The notes below the pieces were generated by a model. It was not told the DNA's origin. It ran no database searches and worked only from the letters and a program-made list of their open reading frames with translations. Shown one piece after another: positions 1-64,000 of a stretch of DNA of 64,000 nt. Positions within the stretch are counted from its first letter, which is position 1. Each line of letters begins with the position of its first letter. Origin of the DNA: Pseudovirgaria hyperparasitica (lineage: Eukaryota); assembly GCA_010093815.1 (NCBI GenBank), contig ML996582.1, one strand, 5' to 3'. The translations under genes were made by a program, and so were the position numbers.

Positions 1-3000
1 CACGAAATTATTCGGGGAGAGCCGTTCTCGCATACACGGCATTTTACACGGCATAGTCCGGACACTGTGGACTATGCAGACTTTGAGGACGATGAAGATG
101 AAAGTGACGACGACAGATTTGCAGCCGCGTATGATAGTACAGACGTGGATGAGACCGAGGACGGAGACGAGGACGAAGATAAAGACGAAATATACGACGA
201 CAAAGAACAGGATTCGATGATCGGAATAGAGAAAGACATGGATGACCGGGGTGATAGTGAACACGCTTCTCTGCGATCTGATTCTGATGAGGCCTCAGAA
301 GAGGTTGACACCAGTGGTGAAGATGGAATAGACAGCGAGGACGAGCAGTCACAGAATATGGGACGATCAACACAACACGATAGGAACTCTCAAGCTACTC
401 TTGTCATTGTCGACCTTGCAAACGATAGCGATGATCAGACTGAAGAAGTCGTTCCAAGACCTGCGCGGACAAAACACGTAATCGACCCTTCGATCGGCCA
501 CAATGGGGTGGGCGACAGCGATCAAGGTCAGCTTCGAACTCTGTCGCTGCCCGAACAGCATCTCGCTCCAAAAGTCGACACTGCAATGAAGCCCACATAC
601 TTATCACCGAATACGTCCGTTCCTCTAAGCAATACCGCTCCCCACACTCCTATATTGGATCCACTGAAGTCCCCAGTGCTGCCTCTCGTGTCACCATTTC
701 CGCATGATTTCGCACCTTCACTGGTTGAGACTTTACTTGGGCCTGACAGCCAACACATGACCGCGGGGCTCTCACAGACTGCTATCATTGCGAACCGGCC
801 AGAAAGTATTTTCAGCCTGCAGTCCCACGTGCAGATACTGCAAGACAATACATCAACGGCTCCAGAGAAAGATCAGGAAGGTTCCGAATATGTTGGGGCA
901 CAAGCACTAGCTTTATATCGTCAAGACTTTCAGGATTCGATAGGGACGCTTGTTCATGAACCTCAGCACGACCCGCATAAGACTAATATACGTATCAGTG
1001 ATCTGAGCAGAACTGCAGAAAACTTACTACAAGACAATACAGATGTCGCAGCTCCAAATATTAATGACGAAATCTCGATCCAGGGGTCCATTGTAAGCAT
1101 CGTAAACCATTCAAAGCAGCATAGTGTGGATTCTATTCATCAAGCATCTGAAGATTCTCGAGCTGTCACTCGATCGGCAGAAAATGGGACAGAAGAGATA
1201 GAAGCTCAATCTCGCGAGGATTACCAAGCTTGCCGTTTGTCTGTTTCCGCAGCGGACGAGTCACAACTTGATCGAGGAAGGGTAATATATGAAGCCGCTA
1301 ATGGAAAGATGCACCCGCCTAGTAGCAGCTTCATATCGCCCCAGTCGAGCACCAATCCAGACATATATGGAATTCCACCTTCTACAGAGACAACAATTAT
1401 CGATCTTGGCAGCGACGACGAAGATAGTGAAGTTGATCATAACAGATCTATCTCTAAAGACCAACCCCCGGACACTGAAACTTCGGAGGATCATCTTTCG
1501 ATGCGAACCTCGCAGGATCAGGCGGAGGATACTGACATATGCGATAACGGTACGAACGAGGGCCGCGATGAGGAATATACTAGCCTACACACTGGTGGAG
1601 ATGCTAGAGATGGCTATGATTATGGCGAAGACGTCGACAATGCTTTGTCATCGCCATCATCATCGCTGTCTAGTTTGCCAGAACTTTCTGTGTTGTTAAC
1701 ACAGACAGCGTCTCAGCACAAAGCCCCCCAACATCGAGTGAAAGGCAAAGTAGAGCCGCCGAAGTCGTCTCTGAAAGGTAGCAGAAGATCTACAGAACAT
1801 GTCTTATTTGTCAAAGACTCGGAGGAGCCCAGTCTGCTCTCAGATGCAACAATCTCTACGCAAGTTACCTCTGATGCCGATACGGATTTCCCCGGCGACT
1901 TACGTGATCATGAAACTGGCACAGGTTCTATGGCAGTGGTCAATGCTGTCGATGATGTTCCCATTACTGATACGATACGAAACTGGAAGGATCTAGACTC
2001 GGATATGCTTCCCGATAGAAACCCCGTGGAACCACCGCAAGAGCCTCAAATCACACAAGCAATATCTCAGGTAGTCTCCGATACTTATGTTTCGCGACCA
2101 GGAGATCTTAATCTCGACTCACCCCTTTCGTCTGGGGCTAATGAGACGGAAGCCCCAGTTGACCTGCCAGACACAAAAGGATTCGAGAACATCACAGGGC
2201 ATGACCTCGACCTTGACCTAGCAGACTATTCACAGGACCATACACCAAGTAGTTTTCACGGGCAAGAGGTTGTTTCAACTCCATCAGCTAAAATTATTGC
2301 ATATGCTTTAAATAAAAGACCATCTGAGCGGAATGCCGTTGGCTATGGCGCTAGTCAAGACGAAGTAGTCGACGGGACTACGAGCTATTCTCCGTCGCAG
2401 ATGGAGGACCTTGATAACCACAGTGTCTCCTCTTACACCACTGCCCACATACCCAAAGTTGTCTCGTGTCCTCCTCCTCTGGTTATCGAGGAGACAAATG
2501 TGGACACACAGCCTGACACCCAGGAGGAGTCATATGTCCAAAACGCAGTGCAATTGCTTATAAGCTCCCCACCGAACAGTACCAAGGAGCCAATGATTAC
2601 CACTGCTCTTTCGCCTCCGAACATGCAAATAGCCCACCTCATCTCGTCTCCTCCTGCGACCATCCAGGAAACATATGATGCTCGGACACAAGAGGATTCC
2701 GCAGGAGCTTCCCAAAGGCTCCCGGCGAACAGGGTTCACCATCAAAGTGATAACGAGCCGTACTCCCCACTCAACGACTCTCGTCTCGTGGAAGTGAACA
2801 CCCAAGTGAATGGAGAAGTGAACTTTGAACCTGACTTGCCTGGCCCAGAGAGGAATTATGTGCCGGACTCCGTGGTTACCTACTCGAACCTAAAGCTTCC
2901 CTCGCAAGTGTCCACTCCTCAGTTTATCATAAGTAATGACTATTCTGCGACGAGGTTCGAAACTCTCCCATATACACCAGACCCGAGTCAGCTGGAGACT

Positions 3001-4137
3001 AATGGTCTAAGAGAGTACTCCCAATTAGCTCAAGTTGACAGTATCATGCCAATAACACCTCAATTAACGCAACAAACCAATTCGGATTTTTCGATGAGAT
3101 CCCACGACTCAGATGTCGGCCAAGAGCTGGAGATGATGCAAGAAGGCGAAGGTCAACTACGCACTGGGGCTCCATATCGTCCCGGTTTGCAGAATGAGCA
3201 AGTCACACCGGCCGTAACTAAAGATAACACAACGAAGGACGTCGAAACAGATCAGAGTCCCAAGGGTTCCAGGCCCAAAAGGAAAAGTGATGTTCCTAGG
3301 ATTCTATCGCCATGGTTCGCCCCGAGTAGCGGAAATCAACCCAAAAGCCTACGGGCGAACGAAATCAAGGAAGTATCTCAGGGTATAGGAACCCCAAGCC
3401 CACAATTGAGTGATTCGCCTTCACGTCATCTGCGCTCCCACTCAAAGAAAGTTTTGAAGGAGAATGTCAACATTTCGCCCAACAAGACCAACGACGATGC
3501 TTTGACGTCTCCATCAAAGCCAGTAGCCGGACATACACAGGGCTTGCGGACCTCGATGTCTTACTATAGTCCCCTTCTATCCATTCAAGGACACCTCAAC
3601 GGCCATACGGCTTCACTCGATGTACTTGCCCTCTGTTTGACGATCAACAAGCGATCTATGCGCACACCTAAAGGTGCGCGTGACTATTACACCTCTTTCT
3701 TCATCACAGACACAAGTATATACCCCCAGCGCCGTAATGTGCAGTGTTTCAGGCCGTGGAAAGCCGCTCTCCCTGAGACTGCGCCCGGTGACGTCGTCTT
3801 GTTGCGCGAGATGAAAGTTCGAGGTTACAAGACCAAAAAAGGCGACAGTGCTACTGGACTTTACAGCGGCGAGGGAAGCGCGTGGTGCGTCTGGAGATTT
3901 GACGAAAGTGCTCAAGACAATAAGCCAATCTGGGCTGTCAAGCATGATGCCGGGACAAGGCTTGGCAAGGAGGAGATCAAAGGCCCACCAGTAGAGATAG
4001 GCGACGACGAAAGGAAGGAGGCGAGGAGACTAAGGCAGTGGTGGCTCGAAGAGGTTCGAGAGGACGTCGACGAGAGCACCTTCGCTCTAGGCATTCCCGA
4101 GAGTGAAGACAATGCGTTCTTGCAAGCACAGAACTGA
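1..4137 (+). CDS. Large acidic, intrinsically disordered protein with C-terminal POT1/Cdc13-type OB-fold domain (5'-partial)
   Basis: Frame is open from base 1 to TGA at 4135-4137. About 1150 aa of D/E/S/P-rich low complexity, then a globular region (GLRTSMSYYSPL...LDVLAL...KGARDYYTSFFITDTS...VQCFRPWKAALP...GDVVLLREMKV...SAWCVW) with the POT1 OB pattern. The true start lies outside the window. Confidence 0.8.
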   Translation, partial: HEIIRGEPFSHTRHFTRHSPDTVDYADFEDDEDESDDDRFAAAYDSTDVDETEDGDEDEDKDEIYDDKEQDSMIGIEKDMDDRGDSEHASLRSDSDEASEEVDTSGEDGIDSEDEQSQNMGRSTQHDRNSQATLVIVDLANDSDDQTEEVVPRPARTKHVIDPSIGHNGVGDSDQGQLRTLSLPEQHLAPKVDTAMKPTYLSPNTSVPLSNTAPHTPILDPLKSPVLPLVSPFPHDFAPSLVETLLGPDSQHMTAGLSQTAIIANRPESIFSLQSHVQILQDNTSTAPEKDQEGSEYVGAQALALYRQDFQDSIGTLVHEPQHDPHKTNIRISDLSRTAENLLQDNTDVAAPNINDEISIQGSIVSIVNHSKQHSVDSIHQASEDSRAVTRSAENGTEEIEAQSREDYQACRLSVSAADESQLDRGRVIYEAANGKMHPPSSSFISPQSSTNPDIYGIPPSTETTIIDLGSDDEDSEVDHNRSISKDQPPDTETSEDHLSMRTSQDQAEDTDICDNGTNEGRDEEYTSLHTGGDARDGYDYGEDVDNALSSPSSSLSSLPELSVLLTQTASQHKAPQHRVKGKVEPPKSSLKGSRRSTEHVLFVKDSEEPSLLSDATISTQVTSDADTDFPGDLRDHETGTGSMAVVNAVDDVPITDTIRNWKDLDSDMLPDRNPVEPPQEPQITQAISQVVSDTYVSRPGDLNLDSPLSSGANETEAPVDLPDTKGFENITGHDLDLDLADYSQDHTPSSFHGQEVVSTPSAKIIAYALNKRPSERNAVGYGASQDEVVDGTTSYSPSQMEDLDNHSVSSYTTAHIPKVVSCPPPLVIEETNVDTQPDTQEESYVQNAVQLLISSPPNSTKEPMITTALSPPNMQIAHLISSPPATIQETYDARTQEDSAGASQRLPANRVHHQSDNEPYSPLNDSRLVEVNTQVNGEVNFEPDLPGPERNYVPDSVVTYSNLKLPSQVSTPQFIISNDYSATRFETLPYTPDPSQLETNGLREYSQLAQVDSIMPITPQLTQQTNSDFSMRSHDSDVGQELEMMQEGEGQLRTGAPYRPGLQNEQVTPAVTKDNTTKDVETDQSPKGSRPKRKSDVPRILSPWFAPSSGNQPKSLRANEIKEVSQGIGTPSPQLSDSPSRHLRSHSKKVLKENVNISPNKTNDDALTSPSKPVAGHTQGLRTSMSYYSPLLSIQGHLNGHTASLDVLALCLTINKRSMRTPKGARDYYTSFFITDTSIYPQRRNVQCFRPWKAALPETAPGDVVLLREMKVRGYKTKKGDSATGLYSGEGSAWCVWRFDESAQDNKPIWAVKHDAGTRLGKEEIKGPPVEIGDDERKEARRLRQWWLEEVREDVDESTFALGIPESEDNAFLQAQN

Positions 4138-4554
4138 GTTATATCAGAGGCTAGACCAGGTCTGAGCTTCTTATCAAGAACAGTGGTGCATTCTATCTTG
4201 ATCAACAGGTATCCACCGTGCCAACACGTACATGTTTTATATAGTTACCTACATTCGACAGCTAATTGTCAACATTCTCATGGTCATGGAAACGCGGCTA
4301 TTGAACCGCATAGAGGCGGGCGTATCTCGAACTAGCCAGAAAATCAACAGATCTTCAAACCGCTTGTGTATCTACGTTGAGGCACTTCATTTGGAATGCT
4401 AGCAGCGTACATGTAACCACACTTGCTAAGATCCCATGCTCCATATCGCATCGCTAACTGCTTTGTCCCTCGCAGACCTGGAAAATATGTACAATGAAGT
4501 CAAAAAGGTCCAGTTCGCTCACTCGTTTGCCTACTCATCACTGAACAGATAGTA

Positions 4555-6307
4555 TCAGCCCCTAGGAGAAAACCTCCGCACATGGCTATGCGCATGCCCG
4601 TGACCATGCCCGTGCCCGTGCCCGTATCCTTGATGCTGGCATCCGACCCTCGTCGGCGTAGCTCCAGGAGTTGAGCCGGGCAGACCGAGTGTAGGCGTCA
4701 AAAGTGTCGAGTTCGACGGCTTCAAAGCACCAGAAGAAACTGGGCCCGGCGTCGGAAGCACACCCACCACCGACGACGCCAAGCCTCCCGCCGAAGACAG
4801 GGGCTGCGACGACGATAACGCTCCGACACTCACACTCACACTCACACTCATGCTAAACGCCGACGAAACCGCTGACGACGACACGACCTCCTTCCCAACA
4901 TCACCACCAGTCTCCACACTTGCTCCTACGAGCGGTCGCAGCGGCGTGACGCCTGGATAGAAACTCGTTGGAATCGTGGGCACGGGGATACTCAGCGACG
5001 TGCCAAACCCGTTCTGCAGGTTCGCCTCCATGCTCGGTACCACATATCCGGACGGCGCAGCCGTCAGCGTAGACGTCACGGCATCGTACGCATCACTGAC
5101 GCCAGCGCCGTCACCAGCCAGACACGCACCTGCACCATAGGCACTGCGACATACGTGTGTCGCCGCGTCGCCGATCTCAGTCCACATGGCAAAGTCCGAG
5201 ACGGCGACATCGACACACGGGGCCCCGTCGGCGCAGACGATTTTGACCGGGCCGCGCTGTAGTGCGTTTGCGGCGGTGCCGCGCCAGGCGGATACGGAGA
5301 GGTTGGAGACGGCTACGCCGGCGCCGGAGGCGGCGCTGATAGAGGCCCAGTACTGGTCGATGTCGAGCGAATATGCGTTTGCGTGGCCGATGAAGGCCTC
5401 GAGGGCGATGTTTGAGACGGAGCCGGAGCCGCCGTGGGATTTGAGCATGAACATCTGGTTTGAGGCCCAGGTGTAGATGTTGCGGTAGTGGATATTGGAG
5501 ATGTTTGTGTCGGCCCCGAGGGAGCCCATGGCGCAGCCGCCGGAGCGGTTGCAGTAGATGCTCTCGATGAGGATGTTGTGTGCCGGGGATTTCACGGTTA
5601 CGCATTCGTCTTTGTTTGTGACTTCGATCTGGGGGAGGGATTAGTTGGGTTTATGAGGTTGGGGGGACAGGGGGACGGACGTCGTGGATGTGGATGTTCT
5701 CGCTCCAGACGTCGATACCGTCGAGGCCGCCGGCATCGCCGCCGCGGATGGCCATGTTGTAGACCTCGCCATTGGTGCATGTGTCTAGAGAGAAGTGGAA
5801 CGAAGGCGCGTCCGTTAAGGCGATATCGTGGACGGAGAAGTCCGAGACTTTGAATAATCTAAGAATACGAGCGCCGCTCATGCTGCCCTGGGCATGGATC
5901 TCGTAGCCGTTTCCTTGCACGGCGCCTTTCGAGGTGCTGCTGAACATCTCAAAATCGCTGGTGTGTTGGATGAAGATCATATTGCCGCCGTCAGTACCAG
6001 TTCGGTGTATGGTACCGTCAAGCTGAAGGGCCCATTTCGATCCCCCTGACAGACTTGCCCACGTTTCCAGCGCATAGTCTCCGGCAGGAATGATGACGAC
6101 ACCACCAGTTTTGCAATCTGCGAAGGCGGATACAAGAGGAGGCCCCAAGTCAATGGTCTTGTCGGCTTTGGCGCCGTAGTCAAGGACATTGCAGGTTTTG
6201 GTAGCTGACTTTGTGGCAATTGAGGTCAATGGACCAACGGTGCCCGAAAGTTGGCCTGCAACAATCCCTGCCGTGGCTACAACGTACCAGAATGAATGAA
6301 CTAACAT
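4555..6307 (-). CDS. rhgA: Secreted rhamnogalacturonase (GH28, RhgA-like), 566 aa; exons 6307-5681 and 5628-4555
   Basis: Signal peptide [18 protein letters not shown], mature start [19 protein letters not shown]. Removing a 52-nt GT..CTAAT..AG intron (5680-5629) restores GLDGIDVW...[17 protein letters not shown]. Also [13 protein letters not shown], then a Ser/Thr/Pro-rich tail. Confidence 0.92.
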
Positions 6308-7015
6308 ACTTGAATAAAGCACCGTGAACGAGCGACTGAGAGAAAAGAATACAAGCAGATAAAGGAGTGTAATTTTGGTCGTGTTCAAAGAACAATGGAG
6401 GGAATAACCAAAGATTAAAGAAAGTACCAAATATGGCCTTGCACGCCACGAGTACGTCTCGTTTCCCATCGACATGGTTCATTGTTGGGTTTAAGATATT
6501 CTGTTCGCATAATACTACATTCTCGCATCTAAAAAAGATACGCGATTGGTGCATTATTTCACAACGGGTCCTTCATCTACCATTCAGACAGCCGGGACGT
6601 GGGCTCATCGTCGAATAGATGGATAGCCGCGTGGGTTGGCAGGGATACTGAAACGGTAGTCCCCGTCCCTTACAGCCACATCGCGGTCGAAGCTCAAGAG
6701 TGTATAAGCAAAGCAAACACAAAACCAACATATCCACTCATACTCAAAGACATTAAGTGAACCGACACTATGTTGCAGTCTCTAGAACGCCACTGTTAGC
6801 TAGAATCATACAAGATCCATATATCGAAGTCTCGTAGGCATTATGTGATTCGAACTTCCAGCGCGACGATCCACATCATGTCTCATTTTTCTTTGGTAGT
6901 TCTCCACAAACCTGAGTCATCGAGTGAGAGTCTCCTAACGCCGAGTCATGCACAATACCAGTCCAACTCCGTGCTGCAATAGCTGTTCGTGTCTCGAAAT
7001 GTCCCCATAATGTCC

Positions 7016-8010
7016 TCAATTCTTTGTACGCTTGGATTTTCGTTCACCCGTAGGGGCCTCTCCACTGGTCTTCGCCGCCTTGCTCTCCTTGGACTTGGTA
7101 GCATTTCTTTGGAAAGCCTCCTCAGGAGGCTCATCCGTGCAGGGTGTAGCTCTCTTCTTACTCCCTTTTGGTTTCGGCGCGTATCGGGCTTCTAGGTCCG
7201 CAAGAAAATTCCCAGCCCGAGACTTTTGCCGTTGCTGAATGAGAGCTGCCAAAGCGTCTTCACTTCCCTTCCCACCAGGTTTCTTACTGCCAGAACCAAA
7301 CAGCTTATCCGCAACGCCCAGTTCCTTCGCATATTCCATGGCTTCTTTCCCTTCGCTTTTTGCCTGGTTCATCCGTTGCTTTCGACTTTTTGCTGTCTCT
7401 TTGGTGTATTTAGGGTGATCCGGCAACTGACCTGACTTAATCGCCTCGTCCAGCCACTTCTTGAATCTTGGCTCGTCCTCTAGCGGATCGCTGAGCATTA
7501 TGACTGAGTATATCTGGTTTAAGTCGCCCTCATATTCTTCATATGCGTTGAACAGCGCCTGCCTCTCCTCGTCACTTCCTTTGTACTCCTTCTTGAACTT
7601 TTCAATTGCGTCCCCGGTGACCACATCCTCAAATTCAGCCTTGTAGAAGTCCATCCAGTTGAAGCCGTCATCGTCGAGGTCCAAAGACTCTTCCGTTCGA
7701 CCAGTGATATCATAGCGCTTGCGACGTCGCTCATCAGAGAGGATAGCGTATGCGAAGGCGATTTCTTGAAACTTCTTGTGTGCAGCTTCTTTGTTCTCTG
7801 GTTGCGCCTTGTCTGTATCATATTAGATAGTACTTCGCTCTTGAAAAGCAATCGGAATCATGTACCTGGATGGTGGATCAGCGCAGATTTGCGATATGCT
7901 GATTTGATTTGGTCGGCTGTTGCAGCCTTCTCGATGCCAAGAACCTCGTAAGGATTGATAGAGTTAGGAGGGTCTTCGAGCAACTCTTCGTCATCAAATC
8001 TTGCAGGCAT
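7016..8010 (-). CDS. DnaJ-domain protein, DNAJC9/Djc9-like, 313 aa; exons 8010-7866 and 7812-7016
   Basis: J-domain NPYEVLGI...IKSAYRKSALIHHP|DK; splicing the 53-nt intron 7865-7813 restores the HPD motif. YKGSDEE, EDALAALIQQRQ and FLADLEARY match the DNAJC9-type C-terminal region. Confidence 0.88.
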
Positions 8011-8083
8011 GATTAAGTGTTTGCTGTTTTGTGGAGTTAGTATAAAGGGCAAGCCAAAGATGGTTAATAGATGATGAGCCACC

Positions 8084-8094
8084 ACGCGACGCGT
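8084..8094. promoter_or_regulatory. Overlapping MCB-like elements (ACGCGA/ACGCGT) in the ~200-bp divergent promoter of the J-protein and deaminase genes
   Basis: Sequence ACGCGACGCGT. ACGCGT is the MBF (Mbp1/Swi6) consensus; function here is inferred. Confidence 0.4.
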
Positions 8095-8210
8095 CTGATT
8101 CACTAGCACAGCACTAGCGCGAACATTCTAACCAAGAGCGCTCCCGAGGCCACCACTTCACTTCATGTATTTGCGGCACATCTTACGACTCGGTCTCAGA
8201 CGCATGCAGT

Positions 8211-8732
8211 ATGTCTCGCGAAATAATTGCGCCCTTGGACCATACTGCATACCTTCGTCTTGCTCTTACAGAAGCACGGAAATCACCCCCAAAGGCTACA
8301 AACTTCTGCGTTGGTGCCGTGCTCGTCGATGAAGAACGCAATGAGGTTTTGGCAACAGGCTACACGCTCGAGCTTCCAGGAAACACACATGCTGAGCAAT
8401 GTTGTTTGATGAAATTTGCACAAACTAGAGGGGTTTCCGAGGACTCAGTTGGAGATATACTGCCGAAATCGACGGTCATCTACACTACCATGGAACCTTG
8501 CGTGTTCCGGCTCAGTGGGAATGCACCTTGCGTTGATCGTATCATACAGACGCAGCTTGGTGGCCATGAAGGTATCAGGATAGTCTATCTCGGCGTAAAG
8601 GAACCGGAGAAGTTTGTCGGAGAGAATGAGGGCCGTTCCAAGCTCCAAGCAGCGGGCGTCAAGAGCATACACGTTCCCGGATTGGAGGACGAAATACTTC
8701 AAGTAGCAACGGCTGGTCATGCGAAAGACTAG
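8211..8732 (+). CDS. Zn-dependent cytidine/dCMP-deaminase family protein, Rib2-type DRAP deaminase-like, 173 aa
   Basis: FCVGAVLV, TGYTLELPGNTHAEQ (HxE) and YTTMEPC...PC (PCx8C) zinc motifs; intronless. Confidence 0.85.
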   Translation: MSREIIAPLDHTAYLRLALTEARKSPPKATNFCVGAVLVDEERNEVLATGYTLELPGNTHAEQCCLMKFAQTRGVSEDSVGDILPKSTVIYTTMEPCVFRLSGNAPCVDRIIQTQLGGHEGIRIVYLGVKEPEKFVGENEGRSKLQAAGVKSIHVPGLEDEILQVATAGHAKD

Positions 8733-9092
8733 CAAATGCGATGAAGAGCGTTGTTATAGGTAAGAAATGGTTTTCTGTCGTATTACCACAATCCGATATT
8801 AGAATCCCATTCCCCTGTATCGCATTTAAGGGATCTGCGTCTTGGGTTACACGTGGGGAGCCTTTTTAGCGTGTTTATGTCGTCATGACTTTTCTACATA
8901 CGGCGAAGCGTGTCGGTGTGTATGTATGTTGATATATGACGTGCTATCGCTCGTATTATCTTACACCTTTGTATTCCCATTCCAATGCGTTCTCTCATCA
9001 ACCCTACTTTCACCTGTAAATCTCTGCGTTCGTTCCAATCGTCTAGATTCACCACATTGAAAGTATCGACTGCTCGCACTCAAACCACAAAT

Positions 9093-9917
9093 ATGTCTTC
9101 TCGTATGTTTATTCTTAGCTATTCGTCGACCTAGCCTGAACTAATTCAACCCTTCAAGTGAGCATCGATGTCCAGACCAAAGACCTCAAGTCTAAGCCAG
9201 GTGTCGAGCTTGATTCCGAGCAGAAGACTATCATAGGCAGCGTACTAGATCTTTTCAAAGGCCTTCCATCAAAAGAGAAATTGTCTCTGTGGAAGGACGA
9301 TGCTGTTTTCGAAGATCCATTGACTGACGCACGCGGTCGCTCGCAATTTGAGGCTCAATGGGTATATATTATTCCTTCCAATCTTGCTCGGCCCGCTAAA
9401 CATGCAACCAGTATGGTCTGGCTGCGGCTTTTTCGAAGATCGAATTACAGTCACATGAGGTTATCTCCGCCGGGAACCCAATAGTATTAGATGTGAAGAA
9501 CCTTTACACTGTCAAAGGAATCAACAAGGAACAACTCATCCAATCCAAGATAGAGATCTATGTTGGCCCAACGGGAAAGATTGAGAAGGTTCTCGATAAG
9601 TGGGATGGCAGTATTCCTGATGGACCCTTTGCAAGTGTGAGTAGCCCCTGGCAACTATTCAGTCCCTTTTGGTGGATCAAATATACCGAAGCCTGGGTTT
9701 TCTGGCTTTGGAGTTTAGTCTGGGGGACCAGGTTGTGGTGGGTGCGTGGTGCAATTCACCTGCATGTCATAAATTGCTCATCTATGGAAATAACACTGGT
9801 GAATAGACCTATACTGACTATTACATTCAGGCATTCCGCCGTCTCAACGCAAAGGTCGTTCCAGGATTTGTGTCTGTTCCAAAGGATGCTGCGGAGGAGG
9901 CCAAGAAGAGCTCTTAG
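9093..9917 (+). CDS. SnoaL/NTF2-like hypothetical protein; exons 9093-9102, 9159-9361, 9412-9636 (or -9741), 9831-9917; 174 or 209 aa
   Basis: Three GT-AG introns join the ORF fragments in frame: MSSL|SIDV...LWKDDAVFEDPLTDARGRSQFEAQW|YGLAAAF...GKIEKVLDKWDG...AS|AFRRLNAKVVP...KKSS*. DAVFEDP..A.GR and GKI....D.W are NTF2/SnoaL-like hallmarks. Confidence 0.8.
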
Positions 9918-10042
9918 TTCACTAAATGGATTTTCATGTATCATGACCATAGGGCATCAAATATAACGAAGTTATCATATAAATCTTACACAGATCATTT
10001 AGAATGTTGCCGTGCTGTGCGGATGTTTCGATGTTCAATTAA

Positions 10043-10058
10043 GTCACGTGCACACGTG
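10043..10058. promoter_or_regulatory. Tandem E-boxes (GTCACGTG, CACGTG) ~90 bp upstream of stn1
   Basis: CACGTG at 10045-10050 and 10053-10058 (bHLH/Cbf1-type consensus); function is inferred. Confidence 0.3.
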
Positions 10059-10144
10059 GAAGCGCGTCTGGCCCGACACGTCACCCTGCCCAGAGGAATC
10101 TCTACTTCTCAGGTTCACACCATATCAATAAGCAACATTATGAC

Positions 10145-11018
10145 ATGACGACGCGAAGAAGTCAGCAGGCTCAGAATAACGATATATACCCGGCGCGTTA
10201 CTTCAAGGCTTCACGGACGTATGATGCTTGGGTACATTTGACTTGCAGCGATGTGCACGCTCTCCGTGCGGTGCGAGGCTTTGAGGGTACGTCTGTCGAG
10301 CATCGTGCATCAGATGGCTCAATTCGATGATGGGACACTATCATATTCTGCTCTCAGAGTGACAACTGACAATTGCGCAGGTCAGCAACTGCTCTTTCAC
10401 CGAAACCATCCGATCCGATTCGTACGAATAACCGGGCCGATCAACAGTATAACCGATCTCTCTGCCAGATTTACTCTATTTACGATCGATGATAGCAGTG
10501 GCAGCACCCTCGAGATTAAGGTCCCTCGATTGCCTGCGGAAATTGCCGACTCTCCCGAGTGCCCTTCCAATACTGCGATCGATAATTTGAACGTTCATAC
10601 AGCACTTGGGATTTTCGACGTAGTCGTTGACGACATCGTTCTTGATATTGGCACTGTTGTGAGCACGAAAGGCATCGTTTGCGAGTTCCGGGGCATCAGA
10701 CAATTGGACCTGAAGAGGATCAAAGTTCTGAAGACTACGTTGGAGGAAGCGCGCTTATGGGCTAATATGTCCAAATTCAAGAACGATGTGCTGAATCAAT
10801 CGTGGGTCCTGACTCCCGAAGAACGAGCAAAGCTAGATCTTCGGGCCGCAGCGGAAGAAGAGAAGGATAGAAGGAAGCAGAAGGAGTGGGCCGTGTATCG
10901 GAATAAGAAAGCTGAGAGAAAGAGATTGGCAGAGGAGAAGCGCAGAGAGAAAGCCGAAAAATACGAACGGCGGAGGTTAAGAGAAGAAGAGAAGATGAAT
11001 CAAGGAGCATTGATTTGA
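10145..11018 (+). CDS. STN1: CST complex subunit Stn1-like OB-fold protein, 259 aa; exons 10145-10286 and 10381-11018
   Basis: A 94-nt intron (GTACGT...CTGAC...CAG) joins ...GFE|GQQLLFHRNHPIRFVRITG...FTIDDSSG...LDIGTVVSTKG...FRGIRQL...EEARLW, matching the Stn1 N-terminal OB motifs (NHPI, DDSSG, E...W). Confidence 0.8.
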
Positions 11019-12402
11019 AGGGCTTTGCATTGTTACGCCAAAGGTCAGAACGTGCGGTTGGGTCACTATTTATAGGACCTGCACAGTGTCCCTTGGTTAC
11101 ACGACCTGTGGACCGTCTCGGGGAGACTTGTTGTTCACTACATCAGATCAGCTGCGGGTGGATCCGTCAGCACATGGCTGGTGTGCTCTTGTTGGCCTCA
11201 TGACTTAACAAGGAAATTTTGTGTCAAGTCGTTGAAGCTACAGGCCAAAATCTCGAATTTAACTGCCAATCAAATCACGAGCGCATTCCAGCCCTACCAC
11301 GGCCACGTTCAACAAAACAGATCGACGAGCGGCCCGCAACCTTGACTGCCGTCCCTTCCATAGCGTACGTCGCGGCCCCTGTTCAGTCAACACTGTTTCT
11401 TCACCTGTGGCCCGCCTGGCCGGTGCTCCATATGGTCGCCCGGTGGGACTTCCTAACGACCTACCACCAGACACGGACACACTGAAGCCCGGCACAAATG
11501 TTACGACCATCGAGCGAGAGCCCTTTGGTAGGCGTTCTCGTTCATGCCAAATATGGGTTTATGTGATGTGATTCGCGCTTGAGTTCCCTTACAGATTTTC
11601 GGAAGCAGTTCCCTTCAAGTTCGAGGCGCATCATTAAGAAGGCGGTGCAGTCGAACTACGGATGAATTAGTATTCCGTCGCCCAAGATCAAGAACAACCA
11701 TTCCAAGATTGTCCACATACCGTCAGCCGCCACCTCCAATCCTAGCAAGAATGACACCGGTTAGCGATTCGGTTCATGCTGTTGGGCAGAAGTACTCAGT
11801 TACTCAGTTCTCCAGCAAGGGTTTTACCATATAATCTCGTCATTCAAAAAAGCGTGCACTTGATTACTTCTTGGAAAGCCGGTAGTCTACTTTGTGAAAT
11901 TTGATCTAGAAGTAAGTATGTAGAGAGGGGTCAGAACGTGTAAACAAAACACGTAATGCGGCCACATTTGAAACCATTTTGTTGCTATTATTTATTTCGC
12001 GAACGGAGACCATACCACTCATTGTCACGCTGTGAGTTACCAAGTCTTTCCCAAGCAGTATTTTCGAAGTGCATTGTACGAATTGGGATAGTAGACATGC
12101 AGGTGATGGTCTTGGAAATATGTACAAGTCAAAATAAGAACTGACTGAGGTAGTCGTATGTAGCTATCGACCTACTCCTCCGATGAGCAAGCCGGAACCG
12201 GACACGCTGACGAAAGCGTGTCCTGTTCCGGGACTGCATCACCAACAGCTAAGATATAGTAATGCGCATTCAATCTTATGGCAATATTACGCCACTCTCG
12301 GGAACCGATTCCTCTCTTGATGGCCGACGAGCTCTCTAAGCATGCAAAAGACCTCGAATCGACTGACAGCATCTCAATTAACCTAACCGCACGCGCAGCA
12401 CG

Positions 12403-13896
12403 ATGCAAGTAGTTACGCCCTCCAGAATAGGAGAAGAACTATCTCCAAACGCCAACTCATGGCCCCACAAGCCGATGAAATACCTAGATTTAGACGCCCT
12501 GGCTCAGCACAAGCGTATCAACAAGCTCTACACCAACCTCACATTCTGCTTTCCGCTGTCAGACACCAGTGTTCACACGCAGCTCTCCATTCAAGAAGCA
12601 TTACGTCGCGCCCTCACTCGTCGTCTCTGTCCTGCCTTTCCATGGCTCGCTGGATATGTTTGTGACGCAGGAGAACGTCCAGGGGAGGGTCAGGGTAGAT
12701 TTGCGATCAAGTACGATTCGTACGTCCCTGATCAACCACTCGGCAGCCATCTTGTCGATCCGCATCCCCGGTTCATCTCGTTTCCAGACTGGAAGGAATT
12801 GAAGAGGGTGCAATTCTGCCTTCCAACCGCCGGTCTTGATGAGAGACGTTTTGCTAGGTTCGAGACATTTGATGAAAGTGCAGGAAATGTGCTTGGCTTC
12901 GCGGTAGTATTTGTGCATGGAGGGCTGCTATTGACGGTAAGTGCCCACCACGGGAGCATGGATATGGCAGGGCTAGCATGGGCCATGCGGATGCTGGGGA
13001 AGGCGCTGAGGAATGAGAAGTACAGCGAAGAGGACCTGCGGGTCGGGAACATGTCTCGAAAGGGGCTGTTAGAGGGCTTTAAAGAGAATGACGAGTCCAT
13101 TGAGGACAGCAACGTCAAGGACGAAGGCGTGACAGAGCGAACAAGACCTACAGAAACAAAGACCAAAGTAAACGACGAGACCAAGCAAACCCGCCTATGC
13201 TGGGCGTCCTTCTCGTTCTCCGCCAGCTCACTGTGCATGCTAAAGGAGTCAGCTTCACACGACGGCGTCCCATCAGACAGATTCATCTCCACAGACGACG
13301 TTCTCAGCGCATTCATCTGGCAAGCCATCACACGCGCACGCACGACTCGATTCACGGCTCACCCATCATCACTCACCACGATGCTCTCTCGAAATATCGA
13401 CATGCGCCGCTCCTTTGGCGTCCCGCTCGCATATCCAGGCCTACTCGTCACCTCCACAACCACCCTACTCACGTTCGACAAACTCTTCTCTGCGCCCCTA
13501 GGCGCCATCGCGTATATACTTCGCGAGGCACTCGATCCTGAGACTCTGCGACGCGAAACACGGGCGCAGGTTGACTATATCAAGGCGCATAACGCACCTG
13601 CTAGAAAAGTGGGGGAGATTACGGGACTCGATGTGCGGCTGAGTAGTTGGGCGAAGGAAGATTGCTGTGAGGTCGACTTTGGGCCGGAGATTGGGAGGCC
13701 GGTGGCAGTGAGGAAATTGTTGTTAGAAGCTGGGGCGAGAGAGGGATTGGTTTATTTCTTGCCGCGGGGTCGGGATGGGGAGATTGTTGTGGATGTTTGT
13801 TTGACGGTGGGTGATATGGAGAGGATGAGGATGGATCGTGAGGTTGAGAGGATTGCTGTTATGGTGGGTGGTATGGGTGTTTGTGGTGATACCTAG
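12403..13896 (+). CDS. BAHD/Tri101-like (trichothecene 3-O-acetyltransferase family) acyltransferase, 497 aa
   Basis: FPWLAG, GGLLLTVSAHHGSMD (HxxxD), FISTDDVLSAFIWQAITRAR, LSSWAK, DFG...GRPVAVR, EGLVYFLP. Intronless; the start could instead be the Met at 12475. Confidence 0.85.
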   Translation: MQVVTPSRIGEELSPNANSWPHKPMKYLDLDALAQHKRINKLYTNLTFCFPLSDTSVHTQLSIQEALRRALTRRLCPAFPWLAGYVCDAGERPGEGQGRFAIKYDSYVPDQPLGSHLVDPHPRFISFPDWKELKRVQFCLPTAGLDERRFARFETFDESAGNVLGFAVVFVHGGLLLTVSAHHGSMDMAGLAWAMRMLGKALRNEKYSEEDLRVGNMSRKGLLEGFKENDESIEDSNVKDEGVTERTRPTETKTKVNDETKQTRLCWASFSFSASSLCMLKESASHDGVPSDRFISTDDVLSAFIWQAITRARTTRFTAHPSSLTTMLSRNIDMRRSFGVPLAYPGLLVTSTTTLLTFDKLFSAPLGAIAYILREALDPETLRRETRAQVDYIKAHNAPARKVGEITGLDVRLSSWAKEDCCEVDFGPEIGRPVAVRKLLLEAGAREGLVYFLPRGRDGEIVVDVCLTVGDMERMRMDREVERIAVMVGGMGVCGDT

Positions 13897-14484
13897 TATG
13901 GAGATTAGTAGGCTGAGATTTGTAGTTTTGAAACAGGTGAATTTAGAGTGCAAGGAGAGGAATATACGCGGACAAAGCATTCCAGAGCAGCTAGTGTGGC
14001 TTGTCAACTTGCCGAAGTCAACACAAATATGTTGGGATATGAATAATAGAGGCGTACACAACGATAGGAGCACTGCGGTCTTAAAAGTTTGGATTTGGAT
14101 ATTCTGGATCGTAGTATAGCTCAAAGTGTCTGATGATCGACGTTAAGTCTAGAAAGCTGACAAGAGAGTAACGGTGATGTAGTAGGTTTCTTAGTCTTTT
14201 GATAAAGTTCAGAACAGTATTGCGCTAGCTGCTCGTATTAATTTGACCGAAAGTTTTACTATACACTCACACGGTACAACAGTGATATGACATGTTGGAG
14301 GTGAAATTGAAGTTGGAATTTTAAGTCTACTCAGGGGCTTAACGACCAACTGTGTGAGAGAATGCTGTGTAATAATATGTAATCTATACTGTGCAAAGTT
14401 ACGACGTCACCATGGCAATACAACGTCATATACCGTTCGTTAATGGATAAGCAAAGACAATAACGATAATGATAATGAAAATTA

Positions 14485-14790
14485 ACACGGCAACGCTTTA
14501 CATAGCAACGCTTTACATAGCAACGACTTACATAGCAACGCTTTACATAGCAACGACTTAACACAGTAACGATTAACATAGTAACGATAACACAGCAACG
14601 ATTAACACAGCAACGATTAACACAGCAACGACGTATAAAGCAGCGACTTATATAGTAACGACTAACATAGCAACGATAACAACGATAATACCAACATAGC
14701 AGCGACTTAACATATTAGCGACTTAACATAGTAACCATTAACATAGCAACGATTAATATAGTAACGATTAACATAGCAACGACTTACACA
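14485..14790. repeat. Degenerate 15-bp minisatellite, ~19-20 copies, consensus ACA(C/T)AG(C/T)AACGA(C/T)T(A/T)
   Basis: Units read directly, e.g. acatagcaacgcttt, acacagcaacgatta, acatagtaacgata, atatagtaacgatta. Confidence 0.9.
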
Positions 14791-14890
14791 GCAACAGACG
14801 ACCACACAAGCAACAGACGACCACACAAGCAACAGACGACCACACAAGCAACAGACGACCACACAAGCAACAGACGACCACACAAGCAAC
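14791..14890. repeat. Perfect 19-bp tandem repeat GCAACAGACGACCACACAA x5 plus partial copy
   Basis: Identical units start at 14791, 14810, 14829, 14848 and 14867, with a partial unit at 14886. Confidence 0.95.
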
Positions 14891-16537
14891 CTACCAATCC
14901 TAGCCACACAATCACACACCTCGACACCAAAACCTAGCCACACACCCATACTCCCCAGCACCTACCCCCTAAACCTACCACAACTCCCTATCAACACTTC
15001 CATGCCCACCACCTCCCTCATCCCCTCCCATCCCCTCCCCAACCCCAGCCTCACAATCCCACAAATCCTCCTGCCCGCCATACTCCATTCTCCATTTTTC
15101 ATTCTCCATCCAGCATCAACCTTCTAGGCAGCCATAAAACCACTACCAACCACGCACTCACCGCCTCCTCGCATCACAAGACTCAATGCGGCATTTTCTC
15201 GCTCTGCCTTGCCACGTAACACCAGAAGGAAGAGAGGGGTGTGGTTGTTCAGTTGGAAATTTGGTTGTTCAGTTGGATATCTGGTTGGTTGGTTGGTTGG
15301 TCAGACTGAGTAAGCAGATGGATGGGTGCGTGCGTGAGTGAGTGAGTAAGTGAGTGACCGGACCGGACCGGACAGGGACAGGGCAGGGTAGGGTAGAGTA
15401 CGATAAAGCAAGGCCGATCTGCACATCATCGAATTGAATCGCATTACATTGAGACGAAGAAGGATGGAATACCTGCGTGTGCTGTGCTGTACAAGTCAGT
15501 GTAGAGCGTGTGTGTGGTTGTGATTGTGGCTATGCTTTACGCGCAGATGCGCGGCTACCACAGGGGTGGTGATCAACCCCCAGTAACATCGTAGAACCAG
15601 GGCATGAAGTCAAGAACATTGCATACGCCAACAGTACGCTGCGGAATCGTGAGGGTATGATAAAGCTGCCATGGTCACCGGAATGACGCCTACCGGGGGC
15701 TACATAGATGTAATGTACAGTTAGGTTGTTATGAGGCGGACTCGGGATTCTGGGGAATGTGGCTGAGGCTGGGGCTGAGGCCGATGATGGCTCAAGGCTT
15801 GGCGCTGAGTGTTAATATGGTAGCTAGGGTTTGGAACTAGAATGGAAAGAACTAATTAGTTGACGGACTAGTTAGTTGAACTATGATAATCGTGGTGAAC
15901 GTGCATGTATATCGATAGTAGATACTAGATGAATACTAGCTAACTCAACACCACAACAATCTCATACACAGCAGCCACCACGCGTAGAACACTCTCCCGT
16001 CTGCACCACCACCACCACGCAACGCCATGCAGCAGCGCAACGCAGCGCCATGCCATGCCCTCCATGCACGTGGCAGCCGCCCTGCAATGCCGGGAATTAA
16101 CCCGTTACTAGCCCACTAACCTCCCCTCCCCTCCCTCCCCCATCCCCTAACCCTCTTAGTCACCACACGATCGCACCGCATCATTCCTTACCACACCATT
16201 AATTCCCTATCCCTATTAATTACCCAACCATCCATCGAATACATCCCTTCCCATTCTTTCGCTTCCTCCTATCCTCCTTCCATGCCTCTATACTTCTTTC
16301 CTTTCTGCCGTTGTTATATTAGATTACATTGTAGTTGTCTCCTTGCTCGTACGTCGTATCTTACGCTGTTGTATCGTGTCCTATCGTGTCCTATCGTGTC
16401 CATCGTATCATCTCCTGTGTTCCGCCCGTGAGATAGACGGTGGGTGGGTGTCATTTCCGGGCTTCTTCGTTCGCGGGTGCGGTCGGATCTAGGGACGGAG
16501 AGGTGGTGGAGGGGTGTTTCGAGATGCGTGCGTGCGA

Positions 16538-16573
16538 TGGTGATGGTGGTGGTGGTGGTGGTGGTGGTGATGG
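16538..16573. repeat. (GGT)n/(GAT)n microsatellite
   Basis: tggtgatggtggtggtggtggtggtggtggtgatgg. Confidence 0.85.
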
Positions 16574-17363
16574 TAATGCTATACTGTGTTTCGTGGTAGT
16601 AGGCTGGTTGGCTGGCTGTATACCGACACCTCGACACCTCGACACCTCACTTCATAGATCACGTATACCAATAATTAAATCCACACAGCAGAATCGTGTG
16701 TAATATCTAACCAAACACCATCCTCGCGTACCGTTTTGGTAGAGACCAGGTCGCAATTTCAACTCTGCAGATACAGATAGTTCTAGCTAGATAATTACAC
16801 CCGGACATGATCGCGCGGCCGTACGCGAACTGTATCTATTATCCAATATCCATTCTCCATTCTCCATTCTTCAATCCACTATTGCCCGTTCTCCATTATC
16901 CATTATCAATTATCATCCACCCCTCCAACTATCCGTCCATCCGTCCACCCGTAGATACGCACCCACCCCCCTCCCCCTCTTAACCCTCCAAACAACCCTC
17001 CGCTACAAGCCCTCTCACCCATCCACTCCCCTCCCTAACCCGCAACCCCTCAAACCACAAACCATAAACCCAATACACACCCATCCCAACCCCCTGCCTT
17101 CACCCGTAAACAACCCTCCCGCCTCCCGCATCTGAAACACGCTAAACCACATGGTGCGGGCGGCATTTCTTAGTGGCCCGGGCAACTAGTGCCTGATGCC
17201 CGCCTCTCAAATTGGTTCTATTTTCGAAAACTTCTTTAAAAAAATGCCTCATTCAATTGAGACATTATTTTGCTCCCATATTAACATCTGCCGCGAATGA
17301 TAGAAACAGAGAATGAAACTAGGAATTTCGCGACGAGCGCACGCTCCTTCTAGGTAGGAAACA

Positions 17364-17371
17364 TATATAAA
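17364..17371 (+). promoter_or_regulatory. TATA box of the secreted-protein gene
   Basis: TATATAAA about 60 nt upstream of the ATG at 17430. Confidence 0.55.
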
Positions 17372-17429
17372 TCATCTTCGAGTTCATAGCCAACAAATTA
17401 TTCATGATATCTATCGGCATTACTCTACA

Positions 17430-18083
17430 ATGCATTTCTTAAACACACTTATTACTATAGTGGCTGCTACCAGACTTATAAACGCCTATCCACAAGTTAA
17501 CTCTCTAATAACCGACCGGGACGAAATACGAAAGAATATTACCCTCCCAGCCGTAGAGAAGATTATTACTGCACTCGAAGACCCAGATCGTAAAATTCCA
17601 GATCTATGGGAGCAAGTATACTCTCAGGTCGGATCGTATAATGTCTGGAACGAGATTTGGACCGAAGTTATCCATGGGTTCCACCGTATCAAACTACCGA
17701 AGTATTTGGAGACCAAAAAAGTTAGTTGTAACGACGACAAGCCGGAGAGCAAGGAGGATTATGAGCGTTCTTTGATATTGCTATTCGAATCTATTCGACA
17801 GTCTCATATCTCCAACCTTCACGGCGATCAACGGTACTCTCATGATTTAGTCCTTACATCTGGCACTGTCATGGCCTATGGATGTGACTATGGCTGTGGG
17901 CAGACTATACATCTCAGCGATCTCATAGCCATACATGCTGCGATCATGAATTCGTGTCCTGACAATGGCGGGTCCCTTGGTATAGATGAATGGCGCGCAC
18001 TCTATGGTGTTAGAAGCACATTGTCCGACGCTTGGAGTACATGTGTCCGCCGAACGGAAGATAGACCAAAGTGTAAGCATTGA
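17430..18083 (+). CDS. Small secreted cysteine-containing protein (effector candidate), 217 aa
   Basis: Signal peptide MHFLNTLITIVAATRLINA|YP, 6 Cys in the C-terminal half, upstream TATA. It is the only credible ORF in the repeat-rich island. Confidence 0.72.
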   Translation: MHFLNTLITIVAATRLINAYPQVNSLITDRDEIRKNITLPAVEKIITALEDPDRKIPDLWEQVYSQVGSYNVWNEIWTEVIHGFHRIKLPKYLETKKVSCNDDKPESKEDYERSLILLFESIRQSHISNLHGDQRYSHDLVLTSGTVMAYGCDYGCGQTIHLSDLIAIHAAIMNSCPDNGGSLGIDEWRALYGVRSTLSDAWSTCVRRTEDRPKCKH

Positions 18084-18121
18084 ACATAATAAGAGACGGA
18101 GAAAAGCGTTTGTCTGTTGGG

Positions 18122-18219
18122 TACTATGTCTATCTACATACTCTGTCTACTCACATACTCTGTCTATTCACATACTCTGTCTATTCACATACCCTGTCTA
18201 TTCACATACCATGTCTACT
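18122..18219. repeat. 17-bp tandem repeat TACTCTGTCTATTCACA, ~5.7 copies, just 3' of the secreted-protein gene
   Basis: Units start at 18122, 18139, 18156, 18173, 18190 and 18207, with few substitutions. Confidence 0.88.
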
Positions 18220-19652
18220 TAGATACCATGCCGGCCAAGAAACTACATACTCGGGGTCGACGAAGTAAATACTCTCATCCAGGATAGGCACGATACTGTA
18301 GTAACGACATTAGCTTGACTCCCATGAGACTTTAATCCACTCTCTCGGTATAACTACGATTGGGTTCGCCCGCCGACAGCCTACAATAGTCTAGCCACGG
18401 CTAGCGAACCATGAACTTCGATCATTCGCTGTCTGTTGGTCGTAGCAAGATGAACCTGAATGATGCTACAATACGAATGGCTGATCGGCAGATGAGTTTG
18501 GCAGGTAATGGTACGTGTGATGTGATGCAGGCTACGCGGGGCTGGGATGTGTGGTACGTGAGTGCGTGCGTGCGGCGCGTGCACGGGAGTGGAGTGGAAG
18601 GGATGACATACTATGGCATACTGGATGGATGGATGGATGGAGGGATATATTTAGTCCGTATACTATACTATGCTATAGTATAACGCATGAACGGATGGGG
18701 ATTGGATCTAGGATGGAGAGAATGGGATGGAATAATAACACTCAGAAATCGAACTGAGACTGGGACTGAGACTGAGAGTTCGAGAGATTAGTGATCGATT
18801 ACCACCTAGGCTCTAGATGTGTATCATAATCCATAGTTCATCATCCATCCATAGTTCACAATTCACAGTTCCAGCAGCGATCGATCGCAGCCAGAAAAAC
18901 ACCATGCGCCACGCCACGCCAGGAACCCAACCAGAACCAACACCAAACCAGAACCAAGTATCCAGTCATTCAGGAACCAGGAACACACCTCAGGAACACA
19001 GAAACTTGGTATACCTAGCTAGGATTACAACATCTAGACTATATGGTTAGTAGCTGTACAATCCAGACCAGATCCGACCAGCGAAAGGTTAAACTCCGCA
19101 CTACATAGTTACCTACTTCCTTACCTACTCCCTTCCGTACTTACGATGAACCACGAACCACGAACCACGACCCCAAAAACCCACAAAACACAACGAACCA
19201 CGAACCACAACCACGAAACCACAACGAAAGGTAAAACTCCGCAGCTCTTACGAACCACAACCTCCGAACAACGAACCACCAAAACCCCCCATCATCTCAG
19301 GGGAAGGAAGCGCACCACCACCAGCACCATCACCACAGCTACACACAGCAAAACAAGCAGCAGCAGCAGCAGCAGCGTATCGATCAAGTCAGTTCTTCCA
19401 ATCGACACTTCATAATTAGTGTATGTGTGCGGTATGCGTACAGTATGATACAAATACAAAAAGTCCCGCAAACGCACGTGTCGTCCCCTCCTCCTCCTCT
19501 AACCCACCCCAGCAAGCCCAGAATAGCAATACTTAGTTCTGCCCACTCATCCCCGGTAATCAAGTGAAGTGACTGCATCCCAGCTCCAGCTCGAGCTCGG
19601 GCCCTCTGTTGAGAATGTTTCGACGGTTTCGAGGGTATGCATGTATGTCTTG

Positions 19653-19702
19653 GCTGTGCTGTGCTGTGCTGTGCTGTGCTGTGCTGTGCTGTGCTGTGCT
19701 GT
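19653..19702. repeat. (GCTGT)10 microsatellite
   Basis: Ten perfect pentamers. Confidence 0.95.
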
Positions 19703-19795
19703 GCGGTGCGGGGAGATAGGGGGGAATGGGCAGGCAGGCAGGCAGGTATGCAGGATGCGAAACGCGATTTGAGCGTGACTTATGGGTGCCTGACC

Positions 19796-19870
19796 TGTAT
19801 GTATGTGTGTGTATGTATGTGTGTGTATGTATGTGTGTGTATGTATGTGTGTGTATGTATGTATGTATGT
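19796..19870. repeat. Compound (TGTA)n/(TG)n microsatellite
   Basis: tgtatgtatgtgtgtgtatgtatgtgtgtg... read directly. Confidence 0.9.
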
Positions 19871-20672
19871 GCATGTAATGCGTGTGTATTGTGAGACGAG
19901 ACAAGAGGAGGGAGGGAGGAGGAGGAGGGGTAATTAGTGGCAGTAGCAGCCAGCGCACGAGGGCACGAGCACGCGCACGCACAACAATCAGGCACGCACA
20001 CACACACACATGATGGATATGCAAAACCCACCGAACAAAACACCAACATCCACCGGTCAAAAAAAAATAGCAGTAAAAACGGGCCAGATCATATGATTTG
20101 AATTATTATTAGATTCTTCGGAAACTCGTCTTTCCCCTTCTTCCCCTTCCCCTCTTCCTCCGCCGGGACCAGGTCAAGACAAGACAAGTCAAGACTAGAC
20201 TATCTACTATCTGCCATCTGCTATCCATTTCCCCACCACCAAGATAGGAACGCGTCCCATCCATCCGTAGATGCATCGCATCATACCTATGCCAAAACTC
20301 TCTGGAAAACAACTTCGACAACAACATCAACTACTACTACTAGAAAAACCAAGGAAAAACAAAACAAACAAGAGACTTTCGTATGCGCCGGTTCAAATGC
20401 TATGCTTTCGCTTTCCATGGTACCCGCTGAAAATTTGGAGTTTTGTCAAAAAAGTACGCCGTTTCCATGCCTTGTGTCGGACGGAATGATGCAATGTGAT
20501 TTGATTGTGTGCCGTGTCCACCGGGGACAGTGCTGGCAAAAGGAGATAGAGAGAGAGACTTCGTCCGTGGCACTCGTGTTCAATCCGTCTGTGCATCTAT
20601 CGTGATCCCGTGACTATAGTGACAAAGAAAACTTTTTAATGGTCGGAGAGAGGAGATGAAGGTGGTGGTGCT

Positions 20673-21734
20673 TTAGTAGGCTGCGTGCCGGTGTGCGTTG
20701 GAGCTGAGGAAGCGTGTAAAGATGTTGCCGCTGGACTTAGCCTTCTTGGCCGGCTTCTCGTCGTAAATGTTGAGCGTGTGCTGGATCTTTTGGTACGAGG
20801 TCGCTGGCTGCACGTGCACGAGGGTAGCACCACTGTCCATATCGTAGTGCGGGATGCACGTGGCGTTTTGAGCGACATCATCGTAGGATCCAGTGAAGCT
20901 GGCAGGCGAGCCGCTCGAGACCGAGTCCGCGGAAGAGGAGCGTGTTGGAGGTGAAAGCGACGGTGTTCGAGAAGCAGCGCGAGAGGAAGGATAGGATGGG
21001 TATGCGTGGTAGGACAGGTCTTGGTACGATCGGTTGTAGCGCGACCTCGACTCAGCATGGCTCGCAGCCAGAGCGTATTGCTGTTGCTCTCGCAGACGAG
21101 CAGCGCGCATCTTTTCAGCCTGGGCTGCTGCTTCGCGGGCCTGATGGTCACGGATAGGCGCCAAGAACGGCTCGAGGTGTATGTAAAGATCTTCAGGATT
21201 GATCCGGAGGTCCCATTCCAGAAGGTGGAGGAGCTGCCTCTCCATCAGGTTGACTTCGGTGATTGAGAAGCCAAAGTTTTCGTATCCACGCACTGAAGTG
21301 TAGCGGGCCCAGTGCTTGTTCTTGGGGGAAGAGTCGTTGAGATTTTTGGCGGCCAGGATCAAAGAGGCGAGGAATATCCGGTGAACGGTACATTGCATGC
21401 CCTTTGCAACCGAAGGAAGACGGGCTTGTAGTCTGCTCAGGTAGACCAGCGAGGTCATCAGAGTTGGTACCTGTACATGTGACCGCTCAACCAGTGATGT
21501 GATGAATGCCTCGACGGAAGGTAATATCGAATCCTGTACATGTGACGAACGCTGGGGTGGACTGGAGGGAGGAGTAGGAGGTAGTTGCTTGCGGGTCTCT
21601 GGACGAGCCTCGCATCGAATAACTTGGGAGGCCTTTCGAGCAAGATATGCAATCATGTCCCTAGAGACTGGCATCTGCACGAAGCAGTCCAGAGCAGCCT
21701 TGTTCTGGTCTTGGGAGGGAATTGCGTAAGCCAT
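20673..21734 (-). CDS. PCL1: Pho85 cyclin of the Pcl1/Pcl2 type, 353 aa
   Basis: ATG in strong context (GCCATGG). Cyclin box [32 protein letters not shown]...[31 protein letters not shown]...[21 protein letters not shown]-rich tail with KPAKKAK. Confidence 0.93.
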
Positions 21735-24700
21735 GGCGTATGGAAGGCGTGTGAATGGCGTGAAGATTGGTGGTGGTGATGAGTAAAGCGAGAATTGGCG
21801 TGGTTCGGTAGAGGATATATGTATATCAGACTTGACACCCAACTAGCAGTGATATGTTGCGTGGTGGTCCGTGTGAGGATGATGGTGTGCAGGGGGGTTC
21901 CGAAGGGGGTAAGAGAGCTAAGACGAAGGATCCCTGTCGATGCACGGCAGAGGGGCCCACTCAGAAGCAGGCGCAAGGATGATGGAGTCTGGTGAGGCAG
22001 CTGGCGTCCTGGGGGGGGGCTGTCCGGTGCTGGTCCTTGATGTCGGAAGAAAGGGTATTTTTTGGGAAAGTTGCTGTCAGCTGAGCCGTGTGTCTGTTGC
22101 TTGAAGTCGGGACTGCGGGCGTTCGAGAATGTAGCGATGACAACTGCCAAGATCCGACCAGCGGAGAGAGAGAGAACCGTGCGAATAAAAAAAGGGTTGA
22201 GTAGGAGCGAAAGAATGCCCAAGGCGTTCCAGATGAAGCACTGCCGTCACTGGTCTCGTTGGTAGTGGGAAGTGGTGTTGCGAGGTTGAATTCGCCGAGG
22301 ACTGCGCCTTGACGAAGGAAGACTGGCTGGTCGGTTGAGAGAGGCTGGCTGTTCTACGGGCGCACCGGGCTGGCCGAGAACAAGAGGGTAATGGTGGCTG
22401 AATAGAAGACGAAGAAGACGAAAAGAAGAAGAAGAAATAGAATAAGATGGGAGAAGAAAAGGTGAAGTGGAGAGAGAGGTTTGAATGTGAAGATGTCGGA
22501 ATAATGCTCCAGCAGCAGCGGAGAGCAACGATACTTATTATTGTTCACAGCCGTTGTTTTCGGTTGCTTGCTTAAGTTGCTTGGCCTGGCGGTTGCAGGT
22601 AGCAGTGGGCGGTAACAAGAGGAACTGCAGCGCTCTCTCTCTCTCTCTCTTGTCGCTTGTAGAGGCGGTACGAGAGGGCGAAGGTGGGGGGGCGTCTTTG
22701 GTTGGTGGTGGTGTGTGGGTAACTTGCCAGGTTTTGAGCCAATGACGACTGCTGATCAAGCTGTTTTGTCTGGCGCGCGAGAGCCTCGTCGTCGTTTATA
22801 GGCTGAGAGACCGTCAACCACACTTGATGGTCGTCAAGAGGCGTGTTTCAAGCTCTCGGTGGCCTGCTGCCAACTGCACTCGCTGTTCGTGCTTCGTAGG
22901 CCGTCGTCGTCTGTCTGTCTGCTCCGCTTGACCACTCTCGAGCCTGGTGCAATGATCCACAGGCACTACGTTTCCTCGTGCGAGGGGGTCGGTGTTTCGT
23001 CTGTTTGTGGCTTATCTGTTTGAGAGCCAATACTGCAGGCGACGCTGTCCTGCGATGAGGGCTAGTTGCGCAGTGAGAAACGTTTGAGTCACAGGATTCT
23101 GTGTAAGGATGCCGATGTTGGATGTTGGATGCTGGATGCTGGATTCTGGATTCTGGATGCCAAATGCTGGGCAATGATTCAAGTCTGCTTGCTATATACT
23201 GGCTGTCGTGACAGAATCGAGTGGCGGGACCGCTGGGTTGGGTGCAAAAATGCGTAATTATGGAGTTGGGTACCACTAATTTACTTGCTGAACAGTATCA
23301 GAATGAGGCTGGGACATTATTCTTTGTATGCGTTGGCAGCGCTGTGATGCTGGCTGTCGTAAACAATAGGATAATAGGACAATAAGCGTTGCTTGCTTGC
23401 TGAATAGCAGCAACTCACCACCTAACCACGCCTAGATAGCCCCAGGTAAGCCCAGGTGTCTGAATAGCCCCGCCCAATCAATGGCTTGCGACATTCACTA
23501 TAATGTCGGAGTCATTCATGCGGAACTTCGACTTGACGAGTTCGTAAGCCCTCGATAGTTTAGGTACAGAGAGGTTTGGTGATTGATTGCCACGAGCCCC
23601 CAGCCACGGGGGTTGCGTGTTCGCCTTCAACAGCCCCGGATTTCGTGCAGAAGGTGGATTACCACCCAGTGCCGGCGAAGATTGCGTTGGCGAGACCCAG
23701 ACCGATGCATGACCTCGACTCCAGACATTAGTATCAGGATCCGGCATGATTGCAAGTCTGGAACAGGTAAAGGATAAGCAAGATTTGGACTGGTTGACGC
23801 GTCGTGCCAGGAAGTTGATAGCTGGAAGCTTCGTGCAATTCCAACCATCTACACGCGCCACTCGTGGCTGAAAGATCTGCCGAGTGCCGAGCGCCAATCA
23901 TATAGCCAGGAGCACAACCAGTGCCGAACTTTTTCCCCACCAGCCACGCGAACGGAAGGCGCAGGGCAGTCGTGTGAATGGCGAACCGCTATTCTTTTTG
24001 CTCCACTTGACTTTGCGCCCCCCCGCCTTCATTCTCACCATCATCCCGACTCACCATCAACCCATACCATCACCACTGATACAATACTACCTTATTATCA
24101 TCATCATCATCATCATCATCCCTTGCTATTCGTCACGCGCACTTCACGCCATCTATGATCTACGATGCCCACCGCAGCAAGCATCTGCACTGTCTGCATC
24201 AGCAATCATGCATCAAATGATCATGCTCTCAGCTGCCCCAACCACGAGCACCACATTTTCGCATCTGGTTTCTCCACCCAAGCAACTTGGTTGGCGATCT
24301 GGCCCATCACTCATCATGGAATCAATCAATAGTGTCGAAACTTATCGACTGCCTCTCGACTGTCTGGCCTTCTGCAAACCTTACACACAATGCCATCTTC
24401 AAGCGCTGCACAGCCACCATCTATCTCCTTTGCATCTCGTCAGACTATTGATGAACGACTGTTCGAGACACGCCAAGATGTCGTGACTACGCGTCTATGC
24501 ATCCTCCTTATTTGCACACAAGAGCCGAAACCTATCTTGCATCGCTCTCACCTTCACACTACGCCTCAGGTTATTTTGAGAGACTCGAGAGGGCGCTCAA
24601 TGTCGCACTGTGCCACGCGCCTCGCGAGCGCTTAGCCGTCCGCCGTTCGGGCGGCTGCACGCCCTACTAGAGGCCAGTCGAGTGGCCTCTACCCAAGTAA

Positions 24701-26723
24701 GAGCCAACAGAGCCTCAACTTTCTGACAGGCGTCTCGCTGCACTGCTTATTTTAGCCCTGTCTAGTGTTTGGTCTTCCAGAATCCAGTTATGCTAATCTT
24801 CTTTGACTACAGATCGCCTGCAACGATCCTAATTCCTTACCTCTCCTCAGACACTTTTCGCTTGTTGCTTCCCGAAAAAGCCCTGAGATCGATCAAGTAG
24901 CCCAAAACAGCTATTACCGTTGGCTCCAAACACCCATTTCTGGCATTCCTGAGGCCTCGAGATGCCATTCTACATGACACCTTGCAAGCCGCAAGGACAC
25001 GGGGCTTTGTCGCAACTCTGTAAAAGAGAGCTGCTGAAGGATCTCCTTCGGTCCGTGTGACTATCTGTAGCCATGCACTCCGTGATGTGATCCATATCCT
25101 CTCTTTTGCGTTTAGCTCAATTGCTAAGTCGTCCGTCCAAGAGGCATTATTTTGTTTGCCGCGTCTTGTCTCTGATCGGTGTCGCTAAGACCGAGCGAGC
25201 ATCAGCAGCCTCGCGCGGGTCAGGCCGCTGTAAGACCAGCCCTACGGAAGCGCCCGAGCGATCCTTCGCCCCTCCTCCAACAAGACCAGGATTCATCTAT
25301 GCGACTGGCGATTTTCAGATCGAGAACTCTTCTTTCAGCATTATCGATTCTGTAGACTTTGCAAATCAACACGTTCAGCAGTTTGATCCCACGCCTCATA
25401 TGCACTACTACAAAGCCAATACTGCAACACAAGGCAGTGGACATATATTTGCAACTACCGTCGGCAAGCGGCCAGAACTAGAAGAATAAAATCCTAGCAT
25501 CACCAGTGACCTACGTTCTATATGGAGTAACACGGAGTTGTGCTAGGATCATGGATCTGAGACGAAGATCTACTTTTGTAGAAAGCCAAGACGCGTTCCA
25601 GCGACCAGTATACAGGTAGTTGTCATACCCCAAATGACGTCTATGCCGCAATCGGTCCCGCTTCCAGACCCGCATGCAGGTCCCGCGTCCGTGTTTTCTG
25701 TATGTGCTCTCTGGTTCCTATTTGAGACTCTTGAAAGTCGTGCGATAGGTCGCCAGAAGGATTGCAAGACCACATACCACAGGCCATCTGCTGTACAAGA
25801 ATTCGCTCAACTAAAAATTATTAGTGAGGTGTCGCGCATCGATTGCGCCAATTGAGCCGGACTTGTCCCTACAGAGACCACTAGCTGCTTCACGCAATCC
25901 TTCAGGCCCGGCAAACGTCAACTGGTGACAACACCACCCAATATTATTTCGTTGAATGTGGCCTTTCGGATCTCGACATGATCTTTTTTTCCCTCTTTGC
26001 ATTCGACTGCTCAGCATGTAGGAAGGGAGGAGGTTCTTGCTGCATTGCCCAGCCGCAGATACTCGGACGACCTGTACTGTACCTCATCAATTAACGAAAG
26101 GGCGGTCCTTGGCTACCCAGCGCATGAATATTGGCTCGCATAGATCCCATCCACAGGGCGTCATCAATATCGCCTGCCTGACACACACACACACACCTCG
26201 TGCCTACCACTTTGGGATAATACACACTACCTACATACCGAGGTAACTAGGCATCTTACATGCTGTTTGTATGAGGTGAGCCGGTGGCTTTAATTTTCTT
26301 CTTTCTAATGTCGCCGTGGCGGTGCCAGGCAAGCAGGCAGGTAGGCAGGCCTCTCTCTATTTGTCATTCATTCATCCATTCAGGATTTCGTTCACCAAGG
26401 CTGCTAACTAACATAGCATGTACCTGCATGAACCAATACTATTATTATTATTAGTCTGCATGGGTTTAATTGGGTGAATCTCTGGATGGTCAGGCCATCA
26501 TTTTTCGCATCCCGCCCTCTCCATCCATCCATGGCACCCGTGACAACCATGCATGCGCACGCACGCAAGCACGCAAGCAAAGCGATGGAATAGTTATTTC
26601 ATCATGTTCTCCGTCCGTGAATGCGGCGCGCAATCATGATAGTGATAATGATAATGATAACGATAATGACGTGACGATATCATCTATTTCTAGAACGCTA
26701 TTAGACCATAGGGGGTATCGAGC

Positions 26724-26772
26724 TACAACGACAACAACGACAACAACAACAACAACAACAACTACAACAACT
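26724..26772. repeat. (ACA)n microsatellite, next to an (ATAATG)-type repeat at ~26635-26669
   Basis: acaacgacaacaacgacaacaacaacaacaacaacaactacaaca. Confidence 0.9.
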
Positions 26773-26837
26773 AATCCCTGCAGAACAAACAAACACCACA
26801 CCCGCCATCACCGCCACCACAACTACCCTCATGTCTT

Positions 26838-29178
26838 CTAAGGCAACAACTTCGACGCCAACCCCTCCCGGCCTCTATACGGACCCAACGCAATCGGGAT
26901 CCTCCCCGAATACCCAAAATCGCCCTGCGCATCCTGCAACGCAGCCGCGACTTTGCCCGTCATGCGCGCGATCCAGCGATCGTTAACAAGACCGCCAACG
27001 AGCGCCTTCTTCATCCCGTCCTTTGTGCTCTGGTGAAGGTCGCGCGCAAATTCCTTCATTTGCGCCTTTGTCGTGCCGTCAGAGAGGTTTTGCCGGATGT
27101 GCTTGGCGAAGACCTTGAAGCCGGCGGCGTCGCGGACGCGCATGCGTTCTGAAGGGGTGATGGAGGATATGCTCTCTGTGTCGCTCGTGGTGGTGTCTAT
27201 GGGGAGGGATGATGATGGCGGGGAGATGACGGGCGAGGAGGAGTTGTTATCATCGTTGTCGGCCGTCGCCTCGTCCAAGTCCTTTTCGAACTCGATGATC
27301 TTGGTCGACTTGACGAGTGCGGCAGTGAAGTTGAGCAGGCTCTGGTCGAAGCTGGCTGGCAGGCTGCCGTGCACGCTCATGACGATTTCCGTCTCGTCTC
27401 TTTGCAACTTGGCCAGGGCGGCCTCGTGCTGTTTCGCCTTGGGCGTTGTGCCCTCTTCGTGCTGGATTGCGGACTCGAGGGCTTCTTCGTCGGCGGGGGT
27501 GGGTGCGGGGGGGATGATGTGTTCGTGGTGCGGGAGGAGGAAGGACGGAATGGTGAAGGAAGCGTCTGCGCCGCCGAGACGGACGACTTGGGAGATGGTA
27601 CTGGAGTGCGGGATGATGCGGTAGGCGATGACTTCGTCGAATTTGAGGAAGGCGGTGATGGTGGAGAGGGTGCTTAGGGGGACGGTGGCGACGCCTTTGA
27701 TGTCGAGGAGTTGCACGCAGAAGTTTGCGTCGGCGGTCCAGGAGGCGACTTTGCGTTGGAGACGGCGTAGCTCGGCGTTGTTTTCGGTGTAGCGTTTGAA
27801 GACTTGCTTTTGGAGCATTGAGGAGAGCCATTTCCCGGAGCCGGCGGCGTTGATGCTGCTGATGCGAATGGGGTGGAAGTAGCTTAGAGGGGCGAGGAGG
27901 AGCCGGAGCAGGAATGGCAGGCGGTGCATGAACTCTCGCGTGCGTGGTGAGGAGAGGTTCTGGAGAGTGGTGACGCGGACGGATCTAGATGGAGGGTGAG
28001 GAACTGAAGGCAAGTCGTGCAACTCAGCGCTGGCAGCGGCGCGCATCTCATTCTCGTCGTCGATCCGGACACCGCGCTCCTGTTTCGCTTTGTGCCTGGC
28101 CTGCTGTCGTGATTGGTATATAGCACTCGTCGTCCGGATCTCCGTCAAGCGTTCCTGATACTGCGTGTCGGCGACCTGGTCGTCTGGACTCAGAGTCGTC
28201 ACCATGTCCAGTCCAGCCTGCCAACCGTCACGATCCACCCCAGAAGAGTCTGACAGTCTACGTACCTGCGCTGACGAATCCGCCAACCAGCTAACCCCCG
28301 TGAGCGTCTCGCGCAGTTTGGGTCTGTCCGTGTACTTTTTGCCGCCGATATTGGCGGCGCGAAGCAGCGGTGTGTTGTCGAGGAACACGCTGATCTCGGA
28401 TGCCGCATCGTCTTGTACATCGTCCATCTCGGCGAAGGTCATCTCGAATTTGCCGCCCTTGATGTTGGCGTATACATCGCCGATCTCGATGGCTCGGAAG
28501 AAGCGCACTACGACTTCGTCGACGTATATTGCCAGCTCGATGTCGTCCGTCAGCTTGAGTCCTGCGACGTGATATCAGTAGCTTGTTCCGATAATCTAGT
28601 GTCTAATTACCAAGTTCAATGCCATGAGCAACAAGCGTAAGGCCAGAGCAGGAGAACGTCGCGCCCCTGATGACCATCAACCCATCCACATCCGTATCAA
28701 TCTCGAGCGCAGGAAGATTAAACAGCGCAAGCTGATCCCTCACAAACGACGGATGCTGGCCCAGCGTCTTCCGCAGAACCCTCCTTGCCAGCCGTGCCGC
28801 TATCCGGAATTGAAACAGGCACGTGAGCAGGATGGACGGATAGCACGCGAGTGCAAACCCGGCGTACAGCAGCCACGACGTCGAGCAGATGGCATACACC
28901 AAGTTGAACGTGGCGAGGAACGTCCACAGCGGTATCGAGGGCAACACGCGGTTATCGCGGCCGTGTCCGTACACGACGATCAGGCTCTCGATTGCGGCTC
29001 CGGAGAGTGCCCATCGCCGTGCCCAGGATAGGGTTGCGACGAGGAGGACGAGGATCGAGGTCGCGAGGTATGGCCATGTTAATCCGGGTTTCGACGATGC
29101 ATCGCGTGGTGGGTGTGAAGTGCAGTCTTGGTGTGGCGGCACGGGCTTCCTTGGTATCTTTGTTGCGTTGGATGCCAT
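26838..29178 (-). CDS. Uncharacterised membrane-anchored protein, 763 aa; exons 29178-28611 and 28561-26838
   Basis: A 49-nt intron (GTAATT...CTGAT...CAG, 28610-28562) joins ...VAHGIEL|GLKLTDDIELAIYVDEVVV to the 556-aa ORF. N-terminal hydrophobic helices; coding-type codon bias. Confidence 0.82.
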
Positions 29179-30605
29179 GATCGAACATTAAGACCAGATT
29201 TGAAATAAATGGTGTTTGTTTGTTTTGGCTGCGCTTTCATGATCATAAGACAGGCATGATTCTTGTGATGGTAGTAGAGGTGAATAAGTAAGGATCCGGG
29301 GGTTTTCAGATTGGGCGGAGGTACAGAGTTGCTGTGCCTGGCTTTGGTGTTGCACAAGGCTTGAGAGGCAGGTTCAGGGTAAATGGATGGATGGATGGAA
29401 GTGAAAGCGTGGCATGCGGTGTCTAATTATGATGTCAGTGGTCGTCGCCTGCAGCCAGGGAGGCGTTTGGTGGGGTGAAACCGTGAAAGCGACCACCGAC
29501 GCGCGCCGTTTTCTGCATGGAGGGAGAGAACGAGTGGAGATATTGACTCGCGAGTAGGTGGCCTCCATCTACAATTCACATGGTTCTTTGGTGATGGATA
29601 GCCTGAAGTCCTGGATATTCACGAAGATCTGCTGCGTGGATAGTCAAGAAGAATAGCTGACACACGGGGCTCAGTCGCTTAGTGAGATTATCAAGAGACG
29701 CGATCAACCTTTTAATTGTTGGATGTGACAGTGAACTGATGCGAAATATCGACACTTGGTTTCGAAGGTCGAATCTTGACATGAGCTTGGTCTGGCCGAG
29801 TATTCTATACATTACGCGCGAATGCAGTGATGGACTACATGAACAGAACATGGCCATTTGGCATCTCGTTCATTGAAGTGTCAGAACGAGAGTCCCGAAT
29901 TTCCTTGATGCGGACAATGAAATCAATATGTAATTCCTGAAAGAGGGTGCTTGTTACTGTTGATAATCTGTTCACTTTTTATATTATGCCATTAGTAGGT
30001 GCAAAACACTAGACCTAGGTTGTATGTTGATGACGGACATGGCTCTTTCTCATTTACCAAACAGAATCGCACAGTCATTTCCACGAATTACGAACAAGAT
30101 GGCTGTCAGTGGCCCAATCTGTTTACTTCTGCTACATTCTTCCCCAAACCTTTGGAAGGCGTGGAGTGGGTAAGAAGGGGCTGATCGAAGATGAAATAGG
30201 CAATGACTTATCCAGACTGATTGATTATTATCTGTCCTTGCATAGCTTAGCTCTTGGGCTTCCTCCTTGATCATCTTACACGATCAAATTAGTATCTCTA
30301 CATATCCATAGTCAACGGTTACCTTCGTTATTTCTCCCTCCGCTTTGAGCGCCCACACCCTCGTTCCATTATGAGACGTCCAACCACATTGGCATCTGTG
30401 TAAGCCAAACCCGGTTCGAGGACAGAATATGCGCTGACTAAGTACTATAACAGCAGAAGTCTGTATATACTACCTTTGTGCCAATCTCCGACCACTCTAG
30501 ACAAACGTTTTGTCTTATAGCTATTCGCATTACACGCCATCGACCGATTCAATCAACATCTACAATCCATGTTCCATCAACGTAACTAACAATATCACCT
30601 TCTAG

Positions 30606-33600
30606 ACCGCTACAAGCTCTCGCATGAGTTCACCACGGCAGTGTATGAGGTTCAGAGCGACTGCGATCCAGACAGCATTGGAGATGATCTCCGGAGATGG
30701 AGCAGTGATATGGTTCTCTATGTTCGGCCGCACACGGGCATTGATCCCCTAAATGGTCGATTAAAATGCTCCGTTGGCTTCCTGGATGAAGCGGATGCCA
30801 TTGAAGCAAACGGACAGACTGACGTAGGTATCATGAAACACTTCATCATCACGTCAAAGACCACCGAACAGCTTCACGAATTCTTGCAGCGCACGAAAAT
30901 AGTAGGCATGAAGCCTTGGCGGAACCAAGGAAGCCTTGCCTTCATCAGGATGCCTGATTCGGATGCCTCTCCTCCAGGAAGCCCACGCTGTATCGGTCTA
31001 CCCTCGAGGAAGATGACAAGGATGTCACTAGAGCTCAGCGTAATTTTGGAAAAGTTTCCACCACAATGGCCTCCGTGCCGGTTCTATAAACCAGAGCCCC
31101 TGCAGCCCCTGCTCGTGTTCCATTCTTTTCATGTGCTTCGCCAACTGAACGAAAGGTTTTCGGATCTAGGGTCCCGCCTTCAGAGACTAGGTGTAAGAGA
31201 GCGAAGATATATCAAGGAAACAGACTCTCACCGGGTCTGCGAAATTGGTTTCCGTCACTTTAGCGAAGCCAGCACTGCCTATCGATGCATCTATGGCGAG
31301 AAACCGCCGGAAGGTGCCATTGTACGCCACAATATCACAGTGGAGGATCGAACCGTGACACTCCACGATCTTCCACTTTGGGCAAATCCTTTCATTATTG
31401 CAAGACTTATTGTACTGCACGGGTATGAGATTCCTTCCATAACCGCCTACAACGTAGCCTGGGGTCGGTGTGATGTCGTAATGGCCGATCACGCAAGCGC
31501 TATTCATGCTATTAATTCGCTAAGATTGCGATTGATGGGCAAAGATGTAGAGGTTACGGCCTTTTGTCCCGGAACTGGGAATACTCCAGTGACGAACCTC
31601 GAGCCAGGGGCGGAAGAGGAACCCTCATCATCTGACTTCGATGATGACTCTATTCTGTCGACACATTCTCAGTCAACGATAAGCGAGCAATCATCAGAAG
31701 ATGTATACAGCGACAAAGATACTGCCACCGCAAAGTCTGAGCTATCACAAGATCGACTCGTGGCGTGGCAAAGTCGAGTAAAGATTGCAGAGGCCATGCG
31801 GAGAAAGACCGAGTGTGAGCTCAAGGAAGCGAGGGCTGCACATTCCGACGCACAAGCAGCATGGGAAGCGCAACGCCAAAGCCTGAATTGTGACATCAAT
31901 AAGCTCAAAAAAATGGAGGAAGTACGCGTTCAGCTTGCGTTGAATCTGGAGAAGAGGATGGAAGAGGAGATTAGTGATAGAGGGGCCGAAAGGGCGGACT
32001 TTGAGTCAAAACTCATAACATTAAAGCATGAAAATGACGATTTGGCCGTCGAGAAAGACAAGGCCGTATATTCCTTGGCCGAACGGAAGAAGGAGTTTGC
32101 CAGATCTATGCACGACATGAATCTTGAGAAAGGAAGACGTCGAGAGCAGGAGAAGAAGCTACGGGAGGATGTCGACCGGCTTGAAAAGGCGCTTCTCGAG
32201 GCTGAGTCTGGACAAAGGAAACTCCAATCAGAACGGAATGGCCTGACAAAACAGAATCAGTCCTTGACGAGCAAGAACAAGTCGTTGGAAAAGGCACAAA
32301 AGAATTCCCGTACCGAGAAAGATTCGCTGGTTTCCAAGGTGAAAGGCATGCAGGCGACCATCGAGAAGATGCAAAAAGCTGCAAATGAGGCGAAGAGAAC
32401 TTCTGACGTCGAGCAAAAGAAGAGTTTAGACGCTCTTGAGGAACTTCGCAAGATTGCAGACAAAGCAACACAGCCTTCCGAAATCGATCAAAAGAACCTG
32501 GATACCATTGAGGAGTTACGCAAAGAGCTACACCAAGCGAAGACATTCTCAGACCATATCAATCAGGAAAACCTTCGAGTCAACAAGGATATTTGGAAGG
32601 AACTACAACAGAAGAGGGAGTCCTATAAAGACGACCAAGCGACTATCATGCAGCTTACCATAGACTTGAGCCAAGCGAAATATTCTCTTGATGCTCAGAA
32701 CAAAGCATGGGAGGAAAAACATAAACGAGATGAGGAGGATATCAGGCGCCTTGTGCGAGAGCACCAAGATTATCGGGACATGCATGCCGCGGAGAAGCTT
32801 GCCATGTCATTGGAACTCGAGACTGCACAACGTACCATTAAAGACAACCACACTCGATATCAATCACAAAGTAGCGTGTGGCAAGCAAACGAACGGCAGC
32901 ATATCAAGGAAATCGCCGATGCCGTAGCTGCAAAGAAGCACATAGCTGAAGAAGTCACTGAGCTGAAAAGCGAGATACATCGACTACAGCGGGACAGGAA
33001 AAGTCGTGCCAATACCACCCGTGATGAGAGTGAGCAGATCAATGATCAAGTCACCGAATTGCAAAACGACTACGACAAGTCTCTTGCTGAGCAACTCAAG
33101 AGGGAGAAAGAGACCACGAAACATCTCTCTGCGACGTGCGAGACTCAGCAGGCAGAACTACTAAGACTCCGGGAGCAGCTACCGCGACAGCCACTGTCTG
33201 AGTCAGAACGAGATGTAAATCTTCTGCAATCACCAATAAGCTCGCTGCCAAAGCCACTTGGTAGTTACTTGAGCTCTGATAATGTATATGGTATCCAGCG
33301 CGGACTCGAATCTGGTGACAGACGTGCATCCTCAATCGGAGAAACATCGAACCAGCTTCACTCCAACGATATCGATGAGCTATACGTCAACTTGGAAATC
33401 ATCGCAGAGCCGATCATCCGAGCGCGCGAAAACCTCGACGCAGCTCTGGCCAAATACCCCCTGGAAACCTTCCAAACCTGCACGGTGTCTCTGGAAAAGA
33501 GGCTGGAAGATCTGGAACGCAAACACGAACACGACATGTCCGTTCATCACACGAGGTCCAAGCGTATCCAAGAACACATTCGAGACGGAAGAGAATTCAT

Positions 33601-34018
33601 AATCGCCGCGCTCCGACGTCAAGTCACCGAGCGCGACGCAAGGCTTGCGACACGCACCGGGCAGCAAGAAACACCCGTCATCGAATACGCTCCGTCGGCC
33701 TCAGCCTCAGGCCCAGCTCCAGCCTCGAACGCAATCCCCGAGCTCCGCATTGATCTCCATCGTCCTGAGCACGGCGCGAGGGTGGTGGGCCCGCATCAGG
33801 TCCTCCTAAGCTTCTATCAACCACAGACCGGTGACGCCGTGCGCCCAAGGCCATTTCAACTCGCTATCATTGAGCAGCCTATGTTACCAGTCTTGCCTGC
33901 TGATGAGAGAGGTGTTATTCAGGAGTTGCCACCGTCGGAAAATGGGTCTGCAACGCAGCCTAGGACGAATAGTTATCTCTGGCAGCATACGCAGCGTGCG
34001 GATGGGGCTTTGGAGTGA
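30606..34018 (+). CDS. Large protein with degenerate RRM-like domain(s) and a long coiled coil; 5' exons unresolved
   Basis: 1125-aa ORF preceded by branch CTAAC (~30586) and acceptor TAG (30603-30605). RRM-like segment RTVTLHDLP...GRCDVVMADHASAIHAINSL...MGKDVEV, then ~480 aa of E/K/Q-rich heptads. Further splice signals at ~30170 and 30400-30456 suggest upstream exons. Confidence 0.75.
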
Positions 34019-35090
34019 GAGCTGGGATGTAGTGGTTGGTAGCTGGGCTAAGGGACAATGGGAAAAGGAGAAAGAAGGGAGAATTTGGGAATAGAGGGGG
34101 AAGTCCTTGTCTGTTTGTACAACTGTCTTTTACATCTTGTTTGTCGTGTATTACTCTTGCTTGGATTGAGGTTATCATTCTCTGGTTGTTTACAGTGGTG
34201 TATGATGGTGGGTGTTGGGTGTATGTGTAGTTTAGACGAGACTTGGATTTTGTCAAAAGCCAAAGTCATAGTTCATCGCTACTAGTACAGCTTTTTTTGG
34301 TCTTGAGTCCATGTTCTAGGTCGTTACTGCGCATGTCCTCGTGTGCCTGTCGTTGTAATGTATAGGTAAGTCTCTTGTGAGATACATATATACATACACA
34401 CACACGCACAAACACACACATAGCATAGACGTAATCACAGCGGATGCAAAGAAGACATATCCTTCCACGAAATCACCCCAATGACCCCTTATATATCTAT
34501 CAACGTCCTTGAATCCGACGATATATACAACAGCCCTAATCACCACTAGCCCTCGCACTCGCCGCCGGCCGGCGACGGTCACATGTCAAATGTCACATGG
34601 ACCATCAAGATATATAATATATATGCAACACATATATACGTATAGATATACTATAGAATACGTACTTGATTATATACGGAGGGGAACTTATCCTAGAGGT
34701 AACTTAGCCTTATGCTTTCTCATCGTCTGATTAATCAGTTCACTATTCGGGCATTTGCGCGGGTGGTTATTAGCTTCGATTGGATAAATGAATTGTGCTG
34801 TCGTCACGTGTGATATGGCGGGACGCAGGGGTGGAAAGCCTTTTGATGGAGGCGGATGGGTCTGGGAGTATATCCACATGGCATGGCATTGGCAGTGGCA
34901 GTGGGATTGACCGAAATCTGGAATGTATGGCATGGCACGCACATAAAACAACGAACAGGATTCGAAAGGGATAAAAAGGTGGGCAAAATATGTATGTTTG
35001 CCTAAAATCAAAGTTATACAAAAGACACCAGGTCGAAAGATGGAGAGAAAGCTCCGATACTACGAAAACAAAAGACGCAATGCTCAAGCC

Positions 35091-37981
35091 TCAACAGCCG
35101 CCAAACGTGCCCTCGCACGTGGGAGTGGCAGAGGGAGAGGCAGAGGCATCACTGAGCTGGACCTCGAAGCCCTCGAGGAGACTCCACGGGCCTTTGACGT
35201 CGAGCACCTGCGTTGTTTCGTTGTATGTGGACTCCCTGCCGTTTACGGTCCGCTGGGCAGTTTGGCCTGCAAAGACGACGCCTGCGACCTGCACGCCCGG
35301 GTTGTAGCCAAAGGAGCCAGTGACCTTGAGGGTAGAGCCGTCGAAAGTAAAGTCGATGTTTGATACGGCCGCTTGCGTCTCGCTCTCGCCGTCGTCGAGG
35401 TATAGCGAGCCTGACGCCTTGCCGTCTGCGCCGGGCGCGACGATGATGCGGAAGTCCTGGCGGCGCGTGGCAGTAGTGGTGTTCTGGCCGCGAAGACGCG
35501 AGCCGATGATGGTGCCACCGCGGATATGCACGGGGATCTCCGTATACGCAATGTCATTGAGCGTGATGGTCTGGCCAGTGCTTGTGAACTTCTTGTAAGT
35601 GAGGAATTCGTACCAGTTGCCAGCTGGGAAGTAGGCATCGACGGAGGTAGAATCCTGGTACAGCACAGGCGAGATGAGGATCGCGTCGCCGTAGAAGTAC
35701 TGGTGCTCGATGGCGAAAGTATTTGCGTCTTCGGGGTAGAGGAAGTACATTGGCAGAATGAAAGGCGTACCAGTCGTTGATTGGCGATGAAATTGACCGT
35801 ACATATAGTCGAGGAGACGATAGCGGATATCCATGGAGTATTTTGCGGCTTCCGTAACGGAGGGCCAGAGATAAAGTTCCTGGTGCGCGGCAGAGGTATC
35901 GGCGTGTGTGCGATAGAAGGGAGAGAAAGCACCCAGTGTGGTCCAACGTGCGCACATTTGCTCTGATGCATTGTCGTTGAAGCCGCAGATGTCGCTGCCG
36001 ACCATTGGGACTTGATAGATCGAGGCAAACTGGAGAAGGCCGGTAATAGAGAAGCGGTAATGTTCCCAGCGGGACGCGTTATCACCCAGCCAGTGACCGA
36101 CGTCTTTGCCCGTGCCAGCCCAGGTACTGCGGGATATGATCAAGGTTCGCTTTCCTGGTCGTCGAGACTCCATAGCCGATTTGGTGCGTTGAGACATCAT
36201 TCTGCCGTAGAGGTTATGCATGTCGTACTCCTTTTGTCCACTTGCATGCGTGATGTCAAGGTCGATTGAGTAGTTGTTGACCTCGCCATTATCATTTCGA
36301 ATTTTGTATGCTGGAAAGGTGAGGTTTCTTCCTTCAAGGCCCAGCATGTCTCCGTCGGCCCTCCTTTGCATGCTTGTGCCATGCGCAACACCTCTGGGTA
36401 CGTTGTACGTGGGCAAAGATAGCCACTCACTACGCCTTTCTGCTTGAGCGGTGTCATTTGGCTGGAAATCTGGACCAAATCCTGGAATAGGTCGAGGGGA
36501 GCTGTACCTTACTGGTGGATCTTCAGGCGGTACCTTGTTGTCGATTGCGAACTGGTAAGGATTCGTGCACGGATACGGGCAGAACAAGGCAGCCTCGTTC
36601 ATATCGATCCAGATGCCATCAATGTCGAAACCGGTATCGGGGTTATAGAACTGTTCGATCTGACCAGTCCAATATGTCTGTGCGTTGGGATGAGTCCAAT
36701 CCGGAAACACTGCGGCTCCGGGCCACACCACATTCGTGAATGGGCCTGATCCATTGGCATACATCATGAGCACATTTTGGTCAACAGCGGCATCGTATGC
36801 AGGCGAACCGACCCCAATTGCAGGATTGTTCATGAAGATAGACTTCTGTTCGTATTGATGAAGATGGTCAATGACCTGTCTGAAGAGATCCTTTGGATAT
36901 CTCAAGGGATCAGTCGTGAAGATTCTGCGGCGATCCATGTAGTTAATATCACTCCAGAAAGCCTCAAGAGGTATGCCAGCAGTGGAGTAATTGGCAATAA
37001 CTTCCGCTACTTCGTAAAGATCTCTGTATCCATACTTGCAGTTGTGAAATCCAAACGCCCAGTACGGTGGTAGTTGAGGCATACCGACGATCTCGGCGTA
37101 CTGCTCGGCAACATTTATAGGTGTTGGACCGGCCATGAAGTATAGGTCCACGATGCCGCCGATCGTGCTATACTCAATGTACTGGCCTTTCTCTGCTGTT
37201 TTATCAATAGTAATATCCATGCCATCCGAGTTGAGGAAGAAGACGCCATGGGTTCCCTGACTGCCACGGTGTTCGAAGTATACAGGATGAGAGCCATACA
37301 GATTCCGTCCAGGAGGGACGAACGGTGTATCTTTGTCCCAAAGTGTACGATTGTACTGCGTAGTATTTAGACGAAAAGGATCCGTGGATTCTCCCAGACC
37401 GTATAGATTTGCATTATCCACAAGGCTGGATCGGAATTGCAAGAATTGTGACTGGAAAACCAATGTCGAGCCAGAAGTATTGAACAGAGCTTGTCCTGTG
37501 TCACCTTTGCGAGTGACGACGAAGGAGAAGGGGTTCTCTGTGTAGGAAAAGTCCAATTTTGCATCAGTGCTTGGGAATGTTCCGCCTGGGCGTTCCAGAA
37601 CCCCCTGTGGGACCTGATACACGTTCTTTGCAGCATCGAATATCTGGACGTGTAGACGATTTTCTGCAATCGTCAGCTAGGTTTACATCCGATTAGTTCG
37701 GTAGGCTTACCAGACTCCCAATTGACCTGGAGCTTCAAGGCTTCGATGTCGTAACCATATGTATTGCACGCATCTCCAGCAAGGAAAAGATCTGCTGTCA
37801 CCGAATCAGAGGTCTTGCTGACGTTTGTTATCCTGTAGCCGGGACATTGATCAAGTTCTAGAGTGCTCTGCTGAATCGATATTCGCGCAGGTGAAGGACC
37901 TGGTCCTATATCAGGACCATATCCTAAGATTGGAGTAGCATGGTACAAGCAAGCCAGGAGGAGGGCGTTGAGCAGGGCCAT
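35091..37981 (-). CDS. agdC: Secreted GH31 alpha-glucosidase (AgdC-like), 947 aa; exons 37981-37711 and 37663-35091
   Basis: Signal peptide, CPGY...LTADL.LAG..CNTYG. A 47-nt intron (37710-37664) gives WES|ENRLHVQI. Also NLYGSHPVY, nucleophile motif WIDMNE, acid/base HWLGDN, GSDICGF and GAFSPFYR. Confidence 0.93.
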
Positions 37982-39823
37982 TGTGGGTATTCGGCGAGAA
38001 AGGACCAACTCTAGGGAAGATAAATCACGGCGCAGATTGGAAGTTTATATCTCCTTCTCTCCGCAGTGACGAGTCCGACACCAGCCCTGAGCCAGCCCTG
38101 GACCATCTGATCAGATATGTGACCCACACAGAAGCCAGCCAATCACAGGGCATGGAGGGAGAGAAACATGCTGTACGTTGCATAGTTCTACTCCGTTAAG
38201 TTGCGTTGTGTGCGGACAAACCCATCCAGGACAGAATCTTAGCAAATTATAATTTCCCATGGGTGCCAACCCGGCGGATAGAGGGAGAGGGCAGAGGCGT
38301 CTCGTGGTTCGCAACATCACCGTCATGGTTGGTGATTGGGGTTCTTGTGGACACAAGGTACGAGTTGAGCGCAAGACACTGCGGTGATGCGATCACATCT
38401 GCGCCGCATTGGCTTCGCAAAGAGTCACATTGCGACTACAGCTGTTCCAGTGTCGAAAGATTGAGCGTTAGTGTGAGAAGTGAACTTTGTAGTGAATACA
38501 TGGGGGAAAACCTGGGGGAGATGCTCGGTCGGGTAAGGGTGGTGGTGGGGAATGAATGGATGGCTAACAACCTTGACCTAGCAAGGCGCCAAACCGCGAA
38601 ACACCGGGATCCAGTTGGCCGCCACTCCCGCCCCTGTTTACTGCCACCTTGGCTGCATCGCCGTTGAGTCGCGCGACATACTTGACTCACGCGTGCTTGC
38701 AACAACGACATCGACCTGCTTTCTTCGACCTCGCTTCCCTGTCCATCTTCCTGTTCATCATCAGTACCTGCGTCTTGCGCAAGGGCTCCCGAGATTTCAG
38801 CATGGGAGTAACATCGTGTCGCCGCATCATCTCCGCTCCGGCCGGTATTGATTGATGCACAGACTGAGGAACGACCAAACGAGACGCGCCTGGAAAGCGT
38901 TGCACAGAGCGTTGCAACCACGCTGTTCAGCGTTTGACTGTGTTGCCTTCACGACACGTGTCTCCGGCCCTTCTCTGTGATGAGGTCGCCGGCCTCGAGA
39001 TGGAGTACGGCTGGGGAGGTAATTAGAGGCATGCTCATCGTGCAGAGTTGACCCCGTGGCACAGCGAAATGTGACCTCACGACAAGGTCGATCGTCAGCA
39101 GAGCGATGCCAACCTGGACCGGCCCTCGAAGCTGACCAGGCGCGGCGCCAATCCTGGAAATGTATGTCAAGCTGCGCTATATTGACGAAAGTCCATCTCG
39201 TGATGTTGCATCCGTCGGTACCGCTAGGGTTGTTACTGGATCTACATCTGTGTTGCACGGCAGACTGGCGGTGCTCTCGTCTTAATGCAAGCTAACACTA
39301 CTGCCACTGCATTAGCTATTATGTTTCCTAGTGAATGAAACCGGAACAAGTCATCTCTGTAGTGATGGAGTTGATTTTTGCTCAGCTGCCGTCGTTGTAT
39401 GCTTGTCCAGATGGTTTTGACCGATACTACAACACGAGACTGGTGTCCGAATGAACGCGTCTTCAGCTTTTGTCAAATGGCACCAGCCGTGGCATTCGAG
39501 TTGTCTGCGACTATCTCGATTAGTCAATTATTGCTTGCGTTGGCGGCGACTGTGCAAACAGTGTTGGGTGAAAGAAGTGGCAGTTGCAACAACAATGGAC
39601 TCACGGTTTCGGGAAGCCACATGGAAGCGTGGAAGCAGTTGGAAACAATGCTCGATACCTTGTTCACTTCTGGCTTTTCATGTCCGACCGCAAGACTTTC
39701 TCAGCGCCTCTCTCTAGTCACATTCCAAGTCATCAATCCACACACCATCCATCGTTCTTAAATGCACGGTACTACAAATCTTTGCTTCGCTCTAAGCTAC
39801 TTGAAAGAAGCATCAGATTCAGA

Positions 39824-41482
39824 ATGACGAAGCTGAACTACTCAAATGTGAGCTACAGATTGTCTACATTACGGTACCAGGGCTAAGATTAATCTTGCAG
39901 AGAAAATCCACCGGCGACAAGTTGGGCCACATTGTCGCAAAGGACATTGTAAGCAGCCCATCATTGTTAGGCCATAGTATTCCTGCTAAGAAGCCCATGA
40001 CAGAGAAAACTGCTTCCCTCCTCCATAAACAAAAGTGGTTCCCATCGAAAGAAAAGCGCTCTCGAGATCATCATACCTGGAAAGGATCTCACTGATACTG
40101 GACTGAAGGAAGTGGCGCTAGCCTTGCAAGATGTATTGGAAGAAGTGGCCGGAGGGCCTGCGGCCAGTCTCGAAGAACTCATCATATCTGACAATGTGCT
40201 GACGACAAGATCTCTGTCGTATCTTGCTCCTGTGATTGAACTCGCTGCATTCCATCTTCGAGACATAGATCTATCGAACAACAAAATCTCCGTAACTGAT
40301 GACCAGAGCGCTGCAGAATGGGAATTATTTCTCTCATCGTTCCGCAACTGTTCGGCACTGAGACGACTGGATATGTCTCGTAACGACCTGTCCGGCCCGC
40401 TCGCATTCGAGCTGTTCAGCAAAGTTTATGGCTGCCAGAGCCCGGTGAACCCTGCAGACTTGCCTTCCGACGAAGGTCTAAGGTACGACCATGAATCTTC
40501 ACTCGAGTCGAGATCAAGTGCGCTTAGTATTGCAGAGCCTGTGAATGATGACAGCCGCGAGAGCTTGTTGGCAAAAGCAACAATGTTCAAGAGAAGGCAA
40601 GGACTTCGTGCAGTTCCGTACATTATTGTCAACCAAACAAATATGACCGATTCTGGTGCCCTCTTCCTCTCTTATGTTCTGACAGAGCACTACTATCCAC
40701 TTCATCTGGACATCCAAGGTAAACCTGGACCCTTCGAATCTCAGTTGGAGGAGTATGGCGAAAACAAGTCATGTTCAGGGCTGATGTATCTACCAAATGA
40801 CTCGCTGTCATCTTCTGGTGAAAGAATACTCTGTCTCGCGGAGGACATTCGACGACAAACGCTTCATAGTGAGGCAGATTCCCTCATACCCGAGGAAACA
40901 TCTTCGTTCCTACGACGAACATCGGGTCAACCTAAATCCTTTCGACGATCCTCAGATCAGGGGCAATTTGGTGAATTGAGGGGCTCTACCGCTGCTGATC
41001 TCGAAAGTATGAGAAGAAAGCTCCAGAGGACTGAGATCGAGCAGAATGGAGTTCACGGAGTACAGCTTTGGAAAGCAGCGATTAGGCTCTTGGTACTTGC
41101 CCGAAAGTTCTGTGGTCAATCAAGGAGCAGGTCAAGACTAACAACGAGACCGGGGGCGACGCGCATTGCAGGGAATAGATTGACGGCATTTGGCGCCCGT
41201 CTCACACGCCCTGTTCGGGATCGATGGGAGTATTACCCTCAGGTGAAGACTTTAGAATCATGCCCATTTGGGTTACCAGATGATCTATGGGAACCCATAG
41301 TAGCAGACGGGGCAGGCGCGTCAGGCAAACTTAGCCAGCACCAAATCAAAACAGTGATGCGGTGGGCAGGTGATAAAAACAATCTAAAATCGGAGGGTCA
41401 GATGCTGGGGAAAGATGTCAGCACGCAGATATGGACCGTTCTGCACGATATGGGGTGTCTCGTGTATTCTCAAGTCGTGTGA
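39824..41482 (+). CDS. RNI-like leucine-rich-repeat protein, 516 aa; exons 39824-39847, 39901-39948, 40004-41482
   Basis: Two phase-0 introns (GTGAGC..CAG, GTAAGC..CAG) give MTKLNYSN|RKSTGDKLG...DI|RKLLP...GKDLTDTGL in frame with the ORF. LRRs: LEELIISDNVL, LRDIDLSNNKI, LRRLDMSRNDL. Confidence 0.82.
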
Positions 41483-42105
41483 GTGTGTTAGACATGCATG
41501 GGTGCGGGGCTTCGAGCTGTGCACCAGCACTTATGCTCCAACTGGCTTTAGCTAGCAGCTTGGTACTTCCATGATAACGGTCCACATCGGTATCATTGTA
41601 CCGGTCGTGGTTAGAATAGCTGGACGCCTTGCATTCTCAGACAAGGATATGTCCGGACTTGCGGCGGCGGTTTGCAAGGACCGCGCTGGACTTTCATGCA
41701 CACCTATGGATATGATAAGACGTATTGCCAAGTTTTTAAACCTATATGCTCGATCTGTGCAATATTCATCATGCCGTAAGCTGCAAAGGGATGGAGTCTA
41801 GGTAGAGATTTCTGTTGTGACCAGGAGCCGTGGTTGATATAAGCAAGCACATATAATTAGCGCCACAGGCGTCAATCATGGATGTAGCAGAACGCCAGCC
41901 AGCTTGCAGCCCTACAGCCCCGCCATGAAGCCTCTGGCGCACAGTCTGACGACATCATCCTTCGCTATCGCTTTTTTCTATGCTCACTTGGCTCCTCTAC
42001 TGTTCGCACGATAGAAATTTCATAAACTGTTTTGCTACTATAGAGTGTTCTGCACATTCGTCGTCTTCATTGTCGCCCTTGGGTACCGCTTGTTTACCCC
42101 TCACG

Positions 42106-42840
42106 ATGCCCCTCCGCATAGGCGGTGCCAGCAAAACCACAACCAAAACGGATCCCCCCGAGAACGTCCCTGAACCCGAAACCTTCAACGACGGCCTTCC
42201 ACTCCCCAAGATCCTCATCTTCGACCTTGACTACACATTATGGCCGTTCTGGGTAGACACACACGTCACGCCGCCACTCAAGGGCCAGGAAGGCGGTCTG
42301 TCAGTCAAGGACCGGTATGGCGAAGGGTTCGGGTTCTACAGTGAAGTCGGAGGGATCCTAGACGCTGTACGTTTTCCTCAGAGGAACACAAGTCTGCAAG
42401 AATTGGGAGGATCACCATACTGACGATGCGCCGCCGCAATCCAGGCTCGTGCAAAGAACATCAAAATCGCCGCTGCGTCGCGCACCTCCTCGCCCGAACT
42501 TGCGCGCGAAATGCTCAGACTACTGCGCATTCCACGCGCTGCCGCCGCCGCTGCCGCTGCCGCAGACGGCTCCTCCTCATCTTCCTCCTCCGAACACGCG
42601 GGCAAATTCTTCGACTACAAGGAAATATACCCGGGGGACAAGAAGACGCACATGGCGCAGATCAAGAAGAACAGCGGGCTCGAGTACGCGGATATGCTGT
42701 TCTTCGACGACGAGAGCAGGAATAAGAATGTGGAGCAGTTGGGTGTGGTGATGAGGCTGGTGCGGGATGGTGTGACGCGGGCGGAGATTGATGAGGGTGT
42801 GAGGATGTGGAGGAGGAAGAATCACAGGATGGGCTCGTGA
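42106..42840 (+). CDS. MDP1: Magnesium-dependent phosphatase 1 (HAD family), 218 aa; exons 42106-42366 and 42445-42840
   Basis: Motif I FDLDYTLWPFWVDTH; a 78-nt intron (GTACGT..CTGAC..CAG) gives AAASRT (motif II); IYPGDKKTH; MLFFDDESRN (motif IV). Confidence 0.92.
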
Positions 42841-43169
42841 GGATGGGAGTGGCGGTTTGGGATCAGGTCAGGTTGGGACCGGAAGGTCGGGTCGAAGGGA
42901 AATGATGAAATGGCTGAGGATCTGAACCGGGTCCTAGAGGTTGGAAGGCTGGATGTATCGACTCTGCGGTGCTTGGGAGTAGGGCCGATAGACTCTCTTG
43001 CAAAGATCCATGTACGTATACCAGGAAACACCACACTGCATCAAAATAAGGCGTCTAAATAATTCCTTAACATCGCGTACATAGAATGAGCTCATATTTC
43101 ATATCAGAGCCCGAGGCAGTAGTGATAAGACCGTCGCATATAAATCGAGGCTACCACATGCAGAGTAAA

Positions 43170-46100
43170 GCCAGGGATATCCAAGGCTATATATTAACTA
43201 CATGCTATGCCTAGTAAGTAGTATCTAGATAAGCGAAGACTATAATTATGTTAGATCCTCTTGTAGTCAAATCGATCGCGTTCCGAATGTCATTGGCGGG
43301 CACGGTTGCGAGCGCATGGCATATACTGCGCTAGGGACTGTTTGGGATTAGTGTCTCGCGTCCGCCGACAGGAACCATCAAGGTCGTCGCGTCGCGTTAC
43401 TGTTACTCTTGCGTCGAGTATGTCTTCGCGATCACTTGTGTTCAAGGCTTCAGTGTGTCATTATGGTGATAGTCATGTCGTGGGTCATATACCATCCATT
43501 TTCTCTCCTCGCGTGCACGACTAGAATGAGCGAGCGAACGAACGAACCGGCATTTCGAGGTAGCAGAGACGAGATACACTGCTGATACGTGCATAGCGGG
43601 TCTGTGAGAGCATAGATAGAAGGAGGACGATTTCGATGGACTATGTTGCTCCTATATCTGAATGAAGTGGCATTCTGAGCGCGAAAACGTTAAATTGTGC
43701 CGTTATGAAGGTATGGGAGTGATGCGATGACCGACGTGCAAATCCTAGAGATAAAGCCAACGCATGGATTCAGTCATATCTGATCATGGGTTTCTCGCAT
43801 ACTTTCTTATGCGGTACGCTATTCGATAGCAAAAAGCCACAGCGAGCACAAGGACCAGGAGACGTGTGGTTGATAAAGTCATATGGAGGGAATATCGACT
43901 AGGTGAAAGCTTCTAAGCCCATCAAGCCAGAGTAGCAATAGATATTACTCGAGCCGCGGCAAAGCAGACATTACCGTAGCCAAGGACGAGTGCGATTATC
44001 AAATAGAAACTGTGATGGGTGCTCAACAATGAGCTAGATTTAAGCCACGCGGCAGAGGCGGCGGCATACATCAAAAGCCCATGGACACCTTGGCATAGAT
44101 CTGTCTAACCCACTGCAACTCCGCTCATAGCCATCTGTAGAATATTAAGTGAACACAAGTGGTAGAGCTGAGCCCGATGTTGCAATCCTACAATCTCAAG
44201 ACGATTAGACGCCGTATGATAGCCATCTGTAAGGACCTTCTTTAAACGAGACTAACCCAGGCCTTCTCACTCGCTGAGGTTGCGTGATAGTTTCGGGGTG
44301 TAGCTGACCTGGTAAAGATCCATGGATACACTGGAAGCAACCTTGAAGCAGTGGAAACTTCGGAAATTGGCATCGGGACAGGTCTTGGCTTCCAAAGATG
44401 CTACATGAAGCTAGGCCAGTATTGGAGCTGTACAAGCCGAGTATGTGGCAGGAACAACCTCTCGAATGGCAGGAACTACTCTTGTTAAGGAAGGCATGTA
44501 GTGTGACATTGTTTTAGCTTGTCATCTGCAGAGAACTCGAGCGTCTTTGATACATCAGCTTACACTACGATTTCTACAACAAAGTGGGGAGGTTGGCTGC
44601 TGCAGTACCAGCTGGCAATGCACAGCTGATTTCCAGAGAACCAGATCTCAATATCGCTCGCGCCGCACAGCATCGTCATGACCCTGCAACCGACGAGCCG
44701 TTCCTCCACTCGTCCCGAAGATACTGACTCAGCTGCATTGACATCATGCGCATTCCTGTTCTACGTCGCTTTGGCCGATGAGGCCTGTTCGCTATAGCGA
44801 CAAGACAGTGGGCAGTTGATCGGCGACAGAGTAAGAGCTTCCAGCTTCTTTAGGTAGGTCTCCAATTGATCGTCCTGTTATCTCTCAAGTGACTCACGCT
44901 AACAGTCGGACTTCTATCAGGATAGCCAAGGGCTACAGTCTGAGTTTATTATAGTACTGGGCCTCGCGTCGTGCGTCTAGGTCAAGAAGTCATATCGGAA
45001 CATGGCTGATCACTTCAATATTGACGATAGCTGCTTAAGCCATCAGCCACATCCACGCATGGACAGGGCAGCCTTCCAATTTCGGCAAGAATATATTAAC
45101 GCTGGTGTCGTGTATCAGAACAAAGCAAGACATGAGGCTCCCGCGCTTGGCTCAGGTTGATAAGCATGCCGTGATGATCCCGTCTGCAGGGCCACGGCTA
45201 CACGAGCCGTGAACTTGCCTGGAACAAGAAAGCAAGAGTCGTGCGAGCAGCCGCATTGCGAGTAGTGCAATACTTTGGTCGGTCGGCGGCAGCGTGGCGG
45301 AGACGAGGCGTCGATGATAGCTGAAGACATGATTCGAGAACGTCGCCGAGAGACGTGTAGTGGGCATGCCAAGCATCGCGACAGCAGGCGGACAAGTGAC
45401 GATGCATCTGGGAGACAGGATCTCGGAGTGTGCTACGAGCGCATGAGGAAGTTCCTTATCGACATAGGCGCCCGATAGCCAAGAGCGATTGCATTACGCA
45501 CGAAGGAGATGGATGGACCAGGCCGTAGGGCACGCGACGGCGTTGTGTGTGTTGTGAGTAATACAGCAAATGCATCTACCTATGGATCAAACAGCAGGCT
45601 GTGAAGTGCGCCAAAGATAATTAAAACTACGCATATCACACGCGCCAAACAGCCAAAAAACCAGTAGCAGGACGCCCAGGGCGCGGTATCGCAATTGGCG
45701 GTTGGGACAAGCAACCAGCTAATATGCTTGGCATCGTACTTGGACCAACCAGGGAGGAGGCATAAGCCCGTCGGCCAATCAAAGCAGGGAAAAGGCCTGT
45801 AATTATGCGTCGATCGCATCAGATCCACGCCGAGATGGACGAATGGGCCATCAAACAATCCATAACGCCGCACTCTGCCTCGCGATAAGACTCCGCATTC
45901 CAAACAAAAAACAAGTCGAGTAACAGAGAGGCAATCACATCGTCACAGTCAGCGCCCTTACCGACACGCCTGCAAAGACTCGACTATGGCATGCCCTTCG
46001 AGCCCCCTTTACCCCTTGTCGACCGTCTCTAAAGCCTTCTGCAATAAGCCGTTCATCATTGGTGCTTCGATCCGCTGCCTGGCTTTAACATTTGCGCCAC

Positions 46101-46183
46101 GTCTGCTTGACGCTTGTACTGGCACCTTGTGACTTGTGGGGGATCTTCTGAGCTTCTCACACCTTTCTAGCCTGTCTCTTGGC
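43170..46183. promoter_or_regulatory. Cluster of PacC/Rim101 consensus sites (GCCARG, either strand) upstream of the subtilisin gene
   Basis: Sites counted by eye at 43170, 43979, 44089, 44384, 44925, 45146, 45368, 45478, 45727, 46078 and 46178. Confidence 0.5.
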
Positions 46184-46520
46184 GGTGCCCTCTCCTACCT
46201 CTTTCGGCCATACCACGCATGATATACACTGCACCCACTATCTAGCCGACCTTGTATTTCCATGCCAAAACAATCACTGGTCATCACTCATGCTGCGATG
46301 GTATTGCACCATTTCTTCGGCTTTCCATTGTCCGTCCGGGCTCCTGTCCGTTGTGCCGCCTCCCTTGATCGGCACTCACCTGCCATACACACACTGTGCC
46401 AACATGGCCTGAGGTCGTGATAGAAGTACAAATAGTCCTGCATGACGGCTCATCTTCCATTCTCCATCCTCTCCAGTACAGGTCTGTGGCCTTTAACCTC
46501 TTCTCGAATCCACTCGATAA

Positions 46521-47750
<1,230 letters not shown>

Positions 47751-48177
47751 ATGCTGAATGAATGAAGAATTGCATGTTTTTTAACGAAGGGACGTTGTTT
47801 ATGACCGGAAGCAAATGAGAAAATTGGGGGCATGGGAGCGTGGCGTGGGTTTTTATAGAATCTGGAAGTTATTGAATATGAACATATGAAATGTCTTTGT
47901 GGCCTCTCGCTATCTGCTTTGAATGTCCATGATGAGATGTTTTGGTGGTCGTGTTGCTGCCTTTTACCCCTGAGTATGATGGCGGCCGTATGTGTGCTTG
48001 TTTGCCCTGTATTGTCCTCCTCCTCCTCGCTGATTTCCTGCATACTTCATCTCTTCTCATCTGCATATATCGTCAAATTATGCATATACATACTTATACA
48101 CACATATCTATAGATATGCGCAATGGACAAACCTCAAGTAAGTACAAGTCCACGACGTTGTATAAAAAAGCAGAAAA

Positions 48178-48202
48178 CCCCCCCCCCCCCCACCCCCCCC
48201 CC
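48178..48202. repeat. Poly-C tract (C14-A-C10) between the convergent protease and TRA1 genes
   Basis: Read directly; flanked by A/T homopolymers. Confidence 0.9.
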
Positions 48203-49128
48203 GGCTGAAACCTTGACATTAACCATTTTTTAAAAAAAAAGAAAGGAGGAGAAAAGGGGAAAATGCAAGAAGGGGGAAAAGAATAGATGAGAGTGGTCTG
48301 TTTGGGGATATTGGATATTCGATGTAATGAATCATAATATCTGTCTTCTTCATCTGTATACGTATACATACTTGTTAGGTGGTATCCTTTTTATCTTCTG
48401 TTTTTTTATATATATAGTGGTGGGATATTACTACCCGGATAGTCTGATGGCATTCGTGCATGGGTAGGTAGTTAGTTAGGTAGTTGCTTACTTACTACTG
48501 GTGGATTTGCATGTACCTCGTCGTCGGCGTGGGTAGAAAGAAGTGGAGATGGTACAGGGAGTAGGCAAAAGGGACGATACCAGGGAATGTACGATGGACG
48601 GACGACTGGACGCACGTACGAGTCTTGACGACGGCACGCAAGTATATATATAATATGCATATATGTATATGTACGCTATGACAACAAGACAGAAGAGTTC
48701 AGAAAACGTGGATATGACGAAAATCCCGCTTACAAAATGCCCCCACGATTTTTTTGAGCACAGGAAAGAAACCTAAAAAAAGGTGGGGAAGAAAAAGGTG
48801 AGCAAAAAAAAAAAGATACAAGTACAAGATCCCGCAATATCCTTCCTTCCTTCCTTCATTACGCTTTGGGGGGTATAGGGAGGTAACAAGAGCCCCCATT
48901 TAGCACACTGCCTACAGAACGCCTTGTTACAAAGATGATTGAAATCCGGGGGGAATCAAGAAGAAAAAGGCGAATGAGATGAGGAAAGACAATCTTTTGG
49001 GTTCCCAATGGGGTCTCATCCACTCAGCCAATCCGCACACCCACCCAACCACCCTACGCTCCATAACTCCGGTAAACATATAGAGACCTCTTACTACCAT
49101 CATCGTCTCTTCCGTGATGCTTGCTCCC

Positions 49129-52100
49129 TTAAAGATATGGCATCCATAACGGATCGGCCATGCTCAGTTTCTTCGGATCCACTGCCTGCGCTACAAGATC
49201 CACAACCGTCTGGTTTGCCGGCAGGTTGCGCGCTTCTGGATGATTGCGTAATAACATCGCGCGCTTGTGCACCTGATTTGTGTTCAACGCCACTCCGTCG
49301 CGCATACTGACCTCTGACAATTGCCTCTTCTGGATGACGCTCCAGTTATGCATTTCGTCACGGATGAAGATAGACAGGATCATCTCTAGCTCGCCTTCGG
49401 GCTCCGTCAAGCAGCGTGCAATGGTCATGATTGCTGGCGCAAAAATGCCTTCTGTAGGTAGCGGGCCCATGAAAGTCTGTATGTTGGGCGTCAGACGGAA
49501 CGGCACAGGCTCCGGGTTGTGGAAGAGCGGCTTTGAGACGGCTAGCGCAGGAACGAGTTCGTTGCCCCAGATCTTGCCGGTGCTGCGCGATATGGTGACC
49601 TTTGAAGGATAGCGCATGTTCATGAACATCACGTAGGTCATGAATGTGAGTGCGGCGAGCTGGTAGCTAAAGGTTCGGCGGAACAGCCAATAGTCGTCAA
49701 AGTTGGGGTATGTAGCGCGGAAGTAGTCCATGAGGAGCGTGTTCGGGACATACTTGTCTTGAATAGCAACAAATGTCTCATGGCGGATGGTTGCGGCGCG
49801 CTCGGCATTTTGTTGTCGAATAGCATCGACATTAGAGTGGTTAGGCGGCGGGTTTTGGATGAGATTGGATCCAAGGGCGCGGAGCTTCTCAATGTTGAAC
49901 AGAACGGGATCGTCGCGGTTGATATTGTTGCGGCGGCAGTAATCTTCGAATACTACCTGCAAGTTGACATACGAAGAGTCATCTTGTATGAGGCGCGTCG
50001 TGACCGTGATGGGTACAATGAGTGGTAGATGGAACTGGAGGTTGCGCCTCCTACTTTCCTTGCGTTTGGACAGCACGACATTGAAGATTCGGAACAACTG
50101 CAGGATACGTTCCTCTCTTCGACTTGTCCGCGCAGCAGGGCATTGAACAGCAAAAGGGTGTATGCTTCCGTCGTGACCACGTATTTTGATTCTACGATAG
50201 CAGAGACCAGTGCCTCGGACTTGGTCCACGTCGGGGAGAAATCGTTCAATACGAATGAAATCCTGGTTCTTGTCGCGATGCTGAAGATATTGACCGGGTA
50301 CCTCTACCTCATCAAACTTTACGAATTTGAAATCACTCAATTGCTGGGAGTAAGACTCGAGCTCTTTCACCGCGGGCCGTCGGTCTAACTTCTCCTCAAA
50401 TCTATTGCGCCATTTGCGAAGCCTGTGGATATACTCGTACATGGTTGGCTTGATCGTGACAAACTCAGCCTCGAAAGCTTTGCGGATGTGCACTGGTAGC
50501 ATCGATTGTACGAATCGCGTGATGTTGGCTTCTGTGGACCCTGGCAACTTCTGCTCTTGAGCGTAATAACCTGGGGATCGCCCAACATAAGTCAAACCGT
50601 CATTCAATAACGCAACAATGAGTCGGTAAGCATCCTCGTCTGGAGGGCATTTGAAGAACTTCTGAATCTGATCCAGCATTGTCTCCAGGGAGAGTGCAAG
50701 CAATGGGAACGCAGTCTTCAATATAGAGGAGACTTCTTCGACATGGTCCCATGACTTCTTCGGGGTGTCTGTCTGATCTGTAGTTTTCGTTGCCAAAGCT
50801 TTCTTTTCGCCGTTTTGTGTCGCAGTGCCGTTGGCATTAGATGTGGCACCGTTCTCTTTCGCATCGCCGTTCGCAGTGCTTGGCCGACCCGTGCCACTGC
50901 CGGAAGTTTGAGGACGTTCTGGGGAGCTCTGCTTCACAGCTGGAGAGTTCTGAGCTCCCGCAGCTTGAGCCTGTTTCGCCTTCCTCTCCTTTTCTTCTTC
51001 GAGCTTTTTGGCAGTTTGGTATTCTTCTCTACTTACACGGAGATGACTGAAAAGTGCCTGGGGGTAAGTCTTCGCCAGTCTACCGAGGATATTCCTGCAG
51101 ACTTTCGCCTCTGGTCTGGAAAGGCCCAGAAGGAGTTGTGGGATGTAGGTGATCCAATACCACACCGGCGTCTCGCCCTTAAACTCCTCGAATGTATTGA
51201 CGAGCTTGTGATCGCTGTTATCCAAGCTCAGAAGCCATAGGATGCGCCCGAGGAGTTTCCGCGACTTGGCATTCTTGAATTGACCTGCAGCCTCGAGATA
51301 ACAGCTGATGGCTGAGGCTGCCTTGTCGAGGTCGGTCGGGTCACTCTTGAATAAGTTATCATTGTAACGTCCCCACTCGGCCCACGCTTTGGGTAATTTG
51401 ATATCAAAGTAGAGGGCGCTTCCAAATGCATCATTCGCCTCAGGCTTTTGATCTAATTCGGCGAGGAACATTCCTTTCAACGTATAAAACTCTGCCTTCT
51501 GTTGTTGGGTGAAGTAATTGAGATTCGTATTGTTGATGACGTCAAGCCCACTAGATAGCTCGGAGCGGTTCTGATAGTGGCATTTGGCCTGTTCTCGCAG
51601 CTTGAGGAAAGCTTCTTGGATCTCGATGTTGGGGAGCGTATAGATCTTGCTAAGTTGGCTGATGCAGACATCAGGAAGATTGTGCTTCCTGGCAACATGG
51701 GCAAATCGATTGATAATCCAGGCAGTCTCGTGGAAACCTCGATACGCAAAGGAGTTTCCTGTCGCATTGTTTCCCTGTTGAGGACCAAGTAGTGGAAGAT
51801 AGACGTTGTTGATGAGCTGGAAGATATGTTGTCGCCAGGTAACTAGGTCTTGCCACGCATTGATATCGTCCCAGAAGTTGGGTAGTCGGTCTCGCCATGT
51901 TCCTAAGAGCAACTTCAACTCCGTCGACTTTGTGTCTAAATTAGCTTGCGTTGTCAGCGACAAGCTTGTCGAAATGAGACTTGCGTCATGAAGCTCAACA
52001 AGTTGCTGGAAATTCTGCAAGATTGGAATGTGAGCGTTGGTGATTCGTTTGGGAAGTTGATGCCATTTTCGTATGGACAATTGAATCGCCTCGTCACAGA

Positions 52101-55100
52101 CACGATTGAAGTCTTGAGGATTCTCGGTTTTATTGTGGAATTTCAACAATGACATGAAAGCTTGGAAGAATGCTCGTCGAGGGGTGGGTGCGTCCGTGAG
52201 ACCCCTGATGGTAGTATCAAGCTGTTCTCTGTTCTCGGCATTTGTCCAGCCGTCCAGATGTCGATACATGGATTCAAGATATAAATCGCTGAAGTTCTCA
52301 TGCTTCGCGAACTCACCCAATATCTCCCATTGTTGCAGTTTCTGCGCACATACAACCCAGTGGTCCTCCCATAGCATGTACTCGCCGGCAGAATAAGGCA
52401 TTGCGCCAGTGCGTGCCTTAATCTGAGCAGCTTCGTATAAGGTCTGAGCTTTGTCCCACACACCACTTTGTTCGTATGAAACTGCAGCGGTAGTCTCAAT
52501 GTATTGGCTCCTTCTACGCCACGTCCCGTAGAAAAGGTCGTCTTCTTGTAGTGATGCGTATATTTCGAGGAGCGCATCAAGGTTACTCTCTCTGACTGTC
52601 ATATTATCGATGAGAGGTGTGATGGCGCACTCTTCCATATACACGGCTGATGGATACCATGCGTTGTACTGTTTTGCCAGGTACTTCATAATGTGAGGGG
52701 GAAACTTTACGCGAGGCTTCGTTCGAACAATAGCCTCTAACATTGTTTGGATGCAATTCGGTCTTTTATCGACTTGCCGGCCGTGGTATTCTTTAGTCAT
52801 TAATTGCAGCATGCCTTTCTCAAGATCCGTCTGGTCATCTTTATTGAGTGCTGACCAGAAAAGAGGAAAGAGGGCAACCCAGACATCATGGGCAAGCTTC
52901 GAATCCGTATGTTGCAGGTTCGCTAATGGCTCGAAAATATCTCTGACTTTGACGTCGCTGATCTGGGTCAAGAATCGCCTCTGAGAGGCTACCAAAGATT
53001 CCAGTTGGTCATCAACCATAACATCATCTAGTCTAGAGTCTTTGCTGTAATCTTTGACTAGCCATGATGCTGGTGTACCTCGGAAGTCCTCGGCATGGAG
53101 CTGCGCAGGTGTATTCATCTCTAAGGATCCCACAATGAGATGAATTACCTGACTGAGCCAATAGCTCTCGGCCAGCGTATCCCAATGCTGTGACGTCAAG
53201 ACATAGCTGATTCGGCTGCTAGCAGTACGACTAAGGCTGCGGTCGAAAATAGATAAAAATCGGTTACGCATCTCTACGTCTTGTGCCCTGGTTCCTATGA
53301 GGAATGCATGCTCCATACGGACAGTCAGTTCAGACCGAGTGATCTTCGGGTCTTCGTAGATGCGAATAACGAGGTTCAGATATCTAGCCAAGAGAGTTTG
53401 GTCGGGTCTTTGCTCGAAGGTCTGCATCTTCGTTAGAACTGCAGTCTTTTCCTTCAGTGTTGGCACCGGGTCGGAGGATTTGAAGACCCAGGTCTCCACG
53501 AGGTCAAGAATTTTCATGCAAACTGCATGACTCTGTGATCTCTCTACGAGTGAGGCCAGTACGCTCAGATAGGGACGACGTTGTTCGCTCAGCTGATTCA
53601 TTCGTGCAGCAAGCAGGTCGATAACCTTGAGAACAACACCAGTCAAAATCTCTACCTCATGAGGCTCCATTTGAGGTTGGGCGCTATCCGGACGTTGTGG
53701 TAAAGGAGGCTGTCCGGCGGTCGGTATCTGCGAGCTCAAATGGTCTTTGGCAAGCTTGCCTTGCAGAGCCTTCATGACCATTTGGATGTGTGGGTCTATC
53801 TCGTCTGGCTTCTTTTGACACAAAGTCCAGAGGATATTGATCGCAGAGACATAATTACCATTATTTAGACCTTCCGCAGCAACATTACTGAGGAAACTGA
53901 CGAACTCCGTTGACGGAGTCTCCTCACTGGCACCCTCGTCATCGACGGTGGACTCTGGCATGACCTCGAGTATCCTTCCAAGAAGACTTTTCAGGTTGAT
54001 TGTTCCATCTTCATTCTCTTCCGAGCAGTGCAACGCGGCTTGGCTATCGGCATGCTCTGTTCGGATTGAACGCTCGAGGATCCTTTGCAGCTGAGCTATT
54101 CTCTGCAAGACCCAGCCGTCGTCTTTGACATTGACGATTATCTTGAGCATCTGTAGAGTGTTGATGATTCGCGTAGAATATGCCTCGGCCTTCTCTTTGG
54201 GGTTGCGGTCTGTCGTCAGAATCTCTTCGATCTTCTTGGTCAGTATCGGATCCAAGTCCAGGTCTTTCCATGTTCGTAGAAGATCGCGTAAGAGCTGCGA
54301 GCCCTTCTTACAGACGTCAGCAGAACTGCTTGCGCTGTGCAATAACGATGTTGACACTTCTTTCTTGTCCTTTTCTTTCACTGCTAGAGAGGGTATGGGA
54401 TACCTCTCCGGAAGGTACGCTATGAATGAGACCAAATACTTAATCAAGACCATGCGCAGTTGTGTGTTCGCAACATACGTCTTTGCCGGGGTCTCAGATA
54501 CGGTCCCGTCTGCCTTTCGCTTCACACCCTGGGGCGAGTTTGACATATGCTCCGAGGAAGCTGATGAGTTCGTCCAGGTCATCTCTTCCCATTGGTATAC
54601 TAAATTGATAAGATTCAGAGCCATCTTCTTGTTATCATTTGAAGGGTTCGGCGGTGCTGCGACTTTGTTCAGAGCTGGGACGATGATTTGAGCCAATGGC
54701 TCTCTAGCTTCATAGAACAAGTCTGCATGTCGTACGAGAAAATGGAAGATACTCATCAGCTGTTGGAGGTTCGACGTCTCATCGGCGAGAGTCTTGCGTG
54801 CGATTCGAGCCCACATGGGCATCTTATGGTTATCTGTGCTCATCATGCGTTTCTTCAATACAGGAGCAAGAAGTTCCAAAGACTGCATGACCAGTGTCCG
54901 GCCTTCATTCTGATGTGCCTTAAGAGAGTCTCTATAAGTTTGCACGACAATTCTCATAGGACAGTCCCAAATGGCGATAAAAAACGAGACTAGAACAAAA
55001 GCAGCATGTTTCGTAATAACGTCTTCAAGTCGTTGCGTGTACGCCCAAGCGAATTTGATCACGACCTTGCGAGTGTCGTTTACGATGCTGGAATGATATT

Positions 55101-58100
55101 TGACGAGAAGAGTGCTGAGCTGGAGAAGTTCCATTCTCGAATGGTCTACTCCTAATTGCGATGTTTCGTCTGCCGGGTCAGTGATTGCATGGTGGCCCCA
55201 CAACTTGTGGGTGATGAGATCGTTCATCCCCTTGTCCATCAACTTGGTACCTTTGGACGAACCAAACAATGTGTCCCAATTGCGCATGATGTCCATAGCA
55301 AAGATGGGGTTGACTAGATACTTGAACGTAAAGGTCTTGGTACGCTGTGAGGTATTCCTAGAGGTGTAAAGGTCGATACATCGAGTGACAATTTGTCTCC
55401 AATACTCGATGGAAGTACTTGATATCATCTGAGTGTATATGAAGCTGAAAAGCGAAGGGGTGCTCTTGAGTTTCTCGGATGTTACTGCGTCAATGAGTTC
55501 GAAGAAGATATCAAGATTGTTCGGCTCGTGTGAGAGGTACGTGATGAAAATCTCAATGACATATTCGCCTGCCTGTTCAACGGCCAGACGAAGATCGGCA
55601 TCAATTTCATTCTGTCGCAAGTTCGTTTCGAGTAATTTCGCTGCTTCCAACAACGCTTTGCGTAGGTTCGCATTGTCGACAAGCCAAGTACTGGATGCTT
55701 CGTGTCCACAGATGGAGTGAACGACATGAATTGCATTCACATAAGCCACGTACTTCTCTTTCTGGCTTCCTTCGACGCTCATGGCTTTGATGAAGGCTTC
55801 TGTATCGCTCATAACCTCTTCCCTTATACCCGAACTACCAGGGTCCTGTAGGAGCTGCGCAAAGAACCGACCCTGGTCCACGTCCTTTAATAAAGGACAG
55901 AAATACTCTCTTGACTCCTTTGGGTATTGGTTCAGGTACTTCAACAGCGGTTCGCGGAAAGGACTATAATGTGTACGTCGAAGGGCGGTCTCCAGCTCCA
56001 CAACCTTTTTTACAAGCAGCGGAAGAAATGTGATTGCAGCTGGAGGAAGCAGATGGAAGACATTGAAAATGGCGGTCACAATCCTCATCGACCGGTTCTG
56101 GTCAATGAGTGTAAATGACGTCTTTTGCAAAGTGGTGGTATCCGCTATTGTCTTCATGTGTTCCAGTAGTCGGGACCCTATCTCAACCTTGAAATAAGTC
56201 GTGAGCAGCTTCAGAAGGCGCGCTAGACCGTCTAAGCCCTCAACGCTCAATTTTCGCGGATCCTGTAAGTTGACCAGTATAGGTCGCAGCCCGCTTTGAA
56301 GAACATCTTTTGGTAACTTGTTTGTGGTTGCTAAGACTCCCTTGAGGCCTTCATTCGCAGCTTCTATAAGTTCCATGTTTTTTGAGTACAAGGCTTTGAA
56401 GAACACGGATATGATCCGAAGAAAGCTCTGATTTGGGGGTGTAATACTGAATTCTTTTTGGCTCTGTGCTGTCGAAAGCATTCGAATACAAGCGACACGA
56501 AGATTGATAATTGATTCAGCATTTCTTTGTTCCTGAGGCTTATTCGGCGAGAGGTTCTCGTCTTCAGCATCGGCGAGCGCGAGAGACTCCATGAGGAGCC
56601 TTGTGAGCTGATCGTTGAATTCCAGTATTCCATTTTCAAGCTTGAGACAGTAGGTAATTGCGTCGATATAAGCAATCTGCACAGCGAAAGGCAGTGCACG
56701 GAGGGGTTTCGCAAATATCGGCAACAGCACTTGGTTCTTTACCGGAGCCACAAGTTCATGCGTCGGGATCCCGGTGACTTCGGATAATGTGCTTAGTGAA
56801 GTACGTGTACCATATCGAACGTGCTTGTTCGTGTGAGATAAGTCATGGACAAGCGTGTATGTAAGCTGATATAAGACTGATTTAGGTTCGTTCAAGTCTT
56901 CCTTGGAAGCACCCTCATTACATTGGCGTAGAAGTCGCTCGAGTAGATCCTGGGCTTTGATCCTGGTCTTCGCTGTGAGGTCTTGTGGCATGTCTTTCAT
57001 AACGAACGTCAGGGCTCTAACGAGATCTAACTGGCGCTCGACAAGCCAGGCTTTGCTCAAGCCCAACCTGTTTATGAGTATCTCAATTCCAATTGTGCCA
57101 CCGGCTTTCATGAACCACTCTTGAGCGTGACAGTTGTGACAGAAGCGGGTGGCGAGATGAGAGAAGAACGGGAAAGATTCGACTTTATCTGGTGATCCAA
57201 ATATGATCGCAGCAGCTTCCTTGAAATACATTACACATTCTTCCGCCGTTTCCCTGACCAGCTTCGAATCAGAGGCAAGGGATTCACCGATGGCTTCGAT
57301 GATAGCCTGGTTGTCAATGTATATCGGGCCTTCACCACAGGTAGGGTCAAAAGGCTTGTGATCATGGTTCGCACCAGCGAGCGCCCATCCATTCTCTAGA
57401 AGTGCAAAATGTCGACAAAGACTCTGTAGAAACGACGATGCTTCGGCCCTGATTTCTGGGAGAGTATTTGCGAATATGCACGCTTTCAGAAGTCGCTTCA
57501 AAGTGTCCTGCTGGACGGCCTTCTTGGCGAGGGAAGTATCCCGATGAGAAGTGCCGAGCAGGTCATGTTCTCGGTCCCATTTCTTCTCATACACATCGTT
57601 TGCCTGGAGGCGGATACGTTGGGCGAAATCGTCAGGCAGTGAATCAAGGCCAAGTAGCATCTTCGTTTGCGCCACTATCAAGCGATAGGCTTGCTTCTTA
57701 TGAAAAGTATCGGATTTCTTCGCCGCGGGCAATTTTGGCTGTTCCATTAGTTTGCTAATGGCTAGGTTCGTCCCAGTCGCCGCAGGAAAGGCACGATCTT
57801 TTGTCGAGCCAATAAGACGCACGTCGAAACTCGCTTCGTCATCGGTGTACGGTTGGAATGATAGCGTTGGTGGTTCTGTCAAAAACTTCCTGTTACGACC
57901 ACCCAGCTTCCCAAGTATGCGCATTGTGGTATGAGCGTGAAAATGGCTGTATGGATTTGGTTTAAGGTGTTCCCAGAGTGCTGCCATCAACTCGTCAATG
58001 ACTGGTGCCATGATAGGGTCAAGATAATCAGCTGTGAGGTTATCCACGCATAGCTCAAGCGTCCGAAGCCCTTGACCCACTAGTTCAGAGCCGGCACCAA

Positions 58101-60652
58101 GAGCTACAACAAGCGGTCTCATGAGATAGCTTAAGTGTGGAAGTAAGTTGCTTAGCCTTGCGGGCACGGTGAGGGACAGTTCCACGAAGAGATCTCTCTC
58201 AGAAGGTTTCGAAGCAGCCATCAACAGGTTGTTCAAGACTTCCAGAAGCATTTCAAGGAGGGGAAGGATTTCTTTGTAGAGGTGTTCAAACCTCCCTCCA
58301 CCAATGCTTCTGAATAGAGATCTCAGTAGAAGAAAATAGTTGGTAGGCTCTTCCGCGGTAGTCGACAGTTGGATCGACTTTGTGATGATCTTACTAACGT
58401 GCGGCAGAAGTACAGGCTCATTCACCTGATGAAACAACGTTACCGCCATGAAGGATAGCTTGAAAAGACGTAGAAGGATCGAAGCTTTCTTCACGTCCAG
58501 GGTGCCCACTTCATCGATTCTCTCAATGAGAAATTGTAACAGCATGCCAGCAAAGCTTGAGGACGTAGCTTCGCTAGCTAGGAGAAATTGAGGAATGTGC
58601 ATTAACGCGGAATGCTCAAACATCATCTCATACATGTGAGGGATTTCCGAATGAAAGATCTCGTGGAATGTTGCTGGGTCGACGTAATGAAAGACGGCAC
58701 CTAAAGTCTCTAACAGTTCCTTCTCCTCCTTTTCCGCAGCCATCATGTGTTGATTTCCGAGTAATTCGCTTGGTGAGAGTTGTTGGAACTCGGAACTGTC
58801 ACGATCAATACCATAGTATCTGAACACGAGAGCTCCTTCATGAAATAGCTTGATGAGAACTTTGACCTCCTCACCATTGTAGCCATAAGAGACCTCATTC
58901 CAATTCGCTGGAAGGTTCTGCATCTCCATTTCCTCTTTGACGCGCGGGTGGTTACATGCTCGAAGCTGGTAGAATAAATTCTTGAGTCCGTGTAGAAGAT
59001 TTTTGAACAAGAACTTGTTGTCGGCGATTGGATCTGTACTTCGCTCTCGAGGATTCGATGTCTTGATGGGCGTAGCACTAAAGATATCGATCTCATCCCA
59101 GTCCGGAGGGTGGTCTTTCTCAGCCATGTGATCTTCGGGCATAGCATCAATGGACGGTTGTGAATACTGTGCAGAGAGCTTTACCGCGTTCTTAAACTGT
59201 CTATTCATGGCCGCGAATTTGTCTCCTATCGCATTGAGGATCATGATGAGAAAATAACGGGCATCCTCTTTAGGCTCAAGCTTCGCGATGCATTCCGCCA
59301 TGTTCAGCAAAAGCTTAGCGCTCATTGTCTGAAAGCTGGTCCCGGGGAACGAATCATGAAGATTCTTGGTGTAGACTTCTACTGTCCTTCTGATTTGCTC
59401 TTTAGACAATGATTCGCGCAGATGATGAATAAGATCCGCAAGCATACTATATGCGAGGGGTCGCATAGTTTCATAAACTGTCAATCCATCACCGATCAAG
59501 GTTCTCTCGTCCAAAAGCTCATCGATCTTATGTAAGAAGATTGTCCTGAAGTTGAAATTGATAATGTGTCGAATGGCCACAAGCAATTCTTTCCGAGTCC
59601 CAGATTTCTCCCTTGGGCAATCTTTCAGGAGGCGCACCACGATGTCCGGTAGCGTAGGGAGGAAGTCTGACAGTTGTTTGCTATACACCCTGAGCAGATA
59701 AGCCAAGAAGCTCATGGTCTTCACTTGTGCTGTGATGAACTCCCCGAAAGCAGTTCGATTCATGATGTCTTTGCTGACACCGGTGAAAGTCTTGCCTTGC
59801 GTCTTGGCCTCCGCATGTGCCTTCTCTTGAGGTTTCGCTTGCAGCATCAACACCTGCTTGATCAGCGGTACAAACAACTGTACGTTTTTGTTCACGCAAG
59901 ACCTATATGCTTGAAAGAGCGAGACAACAATGATCGGACACTCGGCGAGTACTTTGAAGGACTGCATTCCTTTCAAAAGCGGTCGAGCCTGCTGCTGTTC
60001 TCCAGGAAGTTCGGAAGCCAAGGATGCTATCGACGCTGCTGGCGAGCCCGGTCGGGGTGATTGTGAATACTGGTGATTCCCTGGAGTTGATGGTACAGCT
60101 GGCGCCGGACTTGGATTGTCAAACGTTTCATTGACAACTGACTCCATGGTCTTGAACATCTCCTGGATCAAGTCTAAGAACGGTTGAACTCGATCTGCAA
60201 GCGCTTTCGTTTGATGTCGTTGGAATTCCATGATCGATTTCATGCATAGAACAGCGTTCTCTTCGTTTTCCACCTTTACCAGAGTCATAAGCTTGTCAAC
60301 TATCGGGGCTGCATAGGGCTCTATTATGTCCGACGGAGTCATGGGTAGTCGGCGCAGGATCTCGAGAACGCAGTTCCGCAGTCGCTGCTCTGGGGAAGTG
60401 CTTACGAACACCGGCGAGCTGTCCAATATCTTGAAAAACACGGGTATGAATGTATCGAGGAATTCTTTGTACTGGGGAGACTGACACCAGACCTCGACAT
60501 TGTCACGCAATTCCACAGCAACGTTGCCTTTCTGTTTGACATCTGTCGAGCCATTTAGTACTTTTAGACCTCCCTTGGATATTTTCAGACATACCTAGAC
60601 TGCTGTCTTCTAGTTTGGCTGCAAGAGCCGCAATGTTTCTCTCCCCTGCCAT
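49129..60652 (-). CDS. TRA1: Tra1/TRRAP, PIKK-family pseudokinase subunit of SAGA/NuA4, 3823 aa; exons 60652-60595 and 60542-49129
   Basis: A 52-nt intron (GTATGT..CTAAA..CAG) joins MAGERNIAALAAKLEDSSL|DVKQKGNVAVELRD. SFKVLAECPIIVV, HEAT/FAT regions, GHDGSIHPFAVQ, PVPFRLTPNIQ, and FATC end MADPLWMPYL. Confidence 0.98.
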
Positions 60653-61759
60653 CTCGAAGTGGCAGATCAGCCAGTTATGGTGTTGGTGAAGCACCTCCCG
60701 CTAGGGAGTGCAAAGAGGTAGGAAGGCGGATGCGAGGTGTTGACTTGACTGTAGATGCGTTTGGTCATTGGCAAGAAAGCTGATGTATTCTGAGTGGAAG
60801 ATGGCGAAGTGCGCGCTTAATTGGAAGGTTTACTAATTATTCTTGAAATAGGCCGTCGTCAAGAAATTAATATTCAGTCGTATGGAAAAGGCTGGAAGGA
60901 AAGTCGTGAAGTTCGAAGGTTGATGGGCCTAGCAACAGCGCGCATGTATGCCTTGAGCCTCAAGTCGCGAGGCAGCGCAGCGTCACGAAAGAAAGCTGGG
61001 GGCATGGCTTGATACTGAAAGCCAGCGGTCACGTGTGGGTAAAATGATTGGCTGCAATTTGCTATGTGCGAATTGGGTACGAACACTGTCCCGAAGCACA
61101 AACGTGAAAGATCAAAATTGCGACCACTTCTGTGGTGATTCCAGCTACATATGGATGCTATATACGAACATATGCCTTATACACTCGTTCTTTCCAAGAT
61201 TGCCTAGTCATAGAGCTCTTTCGAGCTGGGGCTATACATACTTTTCAACAGCTGCCTCGCTGTACTAACGTATCTATATATCTAATAGCACATCATAGGC
61301 AGGATTTCTCTGTTCCGGCTTTGAGTACTACATTATCAAAATGATACGCTACGAACAAGTAAGGACAAAATATGTATTAGAGGATGTGGGTGGCTTGTTG
61401 TTGTTCTCTCAGTCCATGAATGAGAGACTAAGACTGGTTAATGATGGACGGAACCAATCGGGGCACGACTTCGCCGAACTGACTTCCGCGCTTGGCCGCA
61501 TGCCAGGAGCCTTGAAATACGCCAGGCAGGGCATGGCCAGTTACCTACCATAGTAAACCTCAGCGCGATTCTGGTGACAAACAAGAGCGAATCTTTCCCA
61601 AACAGATTACTTCACATTGCCTTACTGTACCCTCCCACTTTCAAGCACGATTTTAGTACTCCCCTCACGCCAAAGTCTATCTCGAGAACACCGGCTTCAT
61701 ACTCTTTCGCACGGCTGCCCCGCGTCATCGTAATACAACGCCTTCCAAGATTGTCCATC

Positions 61760-63091
61760 ATGACTTCAGAGCAGAACGACGCTCTCATCTCTCAGTTTAT
61801 CGCTGTTGCCGGTCCGTCCGTACAACCTGAGCAGGTTGGTGATTGTAGGGACCTTCCTTTGCCCTCAGTATACTTATAATCATTCTAGGCGCAGGGCTAT
61901 CTCGCTGCAGCGAGCTGGAACGTCGAGGAAGCCCTTCAAACATTCTTCGCGGCGAATGATGGGGAAGAGCAAGATACATCCGAAGAGCAAGAAGCAGCAT
62001 ATACTGGTCCCCGCACACTTGATGGCAGGCCAGCACCAGGATATGCTGGCGAGGCTACATCAATGCCTTCGTCGTCAGCCCGTGGCAAACAACCGCAGAA
62101 GGGCGGCTTGAGAACACTGAAGGATATCCAGGGAGACAGTGGCCATAGCCATGATGACGAGGATGACGAAGATGATGATAAAGACCAAGACATGTTTGCC
62201 GGAGGTGAGAAATCAGGTCTTGCGGTCCAAAACCCGGGGCAATCGAGCGATCCTCAAGCTCAGATTAGGGACATGCTCAAAAAGGCACAGAGGTATGCGG
62301 TGCGACTCGTACTGTTAGTTAGGTATTGACAGCTCGACAGGAATGATCCACGACCTGGGGGCGAAGATACAGATCGGCCACGCCCACGTTTCACCGGCAC
62401 AGGTCAAACTCTTGGTGGCGATGACACCCCAAGTCGAGTCGTTACACAAGCATCGCCTCAACGACCAGTAGTTGCGGCACCTGAACGACGTGACCTTCAC
62501 ATCTGGAGAAACGGCTTCTCGGTGGATGACGGTCCACTCTATCGCTACGATGACCCAGCAAACGCCGGCTATCTAGAGATGATCAATCGAGGACAAGCCC
62601 CTGTCCAATTAATGAACGCTCAACACGGACAAGAGTTGGACGTTCACCTCTCGATGCATAAAGAAGACGACTATGTGAAACCCAAGGCCAAATACAAGCC
62701 CTTTGGAGGATCTGGACAGAGACTGGGAAGCCCCACGCCTGGTGCTTCAGGCCCAGCGGCGGCCACGAGCAGCGCTCCTCCACCGACTCAATCGACTACC
62801 GCCACACCGCCTGGTAGCTCTGCGCCCATCATAGATGTTGACGAGGCACAACCAACGCTTGCTTTACAAATCCGGCTAGGTGATGGTACTCGCTTGCGAT
62901 CGCGGTTCAACGCGAGTCACACCATTGGAGATGTCTATACGTTTGTTAACAGCGCAAGCCCAACCAGCGCTCAGCGTCCATGGGCTTTGATGACCACCTT
63001 CCCTAGCAAAGAGCTTTCAGACAAGACTCTCAAATTAGGTGACGTGGAGGATCTTAAGCGTGGTGGTGTTGTCGTCCAGAAGTGGACATAG
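61760..63091 (+). CDS. SHP1: Cdc48/p97 adaptor Shp1/Ubx1/p47 (UBA-SEP-UBX), 409 aa; exons 61760-61834, 61889-62292, 62341-63091
   Basis: UBA-like LISQF...AQGYLAAASWNVEEALQTFF, MFAGGEKSGLAVQNP, FTGTGQTLG, SEP domain WRNGFSVDDGPL, SHP box FGGSGQRLGS, UBX domain LQIRLGDGTRL...TFPSKEL. Both introns restore frame. Confidence 0.95.
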
Positions 63092-64000
63092 AGTATCGTT
63101 GTGGTTGGAACATCAAAATCCTGGGTGGCGCGCTGGACAACGCATTGTGGTATCTGGCCAGTTGCGAAGAAGCACTACCACCAACACCTTGTAAGAGTAT
63201 TTCCTCCAGCTGTATGGCTTGGGAATACACATAACAAGAGGCATATTAAAGCATATATAGACACATGGGACCAGTGATTCAGCAGATCCAATCTTAGACT
63301 GGAGCGATCAACAGTTCATGGCTTGAGCCCTCGGACCCATAACAATCGGTAAAATAAAGAATGTACTTCTGAACAATTGTGCTTTGACAACGCGCAGTGA
63401 TGGCAGTCTTGTTAGTCCAGTACAACGAATACTCTGACGGGCTGTCTCCTCGCGACGAATGCGCGTGATTATGTCAGTAGAGAGTGCCTAGTGTAGTAGT
63501 AGTAACAGATCCTTTGAATGGTTGACCAGTTCATAGCGCAACGTCAACACATGCGCTAGACAAGGATTGAGATAGGACTAAGATAGTTCGCTGGACAGCT
63601 CAGTCTGATCATTAATTATTAGTGGCTTCCATTCCAGATCGTGTTTCGCCTTTGCATAATGTCTGTACAACGGATAGCAAGAGCTGGAGGCAGGCTTGAT
63701 AGCAGATTCACCTGGGACTTTGTAAGATCTTGTGCAACAAATACTGCAGGCATCGCAATCGACGGAAACAATTTGAAACTTGAGCTTATCACAGGCTAGA
63801 ATGAACCGTTCTCACTCTCGCACAACCGATGGCAGCACGAAGCAGTTCGCGTCCAAGAAGGACCCCACACTGGATGGAGCTGAGCAAGCAATCAGGCACA
63901 ACGCCTATGTGTCCATATCGGTTACATCATGCACCTTAGATGAAATTAGATTCGAGTACCGTGCGAGAGATGAGCACATATGTATGTTACTGTTCAATGT

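Follow-up and report, generated by a model that had tools for sequence, protein, structure and literature searches.

A small four-exon gene of Pseudovirgaria hyperparasitica probably carries an old, selected alternative 5' splice site, which switches a hydrophobic segment into an NTF2/SnoaL-like protein; the segment may serve in membrane binding. The gene lies on the plus strand of contig ML996582.1, within the 64,000-nucleotide stretch of DNA analysed here (the window), and its ATG at 9093 and stop codon at 9915-9917 were read from the sequence and from assembled contigs. Two donors, GTGAGT at 9637 and GTGCGT at 9742, are both in phase 0, lie 105 nt apart and have a common acceptor, leaving both products in frame. 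Comparison with related sequences demonstrated that the stretch between the donors is kept as protein-coding sequence across several fungal classes. The feature is far beyond chance, given that its layout recurs in 47 other unique loci and that its substitutions follow a coding pattern. Two forms, one with the insert and one lacking it, are very likely made from this gene.

Gene structure and transcripts

Exon 1 (9093..9102) comprises 10 nt beginning with the ATG and is joined to exon 2 (9159..9361) by the splice 9102->9159, and exon 2 is joined to exon 3 (9412..9636) by the splice 9360/9361->9411/9412. The contig joints place 56 nt in intron 1 and 50 nt in intron 2. By translation, and by weak matches to SnoaL_2 and DUF2358, exon 2 encodes the first part of an NTF2/SnoaL-like core and exon 3 the remainder, ending in ...DGPFAS. 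Exon 4 (9831..9917), which is covered by contigs, encodes the tail AFRRLNAKVVPGFVSVPKDAAEEAKKSS followed by a TAG stop; this tail is conserved in relatives. All three introns have GT..AG ends and are supported by spliced contigs of runs X1 and X2 that are 100% identical to the window. X1 and X2 are two runs of one sample whose library type is unrecorded, and the RNA origin of the contigs was read from the three GT..AG joints.

The last intron holds the two donors. The upstream donor (GTGAGT, 9637..9642) is used in contigs of both runs, which carry the junction 9636^9831, and yields the short form by removal of 194 nt, a long intron for this gene. The downstream donor (GTGCGT, 9742..9747), read from the sequence, would yield the long form by removal of 89 nt, which is nearer the norm. 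Both share the acceptor CAG (9828..9830) and a putative branch site, TACTGAC at 9812..9818 (CTGAC at 9814-9818); relatives likewise have CTGAC or CTAAC motifs closely upstream of the acceptor. Exon arithmetic on the contig-confirmed model gives proteins of 174 aa (short) and 209 aa (long). Translation of 9412-9741 gives exon 3 followed by VSSPWQLFSPFWWIKYTEAWVFWLWSLVWGTRLWW, the product of the cassette (9637..9741), with 35 codons, nine Trp and no stop. The stop-to-stop frame over the cassette runs from 9400 to 9966, and full retention of the intron reads on to 9966. On all these points of layout, from donor phase and spacing to intron lengths, isoform sizes and reading frames, our reading agrees with a preliminary description made from the same sequence. 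That description had also set the junctions 9636^9831 and 9741^9831 side by side; the former was seen, and the latter was not found in the contigs of X1 and X2. Assembled contigs drop rare variants and cannot show absence, and the missing junction was not counted against the long form.

The segment between the donors evolves as coding sequence

A phmmer search of 1.84 billion cluster representatives returned 218 matches at E<=1e-3, many of which, drawn from separate 50%-identity clusters, align over query residues 1-109/110 with the cassette included. We fetched 80 metagenome loci, which gave 70 unique relatives: 47 have the cassette, 20 have an intron of 50-64 nt at the same donor without a cassette, and three are intronless short forms. 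The cassette is intact in the nearest relative (P0006, 75% identical), and its length stays at 31-38 codons across the 47 loci and dozens of diverged protein clusters.

Among 17 phylogenetically independent pairs, pN/pS of the cassette was 0.24 in frame 0, whereas frames +1 and +2 gave 1.46 and 1.06; frame 0 showed 85.2 synonymous vs 109.8 non-synonymous differences, a synonymous excess with P=5e-20. The 41 sequences behind this calculation were selected as free of stops over their first 34 codons, hence the openness of the cassette is not an independent result. The cassette is less constrained than exon 3, for which pN/pS among relatives is 0.12. In pairs with 88-93% exon-3 identity, nucleotide identity was 0.90 in exon 3, 0.72 in the cassette and 0.57 in the following intron, where 20% of positions are gaps. 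Variation at codon positions 1, 2 and 3 of the cassette was 0.37, 0.39 and 0.50, highest at the third, and the replacements are conservative, with W, F, Y and L interchanging. The proposal that the cassette is selected as protein was thus borne out by the frame-0 value. Since this purifying selection acts among lineages that all keep a consensus upstream donor, the cassette appears to be translated in those lineages.

Each donor keeps its position and its phase among relatives, and the cassette opens with a consensus GTRAGT donor. In 64 of 68 related intron-bearing loci the first codon of the upstream donor is GTG or GTA, a share that among the Val codons of exon 3 is 100 of 348; the codon after it is AGT in 56 of the 68 and TCN in none, whereas AGT makes up 92 of 424 exon-3 Ser codons. 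By this codon choice, what is constrained at the upstream donor is a splice site and not the pair Val-Ser. At the cassette end, an in-frame GT is present in 44 of 48 cassette-bearing loci, compared with 6% per codon within the cassette, and GTGCGT is the commonest hexamer there (16 of the loci). The corresponding column holds Val in 39 of 41 aligned sequences, and the sequence 3' of this GT is unconserved and rich in gaps. The preliminary description had proposed a test for conservation of both donors and of the Trp positions alike; the donors were found conserved, and the number of Trp proved variable (1-11 per cassette). It would also have counted stops in the segment of relatives as evidence against its reading. 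Internal stops were found in four cassette-bearing loci (L019, L039, L047 and L080), and 23 of the 70 unique relatives are without the cassette, indicating that many lineages can do without the long form.

The alternative layout is common to Leotiomycetes, Lecanoromycetes, Dothideomycetes and Sordariomycetes. Losses differ between lineages and affect the upstream donor in some, the intron or the cassette in others.

Public annotations contain both forms

Among the best 120 homologues, 43 gene models are short and 33 are spliced long forms. Diaporthe vaccinii FJTKL_02319 has two NCBI isoforms, annotated at 271 and 231 aa, that differ exactly by the cassette. The genome paper (PMC12060661) reports deposited D. 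vaccinii RNA-seq and an in-house annotation pipeline including CodingQuarry; it does not mention the locus-tag prefix. D. vaccinii is also the subject of a second genome paper. In a single 90% cluster, the gene models of Diplodia intermedia and D. corticola are long and that of D. seriata is short.

In other species, short, transcript-like contigs carry short forms (P0005, P0073, P0229, P0241, P0267 and others). Every spliced long form that we found is an NCBI gene model, and none was found on a transcript-like contig, while several short forms were. A search with residues 146-210 of P0181 for transcript-derived long forms gave seven candidates and four matches, none of them of this kind; one sequence from this search, P0287, is an in-frame read-through.

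The core has a predicted NTF2-like fold

When the exon pieces of the window were scored, rather than the spliced protein, SnoaL_2 reached 14.2 bits (cut-off 27) and DUF2358 13.6 bits. The homologue P0005 scored 25.2 bits for SnoaL_2 against the same cut-off of 27. Across the family, 31 of 44 members match SnoaL_2 at E<=0.01 (best 1.7e-6), and a precomputed PF12680 label is attached to seven of the best 120 homologues. The AlphaFold2 model of the homologue P0066, which is not the window protein, has a mean pLDDT of 79.6, with 86-95 in the core, and the predicted structure has the alpha+beta cone of helices packed against a curved beta-sheet. Foldseek with this model found 134 PDB chains at E<=0.001, headed by limonene epoxide hydrolase, NsrQ and steroid delta-isomerase (E 8e-6, target TM-score 0.6-0.69, identity 10-17%). 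Comparison of the family profile with PDB sequences gave nothing at E<=1, and the ESM Atlas returned only generic 'SnoaL-like' or hypothetical clusters. The SnoaL/NTF2-like fold, suggested in the preliminary description, holds for the homologues on the strength of their Pfam matches and the predicted P0066 structure.

In its modelled core the protein resembles the NTF2-like superfamily (SnoaL_2; limonene-1,2-epoxide hydrolase, the NsrQ/Dcr3 isomerases and steroid delta-isomerase). None of the solved relatives listed has an insert such as that of the long form. DUF2358 (PF10184) is matched weakly by 19 of 44 family members at E<=0.01 (best E 6.1e-5), and the gathering score of 24.3 is not reached by P0158 (18.6 bits) or P0066 (18.0 bits). 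A mouse DUF2358 protein, 2310061I04Rik (human C6orf136), is reported as mitochondrial (10.1101/2023.08.10.552737), which would fit the presequence-like N-terminal extensions of some fungal models; the scores under the Pfam cut-off, however, leave membership in DUF2358 not established.

The cassette encodes a hydrophobic segment

The summed Wimley-White interface energy of the cassette is -17 kcal/mol, and its best 19-residue octanol window scores -13.6 vs +6.1 in exon 3. The same scale gave, over 42 spliced long forms, a median best window of -10.1 in the cassette vs -0.1 in the core. These 42 cassettes contain 1 to 11 Trp (median 6), with only 1 or 2 in Colletotrichum-type cassettes, and their aromatic and hydrophobic character is maintained. 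The hydrophobic runs are broken by K, E, T and R. For P0066, a long form from Erysiphe, AlphaFold2 predicts helices at 159-162 and 165-182, inside the cassette (157-190), with a confidence over the cassette of only 54-70 pLDDT. We conclude that the cassette is a Trp/Phe/Tyr-rich, largely uncharged hydrophobic segment that is probably helical. This hydrophobicity and the helix prediction of moderate confidence suggest that the long form may associate with a membrane or a lipid droplet.

A proposed splicing switch

In the model that we favour, the two phase-0 5' splice sites would compete for one branch site and one acceptor. Use of the strong upstream donor would join the core directly to the conserved 28-aa tail, and use of the weaker downstream donor would leave the 35 extra codons between core and tail. 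That P. hyperparasitica also uses the downstream donor is inferred, as is the balance between the isoforms. Most likely, the long form would be tethered by its insert to a membrane or lipid surface and the short form would be soluble, with both splicing outcomes maintained by selection.

A wider reading, to which we give somewhat less than even chances, combines these elements into an ancient switch, common to four Pezizomycotina classes and so probably hundreds of millions of years old, that toggles a Trp-rich membrane or lipid anchor in a possibly mitochondrial NTF2-like protein and that lineages have resolved in opposite ways. Such resolutions would include deletion of the cassette, loss of the intron through a short mRNA copied back, and loss of the upstream donor, which would leave only the long form.

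Weighing the alternatives

The strongest competitor, which we nevertheless regard as unlikely, is that the 194-nt intron is constitutive here, that only the 174-aa protein is made and that the cassette is an ancestral coding segment that has not yet decayed. The junction 9636^9831 is the sole last-intron junction assembled in both runs, transcript-like contigs of other species show short forms only, and this path has been taken repeatedly, as decayed cassettes (the four loci with stops), deleted cassettes (20 loci) and intronless loci (three). Against such decay, the cassette is intact both in the window, with its full 35 codons, and in P0006, the downstream GT is retained in the window as well, and frame-0 purifying selection operates among lineages with a consensus upstream donor. 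Retention of the whole intron, giving the core, the cassette and an unconserved tail (here to 9966) without a second donor, is less probable still. Intron retention is the commonest type of alternative splicing in fungi; the frame is open to 9966 here, and in-frame read-through into exon 4 occurs in L001, L004, P0050, P0142, P0165, P0177, P0189 and P0287. The distance from the upstream donor to exon 4, however, takes all three residues modulo 3 among relatives, so that a retained intron would in most cases cost the protein its highly conserved tail; the phase-0 GT and the Val column that close the cassette, and the gap-rich, unconserved sequence beyond it, likewise speak for a second donor.

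Conservation of a non-coding intron element (a G/T-rich splicing enhancer, an RNA structure or an intronic small RNA) in place of a peptide is very improbable. It would suit a stretch rich in TGG and GT whose nucleotides are better conserved than the remainder of the intron, but not a synonymous bias confined to one frame, third codon positions that are the most variable, or the conservative W/F/Y/L replacements. The least probable reading, raised in the preliminary description on the strength of nine TGG in 35 codons, is a Trp-sensitive translational element. The Trp count of the 42 cassettes, down to the 1 or 2 of the Colletotrichum type, varies widely under a constant hydrophobic character, and the cassette comes late in the reading frame, close to its 3' end and behind the whole core; a Trp-sensing attenuator was rejected on these two grounds, variable count and position.

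As a separate candidate, an intronic RNA gene was without support: Rfam over 9000-10100 at E<=10 gave one match, FTX_3, at chance level (E 3.9, 17.6 bits vs a gathering score of 55).

Relation to known splicing switches

Fungi rarely show protein-diversifying alternative splicing that has been kept over long evolutionary distances, and few cases are well documented (SKI7/HBS1, PTC7 and MDH); our literature search, which was limited in coverage, found no description of the present event. The locus is a clean, testable addition from filamentous ascomycetes, with an unusually clear comparative signature: both donors are conserved, substitutions follow a coding pattern in a single frame, and particular lineages have repeatedly lost the arrangement.

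The closest analogue is PTC7 of Saccharomyces cerevisiae, in which a translated retained intron encodes a transmembrane helix and the localisation of the isoforms differs; there, as is proposed here, a translatable in-frame part of an intron supplies a hydrophobic membrane segment to a protein that would otherwise be soluble, and the arrangement, shared by related species, has been resolved to non-switching forms in some lineages (PMC7491326). PTC7 relies on intron retention, whereas the present gene has two competing 5' donors with one acceptor; its insert is found close to the C-terminal end of an NTF2-like fold and has many Trp, unlike the classical transmembrane helix of PTC7, and its taxonomic span is Pezizomycotina as opposed to Saccharomycotina. 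The difference in isoform localisation is established for PTC7, while here the membrane segment is predicted from sequence. SKI7/HBS1 is similar as a rare protein-diversifying splicing event, long kept in fungi and repeatedly lost through intron loss or constitutive conversion (PMC3597508, PMC7491326); it concerns another gene family, with alternative 3' sites and two proteins of separate functions, whereas here one short cassette would be toggled. In the malate dehydrogenase of Yarrowia lipolytica, the choice of splice site near the protein end sets the presence of a localisation element (PMC3372373). Cases of the Yarrowia type add or remove short targeting signals, in contrast to a 35-aa hydrophobic segment upstream of a conserved tail.

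The switch would account for the disagreement among public annotations of the best 120 homologues, and would make short and long forms both legitimate in annotating this locus. It also points to a possible function for an uncharacterised and widespread NTF2-like protein, whose attachment to membranes or lipid surfaces would be regulated.

Upstream region and possible alternative N-termini

The frame upstream of exon 1 is open from 8940 to 9134. An in-frame upstream ATG at 8985 opens a possible N-terminal extension on the plus strand (8985..9092; 36 aa, rich in Arg, Ser and Thr, with no acidic residue), which might act as a targeting signal, and similar extensions are present in the homologue models P0005, P0009, P0157, P0193 and P0165. 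If the wider reading is correct, alternative N-termini (the ATG at 8985 and a first exon at 8730-8759) could place the ligand-binding fold in several compartments. One contig that ends in exon 1 extends about 170 nt upstream of 8900. A 60-nt contig, present in both runs, has 28 letters matching 8730-8757 that are followed directly by 9157/9159-9188, which suggests an alternative upstream exon end (8730..8759, plus strand; donor GTAAGA at 8760) joined to exon 2. The sequence also shows an ATG at 8741 that shares its reading frame with exon 2.

Gene structure and use of the upstream donor

Reading 8700-10500 together with stop-to-stop frames revealed a gene of four exons on the + strand: exon 1 at 9093-9102 (ATGTCTTCTC), exon 2 at 9159-9361, exon 3 at 9412-9636 and exon 4 at 9831-9917 (translation AFRRLNAKVVPGFVSVPKDAAEEAKKSS), which closes with the stop TAG at 9915-9917. 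The last intron, with TACTGAC at 9812-9818 and the CAG acceptor at 9828-9830, has two phase-0 donors 105 nt apart, GTGAGT at 9637-9642 and GTGCGT at 9742-9747. Translation of 9412-9741 yields exon 3 followed by the cassette VSSPWQLFSPFWWIKYTEAWVFWLWSLVWGTRLWW, 35 residues including 9 Trp and free of stops. The upstream donor defines an intron of 194 nt and a short form of 174 aa, the downstream donor an intron of 89 nt and a long form of 209 aa; with full retention the frame is open to 9966. Introns 1 (9103-9158) and 2 (9362-9411) measure 56 and 50 nt, which makes 194 nt atypical for the gene and 89 nt less so. Donors, spacing, phase, the 35 codons with 9 Trp, isoform sizes and retention to 9966 all agree with the preliminary description.

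Contigs from two sequencing runs of one sample of this organism (library type unrecorded; 57-58% of sampled words contained) were 100% identical to the window over 8900-10200. Their joints, 9102 to 9159, 9360/9361 to 9411/9412 and 9636 to 9831, are all GT..AG, indicating that the contigs derive from spliced RNA and confirming both the gene model and splicing from the upstream donor; junction 9636^9831, proposed earlier as a check, is thus present. Junction 9741^9831 was not detected among the contigs of the two runs, and since contigs favour the dominant path and lose minor variants, the long form would be a minority at most.

At the 5' end, a 60-nt contig present in both runs joins 8730-8759, the 30 nt starting with the upstream gene's stop codon, straight to exon 2 at 9159, with GTAAGA as donor at 8760. 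The joint reflects an alternative first exon or else read-through of the upstream gene, and an ATG at 8741 lies in the reading frame of exon 2 (predicted start MKSVVI/VSIDV...). A start at another upstream ATG in the same frame would lengthen the protein by 36 residues, MRSLINPTFTCKSLRSFQSSRFTTLKVSTARTQTTN (8985-9092), a stretch spanned by an RNA contig. Being rich in Arg, Ser and Thr with no acidic residue, the extension resembles a mitochondrial presequence, and similar extensions precede the internal Met in homologue models P0005, P0009, P0157, P0193 and P0165.

Coding constraint on the cassette

We aligned 41 unique cassette sequences lacking a stop in the first 34 codons, which makes frame 0 open by construction; the four cassette-bearing loci with stops (L019, L039, L047, L080) and L051 were left out. 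In 17 phylogenetically independent pairs, pN/pS of the cassette was 0.24 in frame 0 (85.2 synonymous and 109.8 non-synonymous differences; synonymous excess P=5e-20), 1.46 in frame +1 and 1.06 in frame +2; exon 3 gave 0.12 in frame 0. Stops interrupt frame +1 in 17/41 sequences and frame +2 in 16/41. Mean pairwise differences at codon positions 1, 2 and 3 were 0.37, 0.39 and 0.50 in the cassette and 0.24, 0.17 and 0.52 in exon 3. In nucleotide identity the cassette was intermediate between exon and intron: pairs with 88-93% exon-3 identity showed 0.90 in exon 3, 0.72 in the cassette, 0.57 in the post-cassette intron (20% gaps) and 0.87 in exon 4, and pairs with 70-80% showed 0.74, 0.64, 0.44 and 0.71, respectively. 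Together these data indicate that the cassette is translated and that purifying selection acts on it, less strongly than on the core, and we regard it as almost certainly a selected coding segment. The earlier claim of selection as protein was therefore largely right, a low pN/pS being confined to frame 0.

Conservation of both donors

A metagenome scan gave 80 loci, 70 of them unique relatives. The cassette is present in 47/70 (31-38 codons, then 57-149 nt more intron) and absent in 20/70, where the same upstream donor opens an intron of just 50-64 nt. Three further short-form genes are intronless (L052, L055, L056), as would be expected from short-form mRNA copied back into the genome. The upstream GT is missing in two loci, L013 (TTAAGT) and L051 (ATACGT). 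Cassette-less, intronless and donor-less loci show that each protein form is the sole form somewhere in the family.

The upstream site reads GTG or GTA in 64/68 intron-bearing loci, and the codon after it is AGT in 56, AGC in 10 and TCN in none. In exon 3 of the same loci, 100/348 Val codons end in a purine and 92/424 Ser codons are AGT; compared with this usage, the apparent 'Val-Ser' is a GTRAGT splice signal. At the cassette end, an in-frame GT falls within the aligned few codons in 44/48 loci (L004 and L034 lack it), against a background of 6% per codon inside the cassette, and Val occupies this column in 39/41 aligned sequences. The hexamers are GTGCGT (16), GTGAGA (9), GTGTGT (5), GTGAGG (4), GTGGGT (3) and others singly. 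The upstream donor matches the consensus, whereas downstream donors are weaker with a shorter intron, and the isoform ratio may be set by the balance of donor strength and intron length.

Constant use of the upstream donor would leave the cassette free to drift, and complete disuse would erase the donor's GTRAGT bias. Use of the upstream donor in RNA here and persistence of both signals in the same lineages argue for alternative use. Both donors are thus very likely used in the clade and, with somewhat less assurance, probably also in this organism. The conserved dual donors of the preliminary description held up for the most part.

Two closely related loci, L013 (1501-1918) and L039 (1501-1910), resolve the switch in opposite directions: L013 has an intact cassette and a mutated upstream donor, L039 keeps GTAAGT and has three stops in the cassette. 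In both, exon 4 also departs from the reading frame of the family consensus, suggesting possible paralogues or pseudogenes. In L004 (1501-1968) and L001 (1501-1983) the stretch from upstream donor to exon 4 is stop-free and a multiple of three, so that full retention would also yield an in-frame protein.

The cassette in annotated homologues

A word-based search retrieved one gene model that runs through its own intron, with a 35-residue Trp-rich stretch aligning with the window cassette (P0004), and P0005, a short form from a 924-nt contig with ...DGPIAN running straight into AFRRLN. When 1.84 billion 50%-identity representatives were searched exhaustively by phmmer, with exon 3 plus cassette as query, 218 passed E<=1e-3; many among the 150 matches listed cover query residues 1-109/110, cassette included. 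Their common pattern is VS..QL.SP.WW..Y.E.W.WW.WS..W.T..W., then V followed by R, C, S or G, and then unrelated sequence.

Sorting by script the best 120 of 417 homologues from a profile search gave 43 short forms (40 by script, 3 missed by the pattern and added by eye), 33 spliced long forms (inserts of 29-41 residues), 12 of other kinds, among them in-frame full retention, 18 that read through the cassette into unrelated sequence, and 14 without a match to the classifying motif. Named species fall into four classes, which we take to be Leotiomycetes (Erysiphe, Hyaloscypha, Acephala, Lachnellula, Glarea), Lecanoromycetes (Caloplaca, Xanthoria, Letharia, Lecanora), Dothideomycetes (Elsinoe, Diplodia, Aureobasidium, Cladosporium, Cryomyces) and Sordariomycetes (Diaporthe, Colletotrichum, Hypoxylon, Apiospora, Pestalotiopsis).

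At Diaporthe vaccinii locus FJTKL_02319, two annotated isoforms, KAL2289315.1 (271 aa) and KAL2289314.1 (231 aa), differ by exactly the 40-residue cassette between ...SGAISD and AFRKLN. A D. vaccinii genome paper describes deposited RNA-seq and an in-house pipeline (PMC12060661); in the text consulted, no link of the isoform pair to the record or to transcript evidence was found. One 90% cluster holds both annotations: Diplodia intermedia (211 aa) and D. corticola (212 aa) have long models, D. seriata (176 aa) a short one. All spliced long forms found are NCBI gene models, transcript-like short contigs (Logan, MERC, JGI) carry short forms only, and a search aimed at long forms from transcripts turned up none. 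Herein lies the chief weakness of the case. Gene prediction at the cassette locus is inconsistent. Models P0159, P0200 and P0188 use another in-frame GT within the cassette or skip its first residues, leaving partial cassettes of 23-29 residues.

Fold and possible role of the cassette

The window exon pieces matched SnoaL_2 and DUF2358 weakly; among 44 full-length homologues at E<=0.01, SnoaL_2 was matched by 31 (best E 1.7e-6) and DUF2358 by 19 (best 6.1e-5). The family profile had no match among PDB sequences. For the Erysiphe long form P0066, AlphaFold2 with a 42-row alignment gave a model whose mean pLDDT was 79.6 (core blocks 86-95) and whose core is an alpha+beta cone. Foldseek matched it to limonene-1,2-epoxide hydrolase, the isomerases NsrQ and Dcr3, and steroid delta-isomerase (E from 8e-6, target TM-score 0.6-0.69, 10-17% identity). 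Pfam matches, model and Foldseek together support a predicted NTF2-like fold for the core.

In this model the cassette (residues 157-190; regional pLDDT 54-73) has predicted helices at 159-162 and 165-182, and a third, 187-203, begins in its last residues and continues into the tail. On the Wimley-White scale, the window cassette has a summed interface energy of -17 kcal/mol and a best 19-residue octanol window of -13.6, versus +6.1 for exon 3; across 42 spliced long forms the median best window was -10.1 for cassettes and -0.1 for cores. Median Trp+Phe+Tyr in these is 10, with Trp alone ranging from 1 to 11. Composition and the moderate-confidence model suggest a membrane- or lipid-interface anchor as the most likely role, with a hairpin or an in-plane helix as alternatives; that the insert would mediate membrane or lipid association at all has about an even chance. 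A Trp-sensing role fits poorly because Trp number varies whereas hydrophobic character is kept. The preliminary description was accordingly wrong on the Trp-sensitive translational element and largely right on coding selection and conserved dual donors; the isoform switching and membrane association that it proposed are candidate features in this organism.

The nearest analogue is yeast PTC7, whose retained intron, when translated, gives the phosphatase a transmembrane helix and changes its location, an event conserved in related yeasts and split into separate genes in Tetrapisispora blattae (PMC7491326). PTC7 involves intron retention and the window gene competing 5' donors; protein family, insert position and clade all differ, and the window cassette is Trp-rich, unlike the PTC7 segment. 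In the limited body of literature searched we found no paper describing the cassette event.

Neighbouring genes

Upstream, 8118-8732 (+) encodes a zinc deaminase (Pfam Inv-AAD PF18785, E 2.4e-58; dCMP_cyt_deam_1, E 1.6e-15). Deaminase and NTF2-like protein are fused in 343-aa models from the lichen fungi Variospora velana (P0185) and Seirophora lacunosa (P0186), indicating that the gene order is conserved; the two genes may share transcripts. Downstream, an open frame at 10242-11018 (+) weakly matches Stn1, of telomere regulation (PF10451, E 9.6e-6, 25.2 bits against a cut-off of 21.5).
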